Origin: Coleofasciculus chthonoplastes F2-STO-03
GTDB taxonomy: Bacteria; Cyanobacteriota; Cyanobacteriia; Cyanobacteriales; Coleofasciculaceae
Assembly (NCBI GenBank): GCA_040222015.1
Contig: JAVJWO010000071.1
Location: 1 to 64,000 of the forward strand
Direction: 5' to 3'
DNA length: 64,000 nucleotides
The position numbers and the translations under genes are program-made. Below are positions 1 to 64,000 of the stretch, piece after piece (the stretch's first letter is position 1; every line of letters begins with the position of its first letter). The notes under the pieces were generated by a model, which was given only the letters and a program-made list of their open reading frames with translations, made no database searches and was not told the origin of the DNA.

Positions 1-189
1 TGTACTGGCGACATCGTGAAAACGGTCATCCCAAAAGGTGTGAACACAGGAACTTATGTTGCTCGACTTTGCCCATACAGCAACGGCAGAGGTGAGATCT
101 ATCCGACAACTGGCAAAAAACGGATTGGCATCAAACTCGAATATGTCGAAAAACCCATTCACCGAAAGGACGGCTACAGCTATGGGTGA
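1..189 (+). CDS. iscB: 3' end of an IscB-like (RRXRR/HNH, OMEGA) RNA-guided nuclease; partial at window edge
   Basis: Frame 1 reads CTGDIVKTVIPKGVNTGTYVARL...IHRKDGYSYG*, matching the typical IscB C-terminus (TGDIVKA..G.Y.GR...IHR.DGY.Y). Not in the supplied ORF track. Confidence 0.7.
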   Translation, partial: CTGDIVKTVIPKGVNTGTYVARLCPYSNGRGEIYPTTGKKRIGIKLEYVEKPIHRKDGYSYG

Positions 190-243
190 AAAAGTCCCAA
201 AATTAGGTAGAAGTGTCCAAATATGTCCAGAAATTAACGAACA

Positions 244-480
244 GCAACCTACCCCTTCGGCGGTGGTAGTCGTAGCTGTATCGGCATGGCTTTGTCCCTA
301 TTTGAAATGAAGCTGGTTATGGCAACGGTTCTATCCCGCTATCAGTTGGTGATTGACCCCAACACGTCTGTACAACCGTGGCGACGAGGGATTACCATCG
401 TTCCCTCTCAGGCTTGTCCCATGGTGGTGAAGACCCAGCGTCACGTTCACTCATCTAGAGAAAAAGTAATCAGTTATTAG
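244..480 (+). pseudogene. Cytochrome P450 C-terminal fragment, separated from its 5' part by the upstream element
   Basis: Heme-binding motif PFGGGSRSCIGMALSLFEMKLV..VLSRYQL; in-frame stops upstream at 187-189 and 208-210. Confidence 0.8.
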
Positions 481-596
481 TAATCCGTTGTAAAATAGAT
501 TACCTTTTTGATCCGATTTCTAGACCCAAACAGGGAAAACAAGGATTTATTGCTAATTGGATCAGTGCTAGTTTACTGAATGTCTAACTTGCTATC

Positions 597-1508
597 ATGA
601 CCACAAAGTTCATTGCTCATTCCCCAAATAAGTTATGGTTAGCGGCGCTTAAACCACCGATGTACAGCGTGGCTATCATTCCAATTTGGATTGGTACGGC
701 TGTAGCATACCGGGAAACTCATATTATTCATTGGGGCATTTTTAGCACATTTTTACTGTCAGCTATTTTAATTATTGCTTGGCTTAACCTGAGTAATGAT
801 GTATTTGATTCAGAGACAGGGATTGATCAAAATAAACCCCATTCACTGGTGAATTTAACCGGAAATAAAGCGTTAATTTTTGGGTTAAGTAATCTATTTT
901 TAGCCGCAGGTATCCTGGGAATCGTCGCGATCGCGTGGTGGCAACGGGATTGGACGGTGATTGGTATTGTCTTGCTTTGCTGCGCTTTGGGGTATAGTTA
1001 CCAAGGTCCTCCCTTCCGCCTAGGTTACCAAGGATTAGGTGAGGTTATTTGCTTTTTTACCTTCGGTCCGATGGCGGTGGCGGCGGCTTACTACTCCCAA
1101 GCCCAAACCTTCTCGTCAACGGGGTTAGCGGCTTCAATCATTATCGGCATTAGTACCTCGATTATTTTATTTTGCTCCCATTTCCATCAAGTTGAAGATG
1201 ATATAGCCGCCGGGAAGCGATCGCCGATTGTTCGCTTGGGAACCCAACGTGGTGCTAAACTACTCCTTTGGTTAAGTGGCAGCATTTTTGTCCTAATCGG
1301 TTTGTTGATCGGATTGGGGATGTTTCCGATTTGGACAGGATTAATCGTTCTGAGTTTACCTTTTGCCGTTGAGTTAGTGCAGCATGTTGGCGACTATCAT
1401 GATCAACCAACGAAAGTCAGCAATTGTAAATTTATTGCCGTTAAGCTGCATTTTTGGAGTGGACTATTATTCGGGTGGGGCTTTGTTCTCCCTAACCTTT
1501 GGTATTGA
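597..1508 (+). CDS. menA: DHNA phytyltransferase (UbiA family)
   Basis: LWLAALKPPMYSVA start, NDVFD and HFHQVEDD motifs, multiple TM helices. Confidence 0.92.
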   Translation: MTTKFIAHSPNKLWLAALKPPMYSVAIIPIWIGTAVAYRETHIIHWGIFSTFLLSAILIIAWLNLSNDVFDSETGIDQNKPHSLVNLTGNKALIFGLSNLFLAAGILGIVAIAWWQRDWTVIGIVLLCCALGYSYQGPPFRLGYQGLGEVICFFTFGPMAVAAAYYSQAQTFSSTGLAASIIIGISTSIILFCSHFHQVEDDIAAGKRSPIVRLGTQRGAKLLLWLSGSIFVLIGLLIGLGMFPIWTGLIVLSLPFAVELVQHVGDYHDQPTKVSNCKFIAVKLHFWSGLLFGWGFVLPNLWY

Positions 1509-1754
1509 TGGCTTCCTCTTCACAGGTGTCAACTTAAACTGAAAGCAGGGGAAGCCATGTTCCAGACGTAGCTTACTACGTCTGGAAGCAAGGGAATAAT
1601 TGTTGTGACGAACGAGTGAGTATTATTTCTTAATGACCCACTAGGACAAGAAAGTAGTACCTTAAAATAAGGTATAAAAAATTAAATCAAACGATTTAAA
1701 GGTTTGGCTCAATCTCCAGCGTTGAAGCTAGGAGGTTTTTTGTTTACATTTATT

Positions 1755-1860
1755 TATAGCGCTTCGCGCTGATCTATTTACACTTTGGATTCAGAAACAT
1801 CTTACCTGGACTAAGTTTCAGCTACGAGAGTTGTAAATACACGCCTAGCGACTTGCTATA
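1755..1860. repeat. MITE-like element bounded by TATAGC...GCTATA
   Basis: Terminal inverted hexamers plus internal tatttaca/tgtaaata inverted pair. Confidence 0.4.
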
Positions 1861-1990
1861 CAAAATGACCGAGATTAATTTCCATCTCCTGAACGATATG
1901 GGGGTGAGTCAGTGTTAATCCCTTGGAGAGAGGTAAGTCTAAGTGCCAGAAGTCTACAATCTAGTTAGTCAATAAAAATAAGGACAACTA

Positions 1991-3874
1991 TTGAGGTTGA
2001 ATTCAATGAGTTTCAGCCAATTTAGTTCGTCCTTGTTTCTAAAATCATCATTAACAAAGGATTCAATTATGCAACTTATGGATATGTCAAAACCCCACAA
2101 AAGTACCTCAACAAACAGAGAAGCTTGGTGGCAAACTCCTGTACTCAATCGTCGGGCATGGACGTGGGAAGATGCGCGTAATGTGAAACACCAAGGTGAA
2201 TGGTGGCAGAATGCGGTTATTTATCAGATTTCCCCGCAGAGTTTTAAAGACAGTGACGGCAATGGTGTAGGTGACTTGAATGGGATTATTGAACAACTCG
2301 ATTACATTGCCTCTCTCGGTGTCGATGCCATCTGGCTGTGTCCGATTTATGAATCCCCAATGGAGGATTTTGGCTATGACATTACTGATATGCGGAATAT
2401 TGACCCAATTTTTGGCTCTCTAGAGGATTTTAAACGATTGCTGGCAGTGGCTCACTCCATGGGATTGAAAGTGCTGTTGGATCAAGTTTGGAATCATACC
2501 TCTGATAAGCATCCCTGGTTTCTCGAAAGTCGGCAAAATAAAAATAATCCTAAGGCAGACTGGTATATTTGGGCAGACCCCAAGCCTGATGGTTCACGCC
2601 CCAACAACTGGTTATCCGCATTTATGGGTCACAGTGCTTGGCAATGGGGACCCGAACGTAAACAATTTTATATGTACAATTTCTTAAAAAGTCAACCTGA
2701 CCTGAACTGGCATAACCCAGATGTGGTTGACGCGATTTTGGTACGGGCAAAATTTTGGTTGGAGTTAGGAATTGATGGGTTCCGCATCGATGCGCCTAAC
2801 TTTTTCATGCACGACGCCCAATTGCGAGATAACCCCGTTCGTCCAGAAGATGCGTCTTTACCTGATGGCGTCGCCCCCGATAATCCTGTGGTTCGGCAGC
2901 TATTTAAGTACAACTTCTGTCGTCCCGAAACCTTAGACGCCCTCAAACCGATTCGGGAGTTAATGGATCAGTATCCGGGTACGGTTGGCTTAGGCGAAGT
3001 GACGTTCTGTGAAGACTCGATTGCCCTTGCTAGTGAATTTGTAAAAGGTGATGAACGGCTACACATGGCATATCATAGTGGGCTTCTCGTCGATGAACCC
3101 ATCAGCGCCAGACTCATGCGCCAGATGATGGAAAAAGTGTTAAGTCACTTTACCCAAGGTGGTGATTGTTGGATTGTCGGCAATCATGATTATGGTCGCT
3201 TGCGATCGCGCTGGACTGGAAAGGATGCTCAGGGAAATCCTTATCCAGAAGAATTTTATCACATGATCGCCGCACTGCTACTTTCTTTACCGGGTGCAAT
3301 CTGTCTCTACCAGGGTGATGAACTAGGTTTAACTGAGGCAAGAATCCCTGAAGATATTCCGGTGGACGATATTAAAGACCCCTTTGGTCAAGCCCTTTAC
3401 CCAGCAATTAAAGGACGAGACGGTTCTCGCACCCCAATGCCGTGGCAAGCGGATGCCCCCCACGCTGGATTTACCACGGCGGAAAAACCCTGGTTACCTG
3501 TTCCCGATGGTCATTATCAACGGGCGGTGAATCTGCAAAATCGAGATCCGAACTCCTTGCTAAATACCTGGCGTCGTTTACTCCACTGGCGCAAAAAACA
3601 ACCAGCCTTAGAAGCCGGTAACTTGGAAATCCTGGAGACAGAGGAACCGATTTTTGCCTTTATCCGGGACTATGCAGAACAGCGAATCCTGTGTATTTTC
3701 AATTTGAGTAACGAATCTGCCCGCTATGACTTGTCGGGATATCCAGGGTGTAAGGAAACCGAAGGATTAGGCTTTATCACGAATCGTCAGGGTGAGACGC
3801 TGGAAATTCCCGGCTATAGTGTCTTCTTTTGTAATATGCCCCCAACCTGTGATTATCAACTGAAGTCGAATTGA
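1991..3874 (+). CDS. GH13 alpha-glucosidase (true start possibly 2069)
   Basis: WWQNAVIYQI.P.SF.D, DGFRIDA, GEV, NHD, GRDGSRTPMPW motifs. Confidence 0.9.
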   Translation: MRLNSMSFSQFSSSLFLKSSLTKDSIMQLMDMSKPHKSTSTNREAWWQTPVLNRRAWTWEDARNVKHQGEWWQNAVIYQISPQSFKDSDGNGVGDLNGIIEQLDYIASLGVDAIWLCPIYESPMEDFGYDITDMRNIDPIFGSLEDFKRLLAVAHSMGLKVLLDQVWNHTSDKHPWFLESRQNKNNPKADWYIWADPKPDGSRPNNWLSAFMGHSAWQWGPERKQFYMYNFLKSQPDLNWHNPDVVDAILVRAKFWLELGIDGFRIDAPNFFMHDAQLRDNPVRPEDASLPDGVAPDNPVVRQLFKYNFCRPETLDALKPIRELMDQYPGTVGLGEVTFCEDSIALASEFVKGDERLHMAYHSGLLVDEPISARLMRQMMEKVLSHFTQGGDCWIVGNHDYGRLRSRWTGKDAQGNPYPEEFYHMIAALLLSLPGAICLYQGDELGLTEARIPEDIPVDDIKDPFGQALYPAIKGRDGSRTPMPWQADAPHAGFTTAEKPWLPVPDGHYQRAVNLQNRDPNSLLNTWRRLLHWRKKQPALEAGNLEILETEEPIFAFIRDYAEQRILCIFNLSNESARYDLSGYPGCKETEGLGFITNRQGETLEIPGYSVFFCNMPPTCDYQLKSN

Positions 3875-3877
3875 ACC

Positions 3878-3907
3878 TGTAGAGACGCGCCATGGCGCGT
3901 CTCTACA
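3878..3907. repeat. GTAG-type REP palindrome between convergent genes; related copies near 7229, 11612, 18665, 19048, 26392-26450, 40819, 47675, 59653, 60736
   Basis: Perfect palindrome tgtagagacgcgccatggcgcgtctctaca. Confidence 0.8.
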
Positions 3908-3923
3908 TTTGTTGGGTTATGCT

Positions 3924-6900
3924 TTAAGCTTGAATTAGAAAATCGGTTGCCGCTATCGCCGGAAGCCCGTAAAATTCAGCAAACATACCTCCCGATCCAT
4001 AACCTTCTATTGAACCGTTCTGGTTGTAAAATAATCGACCTAAAGAACTGTTGTAAACAATAACAGCTTGGCTAACGGCGGCATCGGCATCACTGTCTAC
4101 TATAGCAAACTCTGTCGAAACACTAAAACCTTCGCCTGCCTCACTCGTTATAGCAGTAAAAGTCGATAAATCCAGCACAATTTTGTCAATGCTAGGGGTA
4201 AAGTCATTGATCTGGTCAATACCGACGGCTGAATCTGTAAACATTCCGCCTGTATCATAGACAAAGTGATCGCTGCCATCACCACCAGTCAGAGAATCAT
4301 TGCCTATACCACCAACAAGGATATCATTCCCCTCGTTGCCCAGAAGTATATCATTGCTCTCATCCATGACTATATTCTGAGCCAGTATCTCTATCTCCTC
4401 TCCCGTCAAAGCACGATTATATACTCGGACATCATCTAGACTGCCTTCTAACCCATTCGTACCTGCACCACTACTGCTGCCATCATGAAATTTTGTTCCT
4501 CCGTTCAAGCCACCAACGCCAATGTAATGGGTGTGAGGCGATAGCTCCGCTCCTTCCCCCTCACCAAATTTCACACCATCTAGATAAGCGTTTAACGAGC
4601 CAGCTTGAGGGGTATTTGACCCGGGTTGAGCATCTAATACTAGAGTGACATGATGCCAGGTATTTGCCGCGATCGAATCTGTAGATAAATAAGTTCCTGA
4701 ATTGGGTGAATTCCAACCACCGACGTATAGACGACCATCGTAGATATAGAGATTTAATCCAATGAAACCTCCCCCTTCTTCATAGAGGACTTGCTTACGA
4801 TTCGAGATAGTCTGATCATCAACGTTGAACCAGAGGGCAATTGTCCGCTTAGCATGGGTTTCAAGATTAATATCAGGGGCATTATTAATATTTATGTAGT
4901 CATTACTACCATCAAAGTCAACAACACCGTTGTTGAAACTTGCCCCATTATGTAATTCTCCCAAATTATCACTACCATAGGGAGAGGTATCAGCTGCCAG
5001 TACCCCGGAAGTTTCCTCAAATTCCAGGTGCGTAACTAGATTTTCTGAACTAACGAAAAGGTTAGAGGAGTTAGAGCTTATGGGTTCATCACCAATCAGG
5101 GTATCATTACCCGCTTTACCGCTAATGACATCATTGCCTGCTAAACCTTGAAGCGTATCATCACTAGCACTCCCTTCCAACAAATCATTACCAGGCGTCC
5201 CTTCGTTTTCCACAACCTTCAGTACCTGATTAGCCGCAATGTTTTGAAATTCTTGTACTGAGCCAGATGACCATTCAATACGCAAGTTGTCTACCAAAAC
5301 ATGACTGGCTAAACCAAAGTGCAGGCGTTGCAGGTTTTGACCAATACGATGCATTCCACCTGATTGCTCTCGCAACTGAGTGACTCCACCAGCGGTTGCC
5401 AGGACTTTTGTCCCAACCGCATCCCGATTCGATATAACTCCCTGCAAATCAATCTGGAGCCAGTTATTCTGATTACCTTTATTGTGGAAAAGGTGATAGG
5501 GGGTTCCTAGAGATAAGTAACTTTGACCTCTACTCCCCCATACTGTTGAATGACCGACAAACAGATCTAAAAAACCATCGACATCATAGTCTGCCGTGGC
5601 TACATTCAGACCAACACCAAAATCTTCATATCGCGGTCCGATCAGATCAACTGCTGCGCCAGCAGCATTATTAACAGCAACAAACGTTCCATCACCTTGG
5701 TTCTCGTAGAAGACACTTGGCAAGGGATAATAGGGTAATGTAGAGGTCAAGTACAAATCTATATCCCCATCATTGTCAAAGTCTCCTGGAACAACCGATT
5801 GACTAATAATCGCACTGTTGAGTCCGGCTGCTTCAGTTTGGTCTACATATTCTCCTGTCTGAGGATCGTAGGTTAATAATACAGGAGATAAGCCTCCTAG
5901 TTGGGTGGTATCCGGTTGGTCAAAGCCTATGGGAATAACGTTATTGAGCGCTTCAGAAGTTTCTAGGACTAGACTAATGGCTTTATAATTATCTGGGTTA
6001 AAGTGAATGGCTTGCCAACTCTGACTAACGGAGTCGTAACCGATATATAGACCTGGTGGAGAAGTGTCAGTTCGAAGTAAAATGCCGATATCATTGGGAT
6101 TATCGGGTGACAAAGTAAATCGGTTGTTTGTCGGATTATATCCTTGTGAGCCAATAAAGATACTGGATTGGGGAAGAATTCCTCCAGAAGAACGATACGA
6201 GTCAAAGGTAATGCTACCAGAGGTGGTTACGCTGATTCCTACTTCCTTTCTGTCTTGGTTGGGATTAGTTATTAGTCTGGCAAAGGCAGTCTGATCGCCT
6301 TGAAAGATATTCGAGTTTACATATTGGCTCTTGCCTTCATTCGCGCGAGTTAACAGAATATCTGGAATTAAATCGCCGTTAAAATCAGCAATCGCTGCAT
6401 CGCGCACATTTGAGATTTGTGGAAATTGGCTGGTAAGGTCGTTCCAAACGGGTGATGTTGTCTCATAGATTTTCAAAGAACTACTGTCATCAGAGAGAAC
6501 GATTAAGTCTAAGGTTCCATCACCAAACAAGTCAGTGACCTGGGCAGACACCGCATCTGAATCTGAAGGCATCTGGAAACCCACAATTTCATTGACGTTC
6601 TCAAAGCCATTCGATGTCTGCTGAAATAAAGTAGTGGGCGCTTGTTCATCTGGGCGAGATTCATTGACCTGCAATAGGTCTAACAATCCATCTTTATTCC
6701 AGTCAAACCAGAGAGGAGTACGTCCTCGACCGGGTGGAAAATCTACACCCAGAAGAGCCGCTTGATTTTGGAGAATTCCTCCCTGATTAACCCATAGTTG
6801 ACTCGGACCAGCCCCGCTACCAGCCCCTCCCCCGGCAATCACAAAAAGATCGGGATCGCCATCATTATCAAAATCAGTCCAGGCAGTTCCGTGGTTATCC

Positions 6901-7148
6901 CCACCGAAGGAAGCGGGAAAAACTTGGGAATGAATATCAATAAAAGTCCCGTCTCCTTGATTGAGGTAGAGTTTAGGGCGGTTGGTTCCTTGCAATGATC
7001 CATCATTGGCAGTCCAGCCACTAAAGGCATGAGGGGCAGTCCATAGATCAGGTAAACCATCAAGATTGAAGTCTACCCACCCAACGCTGATAGCTCCTCT
7101 TTCTCCAGTCCATTGAATTCCGGCATTTTCCGTTACATTTTCAAACAT
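3924..7148 (-). CDS. Secreted FG-GAP / ASPIC-UnbV (CRTAC1-like) protein with LamG domain and RTX Ca-binding repeats
   Basis: DFDNDGD.DL repeats, NRDAVG...RLHFGL (UnbV), WHHVTLV...YLDG...LDDVRVYNRAL (LamG), G..GND.L.G nonapeptides. Confidence 0.85.
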   Translation of the reverse strand: MFENVTENAGIQWTGERGAISVGWVDFNLDGLPDLWTAPHAFSGWTANDGSLQGTNRPKLYLNQGDGTFIDIHSQVFPASFGGDNHGTAWTDFDNDGDPDLFVIAGGGAGSGAGPSQLWVNQGGILQNQAALLGVDFPPGRGRTPLWFDWNKDGLLDLLQVNESRPDEQAPTTLFQQTSNGFENVNEIVGFQMPSDSDAVSAQVTDLFGDGTLDLIVLSDDSSSLKIYETTSPVWNDLTSQFPQISNVRDAAIADFNGDLIPDILLTRANEGKSQYVNSNIFQGDQTAFARLITNPNQDRKEVGISVTTSGSITFDSYRSSGGILPQSSIFIGSQGYNPTNNRFTLSPDNPNDIGILLRTDTSPPGLYIGYDSVSQSWQAIHFNPDNYKAISLVLETSEALNNVIPIGFDQPDTTQLGGLSPVLLTYDPQTGEYVDQTEAAGLNSAIISQSVVPGDFDNDGDIDLYLTSTLPYYPLPSVFYENQGDGTFVAVNNAAGAAVDLIGPRYEDFGVGLNVATADYDVDGFLDLFVGHSTVWGSRGQSYLSLGTPYHLFHNKGNQNNWLQIDLQGVISNRDAVGTKVLATAGGVTQLREQSGGMHRIGQNLQRLHFGLASHVLVDNLRIEWSSGSVQEFQNIAANQVLKVVENEGTPGNDLLEGSASDDTLQGLAGNDVISGKAGNDTLIGDEPISSNSSNLFVSSENLVTHLEFEETSGVLAADTSPYGSDNLGELHNGASFNNGVVDFDGSNDYININNAPDINLETHAKRTIALWFNVDDQTISNRKQVLYEEGGGFIGLNLYIYDGRLYVGGWNSPNSGTYLSTDSIAANTWHHVTLVLDAQPGSNTPQAGSLNAYLDGVKFGEGEGAELSPHTHYIGVGGLNGGTKFHDGSSSGAGTNGLEGSLDDVRVYNRALTGEEIEILAQNIVMDESNDILLGNEGNDILVGGIGNDSLTGGDGSDHFVYDTGGMFTDSAVGIDQINDFTPSIDKIVLDLSTFTAITSEAGEGFSVSTEFAIVDSDADAAVSQAVIVYNSSLGRLFYNQNGSIEGYGSGGMFAEFYGLPAIAATDFLIQA

Positions 7149-7270
7149 AGCACCCTAGCATTAAAAACTATAGAAATAAATAATAATCGATTTAAATAAA
7201 CTTATCTGTAAAGATTTAATGAAGTGAAGGTAGGGGTACGACCAGGTCGTACCCTTACCCGGAAACTTGA

Positions 7271-8389
7271 TTAAGCCAACCCCTCCACAACCGGATGGAA
7301 GTAAAATGCCAACCCCAACACCAAATAAGCCGCAATCAGCAAAATTCCCTCCAACCAGTTTGATTTGCCATCAGAACTAATCGAATTAGCAATTAACACC
7401 GCCACAGCCACCGCCACCAATTCAAAGGGGTTAAAATCCAAATCCATCGGCTGACCCAAAAACCAACCTGCAATCACTAAGACAGGGGCGACAAATAGGG
7501 CAATTTGTAAACTTGATCCCACCGCCACCGACACTGACAAATCCATCTTATTTTTCATCGCCACTGTCACCGCCGTAGCGTGTTCGGCGGCATTGCCAAT
7601 AATGGGCAATAGAATCACCCCTGTAAATAGGGCAGTTAATCCTAACTGGGAGGTGGCTTCCTCCAACGTCCCCACTAACAGTTCCGACTCCAACGCCACC
7701 AGGAGGGTAACTCCGAGTAACACCCCAATCCACAAGCCTAAATTCACCTTATGTTCCGGTTCCTCAGTGGGGGAAGAAGTACCATCCCCCTCTTGGGACT
7801 CAACATCCACCATGCCCACATCCAACAGATAGCTGTGGGTTTTCATGGAAAATAGTAAGGTGAGAGCGTAAACCACAATCAACACCCCCGCCACAGCAAC
7901 CGATAATCTTTGTAACGTCGCTTCATCAATATCAGGCGTCGTGGCATCCATCGCCGTCGGTAGCAGCATGGCAATGACAGCCAAATTCATAGAGGATGCA
8001 TTCACCCGCGCCACAATCGGTTGAAAGCTTTGTTCCTTGTACCGCAACCCGCCCAACAGCATAGATAAGCCCATTACCAGCAGCAAGTTGCCAATAATTG
8101 ATCCCGTAATCGTGGCTTTAACCACATTGACTAAGCCAGCATTGAGGGCAATCAGGGCAATAATCAGTTCTGTCGCATTACCAAACGTGGCATTCAGCAA
8201 CCCACCAAAGGTCGATCCAGCCACCACCGCAATTTCTTCCGTCGCGGTTCCCATCCACGCCGCCAGAGGAACGATCGCCAAACAGGAGGTAATGAAAACT
8301 ATAGCTGCTCCCCATTCCAGAAAATGCGCGGCGATGGAAATGGGGACAAAAAGTAACAACAGTGACAGAATCGTGTTTTTGTTCAGCAT
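7271..8389 (-). CDS. cax: Ca2+/H+ antiporter
   Basis: GLLNATFGNATE and GNAAEH alpha-repeat motifs. Confidence 0.92.
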   Translation of the reverse strand: MLNKNTILSLLLLFVPISIAAHFLEWGAAIVFITSCLAIVPLAAWMGTATEEIAVVAGSTFGGLLNATFGNATELIIALIALNAGLVNVVKATITGSIIGNLLLVMGLSMLLGGLRYKEQSFQPIVARVNASSMNLAVIAMLLPTAMDATTPDIDEATLQRLSVAVAGVLIVVYALTLLFSMKTHSYLLDVGMVDVESQEGDGTSSPTEEPEHKVNLGLWIGVLLGVTLLVALESELLVGTLEEATSQLGLTALFTGVILLPIIGNAAEHATAVTVAMKNKMDLSVSVAVGSSLQIALFVAPVLVIAGWFLGQPMDLDFNPFELVAVAVAVLIANSISSDGKSNWLEGILLIAAYLVLGLAFYFHPVVEGLA

Positions 8390-8832
8390 CTAAAAATAAG
8401 CAAATAGGCACAGATTACAGATTAAAGTTAACGGTAAGGATTGTCATTTGTCATTTGCTCCCCTGCACTTGGAGACTCCCTGCACTCCTACCCCCTACAC
8501 ATCCCCAGCCAGATGTGCAATAATCGATAAGACTTGTTATAGTGCGGTTAAGTTCTGTGAACTTATCGAAACGTTTATGAAGTTTCATCGATTGTAAGTA
8601 AATATTGCGGTTGAATAAAGGACTAAAGGAACAGATTGTTACAAGTTCATCCCAAAATGCAAGCTTAGTAACTTGTGCGAGTGATTTTTAATATACGGGG
8701 CTGGCGTTCCCTACTTAAATGGCTAGCTTTCAAACGAAAATCAAAATTTGTTTAGTAATCTCTCAACTAATCCCTACTCTCAGCGAAAATTAGTAGAGTA
8801 AGGGAATCTGTCTGACACGTTTTCTGTGGAAT

Positions 8833-11499
8833 TTGGTGATCTCAATGACTTCTGCTGCTGAACTTTCAGCTTCACAAGCTGCGGCAATCAATCCCATCGC
8901 TACCTTATCAGAGGAGGCTGGGCTAGAACATGATCCCCTGCAGACAGCCAGGGGCGTCTACGTAACGGTTCACGGGCATTTTTATCAACCCCCTCGTGAA
9001 AATCCCTATCTGGATACCATTGAACGTCAGCCCTCAGCGGCACCGTTTCACAACTGGAATGAGCGGATTCATCACGAATGCTATCGCCCCAATGCCTTTG
9101 CCCGGGTGTTAAATAGTTACGGCGAAGTGGTGGGGATCGTTAATACCTTTGAATATCTCAGCTTTAATATTGGTCCGACGCTGATGTCGTGGCTAGAACG
9201 CTACGACATGGAAGTGTATGAGCGGATACTGGAGGCGGATCGCAAGAGTTGTCAACGGCTCAACGGTCACGGTAATGCGATCGCGCAAGTCTATAACCAT
9301 ATCATTCTTCCCCTCGCCAATGAACGGGATAAATACACCCAAATCCGTTGGGGAATAGAAGATTTCCGCTCTCGCTTTGGTCGTGATCCCGAAGGGATGT
9401 GGCTGGCGGAAACGGCGGTAGATTGCCCCACCCTGGAAGCTTTAGTGGCAGAAGGGATTAAGTTTATCATTCTCGCACCGTCCCAAGCCGAACGCTGTCG
9501 CCCTCTGCCGACAGAAGACAATCCTGATCCTAAATGGCATGAAGTAGGTGGAGGTCAGATTGATCCCAGCCGCCCTTACCGTTGTTTCCTGGAAAGCGGT
9601 GAATTTATCGACATCTTTTTCTATGACGGTCCCATCTCACGGGATATGGGGTTTAGCGATGTTCTCAGTAGTTCCGAACATTTTGCCGGTCGTCTGGGAA
9701 TCGCGATTCATGGGGATCACCGTCCCTCCCAGATTATCAGTGTGGCAACCGATGGGGAAACCTTCGGACATCACAAACGCCACACGGAAATGTGTATCGC
9801 CCATGCTTTTACTCAAGTCTTTCCCCGCCGTAACTGGACGGTGACCAACTTTGCTCATTATCTCAGTATCAGTCCGCCGACGTGGGAAGTGATGCTCAAA
9901 CCCGTCACCGCTTGGAGTTGTTCCCACGGCGTCAACCGTTGGCAAGATGACTGCGGCTGTGGTGGCGGCGGCGGTTGGCATCAGAAATGGCGGCGTCCCC
10001 TGCGAGATAGCCTTAACTGGCTGCGGGATCAGTTGATTCCGGTGTATGACGAGAGGGGGCGTCAGTTTTTCCGCGATCCTTGGGCGGCGAGGGATGAGTA
10101 TATTCAGGTACTCAGAGATCGCTCTTTGGAAAATGTGGAGCAATTCCTCAACCGTCACAGCGTTGCACCTCTTTCTCCCACTGACCAAATCGACGCTCTA
10201 CGGCTGTTGGAAATGCAACGCCACGCCATGCTGATGTATACCAGTTGCGGTTGGTTCTTTGAGGAAATCTCCCGTCCCGAAGGGGTACAGATTTTACGCT
10301 ATGCAGCACGGGCGTTGGAGTTAGCTGGGGAAGTGGTGGGTATCCAGCTTGAGCTAGGGTTCTTGGAACGCCTACTTGTAGCACCCAGTAATGTAGACTG
10401 CTTTAAAACCGGGGATGTGGTCTATCGGCAACTGGTTGTGTCGTCGCAAATTACCTTCCAACAAGTTGCTGCCCATTACGCGATTAGTTCCTTATTTACC
10501 AACTATTCCCAACAAGAACGGATCTACTGCTACGAAGCCCACCAGCTTGACTATCAACTCCAACGCATGGGTTCACTGACATTAGCAGTGGGTCAATTGC
10601 GACTGGTGTCGGAGATTACGTGGGAAAATATGGAATTGGTTTTTGCCGTTCTCCATATCGGGGGCTGGGACTTCCACTGCTGTATTCAACCCTTTACCGG
10701 GCGTCGGGCATATACCCAGTTGAGGGATAAGATTTTTGATGCCCTCAAGCAAGCCAGTGCTGCCTATACGATTCTGGCAATGAATCAGATGTTTGGTGAG
10801 CAGTCGTTCAGTTTACAGAATCTGTTTGCTGAGGAACGGCAACGGATTATGCAGCTAATTAGTCAGGAAACCCTGACACGATTAGATCAGCTTTATAACC
10901 AGATGTACCGGGATAATTACGGCGTGTTGATGGCATTCCATCGGGATGAATTGCCCGTACCGAAGGAATTGCAAGTAGCAGCAGAAATTGCGTTATCCAA
11001 CCGTTGTTTAATTGCGATTAAAGCCCTAGACATGGAGGTGAGCGATCCCCAAGCTATCAATGCTCAGATAGCCGAACTGGAAGCGATCGCCACAGAAGCG
11101 GGACACCTACGCTGTCATCTGAATATCCCAGAAGCCAAGCCAACTCTGGAGATATTAATTTGGCGATCGCTGTGGCAACTGTTGCATGAGGGTGATCCCG
11201 ATACCTTAGGCGAGGATATCCGCCAGATTGATCGGCTGATTGAGATTGGCAATCGGTTAAGCCTCGGTTTAGCGTTAGACCGTTGTCAGGAACTCTATTT
11301 CAACTGTTTACACACCTCAATCGTGCCGCAGTGTGAACTGGCTATTCAAGCCCAACGCCTGAGTGACCAAAACAATGGACATGATCAGGCGCAGCTTACG
11401 GCGGCAAATCCTTGGACGATGATCCGACTACGCCAGTTGCTTCAGCTTGGTCAACTTTTGTCGGTGGAAGTGAGTCCCTGGTTGAGTCAGTTGATTTGA
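8833..11499 (+). CDS. GH57 / DUF3536 glycoside hydrolase
   Basis: HGHFYQPPRENP, GMWLAETAVD, ATDGETFGHH, WSCSHGV.RW. Confidence 0.88.
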   Translation: MVISMTSAAELSASQAAAINPIATLSEEAGLEHDPLQTARGVYVTVHGHFYQPPRENPYLDTIERQPSAAPFHNWNERIHHECYRPNAFARVLNSYGEVVGIVNTFEYLSFNIGPTLMSWLERYDMEVYERILEADRKSCQRLNGHGNAIAQVYNHIILPLANERDKYTQIRWGIEDFRSRFGRDPEGMWLAETAVDCPTLEALVAEGIKFIILAPSQAERCRPLPTEDNPDPKWHEVGGGQIDPSRPYRCFLESGEFIDIFFYDGPISRDMGFSDVLSSSEHFAGRLGIAIHGDHRPSQIISVATDGETFGHHKRHTEMCIAHAFTQVFPRRNWTVTNFAHYLSISPPTWEVMLKPVTAWSCSHGVNRWQDDCGCGGGGGWHQKWRRPLRDSLNWLRDQLIPVYDERGRQFFRDPWAARDEYIQVLRDRSLENVEQFLNRHSVAPLSPTDQIDALRLLEMQRHAMLMYTSCGWFFEEISRPEGVQILRYAARALELAGEVVGIQLELGFLERLLVAPSNVDCFKTGDVVYRQLVVSSQITFQQVAAHYAISSLFTNYSQQERIYCYEAHQLDYQLQRMGSLTLAVGQLRLVSEITWENMELVFAVLHIGGWDFHCCIQPFTGRRAYTQLRDKIFDALKQASAAYTILAMNQMFGEQSFSLQNLFAEERQRIMQLISQETLTRLDQLYNQMYRDNYGVLMAFHRDELPVPKELQVAAEIALSNRCLIAIKALDMEVSDPQAINAQIAELEAIATEAGHLRCHLNIPEAKPTLEILIWRSLWQLLHEGDPDTLGEDIRQIDRLIEIGNRLSLGLALDRCQELYFNCLHTSIVPQCELAIQAQRLSDQNNGHDQAQLTAANPWTMIRLRQLLQLGQLLSVEVSPWLSQLI

Positions 11500-11650
11500 C
11501 GTACTCCCCTAGAAGAAAGCGAAGGTATGTGCGTCACATTGAGGGCAAACTTGTGACGTGTAATTCTTGTCTACCTTATCGAAATCAGCTTCTCTGATGT
11601 TTTGGTAGAGAGTAGGGGCTTGGTAACCAAGCCCCTACCGTGGATCTCCA

Positions 11651-12229
11651 TTAGGGTAATAGAACCCCACTAATTCCGTGAATCATGCCGTTAGCGGCAG
11701 GAATATCTGCCATAACTACAGGTACACCATTGACATAAACTTCGCTAGCATTCCTAACTCGTATGGTTACGGGTTTACCCGCTAGCGTAGTTAACCGCAA
11801 GGTAGAACCAGGGGTTAAGCCAAAGGTGCTAATGTTACCGGGGACAACGTGATAGGTGAGAATTTCAGTTAATCGCGATCGGTTTTGGGGTTGAAGTAAC
11901 GTTGCCACAGTTCCCTCTGGTAACGCAGCAAAGGCTTCATCGGTAGGGGCAAAAATAGTAATGGGTCTCCTATCCGCCAGTACTGAAGTGAGTCCAGCCG
12001 TTTTGATCGCAGCCGTGAGGGTGGAGAAAGCGTCGTTGGCGGTTTCGAGTTCATCGGCTATATTGCTCACCCCCCGTTGAGCAATCAGGTGGAGTCCAGG
12101 TTCTGCCTTTAAGAGACGAGGGGAGTCGGTGACGCTGTTGGCGGGTAATGCGATCGCGGTACCGAGACTGGCAAGACCTAAACAGGCGGTTAGTTTCCTC
12201 AATGTGGAAGTAAAAGAGCGGGCTGGCAT
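11651..12229 (-). CDS. Fasciclin (FAS1) domain protein
   Basis: TIFAPTDEAFAAL, ILTYHVVPG, NGMIHGI; signal-like N-terminus. Confidence 0.9.
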   Translation of the reverse strand: MPARSFTSTLRKLTACLGLASLGTAIALPANSVTDSPRLLKAEPGLHLIAQRGVSNIADELETANDAFSTLTAAIKTAGLTSVLADRRPITIFAPTDEAFAALPEGTVATLLQPQNRSRLTEILTYHVVPGNISTFGLTPGSTLRLTTLAGKPVTIRVRNASEVYVNGVPVVMADIPAANGMIHGISGVLLP

Positions 12230-12476
12230 GAATTTTTCTCCTCAGAGCAGGTATTTATAACGATTTGTATACTACTTTAGTTTAGTCTGTATTCCCCGCC
12301 TATGCTTCTTTTTACGCTTGTTGATTATTGAATATCTGCGCTCCTACCAAAATTCACAACAAAAAATCCGGTTAAGTTAAGGGCGTTACGAACAGCCAAC
12401 TATCTTTCGCAAAGTGGTACTGGCTGATTCGGGTGTTTTGGGAGTATGCTCGATATCTGTATGATCAAGAAATTCA

Positions 12477-13166
12477 ATGTGCCAGCCCCGTGTCTTAGTC
12501 GTTACCTCTTGTACTGGACAAAAGCGATTTAAACCTGAAAATCAATTGACATTAAGAGATTTTGAGGATTTAGCCCGTCTCCAGCAGCGAGAGGCGGAGT
12601 TAGCCGAATCCGCTTGTCCTGCGAATCAGATGTACATGGGGCAACAGCACCTCAGAGCAATGGAGGGGGTAGGGTTGATGCGCCAGTCTCTGGGGCGGGA
12701 AACAGTAGATGTGGTGATTCTCTCTGCGGCTTACGGGCTAATCTCTGAAGACAAAAGCATCGTGCCATACCAAGTAACCTTCAACACCTCGACTCCGCTC
12801 GGTGTTGACGCTGAGCGGAGTCGAAGCGTCAATAAGATGAAAGGTTATGAGATGGATGAGTGGGCTTCTGTTTTGGGGATACGCCAAGCCTTTGAACGTG
12901 CGATCGCGGATTACGACTTGGTCTTTTTGTTACTAGGGGAAAACTATTTGCGATCGCTCTCTCTTCCGGTTGAAACCTCGCCCACCCAGACTCTTTTATT
13001 TTTAGCATCAAAAACCAGTGCCAAATACATCGGCGAGTTGGCAGCCAAGACGTTTGTGTTTACTCTGTCTAACGTAGAAGCCAAACGGTATCGCTATGGA
13101 TTGGTCGGTTTAAAAGGATTTCTCTTAATTAAATTTAAATTTATGTTTTTTGAATGGATTTGCTAG
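12477..13166 (+). pseudogene. Truncated N-terminal region of a DpdA/TgtA5-like protein with a 48-nt in-frame repeat insertion
   Basis: VLVVTSCTG.K, MY.G.QH, ILSA.YGLI, PY.VTF, LLGENYLRSL recalled as the N-terminus of cyanobacterial DpdA-type proteins; the ORF runs into AT-rich sequence after ~13125 and no TGT domain follows. Confidence 0.55.
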
Positions 13167-13361
13167 AATGTTATCAACCTATCCATTAATCATTAATTTA
13201 CTAAAGATTAAACGTGACCAGGAAATTTTTACCCGTTTTCTCTCTAGACTGGGCGGGTCTATTGAAAAAGCTAAAAAATGTAGAAGGAGACTTTGGCATA
13301 CTCGCTCCTGTCTCCTGCTACAATAAACTCCTGATGAGTATTCGCGAGAGGAACTTAAGCC

Positions 13362-13973
13362 ATGATTCAGTCGGCACCCAACCTACTAACATTTGAAGAG
13401 TTTCTGGAATGGTATCCCGATGGACGAGGGCGTTATGAACTGTATGAGGGAGTTATAGTTAAAATGAATCCAACTGGAGACCACGAAGAGGTTGCCGCTT
13501 TTCTCAACCGTAAGCTGAATGTAGAACTTGATCGCCAAAGTCTCCCCTACTTTATTCCCAGAACCTACCTCGTCAAACCTCCTAGTATTCCATCAGGTTA
13601 TCAGCCCGATGTCATCGTCTTAGACAAAAACGCCTTGCACGATGAACCACTTTGGAAAAAATCATCAACTATCTCACAGGGAAAGTCAGTCAAATTGGCA
13701 GTAGAAGTTGTCAGCACTAACTGGCGAGATGATTACCTGACTAAAGCCAGAGATTATGAAGAAATGGGGATTCCAGAATATTGGATTGTTGATTACTTGG
13801 GGTTAGGTGGTAGACGATTTATTGGGAATCCAAAACAACCCACTTTTTCGATCTATCAACTTGTTGAGGAGGAGTACCAGGTTAGTCAGTTCAGGGGAGA
13901 TGACCGCATCAATTCTCCAACGTTCCCAGAATTGAACTTTACAGCCAAACAAGTCTTTAGCGCTGGAGCATGA
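13362..13973 (+). CDS. Uma2 (DUF820) family endonuclease
   Basis: RYEL..G, PDVIV, EVVSTNWRDDY..K..DYEEMGIPEYWIVD. Confidence 0.92.
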   Translation: MIQSAPNLLTFEEFLEWYPDGRGRYELYEGVIVKMNPTGDHEEVAAFLNRKLNVELDRQSLPYFIPRTYLVKPPSIPSGYQPDVIVLDKNALHDEPLWKKSSTISQGKSVKLAVEVVSTNWRDDYLTKARDYEEMGIPEYWIVDYLGLGGRRFIGNPKQPTFSIYQLVEEEYQVSQFRGDDRINSPTFPELNFTAKQVFSAGA

Positions 13974-14409
13974 CAAAACCCAACTATACTGAAACAGTAC
14001 TTGTTCAAAACCACTATCGCCTGTCAAAAGGTGACGTTTACCAAGCCTTTGGTTGGATAACTTTAACTCATATCTCTTTTGGTTCCAAGGAAATCACCTG
14101 ATCGGGTGACAAAAGTCCTCCAACTTTTATAGCATATCTAATTTGGATATAAACTCGGCAAACTTTAATAAAGCAAAGGCTAAAGCCATTACTACGAACC
14201 CGTCAATAGACAAAAATCAATAAGTAATTATAAATAATAATCACCCTAATTTATAAATAGTATATAAATACCAAAAATATTCACAATTATCAGCTACTCT
14301 GAATTTGCCAGATTAGCAAAAAATAGCGATAGTTAAGGTATAGTGAGCCAAAGTAAATATCATGTCATCAACTATCCACGAATCCATGGGCAAAATTACC
14401 ACAACACTG

Positions 14410-14640
14410 GTTGTCAAGTTAGAGTTAGAAGAACCACGAATCTGGATGGATGATATTCAGTTAAGGTTGGGACTTTGGCAAGGAGTTTATCGGGAGAGCG
14501 ATCGCGCCTGGTTGTGCTGGTATGATACAGATTGTGACTGGGTTTTGACTCCTGAGGAACGGGAACGGCAATGAGTTGAGCGATTGGCACAACAGTTGCG
14601 AGCGCTGGGCATCGAACCGGATTTGGATGAGCAGGTTTAG
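14410..14640 (+). pseudogene. C-terminal fragment of a Uma2-family gene with an internal stop
   Basis: LGLWQGVY....WL.WYD...W.LTPEERERQ*VERLAQQLRALGIEPD. Confidence 0.7.
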
Positions 14641-14804
14641 CCGATAAATTATTCATCATTTATGGCAAGTTTACCCAGTAATTAACCCTGTATTTTGCTG
14701 GAAAATAAGCGAGTACCATGAACAAAACATCCAGCTTATTGAATGCCTTTAATCTCCTGAAAAAAATCCTCAATTCCCTCATCACCCATCTCCGTACACA
14801 GACA

Positions 14805-15296
14805 TTAAGAACAACCAAGAGAATCGCTTGTGGTTACGCCAGTTTTAAAATTAATCCCTGAAGCCTGCTGACATAATTGTTGCAGTTGTGCGCCATCTAG
14901 GAGAGCATCAGTGAAGTCAGCCCCCATGATTAATGTATTATCAAATACTGATCCAAGTAAGAGAGTTTCGACTAAAATCACATCACTTAAATCTGCACCC
15001 GTCAAATCTGCCTGATCTAACATGCCATAGCTTAAATCCGCACCGTGCAAATTGGCATGAGTCATCACCGAACCACTAAAAATAGCACCTCGCAAGTCAG
15101 CATAGGCAAAATTACTTAACTGTAAATTGGCATTAGCAAATTCAGCCGTCTGTAAATTTTGACCGGAAAAGTCTTTGCCTGTGAGTTGGGCGTGACTGTA
15201 GGATAAGGGAGGCGGATAGTCAGCCGCTTGAGCAGATAGAGGATGAACGAATAGAGCGATCGCGACTAGGAATGCTATCAGTTGCCGAAAAATCAT
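14805..15296 (-). CDS. Exported pentapeptide repeat protein
   Basis: A(D/N)L.. repeats, signal peptide, C-terminal LC..A.G.N..TGV.T..SLGC. Confidence 0.9.
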   Translation of the reverse strand: MIFRQLIAFLVAIALFVHPLSAQAADYPPPLSYSHAQLTGKDFSGQNLQTAEFANANLQLSNFAYADLRGAIFSGSVMTHANLHGADLSYGMLDQADLTGADLSDVILVETLLLGSVFDNTLIMGADFTDALLDGAQLQQLCQQASGINFKTGVTTSDSLGCS

Positions 15297-15399
15297 CTCA
15301 AATGCCTGATTGACCTTAATGCTTGTCCCCTATTAAATCTGATTGGTGTTAAGTCGGTCAAATTCAGACGGTGGAGGTAGCAGACGTGCAAGACTTATG

Positions 15400-15533
15400 T
15401 AGTGGCGTGACACAGCTAAAATGGTGGCATAGATTGTAGGTTGGGTTGACGACAGGAAACGCAACAGGATATAGGGCTAAAGCCCTTACTACAAGCCGAA
15501 TCTAATCTATCAAATAAGGTGTGCCACGCCAGT
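15400..15533. mobile_element. MITE with ~15-bp imperfect terminal inverted repeats
   Basis: tagtggcgtgacaca ... tgtgccacgccagta. Confidence 0.6.
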
Positions 15534-15768
15534 AGGTTAACGTAGAAGACCTAGGTAGATCAGCGCAGAATACCTAGATAGATTAGCGCAGAAGACTTAG
15601 TCATCCCTTGCTCGGATACGCTGATCCCCCCCTAAAAAGTCGGGGGATTTTAGGTTGTTTTTCCGCCTCTTTTCCCAGAACAAGGTTGTGCTCGTTTCCA
15701 AAAGCCGCTTGCGTGTTTACATCTTATGTCGGTATAGTTGCTGACATCAGACATAAGACATCAGACCA

Positions 15769-16530
15769 ATGACCAAACTTGGAGCATTAATCTTTGACGT
15801 TGATGGGACATTAGCCAATACCGAACAAGAGGGACACCGCGTAGCATTTAACCGCGCCTTTGCCGAAGCTGGATATGATTGGAATTGGTCTGTTTCCCTC
15901 TATGGTGAATTACTCGCGGTTGCTGGTGGGAAAGAACGTATCCGCTATTATTTGAACCAATATCGCCCCGATTTCCAACCTCCTGGCAATTTCGACGAGT
16001 TCATTGCTAATCTGCACCGGGCAAAAACTCAACATTATCGCCAACTGATCGCCACGGGATCTATCCCCCTACGCCTTGGTGTGCAACGATTGATTAAAGG
16101 GGCGCGATCGCAAGGAATACGGTTAGCGATAGCCACCACTACCGCCCCTACTAATGTAACTGCCCTTTTGCAGCATACCCTAGGGCATGAGAGTCCGGCG
16201 TGGTTTGACGCGATCGCGGCGGGTGATATCGTCCCCGCCAAAAAACCCGCCCCCGATATTTACAACTATGTACTGCGGCAAATGGATTTTCCACCCCAAG
16301 ACTGTTTAGCGATCGAAGATTCTGATCAGGGTTTAATTGCGGCTACACAAGCAGGTATCACGACACTAATTACAGTCAACAATTATACAAAAGACCAAGA
16401 TTTTACCCAGGCAGTACTCGTGTTAAATCATCTCGGAGAACCAGATCAACCCTTTAGCGTTCTCGCTGGAGATGCTGGAGATAACCAATATGTTGATATA
16501 GAACTCCTGAATCATCTCCATCACCGTTAG
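15769..16530 (+). CDS. cbbY: HAD hydrolase, CbbY-like
   Basis: FDVDGTLA.TE..GHRVAFN.AF, GGKER, KKPAPDIY, IEDS. Confidence 0.85.
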   Translation: MTKLGALIFDVDGTLANTEQEGHRVAFNRAFAEAGYDWNWSVSLYGELLAVAGGKERIRYYLNQYRPDFQPPGNFDEFIANLHRAKTQHYRQLIATGSIPLRLGVQRLIKGARSQGIRLAIATTTAPTNVTALLQHTLGHESPAWFDAIAAGDIVPAKKPAPDIYNYVLRQMDFPPQDCLAIEDSDQGLIAATQAGITTLITVNNYTKDQDFTQAVLVLNHLGEPDQPFSVLAGDAGDNQYVDIELLNHLHHR

Positions 16531-16832
16531 GGTGTCCCTTGCTGTCACCACAGTTAACGGTGACAAGACTACAATTAATAGTGGGTCAGACGCTACATTT
16601 CCTCTTCCCCAATCGCCAATCACCTAACTTTACAAATCTGAGTCCAAAATTCTATTATTATAGCAATAATATCTCAGCCATGATATCATGTCTCTCTAGA
16701 CAGTGATTCTTGACTTTTACCGTACCAGCTTAGTTCTTACCTTGGAGTCATTTGCCCTCGGTAGTACCAACGTGTAACTATTCAACCGAACCTGATAATG
16801 ACCGGCTTGTCCCGCAGTGATAGGGTAGCGTT

Positions 16833-17564
16833 ATGACCTATAGCCTTAGAATTGCCGATATTCCTGCTAGCGAACGTCCACGCGAACGATTAATGGCGAT
16901 CGGTGCCAAAAATTTGGCGACAGCGGAACTGATTGCTATTTTACTTGCCACAGGTCAGGGGAAAGGTAAACTTTCGGCAGTCGGTTTGGGACAATATATT
17001 TTGCAGCAATTAAGTCAAGATGAGCGTGATCCTATGGCGGTATTGCGAGATATCTCCCCTCAAGAGTTAATGCGTATCCATGGCGTCGGACCAGCCAAAG
17101 CCGCCACGATGCTAGCCGCCATTGAACTGGGAAAACGCACCTTTCAGTCTCGCCCCACAGAAGGCACTATAATTGATAGTCCCATGGCGGCGGCGGCGGC
17201 TTTCAGTCATGAGTTAATGTGGCAAACTCAGGAACGTTTTGCTGTGTTGCTGTTGGATGTGAAAAATCACTTATTGGGGATTAAACTCATCTCAGTTGGT
17301 ACAGCAACGGAAACATTAGCCTGTCCTCGCGAGATTTTACAAGCCGTCTTGCGCCATGGGGCGACACGGTTTATTATCGGGCATAGTCATCCAACGGGTA
17401 GTGTTGAACCTTCTGAGAAAGACATTTTCTTGACCAAACAGCTTTTGCAGGGGGCGCTGCTAATCGAAACACCTTTAGTGGACCACCTGATTTTGGGAAA
17501 TGGCAATCACCAGAGTCTACATCACACCACTTCATTATGGAAGGAATATCCCCAAGATATTTAG
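16833..17564 (+). CDS. radC: RadC family JAB-domain protein
   Basis: ERPRERL, G.GPAKA, H.HP.G..EPS..D, DHLILG. Confidence 0.92.
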
Positions 17565-17629
17565 GGTCTGCTGAATATTTCTAGCTAAAAGCTTAAATCG
17601 ACGCCACCCATCACTTAATTATCTCAAAA

Positions 17630-17703
17630 TCGGGATGACAGGATTTGAACCTGCGACCCCCTCGTCCCGAACGAGGTGCGCTACCAAGCTGCGCTACATC
17701 CCG
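17630..17703 (-). tRNA. tRNA-Pro (anticodon CGG)
   Basis: Reverse complement CGGGATGTAGCGCAGCTTGGTAGCGCACCTCGTTCGGGACGAGGGGGTCGCAGGTTCAAATCCTGTCATCCCGA folds as a cloverleaf. Confidence 0.97.
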
Positions 17704-17774
17704 TAATATCTCATCCATACTACCACAGACTTGTTAGGATTAACACTGGTACTTTCGTGGGAGCATGTTCAGGA

Positions 17775-18662
17775 GTGGTCGTTAAACCTGAATGGTTAAG
17801 AGTCAAAGCACCGCAATGGCAGCGTGTAGGCAACGTTAAGGATATTTTACGGGATTTGGCACTGAATACTGTCTGTGAGGAAGCCTCTTGTCCCAATATC
17901 GGTGAGTGCTTCAATGCTGGCACTGCTACCTTTTTAATTATGGGACCTGCCTGTACCCGTGCTTGTCCTTATTGTGATATTGATTTCGAGAAGAAACCCA
18001 AACCCCTTGATCCTACAGAACCTACCCGATTAGCGGAAGCAGTAGGGCGACTGAAACTTCAGCATGTGGTGATTACTTCGGTTAATCGGGATGATTTACC
18101 TGATGGGGGTGCTTCTCAATTTGTCCACTGCATTGAAGCGATTCGCGCTATCTCGCCTCAAACCACCATCGAAGTATTAATTCCTGATTTGTGTGGCAAT
18201 TGGGATGCCCTAGAAACCATTCTCCAAGCTAAACCCGAAGTCCTCAACCATAATACCGAAACCATCCCCCGACTCTATCGACGAGTACGCCCTCAAGGAG
18301 ATTATCCGCGATCGCTGGAACTTCTCCAACGCACTCACGAACTCGCCCCCTGGATTTACACTAAATCTGGCATCATGGTGGGATTAGGTGAAACAGATGC
18401 CGAAGTGCGCCAAGTTATGCAGGATATGCGAGCCGTCAATTGTGATATTCTCACCATTGGGCAATATCTTCAACCGAGTCAAAAGCATTTAGGTGTGACT
18501 GAGTTTATCACCCCAGAACAGTTTGATACTTGGCGAGAGTTTGGCGAATCTATCGGCTTTTTACAAGTTGTCTCCTCCCCCCTCACCCGCAGTTCCTATC
18601 ATGCTGGAGAGGTGAGATCATTAATGCAGCGCTATCCCCGACAAGCGCCGATGTTGGGTTGA
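17775..18662 (+). CDS. lipA: Lipoyl synthase
   Basis: [32 protein letters not shown]. Start moved to GTG 17775 because the longer ORF overlaps the tRNA. Confidence 0.95.
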
Positions 18663-18734
18663 ATGTAGAGACGTGCCATGGCACGTCTCATGGCACGTCT
18701 GTCGTGAAAAATTAACCCGATAACATCCTACAAC

Positions 18735-19031
18735 TTAAGATGACGAACGCTTGTGTTGAATAATCGCTTGGCGAAAACCTAACACAACTAAAATATTAGA
18801 TAGGGTTAAAAAAAACTCAGCACTCCCATGCAACCAATCAACATTGGCTAATTGTTCCCCAAAGGCAACCTTGGCATAAATTCCCGCCGGAATCGTCACT
18901 CCCACAAACACCAACAGCGCATAAAATCCAATCAGTGCTAACCTTGGGGTTTGTCCGGAACGAGTTAGAAACCACAAAAAACCCAGGTAAGGGAATAAGG
19001 AAACCGCAAATAAAGTATCTTTGGAAATCAT
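18735..19031 (-). CDS. DUF3593 membrane protein
   Basis: LFAVSLFPYLGFL, LANVDWLHGSAE; adjacent to DUF2499. Confidence 0.85.
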   Translation of the reverse strand: MISKDTLFAVSLFPYLGFLWFLTRSGQTPRLALIGFYALLVFVGVTIPAGIYAKVAFGEQLANVDWLHGSAEFFLTLSNILVVLGFRQAIIQHKRSSS

Positions 19032-19103
19032 CACATTATCGATTAACGTAGGGGCGCATAGACGTGCGCCCTTGTTCATTACTCCTCTGAATGAGTATTT
19101 TGG

Positions 19104-19457
19104 CTAAACAACATCAGCGGGCGTTTTAGATTTTTCCGATTCGCTGCTATCACTCTGATCAGCTTTTCGCGAACAGCGCCAAATCCACCAAGCGGCGGCA
19201 CAAAGGGTAATATTTCCTAATACCGTCATTGAGGCTTGCAGGGTAACTAACCAATCCAAGGATTCAGGATTGTCAAAAAAGTGCCAGGTACAAGCACACA
19301 TCGCACCGACTAAGGCAGGAAACATGGCACAAGATAATGCCCACCAGTAACGATTGCCTGTAATGTCACCATAAATCCAGATTAACCAGATAGCGGCAAT
19401 CCATTCGATAACGCTAGAGACGTGAATGAGCCACGTTGGAACTGAAAGGGCATGCAT
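19104..19457 (-). CDS. DUF2499 (Ycf49-like) membrane protein
   Basis: MHALS.PTW.IHVSSVIEW, CACTWHFFDN. Confidence 0.88.
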   Translation of the reverse strand: MHALSVPTWLIHVSSVIEWIAAIWLIWIYGDITGNRYWWALSCAMFPALVGAMCACTWHFFDNPESLDWLVTLQASMTVLGNITLCAAAWWIWRCSRKADQSDSSESEKSKTPADVV

Positions 19458-19677
19458 AGAGAAAGTTTACTTGACGCGATCGCACAACCTCAATCATTTT
19501 AACCCCCAGTGTCGCTCTTTTGCCCATTCCATTATGGATAGAGAGAATCACGATGCTTAAAGATGTAGCTGGCTATGCCTGGAACAGTATGCAGATAGCC
19601 GTGCGATCGCGTCCTCGACTCTGGCACTATACAATACAATGACACAATGACGAAGGGGATTACTACATAATAAACGA

Positions 19678-21195
19678 ATGGCGCGTACCCCAAAATTAAC
19701 CTTTGACCGGGGAACTCTACTCCTCCATCCACCCCCACGGGGTAAGGCGTGGGTGGATTATGCGACATGGGATGATCGGGTAGAAAAGTTTCGGATTCCA
19801 GGGATGCACTATCGTCCCCTGGTGGAAGTGCTGCAAGCTTCTGAGGTTGATTTTATTGATGATGCGAAGGAATTTATTCCTTTGGAGTTGGTTTCTAGCT
19901 TTGAGATGGAACCTTATCCTCATCAACAGGAAGCCTTATTAGCCTGGAAATTAGCAGGGCGTCGCGGGGTGGTGGTATTACCTACCGCCGCCGGAAAAAC
20001 CTATCTGGCTCAACTGGCGATGCAATCGACGCCTCGCAGTACGTTAATTGTTGTACCCACCTTGGATTTAATGCATCAATGGTACGCCCAGTTAGAAGCC
20101 GCGTTTCCGGATGTAGAGGTAGGATTATTAGGGGGAGGTTCGCGCGATCGCACGCCAATCTTGATCTCCACTTACGATAGCGCCACAATCCACGCCGAAT
20201 ACCTGGGAAATCAATACGGGTTGTTAATTTTTGACGAATGTCACCACCTACCCACCGACTTTTATCGGGCAATTGCTGAATACGCGATCGCACCCTACCG
20301 ACTCGGACTTACGGCTACCCCGGAACGTACTGATGGGCGTCATAATGACCTAGATGGCTTAATCGGTCAACAGGTCTATCGCAAAAGCCCCGATGACTTG
20401 GCTGGGTTAGCCTTGGCGGAACATAAGGTGGTGCAGATTAAAGTTAAATTATCACACCAAGAGCGCGATCGCTACGATGCTTGTCTGAAACTGCGGAATG
20501 ATTTTTTAAGAGAGTCTAATATTTACTTAAGCAGTTTAGACGGATGGCAACGGTTTGTGCAAGCCAGTGCGGGTTCTCAACAAGGGCGTCGCGCCATGTT
20601 AGCGCATCGGGAATCTAAGGAAATTGCTTTAGGAACGGAAGGGAAATTACGAGTATTAGCCGATTTAGTCGCGAAACATTATCCGGAACGGATCTTGGTA
20701 TTCACAAATGATAATGCCACAGTTTATCGGATTTCCCAAGAATTGCTGATTCCTGCGATTACCCACCACACTCCTGTCAAAGAACGTCACGAGATTCTCC
20801 AACGATTTCGCGAGGGAGACTATAAAATTTTGGTCGCCTCCCATGTTTTAAATGAAGGCGTTGATGTTCCTGATGCACGAGTGGCGATTATTTTATCGGG
20901 AACAGGTTCAGAACGGGAATATGTGCAGCGATTAGGGCGAGTGTTACGCAAGGGAACGGATCAGAATAAGTTGGCGATATTGTATGAAGTGGTGGCGGAA
21001 AATACCAGTGAAGAAGGAACATCGCAACGGCGACGCGGTTCCAGTGGAAAAGCCAAAGCTAAACCCAAACCTAAACCTAAGGAAGTGGAGAAGCCGAAGC
21101 ATCGACAGTTGGAAATTTTACCCTCTCAACCTTACGAAGTGAAACCTTCTCAGTCGCCGAAAGCTGCCGAGTCTCCGGGTAAGTATGACGTATGA
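19678..21195 (+). CDS. XPB/Rad25-like SF2 helicase
   Basis: LPTAAGKT, DECHH, TAT, EGVDVP, QRLGRVLR. Confidence 0.9.
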   Translation: MARTPKLTFDRGTLLLHPPPRGKAWVDYATWDDRVEKFRIPGMHYRPLVEVLQASEVDFIDDAKEFIPLELVSSFEMEPYPHQQEALLAWKLAGRRGVVVLPTAAGKTYLAQLAMQSTPRSTLIVVPTLDLMHQWYAQLEAAFPDVEVGLLGGGSRDRTPILISTYDSATIHAEYLGNQYGLLIFDECHHLPTDFYRAIAEYAIAPYRLGLTATPERTDGRHNDLDGLIGQQVYRKSPDDLAGLALAEHKVVQIKVKLSHQERDRYDACLKLRNDFLRESNIYLSSLDGWQRFVQASAGSQQGRRAMLAHRESKEIALGTEGKLRVLADLVAKHYPERILVFTNDNATVYRISQELLIPAITHHTPVKERHEILQRFREGDYKILVASHVLNEGVDVPDARVAIILSGTGSEREYVQRLGRVLRKGTDQNKLAILYEVVAENTSEEGTSQRRRGSSGKAKAKPKPKPKEVEKPKHRQLEILPSQPYEVKPSQSPKAAESPGKYDV

Positions 21196-21531
21196 TAGAG
21201 GTTTGTCGTTGCGCTTTAGTGCTAAAAATATTCCCATCGCCTACTATAAGTTCCATTCAGATTAAGTCCGTTTTTAACGCAGAGGGACGCAGAGGTTAGC
21301 GCAGAGGTTCGCAGAGGGAGTTTTAGGAAAAAATTTAACCTTTTATAGGATTTGAGAAATAACTGGAAACGATATAAGTACCTGGACATAAATTCTGTAC
21401 CCTATACTAAGAAACCTTAAGAAGGTTCAAACTCTTACTGTTGCCTGTTGCCTAATCTCAACCGTTAACTTTAATGAAAGTCCGACTACTTACTTTACTA
21501 TGTTCTGTTCCTTTAACTATGAGGAATAATT

Positions 21532-22854
21532 GTGTTTATTAAACTTTTGATAAAAATCGTAAAACTGGGTTTGGCTGTCAGTTTAGTGTTTCCCGCAGTT
21601 TATTTTAGAACGCCATGGCTGGCAAGTTTAAGGGATTGGGCATTTGGTTTGGTGTTTATCCTCAGTTTAGGATTAATCGTTTCGGAAATTTCAGGCTGGA
21701 CGAGAAATTCAAGCCAAAGACACGTTATTCTCAGCGTTTTGATTTTAGCGATCGCGTCATTCAGTTTTTCTTTGGCGGTGACGACGGAAGTTAAATTCCA
21801 GTTGACTAAACAAGCGATTCTCAATCGAGAAGCAAGCCAACTGGAAACTCTGGGTCAGCATTTTATCGTGGGTTATCGTAATCTTGAGGAGGTAAAAACT
21901 CTGGTTGAAAAAGGCGCGATCGCGGGTGTCTTTATCACTAGACGAAATATCCAGAATAAAACCCCAGACGACATTAATAGAGAAATCCAATCGTTACAAG
22001 CCATTCGCGCCAATCAGGGGTTATCGCCATTGTGGATAGCCACGGATCAAGAAGGCGGTATTGTCTCGCGATTATCTCCGCCTTTAACTCAATTACCCCC
22101 CTTATCATCCATTATTAAAGATGAAAAAGAGATCTATAGTGCCAAAGAAGACGTTATCCGCTATGCTAGTATTCAGGGCAAAGAGTTGTCGGAGATTGGT
22201 ATTAATTTAAACTTTGCCCCAGTCGTGGATTTAAATTATGGGATTATCAGTTCTGAAGATAAGTATTCTAAAATTTATCTGAGAGCCATATCCGCCGATA
22301 AAGATATTGTCGCTAAAGTAGCATTATGGTATTGCCAAACCTTAGCTGACTATGGCGTAATCTGTACCATTAAACATTTCCCTGGATTGGGACGAGTGGA
22401 TACGGATACCCATCTTGAGGATGCTCAATTGAAAACGTCGGTAGCGGAATTAACCCAAGCAGACTGGATGCCGTTCCGGGAAGTTATGAGTAAAACAAAC
22501 GCCTTTACGATGTTGGGACACGCTCAATTACTTGCCGTTGATCCTGACCATCCTGTCTCGTTTTCTCAACAAGTTGTTACAGACATTATTAGAGACAAAT
22601 GGCAGCATAATGGCATTCTGATTACAGATGATTTTAGTATGCATGCGGTTTATGGCAGTCGAGATGGGTTAGAGGCGGCTACGGTAAAAGCCATTAACGC
22701 TGGAGTTGATTTAATTTTGATGGCTTACGATACAGATTTGTATTACAACGCGATGAATGCTTTGCTTCAGGCTGAATCGGCTAATCATTTAAATATTACC
22801 GTTCTGAAAAGTAGTAATACAAGACTCAAGCAAGCTATCAAACAACTATTATGA
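21532..22854 (+). CDS. Membrane-anchored GH3 beta-N-acetylhexosaminidase-like protein
   Basis: DQEGG.VSRL, NFAPVVD, KHFPGLG, ITDD..M; N-terminal TM helices. Confidence 0.85.
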   Translation: MFIKLLIKIVKLGLAVSLVFPAVYFRTPWLASLRDWAFGLVFILSLGLIVSEISGWTRNSSQRHVILSVLILAIASFSFSLAVTTEVKFQLTKQAILNREASQLETLGQHFIVGYRNLEEVKTLVEKGAIAGVFITRRNIQNKTPDDINREIQSLQAIRANQGLSPLWIATDQEGGIVSRLSPPLTQLPPLSSIIKDEKEIYSAKEDVIRYASIQGKELSEIGINLNFAPVVDLNYGIISSEDKYSKIYLRAISADKDIVAKVALWYCQTLADYGVICTIKHFPGLGRVDTDTHLEDAQLKTSVAELTQADWMPFREVMSKTNAFTMLGHAQLLAVDPDHPVSFSQQVVTDIIRDKWQHNGILITDDFSMHAVYGSRDGLEAATVKAINAGVDLILMAYDTDLYYNAMNALLQAESANHLNITVLKSSNTRLKQAIKQLL

Positions 22855-22977
22855 ATAGTGAATAAATAGGAAGCCGTGAGGCGTGAATCAATAACAAATG
22901 GCAACATTTTCCTGACATGATTCGTCAAACTGAATAAGTTGTGTTAAATTTACCTGTTTAAGCAAGAAAAAACGGCA

Positions 22978-24444
22978 ATGAGTCATCCCGCTCCATCAGA
23001 GTCTTCAGTTCCACCAAAACCAGCCCAACCGGAAAAACTTAATCTTGCCACGAAAATGGCTTACGGGGCGGGTGATATGGGGGCGGGGATTACAGCTACC
23101 CTGTTGGCGTTCTCCTTACTAATTTTCCTCACCAATGTAGCTGGATTAAGTCCAGGGTTAGCCAGTACGGTGCTGTTAATCGGCAAAATCTGGGATGCGA
23201 TTAATGATCCCATTGTTGGAGTATTAAGCGATCGCACTCGGTTCCGTTGGGGGCGACGCCATACCTGGATGATCCTATCCGGTATTCCCTTTGGCGTGTT
23301 CTTTTTCTTGCAATGGGTTGTACCCCCTATCAATCAGTCGGCGTTGTTTTGGTATTACGTGATTGTCAGTATTTTATTCAATATGGCGTTTACAGGCGTC
23401 AATTTGCCCTATACCGCATTGACGCCAGAACTGACTCAAGATTACAACGAACGTACCAGCTTGAATAGTTTTCGCTTTGCTTTCTCCATTGGCGGGAGTA
23501 TTCTATCCCTAGCCCTGGGTCAATTTATCTTCCGAGTTATTCCTAATGATCAAGAAAAATATCTAGTCTTGGGACTCATCTGTACAGTTCTATCTGTTCT
23601 ACCCGCCTATTTGTGCGTGTGGGGAACCACAGATCCAACGGCGGCGGGGGAACGGCGTTCACATGAAACGGTGGAGGAGAGTAATGAAACGGAAATCCCT
23701 TTTTTAGAACAGCTAAAAATTGCCTTTAGCAATCGCCCTTTTCTCTATGTAATTGGGATTTATCTGTTTTCCTGGTTAGCCTTTCAGTTAACAGCGGCGA
23801 TTATTCCCTATTATTTGGTTAACTGGATGGGTCAAGAGTCCTATTTTACCGCCGCCTTAGTGGTTCAATCTGTAGCATTATTGATGCTGTTTGTCTGGAA
23901 TTGGGTCAGTCAGCGCGTCGGTAAACGGGCAGTTTATTTTATGGGAATGAGTGTCTGGATTGTCGGTCAAGGCGGACTATTCTTTTTACCACGGGATCAG
24001 GTTGGTTTAATGTATCTCCTCTTTGTCATGGCAGGGTTTGGTATTGCTATTGCCTATCTCATCCCTTGGTCAATGTTACCCGATGTGATTGAATTGGATG
24101 AACTGAATACGGGTCAACGGCGCGAGGGAATTTTCTATTCGTTTATGGTACTCCTGCAAAAGATAGGATTAGCCTTGGGATTGTTTCTCGTGGGACAAGC
24201 GCTGGATTTGGCGGGGTTTTTGACTAGTGAACCGGGTCAACCGATACCCGAACAACCGGCTTCAGCGCTGCTGGCGATTCGGTTAGTTGTTGGTCCATTG
24301 CCTACCGTGTTCTTACTTTGTGGATTAATTTTGGCATATTTCTATCCCATCACTCGCGAAATTCATGCAGAAATTCTGTTACAGCTTCAGGAACGCAAGT
24401 CGGGTACTGATACTTCTGCTGACGAAGGTTCGGAATTTGAGTGA
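22978..24444 (+). CDS. MFS/GPH (MelB-like) sugar:cation symporter
   Basis: WDAINDP..G.LSDRT..RWGRR, ERT.L...R, RREG.FY. Confidence 0.9.
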   Translation: MSHPAPSESSVPPKPAQPEKLNLATKMAYGAGDMGAGITATLLAFSLLIFLTNVAGLSPGLASTVLLIGKIWDAINDPIVGVLSDRTRFRWGRRHTWMILSGIPFGVFFFLQWVVPPINQSALFWYYVIVSILFNMAFTGVNLPYTALTPELTQDYNERTSLNSFRFAFSIGGSILSLALGQFIFRVIPNDQEKYLVLGLICTVLSVLPAYLCVWGTTDPTAAGERRSHETVEESNETEIPFLEQLKIAFSNRPFLYVIGIYLFSWLAFQLTAAIIPYYLVNWMGQESYFTAALVVQSVALLMLFVWNWVSQRVGKRAVYFMGMSVWIVGQGGLFFLPRDQVGLMYLLFVMAGFGIAIAYLIPWSMLPDVIELDELNTGQRREGIFYSFMVLLQKIGLALGLFLVGQALDLAGFLTSEPGQPIPEQPASALLAIRLVVGPLPTVFLLCGLILAYFYPITREIHAEILLQLQERKSGTDTSADEGSEFE

Positions 24445-26314
24445 CGCTGCGACTAAAATTGGTAACCGTTATAAACTGCAAAACGCTTTAACCCAACCCA
24501 GAGAAATAGGGTTAACCTTTCATATTTTATTTTGGTTCAGTTTAAGCTTAATCATCACCGCAATTTACAGTGGGTTAGCACTGCGAGAAGCATTTAGTCA
24601 TCCCTATATCGTTCAAGATGATGCCCGTCAGCATATTTTTTGGATGCAACGGTTCATTGATGGCGGATTATTTCCCCATGACTTAATTGCCGATTATTTC
24701 CAATCCGTTGCCCCTGTGGGATACAGTACGATTTACCGCATCGCCGCCGCTGTAGGTATCCATCCCTTTCTCTTCAACAAACTCTTACCGCCAATTCTCG
24801 GCGCGATCGCGACAGGGTACTGTTTTTGCATATCCCTACAACTCCTACCCGTACCTGCGGCTGGCTTTATCACCACAGTACTACTCAATCAAAGTCTTTG
24901 GATGAAAGATGATCTAATCTCAGCCACCCCCAGAGCCTTTGTTTACCCCCTATTCCTCGCCTTCTTATACTACTTACTACGCCAATCTCTACTACCTTGC
25001 CTAACCACAATCATCCTATTATCTCTATTCTATCCCCAATACCTATTAATTTGTGCCGCCCTATTCACCCTGCAACTCCTCACCAAAAAAAACTCACTTA
25101 TACGAACCTCTGCGCCCCTCCGCGCTTACCTCTGCGCCCCTCTGCGTTTCCAAAAAACCGTCAATCTACACCCCCATTCCCTATCCACAATCGGTCTAAT
25201 CATAGCCCTAATCGCCATTTCCGCCTACGCCCTCATTCCCGGAAAATTCGATCCAGTCATCACCGCCACTCAAGCCAAACAATTACCAGAATTTTGGGGA
25301 AATGGGCGCAGTTATTTTTTCAGTAATAACCCCTGGTATTTCTTTTTTCTCAGTCCCCGCAGTGGTATATTAGACGTAGGCTTCGTTAGACCTGCAACTT
25401 TAAGTTTAGGCATACTATTACCCATTCTATACCGACATCCCAACTCATTTCCCCTAGTTAAATCTATTTCCCCTCAGATCCGAGTATTAGCTCAAGTTTT
25501 TTGTGCCTCTCTATTAATATTCATCACTGCCCATCTGCTACTATTTAACCTGCATCTTCCCAGTCGTTATACAGAACATAGCTTTCGTATTCTTTTATCC
25601 GTATCAGCCGGGATGGTTTTAACAATCACGCTGGATGCTATTTTGAGAACAGATTGCCATCCCGCAAAACTCAAAAAATTCTACCTTGGTCGAGGCAGGT
25701 TTAGTGACAGCAGGGCGAAAAGAAACAATAATGGAGAAACCCGCCCCTACTCAAAACTCAGAATTTACCACTACCTAACCATTAGCTTCATCACAGTAGC
25801 ATTACTTTTCTATCCCTACTTAGTGAAACCCTTTCCGTTAACCAAATACAAAGACGGTCATTTTCCTGCTTTGTATCAATTCTTTCAACAGCAACCGAAA
25901 GATAGTTTAATTGCCTCGGTATCAGAAGAGGCAGATAATCTACCCACCTTTGCCCAACGATCTATTTTAGTCGGGCGGGAATATGCGATTCCTTATCATT
26001 GGGGGTATTATCGTCAATTTCGCCAACGCACAATTGACTTAATTAAAGCCCAGTACAGTGCTGATTTAGAGGAGGTGAAACAGTTTATCCAACTTTATGG
26101 AGTAGATTTTTGGCTATTAGACAATACTGCCTTCACGCCAGAGTATCTAGCCAATCATGATTGGCTGCGAGACTATCAACCTGTCACGTTAGAGGCGCAA
26201 AAGAGGCTAACTCAGGGAATCACTCCAGCATTAGCTGGGATAGTTGAGGATTGTTCGGTGTTTCAGATGGAGAGATTTGTCGTGTTAAAAACCACTTGTA
26301 TAAATCAATTGTAG
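24437..26314 (+). CDS. Multi-TM membrane protein (possible GT-C-type glycosyltransferase); start uncertain
   Basis: VQDDARQHIFWM, many TM segments; contains two in-frame repeat insertions. Confidence 0.65.
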   Translation: MSDAATKIGNRYKLQNALTQPREIGLTFHILFWFSLSLIITAIYSGLALREAFSHPYIVQDDARQHIFWMQRFIDGGLFPHDLIADYFQSVAPVGYSTIYRIAAAVGIHPFLFNKLLPPILGAIATGYCFCISLQLLPVPAAGFITTVLLNQSLWMKDDLISATPRAFVYPLFLAFLYYLLRQSLLPCLTTIILLSLFYPQYLLICAALFTLQLLTKKNSLIRTSAPLRAYLCAPLRFQKTVNLHPHSLSTIGLIIALIAISAYALIPGKFDPVITATQAKQLPEFWGNGRSYFFSNNPWYFFFLSPRSGILDVGFVRPATLSLGILLPILYRHPNSFPLVKSISPQIRVLAQVFCASLLIFITAHLLLFNLHLPSRYTEHSFRILLSVSAGMVLTITLDAILRTDCHPAKLKKFYLGRGRFSDSRAKRNNNGETRPYSKLRIYHYLTISFITVALLFYPYLVKPFPLTKYKDGHFPALYQFFQQQPKDSLIASVSEEADNLPTFAQRSILVGREYAIPYHWGYYRQFRQRTIDLIKAQYSADLEEVKQFIQLYGVDFWLLDNTAFTPEYLANHDWLRDYQPVTLEAQKRLTQGITPALAGIVEDCSVFQMERFVVLKTTCINQL

Positions 26315-26513
26315 GGGCGGGTTTTACTGCTATCTTTTCGGTTGCACCCAAATGCGACTAAACCCGCCCTTGCTCAGGAAAGGGCGACTCCCAGACGCGC
26401 CAAGGCGCGTCTCTACATTGCTCCCAGACGCGCCATGGCACGTCTCTACATTGCTCCCTGCAGCAGACCCTAGACTAAGGCAGGCATAGTTTTATGATCA
26501 TCAATGCCTTCCC

Positions 26514-27914
26514 TCAGCGCCCGATTTCCACCTCTTCAAGGATGCCCAGTGCGTCAGGGACAAGCACGGCTACAGAATAGTAAACGCTGAGCAGATAAGA
26601 CATAATCGCCTTTTCGTTGATACCCATGAACCGAACAGACAGGCTGGGTTGGTATTCGTCGGGGATACCCGTTTGGTGTAAACCAACCACACCTTCATTC
26701 TCCTCACCGATGCGGAGTGCCAGGATAGAGCTAGTACCAGTTTTCGTAATCGGAATCTTGTTGCAGGGAAAGATGGGAACGCTGCGCCAACCGAAGATCA
26801 TCTGCCCGTTTACCTCAACACTCTGGGGATAAATGCCACGGTGGTTACATTCCCGACCAAAGGCAGCAATGGTGCGGGGGTGAGCCAGGAAGAACTTCGT
26901 CTTCTTCCGCAGAGAGAGGAGTTCATCCAGATCATTTGGGGCAGGTGGACCGGTGCGGGTAAAAATGCGCTCCTTGAGATCCGCATTGTGCAATAACCCG
27001 AATTCGCGGTTATTAATCACTTCGTATTCCTGCCGTTCCCGCAACGCCTCAATCGTCAGCCGTAACTGTTGCTCAACCTGATTTATGGGTTCATTGTACA
27101 GGTCAGCCACTCGTGTGTTGACCCGCAAAATGCTTTGAGCCACACTCAACTCATACTCGCGCGGTGTTAAGTCGTAATCCACAAACGTCCCTGGCAGCTC
27201 GGTTTCCGCCGGATGTCCCGCTGACATAGCGATCGCGGCTTGACCGTGTTTGTCCTGGGGCTGTCTCAACCGGGCTCTAAATTGATCGACCTGAGCCTGG
27301 AGCGCCTCAGACTGGTTGAGTAACTGCCGAAATGCCTGAATCGGCAGGGATAATACTGTACAACTCGTTACCGCCCGTAGAGTGACCTTCCAACTCTCCT
27401 GGGACTCAACCATACCTTGGTCGCCAAAATGGTCACCGTCGGCGAGTACATCTCGTAAAGCGTCTTCCTCATATTTTCCCGGTGTCATCTTGTTGACTTT
27501 ACCGTGAACAATGAGTAACACTTGATCGGCGGGTTGACCCGCTTGGACAATCACCTCACCTGCGGCAAACTCTTGTTGCACAAATCGGTCAGCTAAGGTA
27601 TTTAACACCTCAACATCGTCAAACCCGCGCAGTAAGGGTAGCTCACATAGGGATTCGGGAATCACCCGCACTTCGGTTCCCGTATTAGTAAAGCTGACTC
27701 GTCCATCCCCGACGGTATAGCGCAACCGACGGTTCACCCGATAAGTACCCCCCTTGATCTGCACCCAGGGCAACATCTTTAACAGCCACCGTGGGGTGAT
27801 GCCTTGCATCTGCGGCACGGTTTTGGTCGTGGTTGCCAAATTCCGGGCGGCGGCTGTGTTCAAACTCATCTGCGGCTGTTCACTCTCAACCTGCAAATTG
27901 GCGGCATCTGTCAT
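26514..27914 (-). CDS. Family 2B encapsulin shell protein with inserted cNMP-binding domain (second copy)
   Basis: [38 protein letters not shown] (GD.FGD), [23 protein letters not shown]; likely start MTDAAN at 27914. Confidence 0.92.
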
Positions 27915-28368
27915 AAAAACTCCTTCGCTGTGGGAAACCCTGTGTCTAAAGACCAGGGAGGAACACGCGGTAGCGGTTTTAACCGCATACTTTTTTAGGG
28001 GGTGGAGGGGTATGGTTGCCCCTCCAATTGTCTCCCATTTCTGGGGTAAAGTTAGCCTCGCCAATGTTATCAGTCGGTAACTATCCAAAAAGCACTGTTT
28101 CAGTGACCTTAAAACTGTTTAACTTTTTGGTTCTAGAGCAGTAGACTGGCTATCGCATCTACTGGTAGGTCTTTAACACTTGCCGATAACGTAGTGCGCT
28201 TAGCACTTAGGCTGGTAAGCACAGCTTTAACTTACTTGGCTAAAGCTCCGTGTCCCTTCGCTTCGCTCGAGGGCAAGCTTTAGACCGGGGTTGCTTACAA
28301 CTTAATACTCCATACTGCTCGTAACTCACAAAAAGACCTAAGACCAAAGAAGGGCGGGTTGAATGTAG

Positions 28369-28724
28369 GGGCGGGTTTTACTACTATCATTGGCGGGTTG
28401 CACCCAGATATGAATAAACCCGCCCCGACTTGCTCCTTAATTAGTAGTAGGGTGGGCACTGCCCACCAGGGGTGTCAACTTAAGCCACAACCCTTGCCCC
28501 TTCTAATTTTCAGCGATGGGGTTCCTGCTCCCTCGGCTGATAGCGATCGCCACCGGAAAAGGGCGGGTTTAGTCAAGTTATCAGTTGTTGCCATAAGTTA
28601 TCTGTAAAACCCGCCCCTACATTCCCTACATCCCCTGCTCTCCTGAAGGGCGGGTTTTACTACTATCATTGGCGGGTTGCACCCAGATATGAATAAACCC
28701 GCCCCGACTTGTTCCTTAATTAGT
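28369..28724. repeat. 77-bp direct repeat (28369-28445 and 28648-28724) of a REP-like gggcgggttt...aaacccgccc element
   Basis: Two near-identical copies 279 bp apart (one mismatch seen); another family member lies between them. Confidence 0.85.
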
Positions 28725-28753
28725 CCTCGGTAGACAGCGTTCTCACCTTCTGT

Positions 28754-30163
28754 CTAACGACCGACTTCGACATCTTCAAGGATGCCCAGGGCGTCGGGGA
28801 CGAGGACGGCGGTGGAGTAGTAGGCACTGATTAGGTAGGAGATGATCGCCTTTTCGTTGATGCCCATGAACCGGACAGACAGACTGGGTTGGTATTCGTC
28901 GGGGATACCGGTTTTGTGGAGACCGATGACACCTTGGTTAGCTTCTCCCACACGCATCAACATGAAGGAGCTAGTCCGGGTATTGGAGATGGGAATCTTG
29001 TTGCTGGGAAAGATGGGGATGCCACGCCAAGCGGGTACTGAGCTGTTGCCCATGGGGACAGTGTTGGGATAGAGTCCCATACGGTTGCACTCCCGACCAA
29101 AGGCTGCGATCGCGCGGGGGTGGGCGAGGAAAAAGCTCGGCTCTTTCCAGACAATGGAGATTAGTTCATCCAGATCATCTGGGGTGGGTGGACCACTACG
29201 GGTAAAGATGCGCTGTTTCAGGTCTGCATTGTGCAGCAACCCAAAGTCGCGGTTATTAATCAGTTCATGTTCCTGCTGTTCCCGCAATGTCTCAATCGTC
29301 AGCCGCAATTGCTGCTCAGTCTGATTCATCGGTTCGTTGTACAAGTCAGACACTCGCGAGTTGACCCGCAACACCGTTTGAGCCAAGCTCAACTCATACT
29401 CACGGGGAGCGGCTTCATAATCTACGAAGGTTCCAGGCAATGGGGTTTCACTCTGATGTCCTGCAGATAAATCGATCAAGGCTTCCCCTTCGGCGCTCTG
29501 GGGTTTGCTCAGGCTAGCGCGGTATTGATCAACCTGAACCTGCAAGGTTTCAGATTGGCTAACCAACTGCCGAAACGCCTCTTCCGGTAGTGACAAAACA
29601 ATACAGCGAGTAACGGCTTGTAGGCTAACGTCCCAGGTATCTTCCGACTGCACAACGGCTTGATCCCCAAAATGGTCGCCGTCAGCCAGCACCCCTAAGA
29701 CGACTTCATCACCATATTTTCCAGATCCAATCACGTTCACTTTACCATGGGCAATCAGGATGACCTGGTCTGCCGATTGACCCGCCTGAATGATCACATC
29801 ACCGGCGGCAAATTCTTGCTGCACAAATCGGTCTGCCAAAGCTGTCAACACATCGTCATCGTCGAACCCCCGCAGCAACGGCAGTTCACACAGTTCTTGG
29901 GGAATCACGCGGATATCAGCCCCAACGTTGGTGAAGGTAACGCGCCCATCGCCAACGGTATAGGTAAACCGACGGTTCACCCGATAGGCACCACCGACGA
30001 CTTGTATCCAGGGCAGCATTTTCAACAACCACCGTGACGAAATGCCCTGCATCTGGGGCTTGGTTTTGGTGGTGGTTGCCAAATTCCGGGCAGCGGCTGT
30101 GTTTAAGCTCAACTGCGGTTGATTATTTTGATTGTCTACGGGCGTATTCGCTGCATCTGTCAT
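28754..30163 (-). CDS. Family 2B encapsulin shell protein with inserted cNMP-binding domain (first copy)
   Basis: Same signature motifs; full-length paralog of 26514-27914. Confidence 0.92.
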
Positions 30164-30294
30164 GATGATTTCCTTTGGTTAATGTTAGTTAATGTTTGTT
30201 AACAAAGACATCCTTGGAAGTACGAGCTTGGTTACCAAGCCCCTACGGTTCCGGCTTCATCCTGGTGGTGACGACACCTTCCGCTCTACAGAAC

Positions 30295-31473
30295 TTAGAC
30301 AATCTTGGACATACCTAGATTGAGGTCTGCTTCCTGCTTCATCGACTCCCACTGCCCACAGGCTGTAACGAGCGAGTCTCCACAAGCTACCACCGTCGAG
30401 CTGACGGCAGGGGTATAGTGTTCCAGATTGACCAAGGCGTTGAAATCTTGGTCTTTTTTCATACCACAGCACGAACAAGAAAATGTGCGAATGTGCAATG
30501 GCATCTGCTGTTGGTGGGAGTATTCAGAACACAACTGACTGAATGGATAGAATCGAGAAGCTACAATTACTTCGGCTCCGTACCAGGAGGCTTTGTACAG
30601 CAATTGGCGTTTGAATTCGTAGCATCCACAATCGGCTATGGCTGAGGCTAACCGATGGTTTTTGTGCCTCCCAGAACCATGCAAATCCTCAATCACAATG
30701 GTGCTGTGGTTCTTAGCTAACCATGTCGTGAGTTTATGCAAGGCATCGGCGCGAACGTTAGCGACTCGCCGATGTTGTTTAGCCAGTCGGTTGCTCGCTT
30801 TTTGACGGTTGGATGAGCCTTTTACCTTTCGGCTCAGGGTACGTTGCAGGCGAACTAACCGACCCTTGGCTTTTTGATAGGCTTTGACGTTCTCTACCTC
30901 GGTTCCATCGGAACAGGTGGAGAGTCGATTAATTCCTACATCTACGCCGATTCTATCACGAATTTTCGCTGTGGTTTGGATATCTTTTTCGTAGCTGAAA
31001 CTGATGTACCAATCCTGAGCCAGTTTACTTATAGTGACATTTTTTACAGTAACACTTGGCGGTATTTCATGACAAGTTACCCAGCCAATTTGAGGTAAGT
31101 TGATCCGATTTCCACTAATTTTGATCCTGCCTTCTAAGTAGAAGCTGTCCTTGTTTCCCTTCTTTTTGAATTTGGGTTTCTGGGATACCTTTGACACCAA
31201 CCATCGCTGGAATGCCGTGGCTAGATGTCGCAGCGCTTGTTGAGGGCTACAGGGGGAAACCTCATCGTACCAAGGGTTTACAGATTTCACCTCGGCGACT
31301 AAACGCTGATGGAGGTCAATCGCCGTTGGCAGTTTTTCTTTATTGTCTAACGCTGTAAGACATAAAGAAAGTCCCCAGTTCCAAGCATGACGTGCTGTGC
31401 CTGCGTGTTTAGCTAACAAGGTTGCCTGCTTGTTATTAAGCTTGAGTTTGGTTTTAAAGCTTACTTGCGGCAT
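30295..31473 (-). CDS. tnpB: TnpB RNA-guided nuclease, probably decaying
   Basis: HTH (AG.ARHAWNWGL), RuvC GVDVG / IEDL / DQDFNA, degenerate Zn finger CSEY...CSCCG. Confidence 0.92.
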   Translation of the reverse strand: MPQVSFKTKLKLNNKQATLLAKHAGTARHAWNWGLSLCLTALDNKEKLPTAIDLHQRLVAEVKSVNPWYDEVSPCSPQQALRHLATAFQRWLVSKVSQKPKFKKKGNKDSFYLEGRIKISGNRINLPQIGWVTCHEIPPSVTVKNVTISKLAQDWYISFSYEKDIQTTAKIRDRIGVDVGINRLSTCSDGTEVENVKAYQKAKGRLVRLQRTLSRKVKGSSNRQKASNRLAKQHRRVANVRADALHKLTTWLAKNHSTIVIEDLHGSGRHKNHRLASAIADCGCYEFKRQLLYKASWYGAEVIVASRFYPFSQLCSEYSHQQQMPLHIRTFSCSCCGMKKDQDFNALVNLEHYTPAVSSTVVACGDSLVTACGQWESMKQEADLNLGMSKIV

Positions 31474-31629
31474 CTTTCCATGGCTCTACTATTTGCTTGT
31501 TTTTCTGTGACCGAGACTCATAGAATCTGGCAGAAAATACAGTAATTATCTCGAAAATATCTGATTGGTCTGAGCTAGATACTCGCGCATAACCGATGGT
31601 TTTTCTGCTTGTCGAATTTTGTAGAACAT
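31454..31629 (-). pseudogene. tnpA: Internally deleted IS607 TnpA (serine recombinase)
   Basis: Reads RKTIGYARVSSSDQ fused directly to the C-terminal DIFEIITVFSARFYESRSQKNKQIVE...KL*. Confidence 0.85.
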
Positions 31630-31703
31630 TGTCTAATTAAAGCCCTTCATTTTTACCCCCTGTATCTAAACCCGTAATTTCGCCAAATTAGCTTTTGGTT
31701 CCT

Positions 31704-31797
31704 TAGGACTTACGCTTTTTTGACGGCACAGGCGCTACCTGTAGGGGCTCTTCTTTGCCGTGCCCCTACCATAAATGGCGTTTGTGCGTAAGTCCTG
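31704..31797. mobile_element. 94-bp MITE in the 3' end of the terpene synthase gene
   Basis: TIR aggacttacgc/gcgtaagtcct; 5-bp direct repeat TTCCT at 31699-31703 and 31798-31802; internal sequence recurs at ~59648-59700. Confidence 0.85.
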
Positions 31798-34447
31798 TTC
31801 CTAACAATGAGCTAATCTGCATCACTGACGTGCCTAATCCCACCGGAAGACTGGGTAAAGTCTCCGCCACTGGCTCCGCCTCGGTTTCTGGCTCGGGAGT
31901 ATCCGCTAAACTGGCTGCAATCTGCATCGCTGACGTGCCTAATCCCACCGGAAGACTAGGTAAAGTTTCTGCCTCTGGCTCCGCTTCGGTTTCTGGCTGG
32001 GGAGTCTCCGCTAAACTGGCGGCAATCTGCATCGCTGACGTGCCTAACCCTGTGGGAAGACTAGGTAAACTCTCCGCCACTGGCTCCGCTTCGGTTTCTG
32101 GCTGGGGAGTCTCGGCTAAGCTGGCGGCAATCTGCATCGCTGATGTACCTAACCCTGTCGGACTATTCAGGAAATTATGCACTATCGGCTGAGCATCGGG
32201 TTCAGTTTTTGGCTCACCGACTGAACTCGAGCTAAGCCGGGTAGCCGAAGTACCTAGCCCCGTTAGCGCACCAAACGGTTGTCCTTTAACTGCAGAGAGA
32301 CCTTGCGGCGCGGTGTTGATATAGCGGTTCGAGTTATAGTGCCACTCGTAGCAGCCAGCTATCCAGACCTGCAACCCATCAATGTAGTCATACACTTGCT
32401 TACGGGCATCGGCATCTAGTCCCAGTTCTTCCAGCAAAGCGGGTATTTCAGTGTCCACGATGTACTCAAACTGCTTCAGGCGAGCTGTGATCAGTCGCAC
32501 AAGCGTGTTCACTGTCTCCTGCACATCAACGCCGAGGAATCGCTGCGCTACCACCACGGCGTGGTTGATTTCCCTTTCATACTCAACTCTCCGTGGATAG
32601 GCTACCACATCGTTGTGCGTGTTAGTCACATCCCCAAACGCCTTGTCCAGTGCAACCATCTGTGGTCCTAAGTAGATCTCTGATGGACGTTCAATGTCAA
32701 TAGCAAATATGACAAGGATAATGGAGATACGAGTGAACGCTGTACTTAACCTCATCTCAATGTAATCCACCGGATCAGCCGTTCGGTTTAAGGTTAAGTT
32801 GGTGATCTCCCAGATATGGCTGTCAATGTAGTCCTGCACAGAGACCGCTAGATCATGCTGCATCTCTGTAGACATGGCGCTGGTGGATCGCTCCCACAGA
32901 TCAGCCAAAGACCACTCCACTTGGTTGGTTGGGATCAACGTTACAGAGTGATCTATCGGCATGAACTCCTTTAGCCGGGACAGGAAGATCTTGGCACCAA
33001 ACAGATCCCGACGGCGCTTGAACACCTCCAAGAAATAGTCTTTCATGTACCACCCCCAGACGTGCCAGTCATTGATCAGCTCTAGCTTAGGCAGCGATGC
33101 ATCAGGGGTGGTCAGGGCTGTGAACAAGGCGAATTCGGCGGAATCCCACTTGTCTTCATTCCAATTTCCCCACTTGCCGCGCAGATCCGGGAGCGACCCC
33201 AAGAACCCCATTTCCCTTGCCCATTCTTTAGCATGTTTGCGTACTGCGTCCACGAGTGGACTCATGCGAACAGAGAACGGCATGTAGAACTCGGGTAGAT
33301 CAAACGGCTCTGGTTCAAGGGGGACAGACATGAAGCTTCGTAGCCGCAGCCCTATCATCGAGGGCGATAAGCCAATACGCGCCGCCGCCGTACCTAAGCC
33401 TTTAGGTCCTCCAAGTGGCGACTCTGTCTTGGATTCAGCGGGTAGGTATCGACCTCCAGGTCGGATCTCCCACTCCAGATCTCCAGCCATCCAATCCCGG
33501 AGCGCCTTCACATAAGACATTACTCGCTGACGGGCTGCACCATCCACTATGTACTCATTCAACATTGGTTCAAGTTCCACAGTCATGGTGTACTCGAACT
33601 GGTTCAGTCGCGAGTTGACAATATCATTGACGAAGTTCACAGCTTTCTGTAAATCAGTTTCCAGAAAGTGTTCCGTCACCACTACACAGTTATTGACCTT
33701 GCCTTCGTCGATGTCCTTCTGGTAGGAAATGATGTCGTTGCGTAGACCGACGCTATCCGCGTAGGACTCATTGAGTACCTGGATCGGTCGCGTGTCATAG
33801 ATCTCTGGTGGGATCTCAACCGTTAGGGAGTGTTCGACCAAGTCTGCCGACCAAAACACCCCGCCTATCTGACGGCGCAGCGTGATGTATTCGACTGGAT
33901 CGAGTATCCGTTCCTGGTTATTGCCCGTGTTGAACAGTTCTCGTAGGTTGGCTTCTGCCATGACTCGGATGTGTTCAACAAACCGCTGTCGCCACTGCAC
34001 TGACATAGTTGGCGCGGTACGAGGCCACAGATCCGCTAGGGCGTATTCAGTCGGGTTCTGGGACTCCGGTATAGGAGTGGCTAGATCGGTCGGCATAAAA
34101 GACAGCAGTCGAGTCAGATACGCCTTCGCCTCTTTTATATCTGAACTTCCACCCTCGAATGCTCGCGGAAAGTAGTCATCGACAAACCACCCCCAAACAT
34201 ACCAATCGCTGAGTAAGTCCAACTCCAATGCGGGTGCATCTGGGTGAGTGGCGGCAGCAAAGCCGGCGAAATCCATCGCATCAAAGGTTTCTTCATCCCA
34301 TACAGCATCCTCATCCGATTCCAGGATGCCCATCCGATACGCCCACTCCTTGCAGTGTATGCGTGCCCCCTGTACATTGGGGTTCACACGCGCGGGCCAA
34401 GGCATGTAAAAATCAGGTAATTTAAAGGGTGGCTGGCTTGATGTCAT
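31766..34447 (-). CDS. Geosmin-synthase-like didomain class I terpene cyclase with repetitive C-terminal tail
   Basis: Two F.LP.FYMP-initiated cyclase domains; DDYFP/NDIISYQKD and KDYFLE/NDVVAYPRR; RY motifs; likely start MTSSQPP at 34447 (ORF is open from 34522). Confidence 0.88.
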   Translation of the reverse strand: MTSSQPPFKLPDFYMPWPARVNPNVQGARIHCKEWAYRMGILESDEDAVWDEETFDAMDFAGFAAATHPDAPALELDLLSDWYVWGWFVDDYFPRAFEGGSSDIKEAKAYLTRLLSFMPTDLATPIPESQNPTEYALADLWPRTAPTMSVQWRQRFVEHIRVMAEANLRELFNTGNNQERILDPVEYITLRRQIGGVFWSADLVEHSLTVEIPPEIYDTRPIQVLNESYADSVGLRNDIISYQKDIDEGKVNNCVVVTEHFLETDLQKAVNFVNDIVNSRLNQFEYTMTVELEPMLNEYIVDGAARQRVMSYVKALRDWMAGDLEWEIRPGGRYLPAESKTESPLGGPKGLGTAAARIGLSPSMIGLRLRSFMSVPLEPEPFDLPEFYMPFSVRMSPLVDAVRKHAKEWAREMGFLGSLPDLRGKWGNWNEDKWDSAEFALFTALTTPDASLPKLELINDWHVWGWYMKDYFLEVFKRRRDLFGAKIFLSRLKEFMPIDHSVTLIPTNQVEWSLADLWERSTSAMSTEMQHDLAVSVQDYIDSHIWEITNLTLNRTADPVDYIEMRLSTAFTRISIILVIFAIDIERPSEIYLGPQMVALDKAFGDVTNTHNDVVAYPRRVEYEREINHAVVVAQRFLGVDVQETVNTLVRLITARLKQFEYIVDTEIPALLEELGLDADARKQVYDYIDGLQVWIAGCYEWHYNSNRYINTAPQGLSAVKGQPFGALTGLGTSATRLSSSSVGEPKTEPDAQPIVHNFLNSPTGLGTSAMQIAASLAETPQPETEAEPVAESLPSLPTGLGTSAMQIAASLAETPQPETEAEPEAETLPSLPVGLGTSAMQIAASLADTPEPETEAEPVAETLPSLPVGLGTSVMQISSLLGTGLTHKRHLW
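31803..32266 (-). repeat. 105-nt (35-aa) coding tandem repeat with five GLGTS motifs
   Basis: PTGLGTSAMQIAASLAETPQPETEAEPVAESLPSL-type units at exact 105-nt spacing. Confidence 0.95.
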
Positions 34448-35012
34448 TGTTCGCTTAAACTTAATTTCAGAAAATTGTCTAGTCTTAGGTCTGGGTGGAA
34501 GTCCGATCAATTGGATAGCCATGATAAACTCGGATATAAGATAGTCGTCTTATACCTTGTCTTCACTAATTCACAACAAACCTGCCGAAACTGCCGATTA
34601 GCACGGTTTCAATTGGTTCACAGCTAGTTAGGCTGGCTTGACTCAAGTAGGCAGTTTTAAAGTAACACTGATTCTTTAAATAAATGATTATGGCATCGCC
34701 CAGTACAACCTTACTAAAGCCCCTCTAATGGCTGATAATGACCATAAAAAACCACCTACTTTTTATCTCATTAGCCAGAGTATCTCAAATCATTGAGTCT
34801 AATTTTTTTTGTCATAAAACTTAACAGGTTGGGCAACGTGGTTCAGCCGTGGCGTTTTGACGTTAAAACATGGTTAATTTTCTCCAAGCCCATTGCCCTT
34901 TTGTGATTAATTGAACAGACCCTGGGGGAACAGGTAAAGGTTTGGTAACTAAACCCCTACTCGGATACAATGAAGGGCTGTAGAGAAAACGGTTTCAGGA
35001 GAAAAAACGTAA

Positions 35013-35744
35013 GTGCTAACCCTTGGCGTCAACATTGACCACATTGCCACAATTCGACAGGCGCGACGCACTGTGGAACCCGATCCCGTGGCGGCGGCGG
35101 TGTTAGCCGAATTAGCGGGTGCAGATGGGATTACTGCCCACCTGCGGGAAGATCGACGCCATATCCAAGATCGAGATATCCGACTCTTGCGTCAGACGGT
35201 GCGAACTCACTTAAATATGGAAATGGCGCCAACTGAAGAAATGATTGCGATCGCACTCGATATTAAACCAGACTATATTACCCTAGTTCCAGAACGGCGG
35301 GAGGAAGTCACAACGGAGGGAGGATTGGATATTGCGGGTCAAAAATCCCGTCTCGGTGAAGTCGTCGCGCAGTTGCAAGATGCGGGGATTCCCGTTAGTC
35401 TATTTATCGATGCTGATCCTGCCCAGATCGAAGCATCGGCGGCAATTAACGCCAAGTTTATTGAACTGCATACGGGATCTTATGCCGAAGCCAAAGACGA
35501 AGCCAGTCGCCAAACGCAACTGGATTTGTTAGCCAAAGGATGCCAAGACGCGATCGCGGCTGGGTTGCGGGTGAATGCAGGTCATGGTTTAACCTATTGG
35601 AATGTCTATCCCGTGGCTTGTTTAGAAGGCATGGAAGAACTTAATATTGGTCATAGCATTATCGCACGAGCCTCGCTCGTTGGATTAGAACGAGCCGTGC
35701 GGGAAATGAAGCAAGCCATGCTGAGAAAAGATGAAGGGAGTTAA
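35013..35744 (+). CDS. pdxJ: Pyridoxine 5'-phosphate synthase
   Basis: [40 protein letters not shown]. Confidence 0.97.
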
Positions 35745-35781
35745 GTCAAAAATGTTCCATACATACTATGGCACGTCTGTC

Positions 35782-36022
35782 AATTGTAGGGGCGGGTTTA
35801 GCCATAATTGTAGGAGCGGGTTTAGCCATAATTGTAGGGGCGGGTTTAGGGAATCAATTCAGCTAGTCACCGATAAATTAACAACAAAACCCGCCCTGAC
35901 TAACGTTAAATTAACAACGAAACCCGCCCTCCCCACCAATAAATGAACTAACTCAATTGATCGGGGCGGGTTTAGTCAAATCTAGGTCACAAAGAGAGGA
36001 TAGTCGTGAAACCCGCCCCTAC
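35782..36022. repeat. Cluster of REP-like elements including a 3 x 24-nt tandem
   Basis: aattgtaggggcgggtttagccat repeated, followed by aaacccgccct arms. Confidence 0.8.
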
Positions 36023-36072
36023 ACACTCAAAATGTTCCCAATCACCTGTTCACCAATCACCCAATTAAAACC

Positions 36073-36402
36073 ATGCAAACCTATTACTATCTAGTCGCCA
36101 GTCAACGCTTCTTACTTGAAGAAGAACCCTTTGAAGAAGTTCTCAGAGAACGCACCAAAGACTACCAGGATAAGGGAAAAGAGATAGACTTTTGGCTGGT
36201 CAAACAACCCGCATTTTTAGAAGCTCCAGAAATGGCGCAAGTCAAGCAAGACTGCCCTCAACCTACTGCCGCTATTATTTCAACCAACCCTAAATTTATT
36301 ACCTGGTTAAAGCTGCGCTTAGAATTCGTCAAAACTGGAGAATTTCAGGCTCCATCGGATACAATTCCTGACCCGATCGCGTCCTTAGCCTCTGTATCAT
36401 AA
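36073..36402 (+). CDS. ycf54: Ycf54 (MgPME cyclase complex protein)
   Basis: YYYLVASQRFLLEEEPFEEVLRER, FITWLKLRLEFV. Confidence 0.92.
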   Translation: MQTYYYLVASQRFLLEEEPFEEVLRERTKDYQDKGKEIDFWLVKQPAFLEAPEMAQVKQDCPQPTAAIISTNPKFITWLKLRLEFVKTGEFQAPSDTIPDPIASLASVS

Positions 36403-36427
36403 ACGAGGCTGCCAGTCAACCCCACCC

Positions 36428-36889
36428 CTAAAAACAATAAGCTGGGGCAGCTAACCAAGAAATGAGTACCCCTAAGATTGAACCCACAATCACTTGAAAC
36501 GGGGTATGCCCCAGCAACTCTTTCAGGCGATCCTCATTAAACTCCTTGCCTTCTTGAAATAACTCATCAATAATTTGATTGAGGATACGAGCTTGCTTAC
36601 CTGCGGCTTGTCGAACGCCTGCGGCATCGTACATAACAATGATCGCAAAAATAGTCGCGATCGCAAAATCAGGAGACGCCCATCCCATCGTTTGTCCCAC
36701 ACCCGCAGCCAAGGCGGTAACCAAGGCTGAATGAGCACTAGGCATCCCGCCAGTCGTCACCAGAGTGCGGAGATTAAATTTCCGATCCTTCGTTAACTCG
36801 ACCAGTAGCTTCAGGAGTTGAGCCACTAAACAAGCAATCAGCGCAACCATCAGTACCTGGTTGTTTAGGATATTGCCAAAATCCTGCAT
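36428..36889 (-). CDS. Divergent PAP2 family protein (DUF212)
   Basis: GGMPSAHSA, VMYDAAGVR, LKELLGHTP. Confidence 0.92.
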   Translation of the reverse strand: MQDFGNILNNQVLMVALIACLVAQLLKLLVELTKDRKFNLRTLVTTGGMPSAHSALVTALAAGVGQTMGWASPDFAIATIFAIIVMYDAAGVRQAAGKQARILNQIIDELFQEGKEFNEDRLKELLGHTPFQVIVGSILGVLISWLAAPAYCF

Positions 36890-37012
36890 CGTGTTTCAGT
36901 TAAAATTTCTTGTTGATCAACGGATGTTTGAGCAGTCACAAATCAAAGGAGTTGCTCTTGAAATCGCTGTTCCCTGTTCCCCGTTCCCTGTTCCCTATTC
37001 CCTGACAAACAC

Positions 37013-37942
37013 CTAATACGTCCGTGAGGTAATGAAATCAGCCAGAGCAATTAAAGGTTGAGAACGCTCACCAAACGGTTCCAGTTGGGCAATAGCCTCT
37101 TCAATCAACTCTTGAGCTTTAGCTTTAGAAGCCTCAAGTCCCCAGAGGCTAGGATAGGTTGCTTTCTGCGCTTGCAAATCTTTCCCCGCCGTTTTGCCTA
37201 ATTCCTCCTGAGTTGCGGTGATGTCCAGGATATCATCAATAATTTGAAACGCTAAGCCAATATTTTGAGCATAGCGAGACAGGCGTTCTATATCCGCATC
37301 GGTTGCACCTGCTAAAATTCCACCACAGACAACACAGCTTTCCAGCAACGCTCCGGTTTTATGGGTATGAATGTAATGAAGGGTTTCCGCTTGAATATCA
37401 GATTTTCCCTCACATTCCAAGTCAACCACCTGACCCCCAACCAATCCAGCCGCGCTCAACGTCCAACCTAGACGAGCAATCACTCGCAACACCCGCTCGG
37501 CAGGAACTCCCTGAGTTTGGGTGGCGACATATTCAAACGAATAGGCTAGCAAACCGTCACCCGCCAGAATCGCCATATCCTCACCGTAGACCTTATGATT
37601 GGTGAGTTTACCCCGACGGTAGTCGTCGTTATCCATGGCAGGGAGATCATCATGAATTAACGACATCGTGTGGAGCATTTCCAAAGCGCAGGCGGTTGGC
37701 ATTGCCATCTCAATCGTGCCACCCATCAGTTCACAGGTTGCCAGACAAAGAATCGGGCGCAACCGTTTCCCCCCCGCTAAGAGAGAATAGCGCATTGCCT
37801 CATAAATCTTTTCCGGATAACCTAGGGGTAAAGAACGGTCTAAAGCTGCCTCCACTTGAGCTTTCCGCTCTTTTAGATAGGTCGATAAATCAAAAGCTGG
37901 GGATTCCCCATTCGGGGCAGGTCGCCCATCTGTTGCTACCAT
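37013..37942 (-). CDS. crtE: Geranylgeranyl diphosphate synthase
   Basis: [29 protein letters not shown]. Confidence 0.95.
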
Positions 37943-38001
37943 GCCATTATTCCTTAAATCGTCTGTTCTACTGTCTTAACAATTCTACGAGCCTAGGGGC
38001 G

Positions 38002-38937
38002 TTATGAGTGAGTTCTGGTATAACTGAAAACAGTATTTTGCAATAACATTGTCACCGTCATCGGACCAACGCCACCAGGAACCGGAGTGATAAATTGGCT
38101 CATCTCCCGAACGGCATCAAAATCTACATCACCCACCAACCGGGATTTTCCTTGAGTATCAGTGACGCGATTTATACCCACATCAATCACAATGGCATTC
38201 GGTTTCACTTGATCCGCCGTAATTAGATTAGGACGTCCGACAGCAGCAATCAAGATATCCGCCTGACGAGTCAGTTCAGCCAAATTTTTCGTGCGCGAAT
38301 GAGCAATAGTAACAGTAGCATCAGCTTCCAGTAACATGAGTGCGATGGGCTTACCGACCAAAATACTCCGCCCAACCACAACCGCATTTTTCCCTTTCAA
38401 ATCAATCCGGTACTCCCGCAACAGACGCATCACTCCGGCTGGGGTACAACTTTGCAACCCCCTTTCACCGCGCAGCAGACGCCCTAGATTCAGGGGATGC
38501 AATCCATCGACATCTTTATCCGGATCAATTTGATGCAGTAAATAAACCGCATTTAGGTGTGCAGGTACGGGGAGTTGTAACAGAATACCATCCACGTTTG
38601 GGTCTTGGTTGAGACGGTCAATGGTTTGCTCGATTTCAGATTGAGAGACATCAGCCGGAAAATGTTGCCCAAAGGAGGCAATCCCAACTTTGGTACAGGC
38701 ACGTTCTTTATTCCGCACGTAGGCGGCGCTAGCTGGGTGATCACCCACCATTAGTACGGCTAATCCAGGCGGGCGTCGAAATGTTGATTTGAGTCGTTCT
38801 ACTTCCGCTTTCAGTTGATCTTGAATGCGTTGAGCTAGGGCTTTGCCATCCAGTAACTGAGGGTAAACAGATTTCATAGGCAGGGTGAGAGATATCATCA
38901 GGACTTTGATTATTTTACGGGCAGTGGTGTCATTCAC
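38002..38937 (-). CDS. folD: Methylenetetrahydrofolate dehydrogenase/cyclohydrolase (true start probably ~38877)
   Basis: [30 protein letters not shown]. Confidence 0.96.
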
Positions 38938-39067
38938 CAGTATTCATATATCTAAGCTATAACCAGGATGTACATCGTTTAGCGTGGGAACAGTCATGGT
39001 AATGTCTGCTCAAAACGACCATCGCTCACGCCTTTGCTCGTCAATTCTAAACTGCCAAAGGTCAACT

Positions 39068-39451
39068 ATGTTTTATCTCCTGCCAATGTGCGCTTTACTA
39101 TTTGGGGGAGGACTGGTGAGTTGTAGCAATGTCCCTCTGCTGGGTACTCCGAATGGTACGGGTAGCGCTTACACTGTAGATGTTACGGCGATTCGTGAGA
39201 TCCAATCTGCTCAGACTTCCCCACAAGTGGTTTATCTTCAAGGTCAAGTTATAAGCCAAGCCCCCTTTTTGAACTCCGGGGCTTATCAACTTGAGGACAC
39301 CACGGGCAAAATTTGGGTTGTGAGTAATCAAGAACTGCCCAAGGTGGGAGATCGGGTTGTAATTCGGGGACAGGTACAATTCCAAAGTATTCCGATTAGT
39401 GGACAGGAAATGGGTGAAGTTTATCTCCAGGAAACAGAAAAGATTGAATGA
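39068..39451 (+). CDS. Putative OB-fold lipoprotein
   Basis: LVSC lipobox; V.LQG.V, YQLED.TGKIWV. Confidence 0.65.
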   Translation: MFYLLPMCALLFGGGLVSCSNVPLLGTPNGTGSAYTVDVTAIREIQSAQTSPQVVYLQGQVISQAPFLNSGAYQLEDTTGKIWVVSNQELPKVGDRVVIRGQVQFQSIPISGQEMGEVYLQETEKIE

Positions 39452-39482
39452 TTTGTATTATGTAATTTGTTAGTGGATAAGA

Positions 39483-39920
39483 ATGAAGAGTCAATCCATT
39501 GAAGTCGCGATCGCGATTCTCTACCGTTCGGGACGGTTCCTGATGCAGCTTAGGAACGATATCCCTGGTATTCTTTATCCAGGGTGCTGGGGGTTCTTTG
39601 GCGGTCATATTGAACCCGGAGAAACGCCAGAGGTGGCGATGCGGCGAGAATTACTCGAAGAGATTTCCTATTCTCCCCCCCAATTTGCCAAGTTTGATTG
39701 CTATAGTGATGCCCAGGTTATTCGTCATATATTCCATGCGCCTTTAACGGTGGAATTGGATCAATTGGTATTACAAGAAGGCTGGGATCTGGGTTTATTG
39801 ACGCCTGAAGACATTAAGGCGGGTCAGGCTTATTCAGAAATAGCGGGTCAGGTGCGTCCTTTGGGGCAACCTCACCAGACCATTTTATTAGATTTTTTGG
39901 CAAGGAAACCTTACCCATGA
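39483..39920 (+). CDS. NUDIX hydrolase
   Basis: GGHIEPGETPEVAMRRELLEEI Nudix box. Confidence 0.92.
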   Translation: MKSQSIEVAIAILYRSGRFLMQLRNDIPGILYPGCWGFFGGHIEPGETPEVAMRRELLEEISYSPPQFAKFDCYSDAQVIRHIFHAPLTVELDQLVLQEGWDLGLLTPEDIKAGQAYSEIAGQVRPLGQPHQTILLDFLARKPYP

Positions 39921-40801
39921 ATCTGACGCGCCTACGATTGTCTCATCTTTTCCGTTTTAGCCGATACGCCAGCCTTTCGATGAAACTCATGGCGGTGGGA
40001 GTGGTGATTACCTCTGTTTTTATTCTCATCGCTATTTTCGCCCCTGTTTTTCAAGCATGGGGATGGCTACAAGATCCCACCGCATCCCTGATTAATCCGA
40101 TTCATGAACCTCCCGGTGGTGAACATTGGTTTGGTACGACACACCAAGGTTATGATGTTTTCTCCCGCACCGTATTTGGTTCCCAAGCGGCGTTAAAGGT
40201 GGTGATTCTGGCAACCAGCTTGAGTTTAATTATTGGTGTTCCTTTGGGGTTAATTAGTGGGTATCTCGGCGGTAGATTAGATCGGGTGTTGTTGTTTTTG
40301 ATGGATACGATCTATACCTTGCCCGGATTGCTGTTATCGATTACCTTAGCCTTTGTGGTGGGGCGAGGCGTTTTCAATGCCGCGATCGCACTCAGTATTT
40401 CTTATGTTCCCCAATATTATCGCGTTGTCCGTAACCATACCGCCAGCGTCAAAACGGAATTATTTATCGAAGCCGCGCAAGCTATGGGGGCTTCTCCTAG
40501 GCGGGTTCTCTCCCGTTACCTATTTCTGAATGTGATTCAAAGCGTCCCAGTGTTATTTACCCTCAACGCCGCCGACGCTATTTTAATTTTAGGTGGATTG
40601 GGATTCTTGGGACTGGGATTACCTGAAGAAACCCCAGAATGGGGACATGATTTGCGTCAAGCGCTGAATGCGTTACCCACAGGCATTTGGTGGACGGCTT
40701 TATTTCCCGGTTTAGCGATGACATCAATGGTTGTTGGTTTATCGTTATTGGGAGAAGGATTAACGGAGATTATCAACCCCCGTTGGCGAGAGGAGAGATG
40801 A
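39917..40801 (+). CDS. Peptide ABC transporter permease (DppC/OppC-like)
   Basis: HWFGT...G.DVFSR, EAAQAMGA loop, PEWG. Confidence 0.9.
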   Translation: MNLTRLRLSHLFRFSRYASLSMKLMAVGVVITSVFILIAIFAPVFQAWGWLQDPTASLINPIHEPPGGEHWFGTTHQGYDVFSRTVFGSQAALKVVILATSLSLIIGVPLGLISGYLGGRLDRVLLFLMDTIYTLPGLLLSITLAFVVGRGVFNAAIALSISYVPQYYRVVRNHTASVKTELFIEAAQAMGASPRRVLSRYLFLNVIQSVPVLFTLNAADAILILGGLGFLGLGLPEETPEWGHDLRQALNALPTGIWWTALFPGLAMTSMVVGLSLLGEGLTEIINPRWREER

Positions 40802-41098
40802 GGGAGATGGGGAAGCAATGTAGAGACGTGCCATGGCACGTCTGGAAGTTGGGGGAGATAGGGGAACCAATACCCAATTTAAATGCATGACAGCTTAAGC
40901 TCAACCTTAGTCAGGGCGGGTTTTGCACCAACGTTATCATCAATAGCGAGAAGAAAGTCCCTAAACCCGCCCCTACAAATCAGGTTCCGTAGCGTAGCGA
41001 AGGGTCAAAACTTTCCCAGGAACCGGAAATCATCTCATTCTCGTCGAATAATTAAGACATAACTTTTCCAGGCTGGGAATTCTATCAGCTTTCTTTGT

Positions 41099-41644
41099 AT
41101 GAAATCTATCCAACCCAAGTTTATACGTTTCGCCGTCATTGGCGGGTTACTACTCATTCCTGTTGCTAGTGCAGGGTTTTGGTGGACAAGTTCTGTCGCC
41201 CAACTGCCTAAACCGGAAAATGTATCTCAAGATAGTCCATCCCTCTCTCCGATTCATCCCGATGAACCCGTTGAAGATACTCTAAACGAACGCTTTTCTC
41301 TCTCCAACTCCCTAGAACGAATTCAACAAATTAAGCACGCCCTATCCAGCTTCCAACAGTTAACCGAAACCAGCCAACCCATTTTAGGCGATCGCAAAAT
41401 TGCCGAAATTGGTCATACCGACTGGGAAACGCAGCATCTGGGCTTTCCCAACTGGGTGGGTTCTGTAGAAGGCACGCTGAAAAAACAAGCGTATCAGATC
41501 GCTAAACTCGAATTTGAACTTGCCCAAGAACAATACCAAGATGGCGAAATCTCCCAAGCTGTTTTAGACCAGAAAGAAGCTAGTTACCGCCGCGCCGAAC
41601 AAGACTTCCAAGCTTTTTGGAATTCCTTTACTCCTGCCGATTAA
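41099..41644 (+). CDS. Hypothetical exported protein
   Basis: 181-aa ORF with N-terminal hydrophobic segment and helical C-terminus. Confidence 0.7.
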   Translation: MKSIQPKFIRFAVIGGLLLIPVASAGFWWTSSVAQLPKPENVSQDSPSLSPIHPDEPVEDTLNERFSLSNSLERIQQIKHALSSFQQLTETSQPILGDRKIAEIGHTDWETQHLGFPNWVGSVEGTLKKQAYQIAKLEFELAQEQYQDGEISQAVLDQKEASYRRAEQDFQAFWNSFTPAD

Positions 41645-41723
41645 GATGATTTAAAATGTAGCTCAGTCTTTGTTCCTTATTTTCTAGCCTAGCCAATGAC
41701 AAAGGACAAATGACAAATGACAA

Positions 41724-42620
41724 ATGACAAATGACGTAATTGGTATTGACTTAGGTGGAACCGCGATCAAGCTGGGACGCTTCCAGAAAGATGGCACTTG
41801 CGTCCAATCCTTAACCGTGGCGACGCCACAACCCTCAACCCCAAAAGCTGTAGTTGAAGTAATGGCAGACGCGATCGCACAACTTGATACCAACCATAGG
41901 GTGATTGCCATTGGTGTGGGAACTCCCGGACCTGCGGATGCAACTGGACGGATTGCTAGAGTGGCGATTAATCTCAATAATTGGCATGATATTCCCTTAG
42001 CCGATTGGTTAGAAGCTAAAACAGGTTGTCCGACGATTATCGCCAATGATGCCAATTGCGCGGGTTTAGGCGAAGCTTGGTTAGGTGCAGGATGTCAGTT
42101 TCGCCATCTGATTATGCTGACGTTGGGTACTGGCGTCGGCGGCGCAATTATTCTAGATGGAAAACTCTTTGTCGGTTATCAGGGCGCAGCCGGGGAGTTA
42201 GGGTTAATCACCTTAAATCCAGAAGGTCCCCCTTGTAATAGTGGCAATCAAGGGTCTCTGGAACAATATCTGTCCATTGGGGCAATTCGCCGCCGTACCG
42301 GAAAAGAACCGGCTGAACTGGGGATTTTGGCAAACCAAGGCAATCCAAAGGCGTTAGCATTCTGGAACCATTACGGACTGGATTTAGGCGCAGGATTAGC
42401 GAGTTTGATTTATGTTCTTACTCCAGAGGCGATTATTATTGGCGGTGGAGTTAGTGCAAGTGCCAAATTTTTCTTCCCGGCGGCGTGGGCAGAAATTGAA
42501 CGTCGAGTGTTACCAAGTTCTCGTACAGGTTTACAGTTACTTCCCGCTAAGCTAGGTAATCAGGCGGGAATGGTTGGGGCTGCCAAATTAGCACTGCAAA
42601 TGAGAAATGATGAATTATGA
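41724..42620 (+). CDS. ROK family sugar kinase
   Basis: GIDLGGT, NDANCA..GE, TLGTGVGG, GELG, C.SGN.G.LE. Confidence 0.92.
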   Translation: MTNDVIGIDLGGTAIKLGRFQKDGTCVQSLTVATPQPSTPKAVVEVMADAIAQLDTNHRVIAIGVGTPGPADATGRIARVAINLNNWHDIPLADWLEAKTGCPTIIANDANCAGLGEAWLGAGCQFRHLIMLTLGTGVGGAIILDGKLFVGYQGAAGELGLITLNPEGPPCNSGNQGSLEQYLSIGAIRRRTGKEPAELGILANQGNPKALAFWNHYGLDLGAGLASLIYVLTPEAIIIGGGVSASAKFFFPAAWAEIERRVLPSSRTGLQLLPAKLGNQAGMVGAAKLALQMRNDEL

Positions 42621-42622
42621 GT

Positions 42623-42664
42623 TGTCATTTGTCATTTGTCATTTGTCATTTGTCATTTGTCATT
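42623..42664. repeat. Heptamer STRR tandem repeat (TGTCATT)n; inverse copy at ~41695-41734
   Basis: Six tandem units; other STRRs near 36967, 47037, 53274. Confidence 0.9.
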
Positions 42665-42682
42665 TTAAAGTAAACTTGATTA

Positions 42683-42786
42683 TAAGCTGTTCGGCATTTA
42701 AAACTTAATGCCAATAATGGTGAAATCCTTGTATTGCGAGCCAGAAAGCTCGCTACTAATACCCAATTTAAATGCATGACAACTTA
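42683..42786. mobile_element. MITE (TAAGCTGT...ACAGCTTA family); relatives at ~58179-58283 and ~40869-40900
   Basis: Imperfect TIR taagctgttcggcatttaaa / tttaaatgcatgacaactta. Confidence 0.6.
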
Positions 42787-42822
42787 TTCCCAACACAACA
42801 GTAATTTTCATACCCGCTGCAC

Positions 42823-43818
42823 TCAAGTCAAAGCACCACCGCAACTCGAACCACACCCAGCCGTGCAACCGTAACAATAGGAAGCCGTGCGAATTTCGTC
42901 AATCATATCTAAGCGTCCTGCTGCTAATAGCTTACTAACCGTTAACGTTTCCCCAGAGCGAGACTTGGCGGGTATTTCTTCCATCTGATTAAAATCGCAG
43001 TCGTAAACATTTCCCAGATAATCAATCGAGAGTTCGTTACGGCACATCAAATGCTCCACCGTAGTTGGATTAAAATTATCTGCCAAAAAAATCAGGTAAG
43101 GGGTATATAGCTTGGTTCGTTGCAGATAAAACTTGGTTCTGCCAATGGGCAAATTGGTAATCGTGAACAACTGGTTAAACTCAATATCAAAATTCTGCTT
43201 AAGGAACCATTTGTAATCCTGTTCCAACTTCACCTGATTCGGCGTTAAGGAAAAATATTCACTCACAGGTAACGCCGGGTTATAAACCAAATCCAGGATT
43301 AACTGCGGATTTTTTCCATACCCCAATTGATTTAACCGTTGAATTGCCCGAATTGAATCATTGTAAACTCCATTCCCCCGCATTTTATCTACATTATCCT
43401 CTAAATAGCAGGGAAGCGAGGCAACAACTCTCACCTGATGCTGGGCAAAGTATTCCGGCAAATCCTGGTATCCAGGTTCAAAGAAAATTGTCAAATTTGA
43501 CCGCACAATTACCTCCTTTCCCGTTGCCCGCGCTGCTTCAACTAAGGGTTTAAACCCATGATTTATTTCCGGCGCACCCCCGGTTAGATCAACGGTTTGA
43601 AGTTGCGGAAAACGATGAATCAGTTCGATAAGTTGGTCACAGATTTCCGGGGTCAGTTCCTCCGTGCGTTTGGGTCCAGCCTCCACATGACAATGAGTAC
43701 AGGCGAGATTACAGCGTTTCCCCAGATTAATTTGCAGAACCGTAATTTGATTTTTGGTTAAATGTGTCCTCAGTTTTTGACTAAACGGGGTTACGGCAAA
43801 TGTGCCTGTCTGTGTCAT
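42823..43818 (-). CDS. arsS: Radical SAM protein, ArsS / DUF3641 family
   Basis: CNLACTHCHV, DLTGGAPE, YDCDFNQM, C-terminal CYGCTAGCGSSCGGAL. Confidence 0.88.
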   Translation of the reverse strand: MTQTGTFAVTPFSQKLRTHLTKNQITVLQINLGKRCNLACTHCHVEAGPKRTEELTPEICDQLIELIHRFPQLQTVDLTGGAPEINHGFKPLVEAARATGKEVIVRSNLTIFFEPGYQDLPEYFAQHQVRVVASLPCYLEDNVDKMRGNGVYNDSIRAIQRLNQLGYGKNPQLILDLVYNPALPVSEYFSLTPNQVKLEQDYKWFLKQNFDIEFNQLFTITNLPIGRTKFYLQRTKLYTPYLIFLADNFNPTTVEHLMCRNELSIDYLGNVYDCDFNQMEEIPAKSRSGETLTVSKLLAAGRLDMIDEIRTASYCYGCTAGCGSSCGGALT

Positions 43819-44020
43819 GGGTTGCTTTCCTGTAAAACTGTCTTGACGTCAGCATCTAACTAGCCAAATCCATCTCGGCTAGCTGAGTCTATAATAAATC
43901 ATTTAGTCTGACCTAGCTTAATTCAACATGAGTTGAATGAGTCACCATTGTAGAGACGTTGTGGGATTTTTAATTCTACTATCATGTCCGGTTGAATATT
44001 GCTCAGATCAGCCCTAAGGA

Positions 44021-44350
44021 TTAGATCGGTTTTAACTGGAGTCGATACCGATATAAGGCGACGGGTTTATCCAACGCCTTAAAATAATCAGGATCTTGAG
44101 GGGAAAGGTAAATCGCGGTGATTTGCCATGCTTGAATTCCGGAATCGGGTGATGGTAAGTGATGATAAGCGGTTGTGGTTTCCACCTGATTAAAATAGGG
44201 TTGGTTGGTACTGCGAAAGTATTGGTTGGTTACTTCTGTAGCAATAAAGCGATCGCGGCTAGGGGTTTCTGTGTTTCGACCTGTAACAATAGAGATAAGT
44301 TGGCGTCCCGATCGCAATTCGGTGATCTGCCGATTCACAGACGCCGGATC
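44021..44350 (-). pseudogene. 3' fragment of a conserved cyanobacterial gene (DUF6816-like), truncated by an IS remnant
   Basis: NRQIT.L, Y.NQVETTTAY, Q.TAIYLSPQDPDYF, PVALYRYRL; the 5' part is replaced by TnpB-tail sequence. Confidence 0.6.
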
Positions 44351-44457
44351 AAGGACTTGCAGCCGTGGGACACACGGTCAAGATGCTTTCTGAGGGTAAA
44401 TTCATTGGAATCCCTACGATGAAAGAATCACCGTCCTTATAGGGCGGTGAGTGTCAA
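44350..44457 (+). mobile_element. IS200/IS605 right-end remnant (TnpB C-terminal tail / omegaRNA region)
   Basis: Encodes GLAAVGHTVKMLSEG...KESPSL; hairpin tcaccgtcct-tat-agggcggtga; terminal TCAA. Confidence 0.75.
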
Positions 44458-44524
44458 CTTTGCTCGGTAGCGGTTAACAACAGAGAGCGCGATCGCACTC
44501 ATCTTCTTCCCAATCATGCCAATT

Positions 44525-44561
44525 TCTAGATTCCTTATTAATCCCTATCAGGGATTGAAAC
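44525..44561. CRISPR. Single orphan CRISPR-like repeat (cyanobacterial I-D-like), possibly followed by one spacer and a degenerate repeat
   Basis: 37-mer ending ATTAATCCCTATCAGGGATTGAAAC with AATCCCT/AGGGATT hairpin; no cas genes in the window. Confidence 0.55.
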
Positions 44562-44675
44562 CTTCAACAAAATTAACTCCTTAAGACGATTGTACAATTT
44601 TCTTTGATTCCTTTTTACCGTAATCAAATAATCATTTTGAGTTTCAATTCGGTGCGCCCCTACGGAAATCACCGT

Positions 44676-45893
44676 TCATTGATCTAAAACCTCTAGTACC
44701 GCCTTGGGTGATAACTTATCCTTAAACCAAATAATTTGGGCAGGTACACGTTCAAGCTTAACCCCGGCTTTATCCAAATTAAGTCGCTCAGAAATTGCCA
44801 AAATCAAATTATCACAAGCCGCCCGCCGGACTTGAGAAAATTTCTTTTGCAGATAGTCGGGACGCCAAAACCCAACAATTTCCAATAACATATCTCGCCC
44901 ATCGGGATGCACCAGACGAAAATCGGGAATCATCACACTCCCCGGAATCGGAACCAAATCTACTTCTCGCTCCAGAATCCACTCCGTTTTCAGCGAGTCC
45001 CAACGGTTGGCAAAGGATGCCTCAATCATACTATCGTAAGGCTTACCCGGGGGATAATGAGTGACCAACCCACATTTATCATTGAGACTGAACCGTCCGG
45101 ATTTCCACGTTCCCGTGTAGGGATCACGCATTTGTAACGTGGCTTTGAGACTCCAACGGGTAACATGGAGTAGCGCCGGAATCAGTTTCGCGATCGCGAG
45201 TCCATAGCGGGTACTGGTTTTAAATAAACTGGCAGGTCCATCTATAGTAATCGTAAACCCGTGATCGGCATCGCCTTCGATATACGTCATTAAGCCAAAT
45301 AACTTTAAATAACGAAACAGTAACTTATACTCTCCCGGTACATTCCGATGAGCATTGAGAATCATCTCAGAGGCTTTGTAGAAAATACCCTGGACTTGAG
45401 ATAAGTTGTAACGGTGCAGCAAGGCTTCTGGGGCGGGATCATCAAACTGGGTCAAAATCCGATTTTCCGGCAAATCCGCATAAAGCCCCGTCCGAATTTG
45501 CGACGGTAGCACCTCTTGGTGTAATTCTTGAGTAAGCGTACTACTCAAAGTTTCCAGAGTCGCTTCTGTAGCGGCGCGACAGGGGAGGGATTGAGCAGAT
45601 AGGGTAAAAACCCGTTGTCGCAGTTCTTTCGGTTCCAAGGGGCTGACGATTTCAAAGGTACTGAAATTATTTTTGAGCAGATGCGCTAGTCCCCGTTTGA
45701 GGCGATAATCAGGACTATCCCCTTCTAATTCAGAAAGCTGGCGATTGAGTTGACCTTGGGTGTGACCCACCGCCTCCCGGAAACAGGTGATTAAATCCGT
45801 GGCGATATCACAGGTTCGTTGGTTAATCGACAACCGCTTGGGGATGATCTCTTCCCCATTTTGTCGATAAATTAGCAGGGGTGTGGGTAACAT
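44676..45893 (-). CDS. DUF790 (Bax1-like) nuclease
   Basis: LYADL, RYNLSQVQG, IDGPASLF..STRYG, YDS.IE..FA, IPDF, EIVGFWRPDYL.KK. Confidence 0.9.
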   Translation of the reverse strand: MLPTPLLIYRQNGEEIIPKRLSINQRTCDIATDLITCFREAVGHTQGQLNRQLSELEGDSPDYRLKRGLAHLLKNNFSTFEIVSPLEPKELRQRVFTLSAQSLPCRAATEATLETLSSTLTQELHQEVLPSQIRTGLYADLPENRILTQFDDPAPEALLHRYNLSQVQGIFYKASEMILNAHRNVPGEYKLLFRYLKLFGLMTYIEGDADHGFTITIDGPASLFKTSTRYGLAIAKLIPALLHVTRWSLKATLQMRDPYTGTWKSGRFSLNDKCGLVTHYPPGKPYDSMIEASFANRWDSLKTEWILEREVDLVPIPGSVMIPDFRLVHPDGRDMLLEIVGFWRPDYLQKKFSQVRRAACDNLILAISERLNLDKAGVKLERVPAQIIWFKDKLSPKAVLEVLDQ

Positions 45894-45993
45894 GAGTTAT
45901 TTGTCTTATGTCAGTGTTCATTAGTCTTATGTCTTATGTCATTGATTATTAGTCACCCCTTCACTATCCGTTACATAATTTCAAGATTAAACT

Positions 45994-46968
45994 ATGAGTA
46001 CAACATTATCGATGCGGCAGAAACCTGCCCATACTATCTACAGAGTGCTAGAGTGCAGACCTGATAGCTATAGAGATTGGTTAAATCAAGGGCATGGATT
46101 GCGAGATGAAGGACGCTATGAGGATGCCCTGACCAGCTATAATCGGGCTTTAGACTACAAGCCCCATGATTTTTGGGCGCTGTACTGGCGAGCCGATGTT
46201 TTAGATGCATTGGGACAGTACTCGGAAGCATTGAGCAGTTATGACCAAGCTTTAGCCGAAAAGCCCACTGATTATTGGAGTTGGTGTCAACGCGCCAAGG
46301 TACTGCGGGAATTACAACGTTACGAAGACGCGATCGCAAGTTATGATCACGCCCTGGATACTCGACCCGATGACTATTGGGCTTGGTACAATCGGGGACG
46401 GGTCGCTCTAGAAGATTTAGATTGGTACAAGGAAGCGATTACCTCCTTTGAGGAAGCCCTGAAGAGTAGACCAACCGATTACTGGAGTTGGTATCGCTTA
46501 GGTGACGCCCAGCGGCATTTGGTACGGTATGGAGAGGCAATTGCCAGTTATGAAAAAGCCTTAGAAACCCAACCCGATGATTATTGGGCATGGTACCGAC
46601 GGGGAGATTCCCTGCGACGATGGGGATGCTTAGAAGACGCCTTAGCTAGCTATGATCGGGCGTTGGAAATCAAACCCACTGACCCCTGGAGTTGGTATCA
46701 GCGAGGGGAACTACTACGGAAACTGGCTCGATATCCCGAAGCCGTGGCGAGTTATGACCAAGCATTAGCCTCTGATCCAGACGACGAATACGCCTGGTAC
46801 AATAAAGCCTGCTGCTATGCCTTACTGGGAAATCAGGAGGGTGCGATCGCGAGTTTACAAGCCGCGATTCGCCTGAATCCCAGCGAATATCTCACCTTAG
46901 CCCAAACTGACTCAGATTTTGATCATCTACGGGGACATGAGCCGTTTGCCGCGTTGCTCAAGGGGTGA
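45994..46968 (+). CDS. TPR repeat protein
   Basis: 34-aa repeats A..SYD.AL...P.DYWAW. Confidence 0.92.
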   Translation: MSTTLSMRQKPAHTIYRVLECRPDSYRDWLNQGHGLRDEGRYEDALTSYNRALDYKPHDFWALYWRADVLDALGQYSEALSSYDQALAEKPTDYWSWCQRAKVLRELQRYEDAIASYDHALDTRPDDYWAWYNRGRVALEDLDWYKEAITSFEEALKSRPTDYWSWYRLGDAQRHLVRYGEAIASYEKALETQPDDYWAWYRRGDSLRRWGCLEDALASYDRALEIKPTDPWSWYQRGELLRKLARYPEAVASYDQALASDPDDEYAWYNKACCYALLGNQEGAIASLQAAIRLNPSEYLTLAQTDSDFDHLRGHEPFAALLKG

Positions 46969-47824
46969 TGGGATGATGGGGTGATGGAGCAATTTAAAAC
47001 TCAACCGATAAATCGAAAAGTTATCGTTATGGGATTGGTCATGGTTCATGGTTCATAGTTCATGGTTCATTGGTCATTTAGGAGCGATCCGCAGCGCATC
47101 AATGTCCATTTAGGGGCGACCCGCTTGCATTAATTCTCAACGGTAGTCCACTCAATCCGATCGGGTCGCCCTGTGTCCGAAGGTGCAAGCGATCGCGTAA
47201 ACTATCATGGTTCATGATTGATGTTTCATTGGTCATCCTCTCCCCCCAGCCTAGTCTCAAGGGGCGGGTAAGACAGATAAAAAGGAGACAGGGTGTAGGG
47301 TGTGGGGTATGGGGTTATGGGGTATGGGTAAATTCACTCCTGTTAACAATCTCTTGGACAGACTTGGGGAGCATCAAGAGCCTCATTTTTTTTATCCCGA
47401 AGATCGCATCTACCCTCCTACTCCATCTCCCTTGCCGGATTGCCTGTTCGGTCATGTTTTGTGATAATCTAGTGAAGTCTAGTCCTTCTATGTGCCCCAG
47501 CGCTCTCTCACGCTAGGGTTTCCTCAACTGTTGAAGGCAGTCGCGTCTCTACATGCTTCCCCTAAAGGGGTGGGTTTAGTGTAGTTATCGGTTTTTTCCC
47601 AAACATTATCGCTAAAGCCTGCCCCTGAAGATAATAATGACCTTAGAAATAACCTTAGAAATGACCTTAGAAATGTAGAGACGTAGCATGCTACGTCTCT
47701 ACACGATTATTGGTTTGCTTCAGTTGACACCAATGACAGCTAGGCATCCTTACCCGTTCAGGTTCTTGTCCGCAACAACCCTACAGTAATCAGTAAAGGT
47801 TGTTACGGGAAGACATCGAAACAG

Positions 47825-49492
47825 TTACTCAAAAACAGGTGCTGCTTCCTTCACTTCACCCGGCGCATTGGGAAACTTCTTGAAGTTTTCCACAAATCGT
47901 TTCGCCAAATCCTTCGCTTGTGTCTCGTAAGCTTGGGGATCACTCCAGGTATTTTGGGGATCAAGAATACTGCTGTCAACGCCGGGAACTGATTTTGGCA
48001 CTAAGATTTTGAAAATGGGATGGTGATAGAATTTCACTTTCTCCAACTCCCCACTTAACGCCGCTGCAACCATGGCGCGACTGTCTTGAATCCGGATACG
48101 TGTGCCAACGCCGTAAGGTCCACCTGTCCATCCTGTATTGACTAAATAGACATTAGCGTCGTATTTGACCAGTCGCTCAAATAACATCTCGCCGTAGACT
48201 GTTGGCGACAGGGGAAGGAACGGTTGACCGAAACAAGCGGAGAATGTGGCTTGGGGTTCCGTAATTCCCCGTTCTGTACCTGCCAGTTTGCTGGTGTAAC
48301 CCGACATGAAGTGGAAAATTGCCTGATTATTAGTCAGCTTGGTAATCGGGGGTAATACACCAAAAGCATCAGCGGTGAGAAAAATAACGGTTCCGGGATG
48401 ACCACCAATACCCGGAATGACACAATTGGGAATATAATCGACCGGATACGCGACTCGTGTGTTTTCAGTGAGGCGACCATCATCATAGTTGGGAATGCGG
48501 GTTTCTGGGTCAAGCATCACGTTTTCCATCATTGACCCGAAGCGAATCGCTGACCAAATTTGGGGTTCATTCGTCCGCGACAGCCGAATGGTTTTGGCGT
48601 AGCAACCTCCCTCAAAGTTAAAGACACCTCGTTCTGACCATCCATGTTCATCATCCCCAATTAGATGGCGGGTAGGATCGGCGGATAAAGTGGTTTTCCC
48701 TGTACCCGAAAGTCCAAAGAATAACGCGGTGTTCCCTTTTTTGTCCATGTTGGCGGAACAATGCATGGGCAGAACATCGCGCTTCGTCATCAGATAATTC
48801 ATGAATGAGAATGCCGACTTTTTGGTTTCACCGGCATAGCGCGAACCGCCGATCAAAACCAGCCGTTTGGCAAAGCTGACGACAATAAAGGCTTCACTAT
48901 GGATACCATTAATTTCTGGGTCTCCCTGTAAACCAGGAATCGCAATAATTGTTAATTCGTGGTTATGAGTGTTCAGTTCCTCTGGAGTGGGGCGGAGGAA
49001 CATTTGATGGGCAAACAAATTTTGCGAGGCGAGTTCGTTAATAACTCGTACACCCAGGCGGTATTGCGGATCAACGCCGACATATCCATCAAAGATAAAC
49101 AGATCTCTGCCTTGCAAATAAGCCAACATCTGTTTATAGAGTAAGTCAAATTTTTCCTGGGAGATGGGAACGTTGACTTTATTCCAGTTCACTTCCTCAT
49201 GCAGCCCTGGCTCATCAACGATGAATTTATCCGCAGGAGAACGTCCGGTGTATTTGCCTGTTTCTACACAAAGAGCGCCATTGGCAGCGAGAACGCCTTC
49301 ATGACGTTTTAGGGATTCTTCAATAAGCTGGGGAACCGGGAGATTGTGATACAGATGACCAAGGTTCCTTAACCCCAGGGATTCTAGACCATAATGCTCA
49401 TCATTCATGTGAGGATTGACTTCAGATAATGTTTGATAGACGTGGTTCAACGTTTTCAGTTCAGATTCCAATTTGTAAGCTTTTTCGTTCAT
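47825..49492 (-). CDS. pckA: Phosphoenolpyruvate carboxykinase (ATP)
   Basis: TGRSP.DK, YAGE.KK, GLSGTGKTTLS, IGDDEHGW, NFEGGCYAK. Confidence 0.97.
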   Translation of the reverse strand: MNEKAYKLESELKTLNHVYQTLSEVNPHMNDEHYGLESLGLRNLGHLYHNLPVPQLIEESLKRHEGVLAANGALCVETGKYTGRSPADKFIVDEPGLHEEVNWNKVNVPISQEKFDLLYKQMLAYLQGRDLFIFDGYVGVDPQYRLGVRVINELASQNLFAHQMFLRPTPEELNTHNHELTIIAIPGLQGDPEINGIHSEAFIVVSFAKRLVLIGGSRYAGETKKSAFSFMNYLMTKRDVLPMHCSANMDKKGNTALFFGLSGTGKTTLSADPTRHLIGDDEHGWSERGVFNFEGGCYAKTIRLSRTNEPQIWSAIRFGSMMENVMLDPETRIPNYDDGRLTENTRVAYPVDYIPNCVIPGIGGHPGTVIFLTADAFGVLPPITKLTNNQAIFHFMSGYTSKLAGTERGITEPQATFSACFGQPFLPLSPTVYGEMLFERLVKYDANVYLVNTGWTGGPYGVGTRIRIQDSRAMVAAALSGELEKVKFYHHPIFKILVPKSVPGVDSSILDPQNTWSDPQAYETQAKDLAKRFVENFKKFPNAPGEVKEAAPVFE

Positions 49493-50002
49493 ATCAGCAC
49501 CTTCTACACTCTATCAGCGTGAACTTGCGTTTGCCATAAGAAATATTTCCTAGGTTTATTTGTATCAGAAAAATCGTGTTGTATTTTACTAATTCACAAT
49601 TATTTAAATTAGTTAATATTTTTTATTTATTTTTTGTAAACAAAAATTAGTCTCAGTCTTCTTAGTGCTTAAACTCTAAAATTTGTCAAGCTTAAATCGT
49701 GCAAATATCAACGTTTAATGACAATTCAGCTTGGCTAATTATCGGGAATATATTATGCTAACAAAAAGTATAATACGCTAGGGTCGGAACAAAGTAATGT
49801 TCCTAGGTTAATCATGAGTGATAAATTTTGCTCTCCTGTATAACCCTGGCGCTCATCGTATCATAGAGTAAAATCTATAGTAAATAGTAACAAAAGCTAC
49901 AAAAAAACAATTTATTTTTGGCTCCAATTAAGATTCCGTGAACAGGGGGTTGAAACTGTTCCCTGTTCCCTCCCCTCACCCCAAAACTCCCTACAGCAGA
50001 CC

Positions 50003-50599
50003 CTAATTAGAGACTTCTGCCATTTCAATAACGCGCCCTTCTAAATCCTTGACTAAAAAATTAAACGGTTTTTGAGCGCGAACCTTATACTTGAGGCGTC
50101 GCATTTGTACCCGCATCAACACTTGTTCTAAGCAATCATGATCAAAGCAGACATGGCGGTGTCGATTTTTATTCCCATAGCTGGCACCGGAAATGACATG
50201 GAGTTGGGTATTTTTTTTTAGCTGATACCAAAGTCCCTCGGTTCCTTGTAGTTGAGTCGCACTCGTGGTTCCGGTATTGGTGGATAGATAGAGGGGGTCG
50301 ATCCCAGTTGCACCTAGGGTTTGCTCATAGTTGTAGTAGTAATGTAGGGGAACTTCCGCGGCGGACAATTCCAGCAAGCCTTCGTAAAACTGCCGTGCCA
50401 CCTCCAAATCAGACACCATAATGGTATGTACTTTTGGCGCACTGGTGAGAAACATCCACATCGCCACCGCGTAAGCTGCCAAGAGCATAACCATAATGCC
50501 TTGGGTGGAAAAAAGGCTATCTAATGGCAGAGAGGGTAAAAAAGCACCCAAAGGCAGGAGCGGTAGTCGAAAGGCAATAATATCAACTGATAGAATCAT
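50003..50599 (-). CDS. Glyoxalase/VOC-like conserved cyanobacterial protein
   Basis: HTIMVSDLEVARQFYEGLL, HVCF, VKD.EGRVIE. Confidence 0.75.
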   Translation of the reverse strand: MILSVDIIAFRLPLLPLGAFLPSLPLDSLFSTQGIMVMLLAAYAVAMWMFLTSAPKVHTIMVSDLEVARQFYEGLLELSAAEVPLHYYYNYEQTLGATGIDPLYLSTNTGTTSATQLQGTEGLWYQLKKNTQLHVISGASYGNKNRHRHVCFDHDCLEQVLMRVQMRRLKYKVRAQKPFNFLVKDLEGRVIEMAEVSN

Positions 50600-50888
50600 T
50601 CTGACAAGCTATGTTGAGTTGATTTAAGTTTAATGAATCGGTTGTCCTGTTACAGGTTTATGATGAATACCATCTGATGTCCTACAGATGTTACTAGATG
50701 TTACTAATTTTAGCTAAGCTCAACAAGCTATGCTAATCCTCTGGTACGTATAACTTACACGCTAAGTATGACAGGCGTCAGCAACTCACCGTTAAATCCT
50801 TGACCAAAGGGATAACACCGGCATAAGGGAGGCATCTACTTGAGCGTTAACGCCGCGCATTCGGAATTCTAGCTAGAACGTAAAGACT

Positions 50889-51557
50889 GTGCATATTCCA
50901 CATTTTTCTGAATCCAACCATCCGCTAGTCAAATCCCTGTTTCACTACAGCGATCGCGAATTGGTGACGCTGTTTCAGCGCTATCCGGAACAGGGCAAGT
51001 ATTTCACGGCGATTTTCTGCCGCTATAGTCCGATTGTCTATACCTTAATTCGTCATTCGGCGCGATCGCCTGTGCAAGCTGACTACCTCTTTGCCCTTAC
51101 TTGGCGTCATATTTTCTATGAATTGCGGGGAATGGATTTCATCAAAGAGGCGGCGAGTGAATCCAATACCTTCCAAAGCTGGCTGATTAACATGACAGCC
51201 GTCTGCATCAATCAAGCGGAGTTACCCCCAGTGGAGTCTATTCACTATACCCTGCAAGCCGCACCACCGCCATTATGGTGTTACCTGGAGGCGGCATTAG
51301 AGCAGTTACCTGCGCTCATGCGGTTAATCATCATCATGGCGTTAACCTTTAAGTGGAGTGAAACCCGCATCGCTGCTTATTTACAAGCGGAAGGCGAAGC
51401 GATCGCACCCGCTCAAGTCAGACGTCAACTCCAGCAAGGGTATCAGCTATTAGAGGCAAACTTACCCGATGATATTCGCGAGATTTACTTACAGGAAGCG
51501 CAGGAAGCGGTGGATCATGCCGATGGCAAGTCCGAATCCAAGGCTGTCCCCGTTTAA
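50889..51557 (+). CDS. Sigma-70 (ECF)-like conserved protein
   Basis: SDRELV.LFQ, F.AIFCRY, FQSWL, ALEQLP..R, SETRIA. Confidence 0.7.
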   Translation: MHIPHFSESNHPLVKSLFHYSDRELVTLFQRYPEQGKYFTAIFCRYSPIVYTLIRHSARSPVQADYLFALTWRHIFYELRGMDFIKEAASESNTFQSWLINMTAVCINQAELPPVESIHYTLQAAPPPLWCYLEAALEQLPALMRLIIIMALTFKWSETRIAAYLQAEGEAIAPAQVRRQLQQGYQLLEANLPDDIREIYLQEAQEAVDHADGKSESKAVPV

Positions 51558-51602
51558 ACTAAAGATAGAAATTTTTTATCCCGATCAAAAAATCTCCCGA
51601 TC

Positions 51603-52679
51603 ATGAACAGAGGATATCTCTCGGTGAAGGTGATTCGTCGCACAGCGATGGCTCTGATTTCTGGGGCGGTACTGCTGGCGAGTAACCCGGCTCAAAGTCA
51701 AACCGTCTCCAATGACACGGGTTTTGACTTACAAGATCAATTAACAATTCCCTTAGATAGCACGATTCAACGGGAAGCACGAAATGAGGCAGATGTACTG
51801 TTGCGGTTAGGAGGAGAGGCAAAACGCCAAGCAAATTTACAAAAAGCGATCGCCTATTGGCAACAGGCGTTGGATCTTTATCAAAAAATTGGCGATTTTG
51901 AAGGACAGGGCTTAGCTTACAATTATATCGGTCTCGCTTACGCTGATTTGGGACGCTTTTCCCAAGCCGAAGAGTCTCTGCGCCGTCGGTTAGGGGTTGC
52001 TCGTTTCCTCCAAGATTTTCAGGGACAAATTTATGCCTTGAATAACGTGGGTACTGTACTGGTACAATCAAATGATCTGAACGCTGCTCAAGAAAGCTTT
52101 GCTGAAGCTCTAACCATTGCTCGCACAGTAGGCGATCGCGAAGGGGAAGGACTTAGTTTGAGCAACCTGGGTTTAGTCGCGGCTCGTGCGGGTGATTATT
52201 TAGAGGCGATTAAGCAGTATAAAGCGGCGATAACCTTGCGGCGGCGATTAGGCGATCCCTTGGGAGAGGCAAATACTCGTAATAATTTAGGGGATGCCTA
52301 TTTCGCGATCGCCTCCTACAAAGATGCAATTGGCTCCTATCGCTATACTTTACAACTGGCACAAGATAGCCAGGATATTTCCAATCAGTTTCGCGCCTTG
52401 CGGGGATTAGCGAAATCCTACAGCATCATTGGTCCAGATTTGCTGGCGATTCGATACCTGAATCAGCATCTCGCCTTAGCCCAAGAACAGGAAAGCTTAA
52501 GCCGAGAGCTAGTTACACTGAGATTATTTGCCGAATTTTACCTAGCTAGAGGAAATGTACTGAAAGCGAAGCAATTTTACGAACAAGCGATCGCTCTCGC
52601 TAATGCGATCGGTGAGACTCAGCAAGAAGCCTTATTACGAAATCAGTTAGCCCAACTCCTTTATGATCGAGGAGAGTGA
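51603..52679 (+). CDS. Exported TPR repeat protein
   Basis: Signal peptide; GEG.SL.NLG-type TPR repeats. Confidence 0.88.
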   Translation: MNRGYLSVKVIRRTAMALISGAVLLASNPAQSQTVSNDTGFDLQDQLTIPLDSTIQREARNEADVLLRLGGEAKRQANLQKAIAYWQQALDLYQKIGDFEGQGLAYNYIGLAYADLGRFSQAEESLRRRLGVARFLQDFQGQIYALNNVGTVLVQSNDLNAAQESFAEALTIARTVGDREGEGLSLSNLGLVAARAGDYLEAIKQYKAAITLRRRLGDPLGEANTRNNLGDAYFAIASYKDAIGSYRYTLQLAQDSQDISNQFRALRGLAKSYSIIGPDLLAIRYLNQHLALAQEQESLSRELVTLRLFAEFYLARGNVLKAKQFYEQAIALANAIGETQQEALLRNQLAQLLYDRGE

Positions 52680-52755
52680 ACTTCTATTTTTCCCAACGTT
52701 CCCAACGCCGAGCAACAACTTTGGTGTTGGGCATCTACAATAAGTTATTGATTAA

Positions 52756-52827
<72 letters not shown>

Positions 52828-53309
52828 TCATGACTTCAATGCTCGCCACGATTACTAATCTTACCCAGTAAAGGGATGATTTGGCAAGTCCTCTGGCAAA
52901 ATTTTTTTTAGAGCATCCGCTGTTACGCCTTCGGTTTTCCAGTCATACCTGTAATTTCTCGCCATAAAAAATGCTGTAACCCCTTTGGTTAAAGGATTTC
53001 AGCTAATATTGTTTCTTCACTTCATTGCCGATGTGTCAAGCAGCGCGATCGCGGATCTATACTCAATCGAGATCAACTCCCCCTGTTTTGATCGGGGACA
53101 AGGCAGAAGAAAAAGGCTCCAAGACACGAGGAAACAGTAGTGCGAGCGTCTCGCTCGCTAAGTGACAGCGTTAACCCGCCAGGAATTCATACCAAGTTGT
53201 GTTCAAAGGTAGCAGATAGAGTAGATGGGGAGATGGGGTGAGAGAGAGATGGACAGACGCATCTCTCTCCTGCTATTGCCTATTGCCTATTGCCTTTTTC
53301 CATATAAAC

Positions 53310-53948
53310 TTAATCCAATTGTGCGATAATGTTCAATACGTCACGAGGATGGTCAACTAAAAAATCAGGATTGTATTGGTTTAATACACTGAACGAATTA
53401 AATCCCCAAGTTACGGCTATTACCTTTATGTTAATCTTCTTTGCTGCGGAGATATCTCGCGTTTCATCTCCTATATACATAAGAGAGTTAGATTGAAAGT
53501 AGTGATATTCGATCAATTTTATTAAAGCGCGTGATTTACCGAAAATTGAAGGCTCTGAACAAATAAAACTAAAAAAACAGTCTAAACTATGTATCTTTAG
53601 GAATTCCTTAACATTGTCTTCGCTGTTTGAGGTTAAGATGCCGATAATTTTTCCTTGATTTTTCAACTCCTTTAACAACTCAGGGATGCCAGCAACAGGC
53701 TTGAACGATTCAATATCCTGATGTAATTCTGATTGAATCCGCTTCAGCAAAAAAGGAATCTTGAATAATGGAACTCCTGATTCTTTAATAATCTGGCGAG
53801 CGCTTAAATTTCTAACTCTCTCAATATCTGATGGCATCAACGGTTTATATCCAAAGTCGTCCGCTAAACGGTTCGCGATCTGGACGATCGCGTTGAAAGT
53901 ATCCGCTAAAGTGCCATCAAAATCAAAAACAATGACTTTTATACTCAT
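53310..53948 (-). CDS. HAD-IA family hydrolase
   Basis: FDFDGTLADT, LTSN, YIGDETRD, VTWGFN. Confidence 0.9.
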   Translation of the reverse strand: MSIKVIVFDFDGTLADTFNAIVQIANRLADDFGYKPLMPSDIERVRNLSARQIIKESGVPLFKIPFLLKRIQSELHQDIESFKPVAGIPELLKELKNQGKIIGILTSNSEDNVKEFLKIHSLDCFFSFICSEPSIFGKSRALIKLIEYHYFQSNSLMYIGDETRDISAAKKINIKVIAVTWGFNSFSVLNQYNPDFLVDHPRDVLNIIAQLD

Positions 53949-54246
53949 GAGTTGGTTCCGACAATTGACAATAACCGAAATGTCAACAGATGCCTCAAAA
54001 TCTATCTAGACATCCCGCTGAAACACCAACGTCGGAACATCTCAGTTTCTTGTCCAAGATTTTTTCCGAATTCCGTAAGCGTAGGATCTATAGTGCAGGG
54101 AAAGATAAAAAACTTGACATGACAGCATGAAAACCAAGTAAAATCCGGGTTGTAGGGATAAACACTGGGGCAGATAGCCTGATCACTACAGCCACTGGCA
54201 CGGGCAGAATGACTGTATGATAAACGTTAATGACTGAAAAACTCAA

Positions 54247-54891
54247 ATGTTTCAGAAATTTACTGAAGTCCTAAATTATATTGCTAGTCATCCAGACAAC
54301 TTTAGGGAAGCCCTAGGGCAACATCTACTATTGGTACTCGTGCCACTGACAATCAGCTTAGTGCTAGGTTTACCGTTAGGGTTGCTGAGTGCGCGATCGC
54401 GAACTGCCTCAACTGTCTTGATTAATACCGTCAATGGCTTACGAGTCATTCCCAGCTTAGCGATTTTATTCGTTGCCATTCCCTATTTGGGGCTAAGTTT
54501 CAAATCGGCGGCGGTAGCGTTGACACTTTTAGCACTACCACCGATTTTGATCAGCACAGATGTTGCCTTTCGCACTATTGAACCCACTATCATCGAAGCC
54601 GCCAAAGGGATGGGGATGTCTCCCCGGCAAATTCTGCAACAAATTGAAATCCCGTTAGTCTTACCCGTAATTATTGCTGGGATTAAAACCGCAACAGTCG
54701 AGGTGATTGCTAGTGCGACTCTAGCTGCTTTTATTGGTGCAGGGGGATTGGGAAGTTTTATTGTGTTGGGGTTTGCGCTTTATGATCAAAGCATTCTATT
54801 AGTTGGTGCCATTCCAGTGGCAATATTGGCATTAGTGGCGGAGGTGAGTTTGACTGCTTTACAACGATTGACATCCTCACACAGCGTTTGA
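54247..54891 (+). CDS. Osmoprotectant-type (OpuBB/ProW-like) ABC permease
   Basis: IPSLA, EAAKGMGMS, IE.PL.LPVIIAG, IGAGGLG. Confidence 0.9.
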   Translation: MFQKFTEVLNYIASHPDNFREALGQHLLLVLVPLTISLVLGLPLGLLSARSRTASTVLINTVNGLRVIPSLAILFVAIPYLGLSFKSAAVALTLLALPPILISTDVAFRTIEPTIIEAAKGMGMSPRQILQQIEIPLVLPVIIAGIKTATVEVIASATLAAFIGAGGLGSFIVLGFALYDQSILLVGAIPVAILALVAEVSLTALQRLTSSHSV

Positions 54892-55177
54892 AACTCTCCG
54901 ACTCTAAAGAGACGATATAATAATTAAAAAAGCACCAAGCAGGTATAGTTATAATGCAGGCTATTTTTCATTTAGCAACAATTATTTGGGACAATCTAGA
55001 AAAAGTAGTCCCAATTTTAGCATCTGGTTATAAACCTTTACTGGGAACGGCTTTGATGGAAGGATATCATTTGGAAATTGATTTTGAAGAAAATGGTTTA
55101 GTTTCGTTAGAACGAATTCCACCCTCAATTTCATAGATTCTGAACAACAAACGCCAGTCACCAATCCCTACTCCCAA

Positions 55178-55822
55178 TCAAGCATCACTCATCAGCTTGA
55201 TTTTTCGTTGCGGATTCGATAGCCATTGTAATCCTAACAAGATACCATTTAAAGCAAATGCCAGAATCGCCACGGTAATTGCCCCCGCCCAAATCTTATC
55301 GTAGCGACTCTGAGAAACCCCATCAAAGAGGAGTACTCCCAATCCTCCCGCCCCAAATTTAGCACCAATTGTGGAGATCGCGATCGCGACAATTGTTGCC
55401 AGACGGATTCCGGCAATGCCAATGGGTAAAATTAGGGGAACTTGTACCCACCACCAGCGTTGCCAAGAATTCATCCCCATCCCGCGTGCGGCTTCTAAAA
55501 TTTCCGGATCAATCGATTGTAAGGCGACCAAAAAATTTCGTACCAGAATCACTTGGGTATAGAGAATCATCGCCACCACGACGGATTGGCGATTTAACCC
55601 CAAAAGTGGCACAAGCAGAATAATTAGCGCCAGACTGGGTATGGTGTAGAGGATGCCCAGAATACCCACAACTGGGATATTCAGCCAACGGTAGCGAGTG
55701 ATCAGCGCCGATAAAGGCAGTGCGATCGCGATAGCAATCAGTACGGCTAAACCCGTCATCTGGAGATGTTCGAGCAGCAATTGAATAATATCTTCAGGAT
55801 TTTTAATAATATAGTTCATCAC
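55178..55822 (-). CDS. Osmoprotectant-type ABC permease (second)
   Basis: YTIPSLAL, EAARGMGM, GAGGLG. Confidence 0.9.
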   Translation of the reverse strand: MMNYIIKNPEDIIQLLLEHLQMTGLAVLIAIAIALPLSALITRYRWLNIPVVGILGILYTIPSLALIILLVPLLGLNRQSVVVAMILYTQVILVRNFLVALQSIDPEILEAARGMGMNSWQRWWWVQVPLILPIGIAGIRLATIVAIAISTIGAKFGAGGLGVLLFDGVSQSRYDKIWAGAITVAILAFALNGILLGLQWLSNPQRKIKLMSDA

Positions 55823-55824
55823 TG

Positions 55825-56304
55825 GACTATCGCACCTTATTCATTCACAATGGTTTTATCGAAGGGTTCCGCCAAAAGCTCTATCGACCCATTCGCGATC
55901 GCCTGAGTGATGAAATTTACCAGTCAATCCACGGTACAACCGATTCTGAGCATATTTTTGCCCTCCTTGTCAATGAACTCCAAACGGTTCCCGATGCTTC
56001 CTTAGAGAAGGCATTGTCGCAAACCTTGATCCAGTTGACCCAATTAGCCGAATCCGATCAAGTCAACTTTTCTGCCAATGTGATTATCAGTGATGGGCAT
56101 AGCCTCGTTGCTAGTCGCTACGCATCGGGTAGCAGTGCGCCCACACTATACTGGTTACGGGATGATCCTAATTACCCTAACGCTGTCCTCATTGCCTCTG
56201 AACCCTTATTTGCGGGGAATTGGCACAGTTGCCCAACCAATAGCCTGCTGGTGGTTAAAGAGGATTTGGAAGGGGAGCATCAATCAATTCTAAAGAACGG
56301 ATAA
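55825..56304 (+). pseudogene. egtC: 5'-truncated EgtC-like class II glutamine amidotransferase
   Basis: LFIHNGFI..FR..LYRPIR, I.GTTDSEHIFAL, ASRYA, IASEPL; the N-terminal MCR catalytic Cys region is absent. Confidence 0.75.
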
Positions 56305-56661
56305 TGTCATGGAACTTGACCTATTCCAGAGGCTGCTGATGCACCGCCGTCTCAATGCCGTTGCAGTTTGTGTTATTCTAATAAATACCTACCATCTCAT
56401 TTTTCTCAACCCAGCGCTCTCTCACGCTCGGGTTTTCTTAGATGTCTAACTAAGTCGAATAGGCATAGGTTGAGTTCTATAGCTTAGCTCTTAAGATTAG
56501 TTTGAGATAAGTCCAGGGTATTTTTTTCAGGCTTCACTATCTTTTAACAGTATTGCGGAATCCCGTTATCTGGTGGGATTCCTGCATTCTAGATGCCTGC
56601 ACTTATCGCCTCATACCCTAGGTTTATTCATTACTCTCACCGTGCCGAAGACAACTCCTGA

Positions 56662-56850
56662 TTAGCTACGCCAATCGGGAAATTGACCCTGAAGACAGGC
56701 AGCGATTTCATCGTTCCAGTCGTCTTCTATTTGGGTAATCCACGCCTCAAACTTATCCTCAGTTTTTGAGTTGAACATTTTGTACCGTAGTTTTAACGAC
56801 AATTTATCTCCGTTCCGAGATTGGTTATGAGAGAGTTGGTAATAAGTCAT
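56662..56850 (-). CDS. Small hypothetical protein
   Basis: 62-aa ATG-started ORF; no family recognised. Confidence 0.35.
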   Translation of the reverse strand: MTYYQLSHNQSRNGDKLSLKLRYKMFNSKTEDKFEAWITQIEDDWNDEIAACLQGQFPDWRS

Positions 56851-57160
56851 TATTAATCTTCCGATAATTATTAATTAACTACAAGTCACGGATTTTCTAA
56901 ACTTCTTTTAACAAATATATTGAATTGTAAAGAAAAGATCTAGGCATTGAATAACACAACCCAGGTGATGATTGGCGAGAAGATAGGTGATACTGTATGG
57001 TCTGGATAAGTAATTTCAATGAAGCGTAAGCGTGACTAGACAGAATCCCTTTGGTGAGCGAGGTCACAAATTTTACCTCTGCCTCTCTACCCAATCCATC
57101 GGAAACTTTTTTGATCAACTGGATCTCCTCAACTGTAAAATCGGTAGATCAGTGGGATGA

Positions 57161-58171
<1,011 letters not shown>

Positions 58172-59020
58172 TGGGAGATTAAGCTGTCACCCATTTAAAT
58201 TGGGAATGGGTTGCGAGCAAGATGCTCACCCTAGAAGGATTTCACCATTATTGAGATTAAGGTTGAAATCCCAAACAGCTTAGGTGTCAACGTTCGTCCC
58301 AATTACTCCATATCATGAGTCGGGGTGATTCATAAATTGCCCCGACTATAATTCGGGGTTACTGAATAAGTCTTGTGGTGGGGATCGGGAATAGGGAACA
58401 CCTCGACTTCGCTCGGTGTGTCATGGGCAATGGGCAATGGTTTCAACGGGCATAAAATATTAAGAAATATTAACAAGTGTCAACTCCTGACTGTTCTCTA
58501 TTCCCGGTTTTCTGTTCCCTTGTCCATGTCTTGACGATTTAATCGAAGAAATAATACAGTGTATTACGAAAGCGTTGACAATTCTTGTATCCTTTTCTAC
58601 CATAGTCAATATTCCTTCTAAAGAAGGTTGCTTAGATGTATTACAGTAAAGGAATTTACTCTCACAGCTAGAAGAAAATTCCATTGCTGTGAACGATTGA
58701 TGTTGACGGTATTTAGATAGGGCGCATTTATCCAACCAGCCGTTAGGTTGTTCAAGCTTTGTGTTTTTAATCTAGACAAAGTTTTGTAGAACGGCAAAAC
58801 CTGTTTGAGTGGAGCAATTCGTTGAAAAGAGATGGCTCTACGCGAACAGTTACTGGTAAGTGAAACTTTAGTGATAGCAGATGGATGTTAGGGTGCATTT
58901 TCAGATTCAAGTGACGTGTTTGATAAGGGTCTTTATTTAATCAACGCCACTGATAGATAAGAATACGCGATCGCTGTTTATTCTCTTGCACCAAGAGAGG
59001 GCGATCGCCTTTTTTTTGGG

Positions 59021-59629
59021 TTAAACCTCCAGGATGGGAGGTTGAGTTGGACTCACTTGTCGAATAACCCGACAGGGGTTTCCCGCTGCGATAACATTGG
59101 CGGGAATACTTTTGGTCACAACGCTACCCGCACCAATGGTTGTGTGATTACCAATAGTGACACCTGGACCAATAATTGCACCGCCACCAATCCAGACATT
59201 ATCGCCAATTTTAATCGGTGCAGCCAGTTCGCGTCCAGTTAATCTTTGGGCGGGATCGGTGGGATGATAGGCGGTATAGATCTGCACATAGGGACCACAT
59301 AACAGGTTATCGCCTAGGTGAACTGTATTACAGTCGAGAATCACACAGCCATAATTCATATAGAGATTATCGCCAACATAGATATTACTGCCATAATCAC
59401 AGTAAAAGGGAGGACTAATTTGAGGATTAGATCCCAGCTTGCCAAATAAGTTTTGTAAAAGGTGCGATCGCGTTTCTATTTCGTCTTCGGTTGTCGCGTT
59501 GTACAAGCGCGTGAGATGACAGGCTTGATTGTGTAATGCTTTTAATTCAGGGTCAGATGCTAGATATAGCTCTCCCGCTAACATTTTTTGTTTTTCGCTC
59601 ATCAGAAACCTGTCTTTCCGTGTCTCCAT
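59021..59629 (-). CDS. maa: Maltose/sugar O-acetyltransferase
   Basis: EKQKMLAGELY, PPFYCDYG.NI, hexapeptide repeats, GNPCRVIR. Confidence 0.9.
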   Translation of the reverse strand: METRKDRFLMSEKQKMLAGELYLASDPELKALHNQACHLTRLYNATTEDEIETRSHLLQNLFGKLGSNPQISPPFYCDYGSNIYVGDNLYMNYGCVILDCNTVHLGDNLLCGPYVQIYTAYHPTDPAQRLTGRELAAPIKIGDNVWIGGGAIIGPGVTIGNHTTIGAGSVVTKSIPANVIAAGNPCRVIRQVSPTQPPILEV

Positions 59630-59714
59630 AACACCATTTATTGTAAGCTACCTGTAGGGGCACGGCAATGCCGTGCCCCTACCATAAATGGCGTTTGTGC
59701 TTAACAGTTTTCTT

Positions 59715-60338
59715 CTACTCTATGAGTCGTTTTAAAATTTGAATCACCCGATGCAGTTGGTTATCACGGCGAGTTGAAAGGGTAAATTTATCAGATAAAT
59801 CATATTCTTTTTGCTGAGGGTCTAGTTTGACAAAAAGGTAATCTTCTCCGGTGGTAATTAAACCATAAGCGGGATTCTCGGTTGTCGGGTTAGACATCAT
59901 GTAGGCGAGGGTTTGGGGTAAAGCCTGCATCACACTAAAACCATAGCGTTTGGTTTCTAAAAGGATGAGCCACAATCGCTCCTGCATGACTAAAATATCA
60001 ATGAGTCCCTCTAGGATTTGGTCTTTGTCTTCGATTTCAATTTTGATGTATTTTTCCCCTTTGATGAGATAGGGGGGATCGTACAAGCCTAATAGTTCTA
60101 GAATTGGAGCAATTATAATCAGGTTTACGGTACTTTCGGTAATCGCACCTTCGGCTTGGTAATAACGATAGCGGGTTCGTAGGCGATCGCACTTTTCAAT
60201 TTCCCCCAGGCTGAGTTCGGGTAAGGGTTCTAGCCATTCTGGGAAGAAGGTGGGGTTGGTTGTCGGCTGCAATTGAAAGGTATGATGCGCCTGGTTTAAG
60301 TTTGTAATCGCTTTGGTAACACCAATAACCTGGGGCAT
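59715..60338 (-). CDS. Stand-alone type I restriction R N-terminal-like (PD-(D/E)xK) protein
   Basis: ESTV....IAPIL, G.IDILV, LETK, LPQTLAYM, YGLITTG. Confidence 0.75.
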   Translation of the reverse strand: MPQVIGVTKAITNLNQAHHTFQLQPTTNPTFFPEWLEPLPELSLGEIEKCDRLRTRYRYYQAEGAITESTVNLIIIAPILELLGLYDPPYLIKGEKYIKIEIEDKDQILEGLIDILVMQERLWLILLETKRYGFSVMQALPQTLAYMMSNPTTENPAYGLITTGEDYLFVKLDPQQKEYDLSDKFTLSTRRDNQLHRVIQILKRLIE

Positions 60339-60959
60339 GGCATAGATTTCAGATAAAGAGGTGATTTCTCTGGGAGTTGGCGACGCCTGCGCGTTCTTTT
60401 ATTGTAGGGGGTGATTGTCAACCTGTAAGCCGAATCCGTCTTTGAAACCCCCTTTTTGCCATGGCGACTGGAAGTCGCAGCTACACAAACAAAGTCCGCC
60501 TGCGCGGACTAGATTATATAGCATTACACTCTAAGGTTAGGACAAAAAAAGAAAAATTTAAATCGCTCAATCCCTTGATGAGTCAGTGTTTTTCTTCAAA
60601 GAAAGCCTATGACACACCGAGCGAAGTCGAGGTGTTGCCTATTGCCTATTGCCTAGCGCGTAGCGCTATAAAGGGGATAGCTAACCCGGATTTGGTATAA
60701 GCCGAATCGGGGCGATGAATTCGGATTTTCTGGGATAGGGCTTGGTTACCAAGCCCCTACGACGGTTGGTGCTAACTGAAAACTCGGATTCTGAACCCTA
60801 CATCCTCTACAGGATAAGGCTTGCAGCGGAATGACTCAACGGGTGCGATCGCTTTGATGGGCAAGGGGTTAGGGTGAAACGTTTAAGATTTGATACAAGC
60901 CTCTTGTCAAATTCCGCTAGGCATTTGCTAGATTAAAATATCTTTTTCCGGTTTTCCAG

Positions 60960-61172
60960 ATGAACTCAGTGCAACTCGGTATACGCATTCCTACCCATCT
61001 CAACCAACGTCTGACTGACTACATTGAACGCACGGGGTTGTCAAAGACGGAGGTGGTGATTAATGCCTTGGCGTCTTATATGGGGTGTAGTGAGGAGATT
61101 CCCCTGAATGAACGGGTGGCGTCTCTGGAGGCGAAGGTGATGGTGTTGGAGGGATTGGTTAAAGGAGGCTAA
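60960..61172 (+). CDS. Small ribbon-helix-helix (CopG-like) DNA-binding protein
   Basis: QLGIRIP..L...L..Y...TG.SKTEVVI.AL..Y plus short coiled coil. Confidence 0.75.
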   Translation: MNSVQLGIRIPTHLNQRLTDYIERTGLSKTEVVINALASYMGCSEEIPLNERVASLEAKVMVLEGLVKGG

Positions 61173-61256
61173 TGTTTAGCAAAGTTTTGGAAAAAAAGGA
61201 TTAACAGTTAACCCTAGACAATATTCTTAGTCATACTGACACCGAAAGCGAATGGC

Positions 61257-63470
61257 ATGGAAGCTGAAGAGGTTCTGAAACGATATGTAGCAGGAGAACG
61301 GGATTTTCGCGGTGAAAGTCTTTGCGGTCAATCGTTTAAGGGAAAAAACCTTTCGGGGGCAGATTTTAGTGAGGCGGATATTCGAGGGGCAAACTTTACT
61401 AATGCTTACCTAAGAGGTGCAAAGTTCTGTAGTGCGAAAGCCGGATTGCCACGTCATCAAGGAATTATTTTAGTATGTGTAGCATTTCTGCTAGCAACAG
61501 GACTTGGACTGGTTGCTGGATTAGTAAGTTTTTTTGCACTGGATCTACTCGGTTCATTTAATATTAAAAATATTATTTTACCTATGGATATTGCTGCAAT
61601 AGTAATGTCTGTATTTTTCTTTTTCTTAGTTTATTCTGGTTATAATAAAGCCAAAGAAGCTACTCGCAACAATATGGAACAGCACGTAGAAGTGACTGTA
61701 CATAGCTCTTTAGCCCTAACCTTCTGGGGAATTGTAGTTTTAACCATTTCAGTAGTTCTAATTTATTCTGGCAACTTTGCTACAGTTGTAGCCCTAACTC
61801 TATTGGGCGGTGTAGTTTTAATGACAGCTCTTCTCTTAGCTCTTACTATGGCTGGAGTTGGTGTTCTCACTGGCTCATTAGCTGTAGCTGTAATTTTGGC
61901 AGGATTCGTGGCTATAGCTGGTGCTGTAGCCAGAGTTTTTGTAGAAGGTGGTCAGTTGAGTGTGACTTGGGCAATCAGCTTTGTTGTAGCTAGCGCTGCT
62001 GTTGTCGGATTACTAGCTAGTTACATTGGTTTTGAAGCCTCAACGAGAAAAAGATTCGCTTGGATTCAGATGATTGCCATTAACTTTGCGGCTTTAGGTG
62101 GTACTAGCTTTCGCCGAGCCGATTTAACTGAGACGGACTTTAGCAGAGCTATTCTCAAAAGTACAGATTTTCGAGAATCCATTTTATATCAGACTTGTTT
62201 TATTGATGCGCGTAAATTAGAGCAATCAAGATATGACAATCCTAATTCTTCAATAATTGCAAATCCATCTGTCCGATATTTGCTTATCCATGGTGATGTT
62301 CAGAATAATCCATACACTCAAAACAAATCCTACGATAGAGAAAATCTCAGAGGTGCATTTCTAAAAGGAGCCAACTTACAGGATGCTAGTTTTATCGGCG
62401 CTGATTTGAGTGAAGCCAACCTGCAAGATGCAGACTTATCCAGAGCCAAATTAGTACAAACCCAATTAGATGAAGCCGATTTAACAGGTGCAACCCTCAC
62501 AGGAGCTTTTATCGAGGATTGGAACATCACCAGTCATACCAAATTACAGGGGATTAGATGTCGGTATGTCTTCATGCGTTTACCGACTAAAGATGACCCT
62601 GAACCTCGCCGCAAACCCGATAACCGGGAAGAAGAGTTTGAAGATGGGGATTTTGCCGACTTTATCAAGCCAATCGTTGATACTCTCGACCTCTACCATA
62701 ATCAGGGGGTTGACCCTCGTACTATTGCAATTTCCTTTAAGCAGTTAGCTGAAAATAACCCAGAGGCTGAGTTAGAGATTGTCGCGATGGAGAAACGGGG
62801 TAAAGATAAATTCTTACTCCGTGCAGCAACGGCTCCTGACGCTGATCATTCTAAACTGAATGCTGAGTATTTCAAGACTTATAATCAGATTAAAGCCTTA
62901 GCTGAAGCAGAAGTACAGGCATTACTCGCTGAGAAAGATAGCCGAATTTCCAGTTTAGAGACTATGGTAAATACGGCGCTACAGCGTCCAAGTCCAAGTT
63001 TTTATACAAACACGCAAGTTGAACAGGTAGGTATTATGACTAACAATCCTGGTGGTATTTCTCAATCCAATACAGGTTCAATGGGAGGTGGACAGCAAGG
63101 CGCTATCGGTGACCAAAACAAGCAAACGATGTCCACTCAAACGGCTGCATCCGCAGGGGAACAGCTAACCCAACAAGACGTTCTGCAAATGCTGGAGCAG
63201 ATTGAGCAAATGATTGATTCGGCTGAAATCCCAGAAGACATTAAAGAAGAAGCAAACACTTACTTGGGGGCGGCGAAAAAAGCTGTTGAGAAAGAAGAAC
63301 CAAACAAAGAACGGGTAAACATTAACCTAGAAGGAGTAGCAGAAGAACTAGAGAAAGCCAGTAAGGTAGCAGAAGCTGGCACTACTTTATTTACAAAAGT
63401 TAAGCCAATTCTCGTTAAAGTTGCAGGTTGGTTAGGTGCAGCCGCAGGTTCTTTCTTCGGTACTCTCTAA
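61257..63470 (+). CDS. Membrane pentapeptide-repeat protein with a G/Q/N-rich motif and C-terminal helical domain
   Basis: RY.AGERDF start, two pentapeptide blocks flanking several TM helices, coiled coil, NTGSMGGGQQGAIGDQN, helical tail. Confidence 0.88.
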   Translation: MEAEEVLKRYVAGERDFRGESLCGQSFKGKNLSGADFSEADIRGANFTNAYLRGAKFCSAKAGLPRHQGIILVCVAFLLATGLGLVAGLVSFFALDLLGSFNIKNIILPMDIAAIVMSVFFFFLVYSGYNKAKEATRNNMEQHVEVTVHSSLALTFWGIVVLTISVVLIYSGNFATVVALTLLGGVVLMTALLLALTMAGVGVLTGSLAVAVILAGFVAIAGAVARVFVEGGQLSVTWAISFVVASAAVVGLLASYIGFEASTRKRFAWIQMIAINFAALGGTSFRRADLTETDFSRAILKSTDFRESILYQTCFIDARKLEQSRYDNPNSSIIANPSVRYLLIHGDVQNNPYTQNKSYDRENLRGAFLKGANLQDASFIGADLSEANLQDADLSRAKLVQTQLDEADLTGATLTGAFIEDWNITSHTKLQGIRCRYVFMRLPTKDDPEPRRKPDNREEEFEDGDFADFIKPIVDTLDLYHNQGVDPRTIAISFKQLAENNPEAELEIVAMEKRGKDKFLLRAATAPDADHSKLNAEYFKTYNQIKALAEAEVQALLAEKDSRISSLETMVNTALQRPSPSFYTNTQVEQVGIMTNNPGGISQSNTGSMGGGQQGAIGDQNKQTMSTQTAASAGEQLTQQDVLQMLEQIEQMIDSAEIPEDIKEEANTYLGAAKKAVEKEEPNKERVNINLEGVAEELEKASKVAEAGTTLFTKVKPILVKVAGWLGAAAGSFFGTL

Positions 63471-63482
63471 TCGTTATAACAA

Positions 63483-64000
63483 ATGTGTGAACCACCGTCC
63501 CATGAACCCAATTCAAAACAGTCCCAGCCTGAACCAAGTGTTCAGCAGAAAAATGCAGGTTCAATGGGCGGTGGACAACAGGCGGCAATTGGTGATAGAA
63601 ATGTCCAGGTACAGGGAAAGGGTAACTGGGTCTGGAATTTTTTCTTTGGTTGGGGTGGCAAAAGTTTAACTCGACACGAAGAATACCGCAAGCGTCAGGC
63701 TTTACTCAATAACGTCAACAAATGTTGGGTCAAAGATGTTCTAGAAAAATCCCTCTACAATCAGGTGATGATTGAGTTGGGATTGGAGGAACGCCCCGAT
63801 GCTATTACTAATCCTTGGAGTGCCATTATAGAGACGAATGACTCACCTCAACCTCTCCCCGATGGAACTAAAATAATCGATATATTTGACCAAATCGGCA
63901 TAGGTCGAACGCTACTCATTTTAGGGGAACCGGGGTCAGGAAAAACCACGACGCTATTGGAACTCACACGCGATTTAATCGCCCGTGCGGAACAAGACAT
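63483..64000 (+). CDS. NACHT/STAND NTPase (NLR-like), 5' part; runs off the window
   Basis: Open frame from ATG 63483 (MCEPPSHEP...), R.RQALL..V...WVK.VLEKSLY, Walker A LLILGEPGSGKTTTLLEL. Not in the supplied ORF track. Confidence 0.88.
   Translation, partial: MCEPPSHEPNSKQSQPEPSVQQKNAGSMGGGQQAAIGDRNVQVQGKGNWVWNFFFGWGGKSLTRHEEYRKRQALLNNVNKCWVKDVLEKSLYNQVMIELGLEERPDAITNPWSAIIETNDSPQPLPDGTKIIDIFDQIGIGRTLLILGEPGSGKTTTLLELTRDLIARAEQD

Follow-up and report, generated by a model that had tools for sequence, protein, structure and literature searches.

The DNA analysed here, called the window in the following, is a stretch of 64,000 nucleotides comprising positions 1-64,000 of contig JAVJWO010000071.1 of Coleofasciculus chthonoplastes F2-STO-03 (assembly GCA_040222015.1). 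Its downstream end carries two closely spaced genes on the same strand, one encoding a putative effector protein and the other a NACHT protein. In brief, the effector consists of pentapeptide repeats, a multi-transmembrane (multi-TM) region, further pentapeptide repeats, an alpha/beta mid domain with a long helix, a short motif and a four-helix bundle, in that order. A second copy of the motif is found near the N-terminus of the NACHT protein. The features of the locus are given in Table 1.

Table 1. Features of the effector/NACHT locus. Positions refer to the window unless stated otherwise; aa, amino acids.
Feature	Positions	Strand	Remarks
RHH-like ORF, 70 aa	60960..61172	+	local neighbour
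Effector gene, 737 aa	61257..63470	+	Pfam Pentapeptide, E 1.7e-30
Multi-TM region of effector (aa 67-261)	61455..62039	+	Kyte-Doolittle scan; hydrophobic, low-complexity
Mid domain of effector (aa 431-578)	62547..62990	+	conserved; beta-alpha-beta-beta, then one long helix
Portable C-terminal module of effector	63036..63470	+	conserved Met (MTNNPGG), then motif, then four-helix bundle
Effector-side motif ISQSNTGSMGGGQQGAIGDQNKQ (aa 601-623)	63057..63125	+	type A of the A/B family
Four-helix bundle of effector (aa 634-737)	63156..63467	+	AF2
Terminal stretch of bundle KPILVKVAGWLGAAAGSFFGTL with GxxxGxxxG	63402-63467	+	
12-bp spacer, effector stop to NACHT ATG	63471..63482	+	
NACHT gene, 5' part in window	63483..64000	+	whole gene 63483-65798 on contig, 771 aa
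Receptor-side motif VQQKNAGSMGGGQQAAIGDRNVQ (NACHT aa 20-42)	63540..63608	+	
Hydrophobic patch NWVWNFFFGWGG after receptor-side motif	63624-63659	+	
Walker A GEPGSGKT of NACHT	63924-63947	+	

A search of genome contigs found 203 relatives of the effector. The multi-TM region varies between strains and is poorly conserved in two alignments, and in contigs of two RNA libraries it is swapped for 742 other letters. The mid domain has a mean column identity of 83% in the alignment and a mean AF2 pLDDT of 76.6. Its best fold matches are alpha/beta domains of the MscS family, at Z scores of 6.4-8.1 that are not decisive, and TRADD-N is absent among the 50 fold matches listed. In the bacterial TRADD-N proteins of Kaur et al., as the available text describes them, a constant RRM-like TRADD-N domain lies between variable N- and C-terminal domains, an order that differs from that of the window effector.

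The C-terminal module of the effector has no match in Pfam, NCBIfam or the PDB sequences, and a Pfam search at E<=1 assigned no meaningful family to the module, to the mid domain or to the C-terminal region of the NACHT protein. The bundle is predicted with pLDDT values of 90-97 over model residues 181-270, and its last helix is the hydrophobic GxxxGxxxG stretch, which forms the C-terminal end of the effector. A Foldseek search against the PDB gave nothing at E<=1e-3. Comparison with 48,161 chains (VIA-align) gave generic helical bundles only, the best being YicC with a Z score of 12.2, which is within the stated noise for helical folds. HeLo, Bell/Bab and MLKL are absent from the fold lists, which shows nothing either way. 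The best match in a profile search of PDB sequences with the bundle reached only E 0.09. The Protein Atlas returned nameless cyanobacterial clusters (0.94), with DUF4404 (0.90) and TCAD2 (0.89) as sub-threshold leads.

A profile of the bundle matched 347 representative clusters (50% identity) at E<=1e-3. Among the best 150 of these 347 clusters the domain lies at or near the C-terminus, and many of the top-scoring clusters are stand-alone proteins of about 140 aa. Stand-alone module genes encoding 144-158 aa are located directly upstream of STAND genes. In other relatives the module is fused to a caspase, a kinase or other N-terminal parts, and in other lineages the bundle occurs together with BASS1-like 'QAGRDL' N-terminal motifs. 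An earlier note on this DNA, made from the sequence alone, had described the effector as unusual, with a motif in its interior and a helical domain behind it. This description is correct; motif and bundle form a portable module, which in the window protein is fused behind a pentapeptide/TM protein, and the motif is therefore internal.

The product of the second gene is assigned to Pfam NACHT (E 3.4e-8, 33.9 bits, cut-off 26.7). In addition to an intact Walker A (GEPGSGKT), it has a Walker B-like DGLDE box within LLPLLDGLDE. The motif begins 20 residues from the start of the protein, and NW..N..FFG patches resembling the hydrophobic patch behind it are also found behind the motif in NACHTs of other motif types. 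Other NLRs have TPR or WD repeats at the C-terminal position. A family search of aa 401-771 found no repeat family of the TPR, WD40 or LRR class; the C-terminal region instead carries approximately 5-6 TM-like segments (aa 412-715), and the last 58 aa are conserved in the partner NACHTs of 24 loci. The available part of Kibby et al. (2022, 10.1101/2022.07.19.500537) lists bacterial NACHT proteins with TM segments in the C-terminal region as one category.

The RHH-like ORF upstream of the effector gene had been proposed as a regulator of the system. It has no Pfam match and a weak match to a RelB-like NCBIfam model (E 1.2e-3, 19 bits, cut-off 50). A tblastn search recovered it from just 2 of the 80 related loci (L004 and L029), one of them a near-identical relative, and the gene is thus not a conserved component; we reject it as a part of the system. 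An upstream PD-(D/E)xK gene was also rejected as a component, a homologue being found beside a family gene in only 1 of the 80 loci (L030). In four RNA libraries, contigs bridge the junction between the effector and NACHT genes; this is weak evidence for the pair, as the contigs may come from carry-over of DNA and cannot prove a single transcript. Stretches of the locus that lack contig cover carry no weight. A scan for promoters and terminators gave counts that are not above the shuffled expectation (14 vs. 12.9 and 7 vs. 5.7) and therefore uninformative on an operon.

The two copies of the motif are located at 63057-63125 and 63540-63608, and the NACHT ATG follows 12 bp past the effector stop, both as reported in the earlier note. 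They are identical at 16 of 23 residues and at 45 of 69 nucleotides. Nine of the 16 identical residues are encoded by different codons; the earlier note had recognised these differences and put their number at seven. It had also seen no other similarity between the two proteins, and a tblastn search of the whole 7.7-Mb genome with pieces of both proteins agrees, the motif being their sole likeness (66.7% over 24 aa, E 5e-4 and 3e-4). A six-frame fuzzy scan with the 13-residue core, allowing up to 4 substitutions, found the two copies and one match that is interrupted by stop codons. Among the 5792 ORFs of at least 120 aa in the genome, the two motifs are reciprocal best matches with a Smith-Waterman score of 87, the runner-up scoring 54.

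The motif has a combined G, Q and N content of approximately 55% and contains little K, L or P. On the effector side it is predicted to be disordered in the monomer (AF2 pLDDT <50), next to the bundle with its pLDDT of 90-97. For a predicted complex of NACHT aa 12-58 and effector aa 592-636, with each fragment present twice, the score was 0.02 (mark 0.34), which speaks neither for nor against binding.

The census of the family in cyanobacteria covers 72 loci, including that of the window, with 74 effector-family genes, and four motif types were defined: A/B, C, D and E. For 42 of the 74 genes, a neighbouring gene encodes a protein with a motif of the effector's own type at its N-terminus. Counted by single-type classes, a matching neighbour is found for 6 of 10 genes of type A/B, 20 of 28 of type C, 12 of 18 of type D and 1 of 2 of type E, and the types never cross. 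All matching neighbours but one (58 of 59) are collinear with and downstream of the effector gene, and 28 of the 59 start within 100 bp. They are mostly STAND NTPases; for the 40 best-matching neighbours, the window's own excluded, Pfam gives NACHT in 18, AAA_35 in 5, nSTAND1 in 3 and iSTAND in 3. Two large partner proteins match PADLOC Avs4. Co-occurrence of the motifs in adjacent NACHT and partner genes across cyanobacteria had been put forward in the earlier note as a check, and these counts support it. For the remaining 32 family genes, the DNA examined contains no matching neighbour; for 10 of the 32 it includes less than 1.5 kb of downstream sequence. No matching neighbour is found for any of the five genes with an F-type segment, nor for the effector paralogue in the genome of the window strain itself (contig C69).

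As a control, the variable regions of the family were compared with random 14-kb pieces from the genome of the window strain. A score of at least 45 was obtained in 37 of 2220 comparisons and a score of at least 75 in none, the maximum being 60, whereas for the real neighbours the corresponding numbers are 41 of 71 and 36 of 71.

Many related pairs have a spacer of 9-12 bp, and in loci L004 and L006 the spacer and ATG are identical to those of the window pair. In Symploca, NACHTs with 82-83% identity to the window NACHT over aa 131-400 have motif D instead of A, and their effectors likewise carry D. In another genus, a 147-aa mini-effector and a NACHT, separated by a 12-bp gap, share a co-varied form of motif A; the cognate motif scores in the comparison of this pair with the window pair are 87 and 53, and the cross score is 43. 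Several proteins with the same tag are often found in one locus, for example two STAND proteins with one or two effectors (L039, L045, L019 and L053). The type-C motif weakly matches the Pfam beta-roll LbR_Ice_bind in 7 of 40 neighbours (24.9-29.4 bits, cut-off 30).

Functional coupling of the NACHT protein and the effector through the shared motif is well supported by the type-for-type matching, the collinearity, the short spacing and the cassette swap in both partners, and on these sequence comparisons we regard it as highly probable. The amyloid-signalling pair suggested in the earlier note accordingly keeps its core, the coupling of two partners by a G/Q/N motif, and loses the RHH gene as a conserved part.

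The locus is best read as an amyloid signalling pair of the BASS kind, whose effector module is new and whose motif families appear to be new. According to the available part of the BASS preprint (Dyrka et al. 2020, 10.1101/2020.01.06.895854), BASS motifs have about 25 residues, with G, N and Q enriched and K, P and L under-represented, and 91% of the pairs are collinear, of which 57% are at most 10 bp apart. As far as the accessible text describes BASS1-10/Bell and the Bab/Agp system BASS11 (Ibarlosa et al. 2024, 10.1101/2024.11.07.622273), the family resembles them in having one G/N/Q-rich motif, some 25 residues long, both in the N-terminal part of an NLR/STAND protein and in a small helical effector whose gene is the collinear neighbour. 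Very short intergenic gaps, occurrence in filamentous cyanobacteria and the presence of several motif families and several effector types are further likenesses to the BASS systems as described there. The window pair itself has the shared motif, the collinear 12-bp gap and the G/N/Q-rich composition.

The effector is where the window pair departs from these systems. BASS effectors in the available descriptions have a Bell domain or one of a few other reported domains, with the motif C-terminal, whereas the window motif is N-terminal to a bundle without family match. Bell, Bab and HeLo are described in these sources with the hydrophobic helix N-terminal and the motif C-terminal, and the window module has the reversed order. 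Going by the available text of Dyrka et al. 2020 (10.1101/2020.01.06.895854), their screen of Bell C-termini could not have found the window module. The A motif is poor in hydrophobic residues relative to the BASS examples that were compared, which come from part of the source material.

GGGQQ, GGGMQ, QAAIG, QGNQN, GGNYNE and GGLVNA do not occur among the BASS1-10 sequences in the searched part of the PCFG supplement; GGMQA is found there a single time, in an NLR N-terminus assigned to BASS6. In comparison with examples from the same supplement, the receptor core AAIGDRNVQ partly resembles BASS3 ('...GAIGDRNQQ...' and 'GVQVGDHNTQ') in the pattern hydrophobic-x-hydrophobic-G-D-x-N-x-Q. The (I/V)Q(I/V)G tetrad of the RHIM/BASS3/fungal PP group is not conserved in the window motifs, which have QAAIG or QAAQG. 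They also lack the N.F tail of BASS3, and nothing in BASS3 corresponds to the GG(M/Q)Q and ISQS parts that lie upstream in them.

In NWD2/HET-S, encoded by adjacent genes, the N-terminal motif of the NLR templates a disordered motif, the HRAM prion-forming domain, located beside the helical membrane-targeting HeLo domain. The window pair resembles this system in the adjacent receptor and effector genes, the N-terminal motif of the NLR and the disordered motif beside a helical domain. NWD2/HET-S differs in being fungal, in belonging to a different fold family as far as this is testable and in its opposite domain order, and HET-s has two pseudorepeats vs. the single motif copy in the window effector. 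Fold searches showed no similarity of the bundle to HeLo, Bell or MLKL, only generic helical matches.

The C-terminal half (positions ~145-267) of the PADLOC models PDC-M14B matches the motif and bundle, with E values of 4.7e-7 for the window protein and down to 1.1e-11 for mini-effectors. These models have 261-275 positions, including an extra N-terminal part without counterpart in the window module, and the partner PDC-M14A had no match among the proteins scanned. A literature search found no paper with the name PDC-M14. The strings NNPGG, GGMQAAQG and QGDNNQAV were nowhere found in the literature searched, and GGNYNE appeared in one unrelated paper on T-cell receptors.

In the STAND/EAD systems (Kaur et al. 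2020, PMC7159879; 2021, PMC8195603) and bacterial NACHT proteins (Kibby et al. 2022), as far as the available parts of these papers go, NACHT, nSTAND1, iSTAND and AAA_35 proteins are likewise coupled to variable effectors by a swappable N-terminal element. That element is a folded EAD or Death-like domain, whereas in the window family it is a disordered peptide of 23-40 residues; the window element itself has 23 residues and is predicted to be disordered, unlike the folded helical domain shared by the EAD1-11/Death-like adaptors. Where the accessible text of these papers mentions pentapeptide repeats, it does so only for repeats with a sensor or scaffold role.

The comparative data show coupling, not the physical form of the motif, which could also be a non-amyloid homotypic docking tag. 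Such a tag would form a short beta-strand or beta-roll interface and recruit the effector stoichiometrically into the NACHT oligomer, as Death-like/EAD adaptors do, with activation by induced proximity and no self-propagating templating. The several same-tag proteins of one locus fit an address-code adaptor of this kind, and the available part of Kaur et al. (2020, PMC7159879) describes adaptor logic for cyanobacterial STAND systems. Nevertheless, a disordered G/Q/N-rich peptide is unlike folded helical adaptors, and no EAD model matches the effector or the NACHT protein. The length, composition, position and gene layout agree with the BASS/FASS paradigm instead, and BASS1-like motifs are found on the same bundle domain. 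We consider a docking tag unlikely.

Recognition of the motif by a third factor, which might be a protease, a modifying enzyme or machinery for sorting or secretion, with the two proteins never touching, appears very improbable to us. The conserved 'MTNNPGG' with its Met just ahead of the motif could be a processing or start site, but the loci share no conserved third gene (RHH in 2 of 80, PD-(D/E)xK in 1 of 80), and at least four motif types would require equally many type-specific factors. In addition, the motif is found at the N-terminus of cytoplasmic NTPase domains. A functionless likeness, through a low-complexity accident or recent local gene conversion, has next to no probability and is already contradicted by the sequence comparisons. 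G/Q/N-rich sequence is indeed of low complexity and control comparisons did reach a score of 45, but the pair scores 87 against a control maximum of 60, has 9 synonymous differences among its 16 identical residues, and belongs to a matched-type pairing repeated in dozens of loci and different genera.

For the amyloid signalling pair, we infer the amyloid state of the motif from its context and composition. By analogy with HET-S and Bab/Agp, we find it fairly likely that the pair works as a whole as receptor and executioner, with an amyloid-templating motif and a membrane-killing effector. A trigger would cause the membrane-embedded NACHT to oligomerise, and the clustered N-terminal motifs may then form a beta-arch or beta-solenoid nucleus. 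This nucleus would template the disordered motif of the effector, and the ordered motif could strain the adjoining bundle so that the glycine-zipper helix is freed. The freed helix would enter and damage the membrane, leading to cell death or growth arrest in abortive infection or another conflict response. The pentapeptide/TM part probably holds the module at the membrane or brings a second activity; relatives have a caspase, a kinase or nothing in its place. Against this mechanism stands the fact that the effector already spans the membrane several times; release of a membrane helix is therefore less obviously needed than in the soluble HET-S.

More tentatively, the family may constitute a combinatorial prion-like network in cyanobacteria, a possibility that we hold with some doubt. 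At least four interchangeable peptide address codes (A/B, C, D and E) would wire STAND receptors (NACHT, nSTAND1, iSTAND, AAA_35 and Avs4-like) to an undescribed executioner made of an N-terminal prion-like motif and a four-helix bundle whose C-terminal helix is a glycine zipper. This executioner would be used alone (~140 aa) or as a fusion with a membrane pentapeptide protein, a caspase or a kinase. In the window pair the receptor is itself a membrane-embedded NACHT, and sensing and killing would therefore both take place at the membrane.

Amyloid signalling from NLRs to cell-death effectors is established in fungi. To our knowledge, bacterial amyloid signalling has been described mainly with Bell-type effectors, and one case, Bab/Agp, has been dissected experimentally. 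The family presented here adds a further type of executioner module, which appears unrelated to the first, has the opposite order of parts and counts 347 bundle clusters at 50% identity. It also adds several apparently new motif families that are exchanged in both partners together, and a receptor class with transmembrane segments where repeats would be. The naturally occurring cassette swaps can serve directly as specificity experiments, and with about 140 aa the stand-alone effectors have a size suited to peptide, NMR and toxicity work. If the reading is confirmed, screens of effector C-termini only have missed a large share of bacterial amyloid signalling, and the combination of a prion-like motif with an adjacent membrane-active helical bundle would have arisen more than once.

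The window takes bases 1-64000 of a 78.5-kb contig from a 7.7-Mb genome, and its effector and NACHT genes share a G/Q/N-rich motif of 23 residues. The two copies agree in 16 of 23 residues and in 45 of 69 nucleotides, and tblastn found no similarity between the proteins beyond the motif, as the earlier note had claimed. The observation that the motif is common to both genes is confirmed. The positions it gave for the two peptides are exact, and the codon divergence is present, but 9 of the 16 identical residues use different codons, not seven. In a six-frame fuzzy scan, the genome gave only these two copies and one stop-containing match. Among 5792 ORFs of at least 120 aa, the two motifs are reciprocal best matches (score 87, runner-up 54). 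The proposal that an upstream RHH gene is part of the system did not hold and is the exception in an interpretation that was otherwise largely right. The gene is a small ORF whose one match, RelB-like, is weak and falls short of the cut-off. Further upstream, an ORF of 207 aa hits PADLOC's PD_DExK model (E 1.4e-6), with weak matches to HSDR_N families as well; in one related locus, L030, a homologue of 40% identity immediately precedes a family effector.

Features of the window and paralogues elsewhere in the genome
Feature	Position	Strand	Type
PD_DExK-like, 207 aa	59715-60338	-	ORF
Small upstream gene, 70 aa	60960-61172	+	ORF
Effector, 737 aa	61257-63470	+	ORF
Effector region swapped in RNA-library contigs	61445-62386 (L003 1445-2386)		
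Effector mid domain	62547-62990		
Met594	63036		
Effector motif	63057-63125		
NACHT protein, 771 aa	starts 12 bp past the effector stop, leaves the window, ends at 65798 on the contig	+	ORF
NACHT motif	63540-63608		
Effector paralogue, 707 aa	contig C69:91376-93499		
NACHT paralogue, 764 aa	contig C125:57591-59885	-	

In the effector, pentapeptide repeats (Pfam, E 1.7e-30) flank a hydrophobic multi-TM region (aa 67-261) on both sides, and a conserved mid domain follows. The AlphaFold2 model, based on an alignment of 72 relatives, continues with a long helix and then a disordered segment carrying the motif (pLDDT <50) and a four-helix bundle (pLDDT 90-97). The final segment of the bundle, KPILVKVAGWLGAAAGSFFGTL, is hydrophobic and includes GxxxGxxxG. 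For the mid domain the predicted fold is beta-alpha-beta-beta with a long helix after it. Of its eight best fold matches, six are to cytoplasmic alpha/beta domains from mechanosensitive channels of the MscS family, with Z of 6.4-8.1, a range the tool rates as middling.

The multi-TM region is of low complexity and poorly conserved between homologues, and in contigs of two RNA libraries it is swapped for 742 unrelated letters between matching flanks. NACHT partners have repetitive hydrophobic C-terminal regions, e.g. GLxVGL runs in L044. Because of this variability on the one side and these repeats on the other, both partners may possess hypervariable membrane segments. The effector paralogue is 58-75% identical over the conserved parts; its C-terminal tail differs, and so does its segment, which is G/A/V-rich (F type). 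No NTPase gene adjoins it, the next ORF being decarboxylase-like, and its segment has no N-terminal partner among the 5792 ORFs.

A search with aa 575-737 gave 35 proteins, mostly of the pentapeptide/TM kind and from Coleofasciculus, Symploca, Moorena, Nostoc and Nodularia; in others this C-terminal part stands behind a caspase domain (P0024), a kinase (P0032) or a further N-terminal region (P0028). In related loci it forms a gene of its own, of 144-158 aa, that opens with MTNNPGG and is immediately followed by a STAND gene with the same motif. A bundle-only profile (22 sequences, 104 positions) matched 347 representative clusters at E<=1e-3, 225 of them at E<=1e-10, and in the best 150 of the 347 the bundle is at or near the C-terminus. 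Among 146 newly listed bundle proteins, 68 are 125-170 aa long with roughly 40 G/N/Q/S-rich residues at the N-terminus. In some, this stretch is near motif A (e.g. P0117); in others it includes QAGRDL, as do examples of BASS1 (BASS, bacterial amyloid signalling sequences) in the accessible part of a paper's supplement. No Pfam family covers the module, and PDB sequences contain no relative of it; among the libraries it matches only the PADLOC candidate PDC-M14B, in the C-terminal half. By these comparisons the motif belongs to a portable module.

The Met that opens the module, Met594 in the window, is nearly invariant within fused genes, and stand-alone genes start exactly at its equivalent. 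In L039:10049, L045:10016 and L052:8220 that start is preceded by a stop-containing vestige of upstream coding sequence (NFYSSI*VDKINI). In the window, AGGTAGG stands 5 nt upstream of the ATG, and internal initiation giving a free mini-effector is possible.

One genome per species was scanned for the effector C-terminal half, which gave 203 relatives, and the best 80 loci were retained. The stretch behind MTNNPGG falls into recurrent types, lettered for this analysis. Each variable stretch was aligned to the first 150 residues of all other ORFs in its locus. With ORFs of at least 150 aa, a neighbour scored at least 45 in 41 of 71 genes and at least 75 in 36; against random 14-kb pieces of the window's genome, the same stretches reached these scores in 37 and 0 of 2220 comparisons. 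With ORFs of at least 120 aa, 42 of 74 family genes (72 loci including the window's own) have at least one matching neighbour. All but one of the 59 matching neighbours are collinear and downstream, 28 begin within 100 bp, and the neighbour's motif type is always the effector's own. For 10 of the 32 unmatched genes, the locus extends less than 1.5 kb downstream.

Motif types by example, and effector genes with a matching neighbour
Type	Motif	Genes with match
A/B	...GG(M/Q)QAA(I/Q)G(D/N).N.Q	6/10
C	VQGDNNRAVQGDNNQAVLGDGNQ	20/28
D	FGGGLVNADTVNAQQIGGNI	12/18
E	INTGGGNYNERIE.DYIQGN	1/2
F	G/A/V/S-rich	0/5
Mixed		3/7
Unclassified		0/4

Pfam assigned the best 40 matching neighbours, the window's own left out, to NACHT (18), AAA_35 (5), nSTAND1 (3), iSTAND (3), WD40 only (2), and TPR, FGE-sulfatase, trypsin+EAD9, Ig-like and HTH (1 each), with no family for four. 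Two large partners match PADLOC Avs4.

Several loci (L039, L045, L052, L019, L053, L058, L080) hold three or four genes of the same motif, such as effector, NACHT, mini-effector and Avs4-like STAND, or NACHT, AAA_35 or iSTAND and a trypsin-EAD9 protein, which suggests that one tag may link several receptors and effectors. The type-C motif (VQGNQNRAVQGNDNQSVLGD) gives weak matches to LbR_Ice_bind, a beta-roll antifreeze repeat family, in partner N-termini of seven loci (L007, L009, L011, L014, L017, L023, L032; 24.9-29.4 bits against a 30-bit cut-off), which fits a beta-solenoid-like repeat. One locus, L066, is labelled as an Actinomycetota MAG, which may reflect a binning error or transfer; all other titled family loci are cyanobacterial.

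Motif types are also exchanged between otherwise similar receptors. The Symploca NACHT proteins of L044, L046 and L054 are 82-83% identical to the window's over aa 131-400 and 76-77% over aa 61-130, and carry motif D in their first 45-50 residues; in L046 and L054 the upstream effector likewise has motif D. Among 41 genomes (the window's own, G000, and 40 relatives), the whole NACHT N-terminus with the motif is found in G000, G004, G013 and G020 only, and in other genomes of the genus the match begins at about residue 60. G020, of another genus in the family, has a 147-aa mini-effector with NACHT 12 bp downstream and an altered motif in both partners, GSGGVGQQAATDGS and GSSGVGQQAAGTAKG. Cognate scores for the window's and this pair are 87 and 53, and cross pairs score 43-44. 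A third A-type pair lies on a Symploca MAG contig (L006), where the NACHT reading frame is interrupted after 102 codons. Within the available 1.5 kb, no effector was found beside the motif-less NACHT orthologues of L088, L089 and L093 or the A-like NACHT of L086.

The receptor meets Pfam NACHT (E 3.4e-8) and carries GEPGSGKT and LLPLLDGLDE boxes. Its C-terminal region has several TM-like segments in the place taken by TPR or WD repeats in other NLRs, and its last 58 residues are conserved. Its start is kept in L004 and L006, and codons 1-27 differ from L006 by 6 synonymous and 5 non-synonymous changes with the frame intact. The next in-frame ATG is Met28, within the motif. In other types the motif stands 8-30 residues after a start placed 9-12 bp beyond the effector stop. 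Contigs of 412-717 nt, mostly 90-99% alike, from four metatranscriptome libraries of four studies bridge the effector 3' end, spacer and NACHT 5' end. They are weak evidence: DNA can be present in libraries of this kind, and a two-gene contig does not prove a single transcript. The NACHT paralogue shares the conserved C-terminal end and is 43% identical over the NTPase part; at its N-terminus, a TM-rich region takes the place of the motif.

Amyloid signalling was shown in the E. coli anti-phage pair Bab/Agp, according to the accessible text of Ibarlosa et al. 2024 (10.1101/2024.11.07.622273), where Bab has a small helical domain with an N-terminal hydrophobic helix, and a C-terminal motif. Compared with Bab and the BASS effectors of Dyrka et al., as far as the accessible text describes them, the present module has its parts in the opposite order, and no sequence relation to them is detectable. 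In the accessible part of supplement file 1 of Dyrka et al. 2021 (PMC8086366), GGGQQ, GGGMQ, QAAIG, QGNQN, GGNYNE and GGLVNA are absent. Among its BASS-labelled entries, GGMQA and QGDNN occur only in a single NLR N-terminus, assigned to BASS6, with a B-type motif ahead of the BASS6 motif; the other GGMQA passage is a PDB-derived control fragment. The BASS3 examples there have the core A-I-G-D-R-N-x-Q in common with the NACHT-side motif, a lead and not a membership test. The accessible parts of Kaur et al. 2020 (PMC7159879) and 2021 (PMC8195603) and Kibby et al. 2022 (10.1101/2022.07.19.500537) describe STAND systems in which adaptors are swapped, as well as NACHT proteins whose C-terminal regions contain TM segments, and mention pentapeptide repeats just as repeats or scaffolds. 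Our literature search for a description of the effector or its motifs found none.

The anatomy, pairing, type-matched swaps and disorder beside a bundle are established. The main rival reading, that the motif is a non-amyloid docking tag, accounts for the same comparative data as the amyloid reading. Under the amyloid reading, which is drawn by analogy, NACHT oligomerisation would nucleate the beta fold of the motif, the folded motif would template that of the effector, and templating would free the bundle's glycine-zipper helix to damage the membrane. We infer that the system is bacterial amyloid-type NLR signalling with a new effector module and new motif families, both undescribed.
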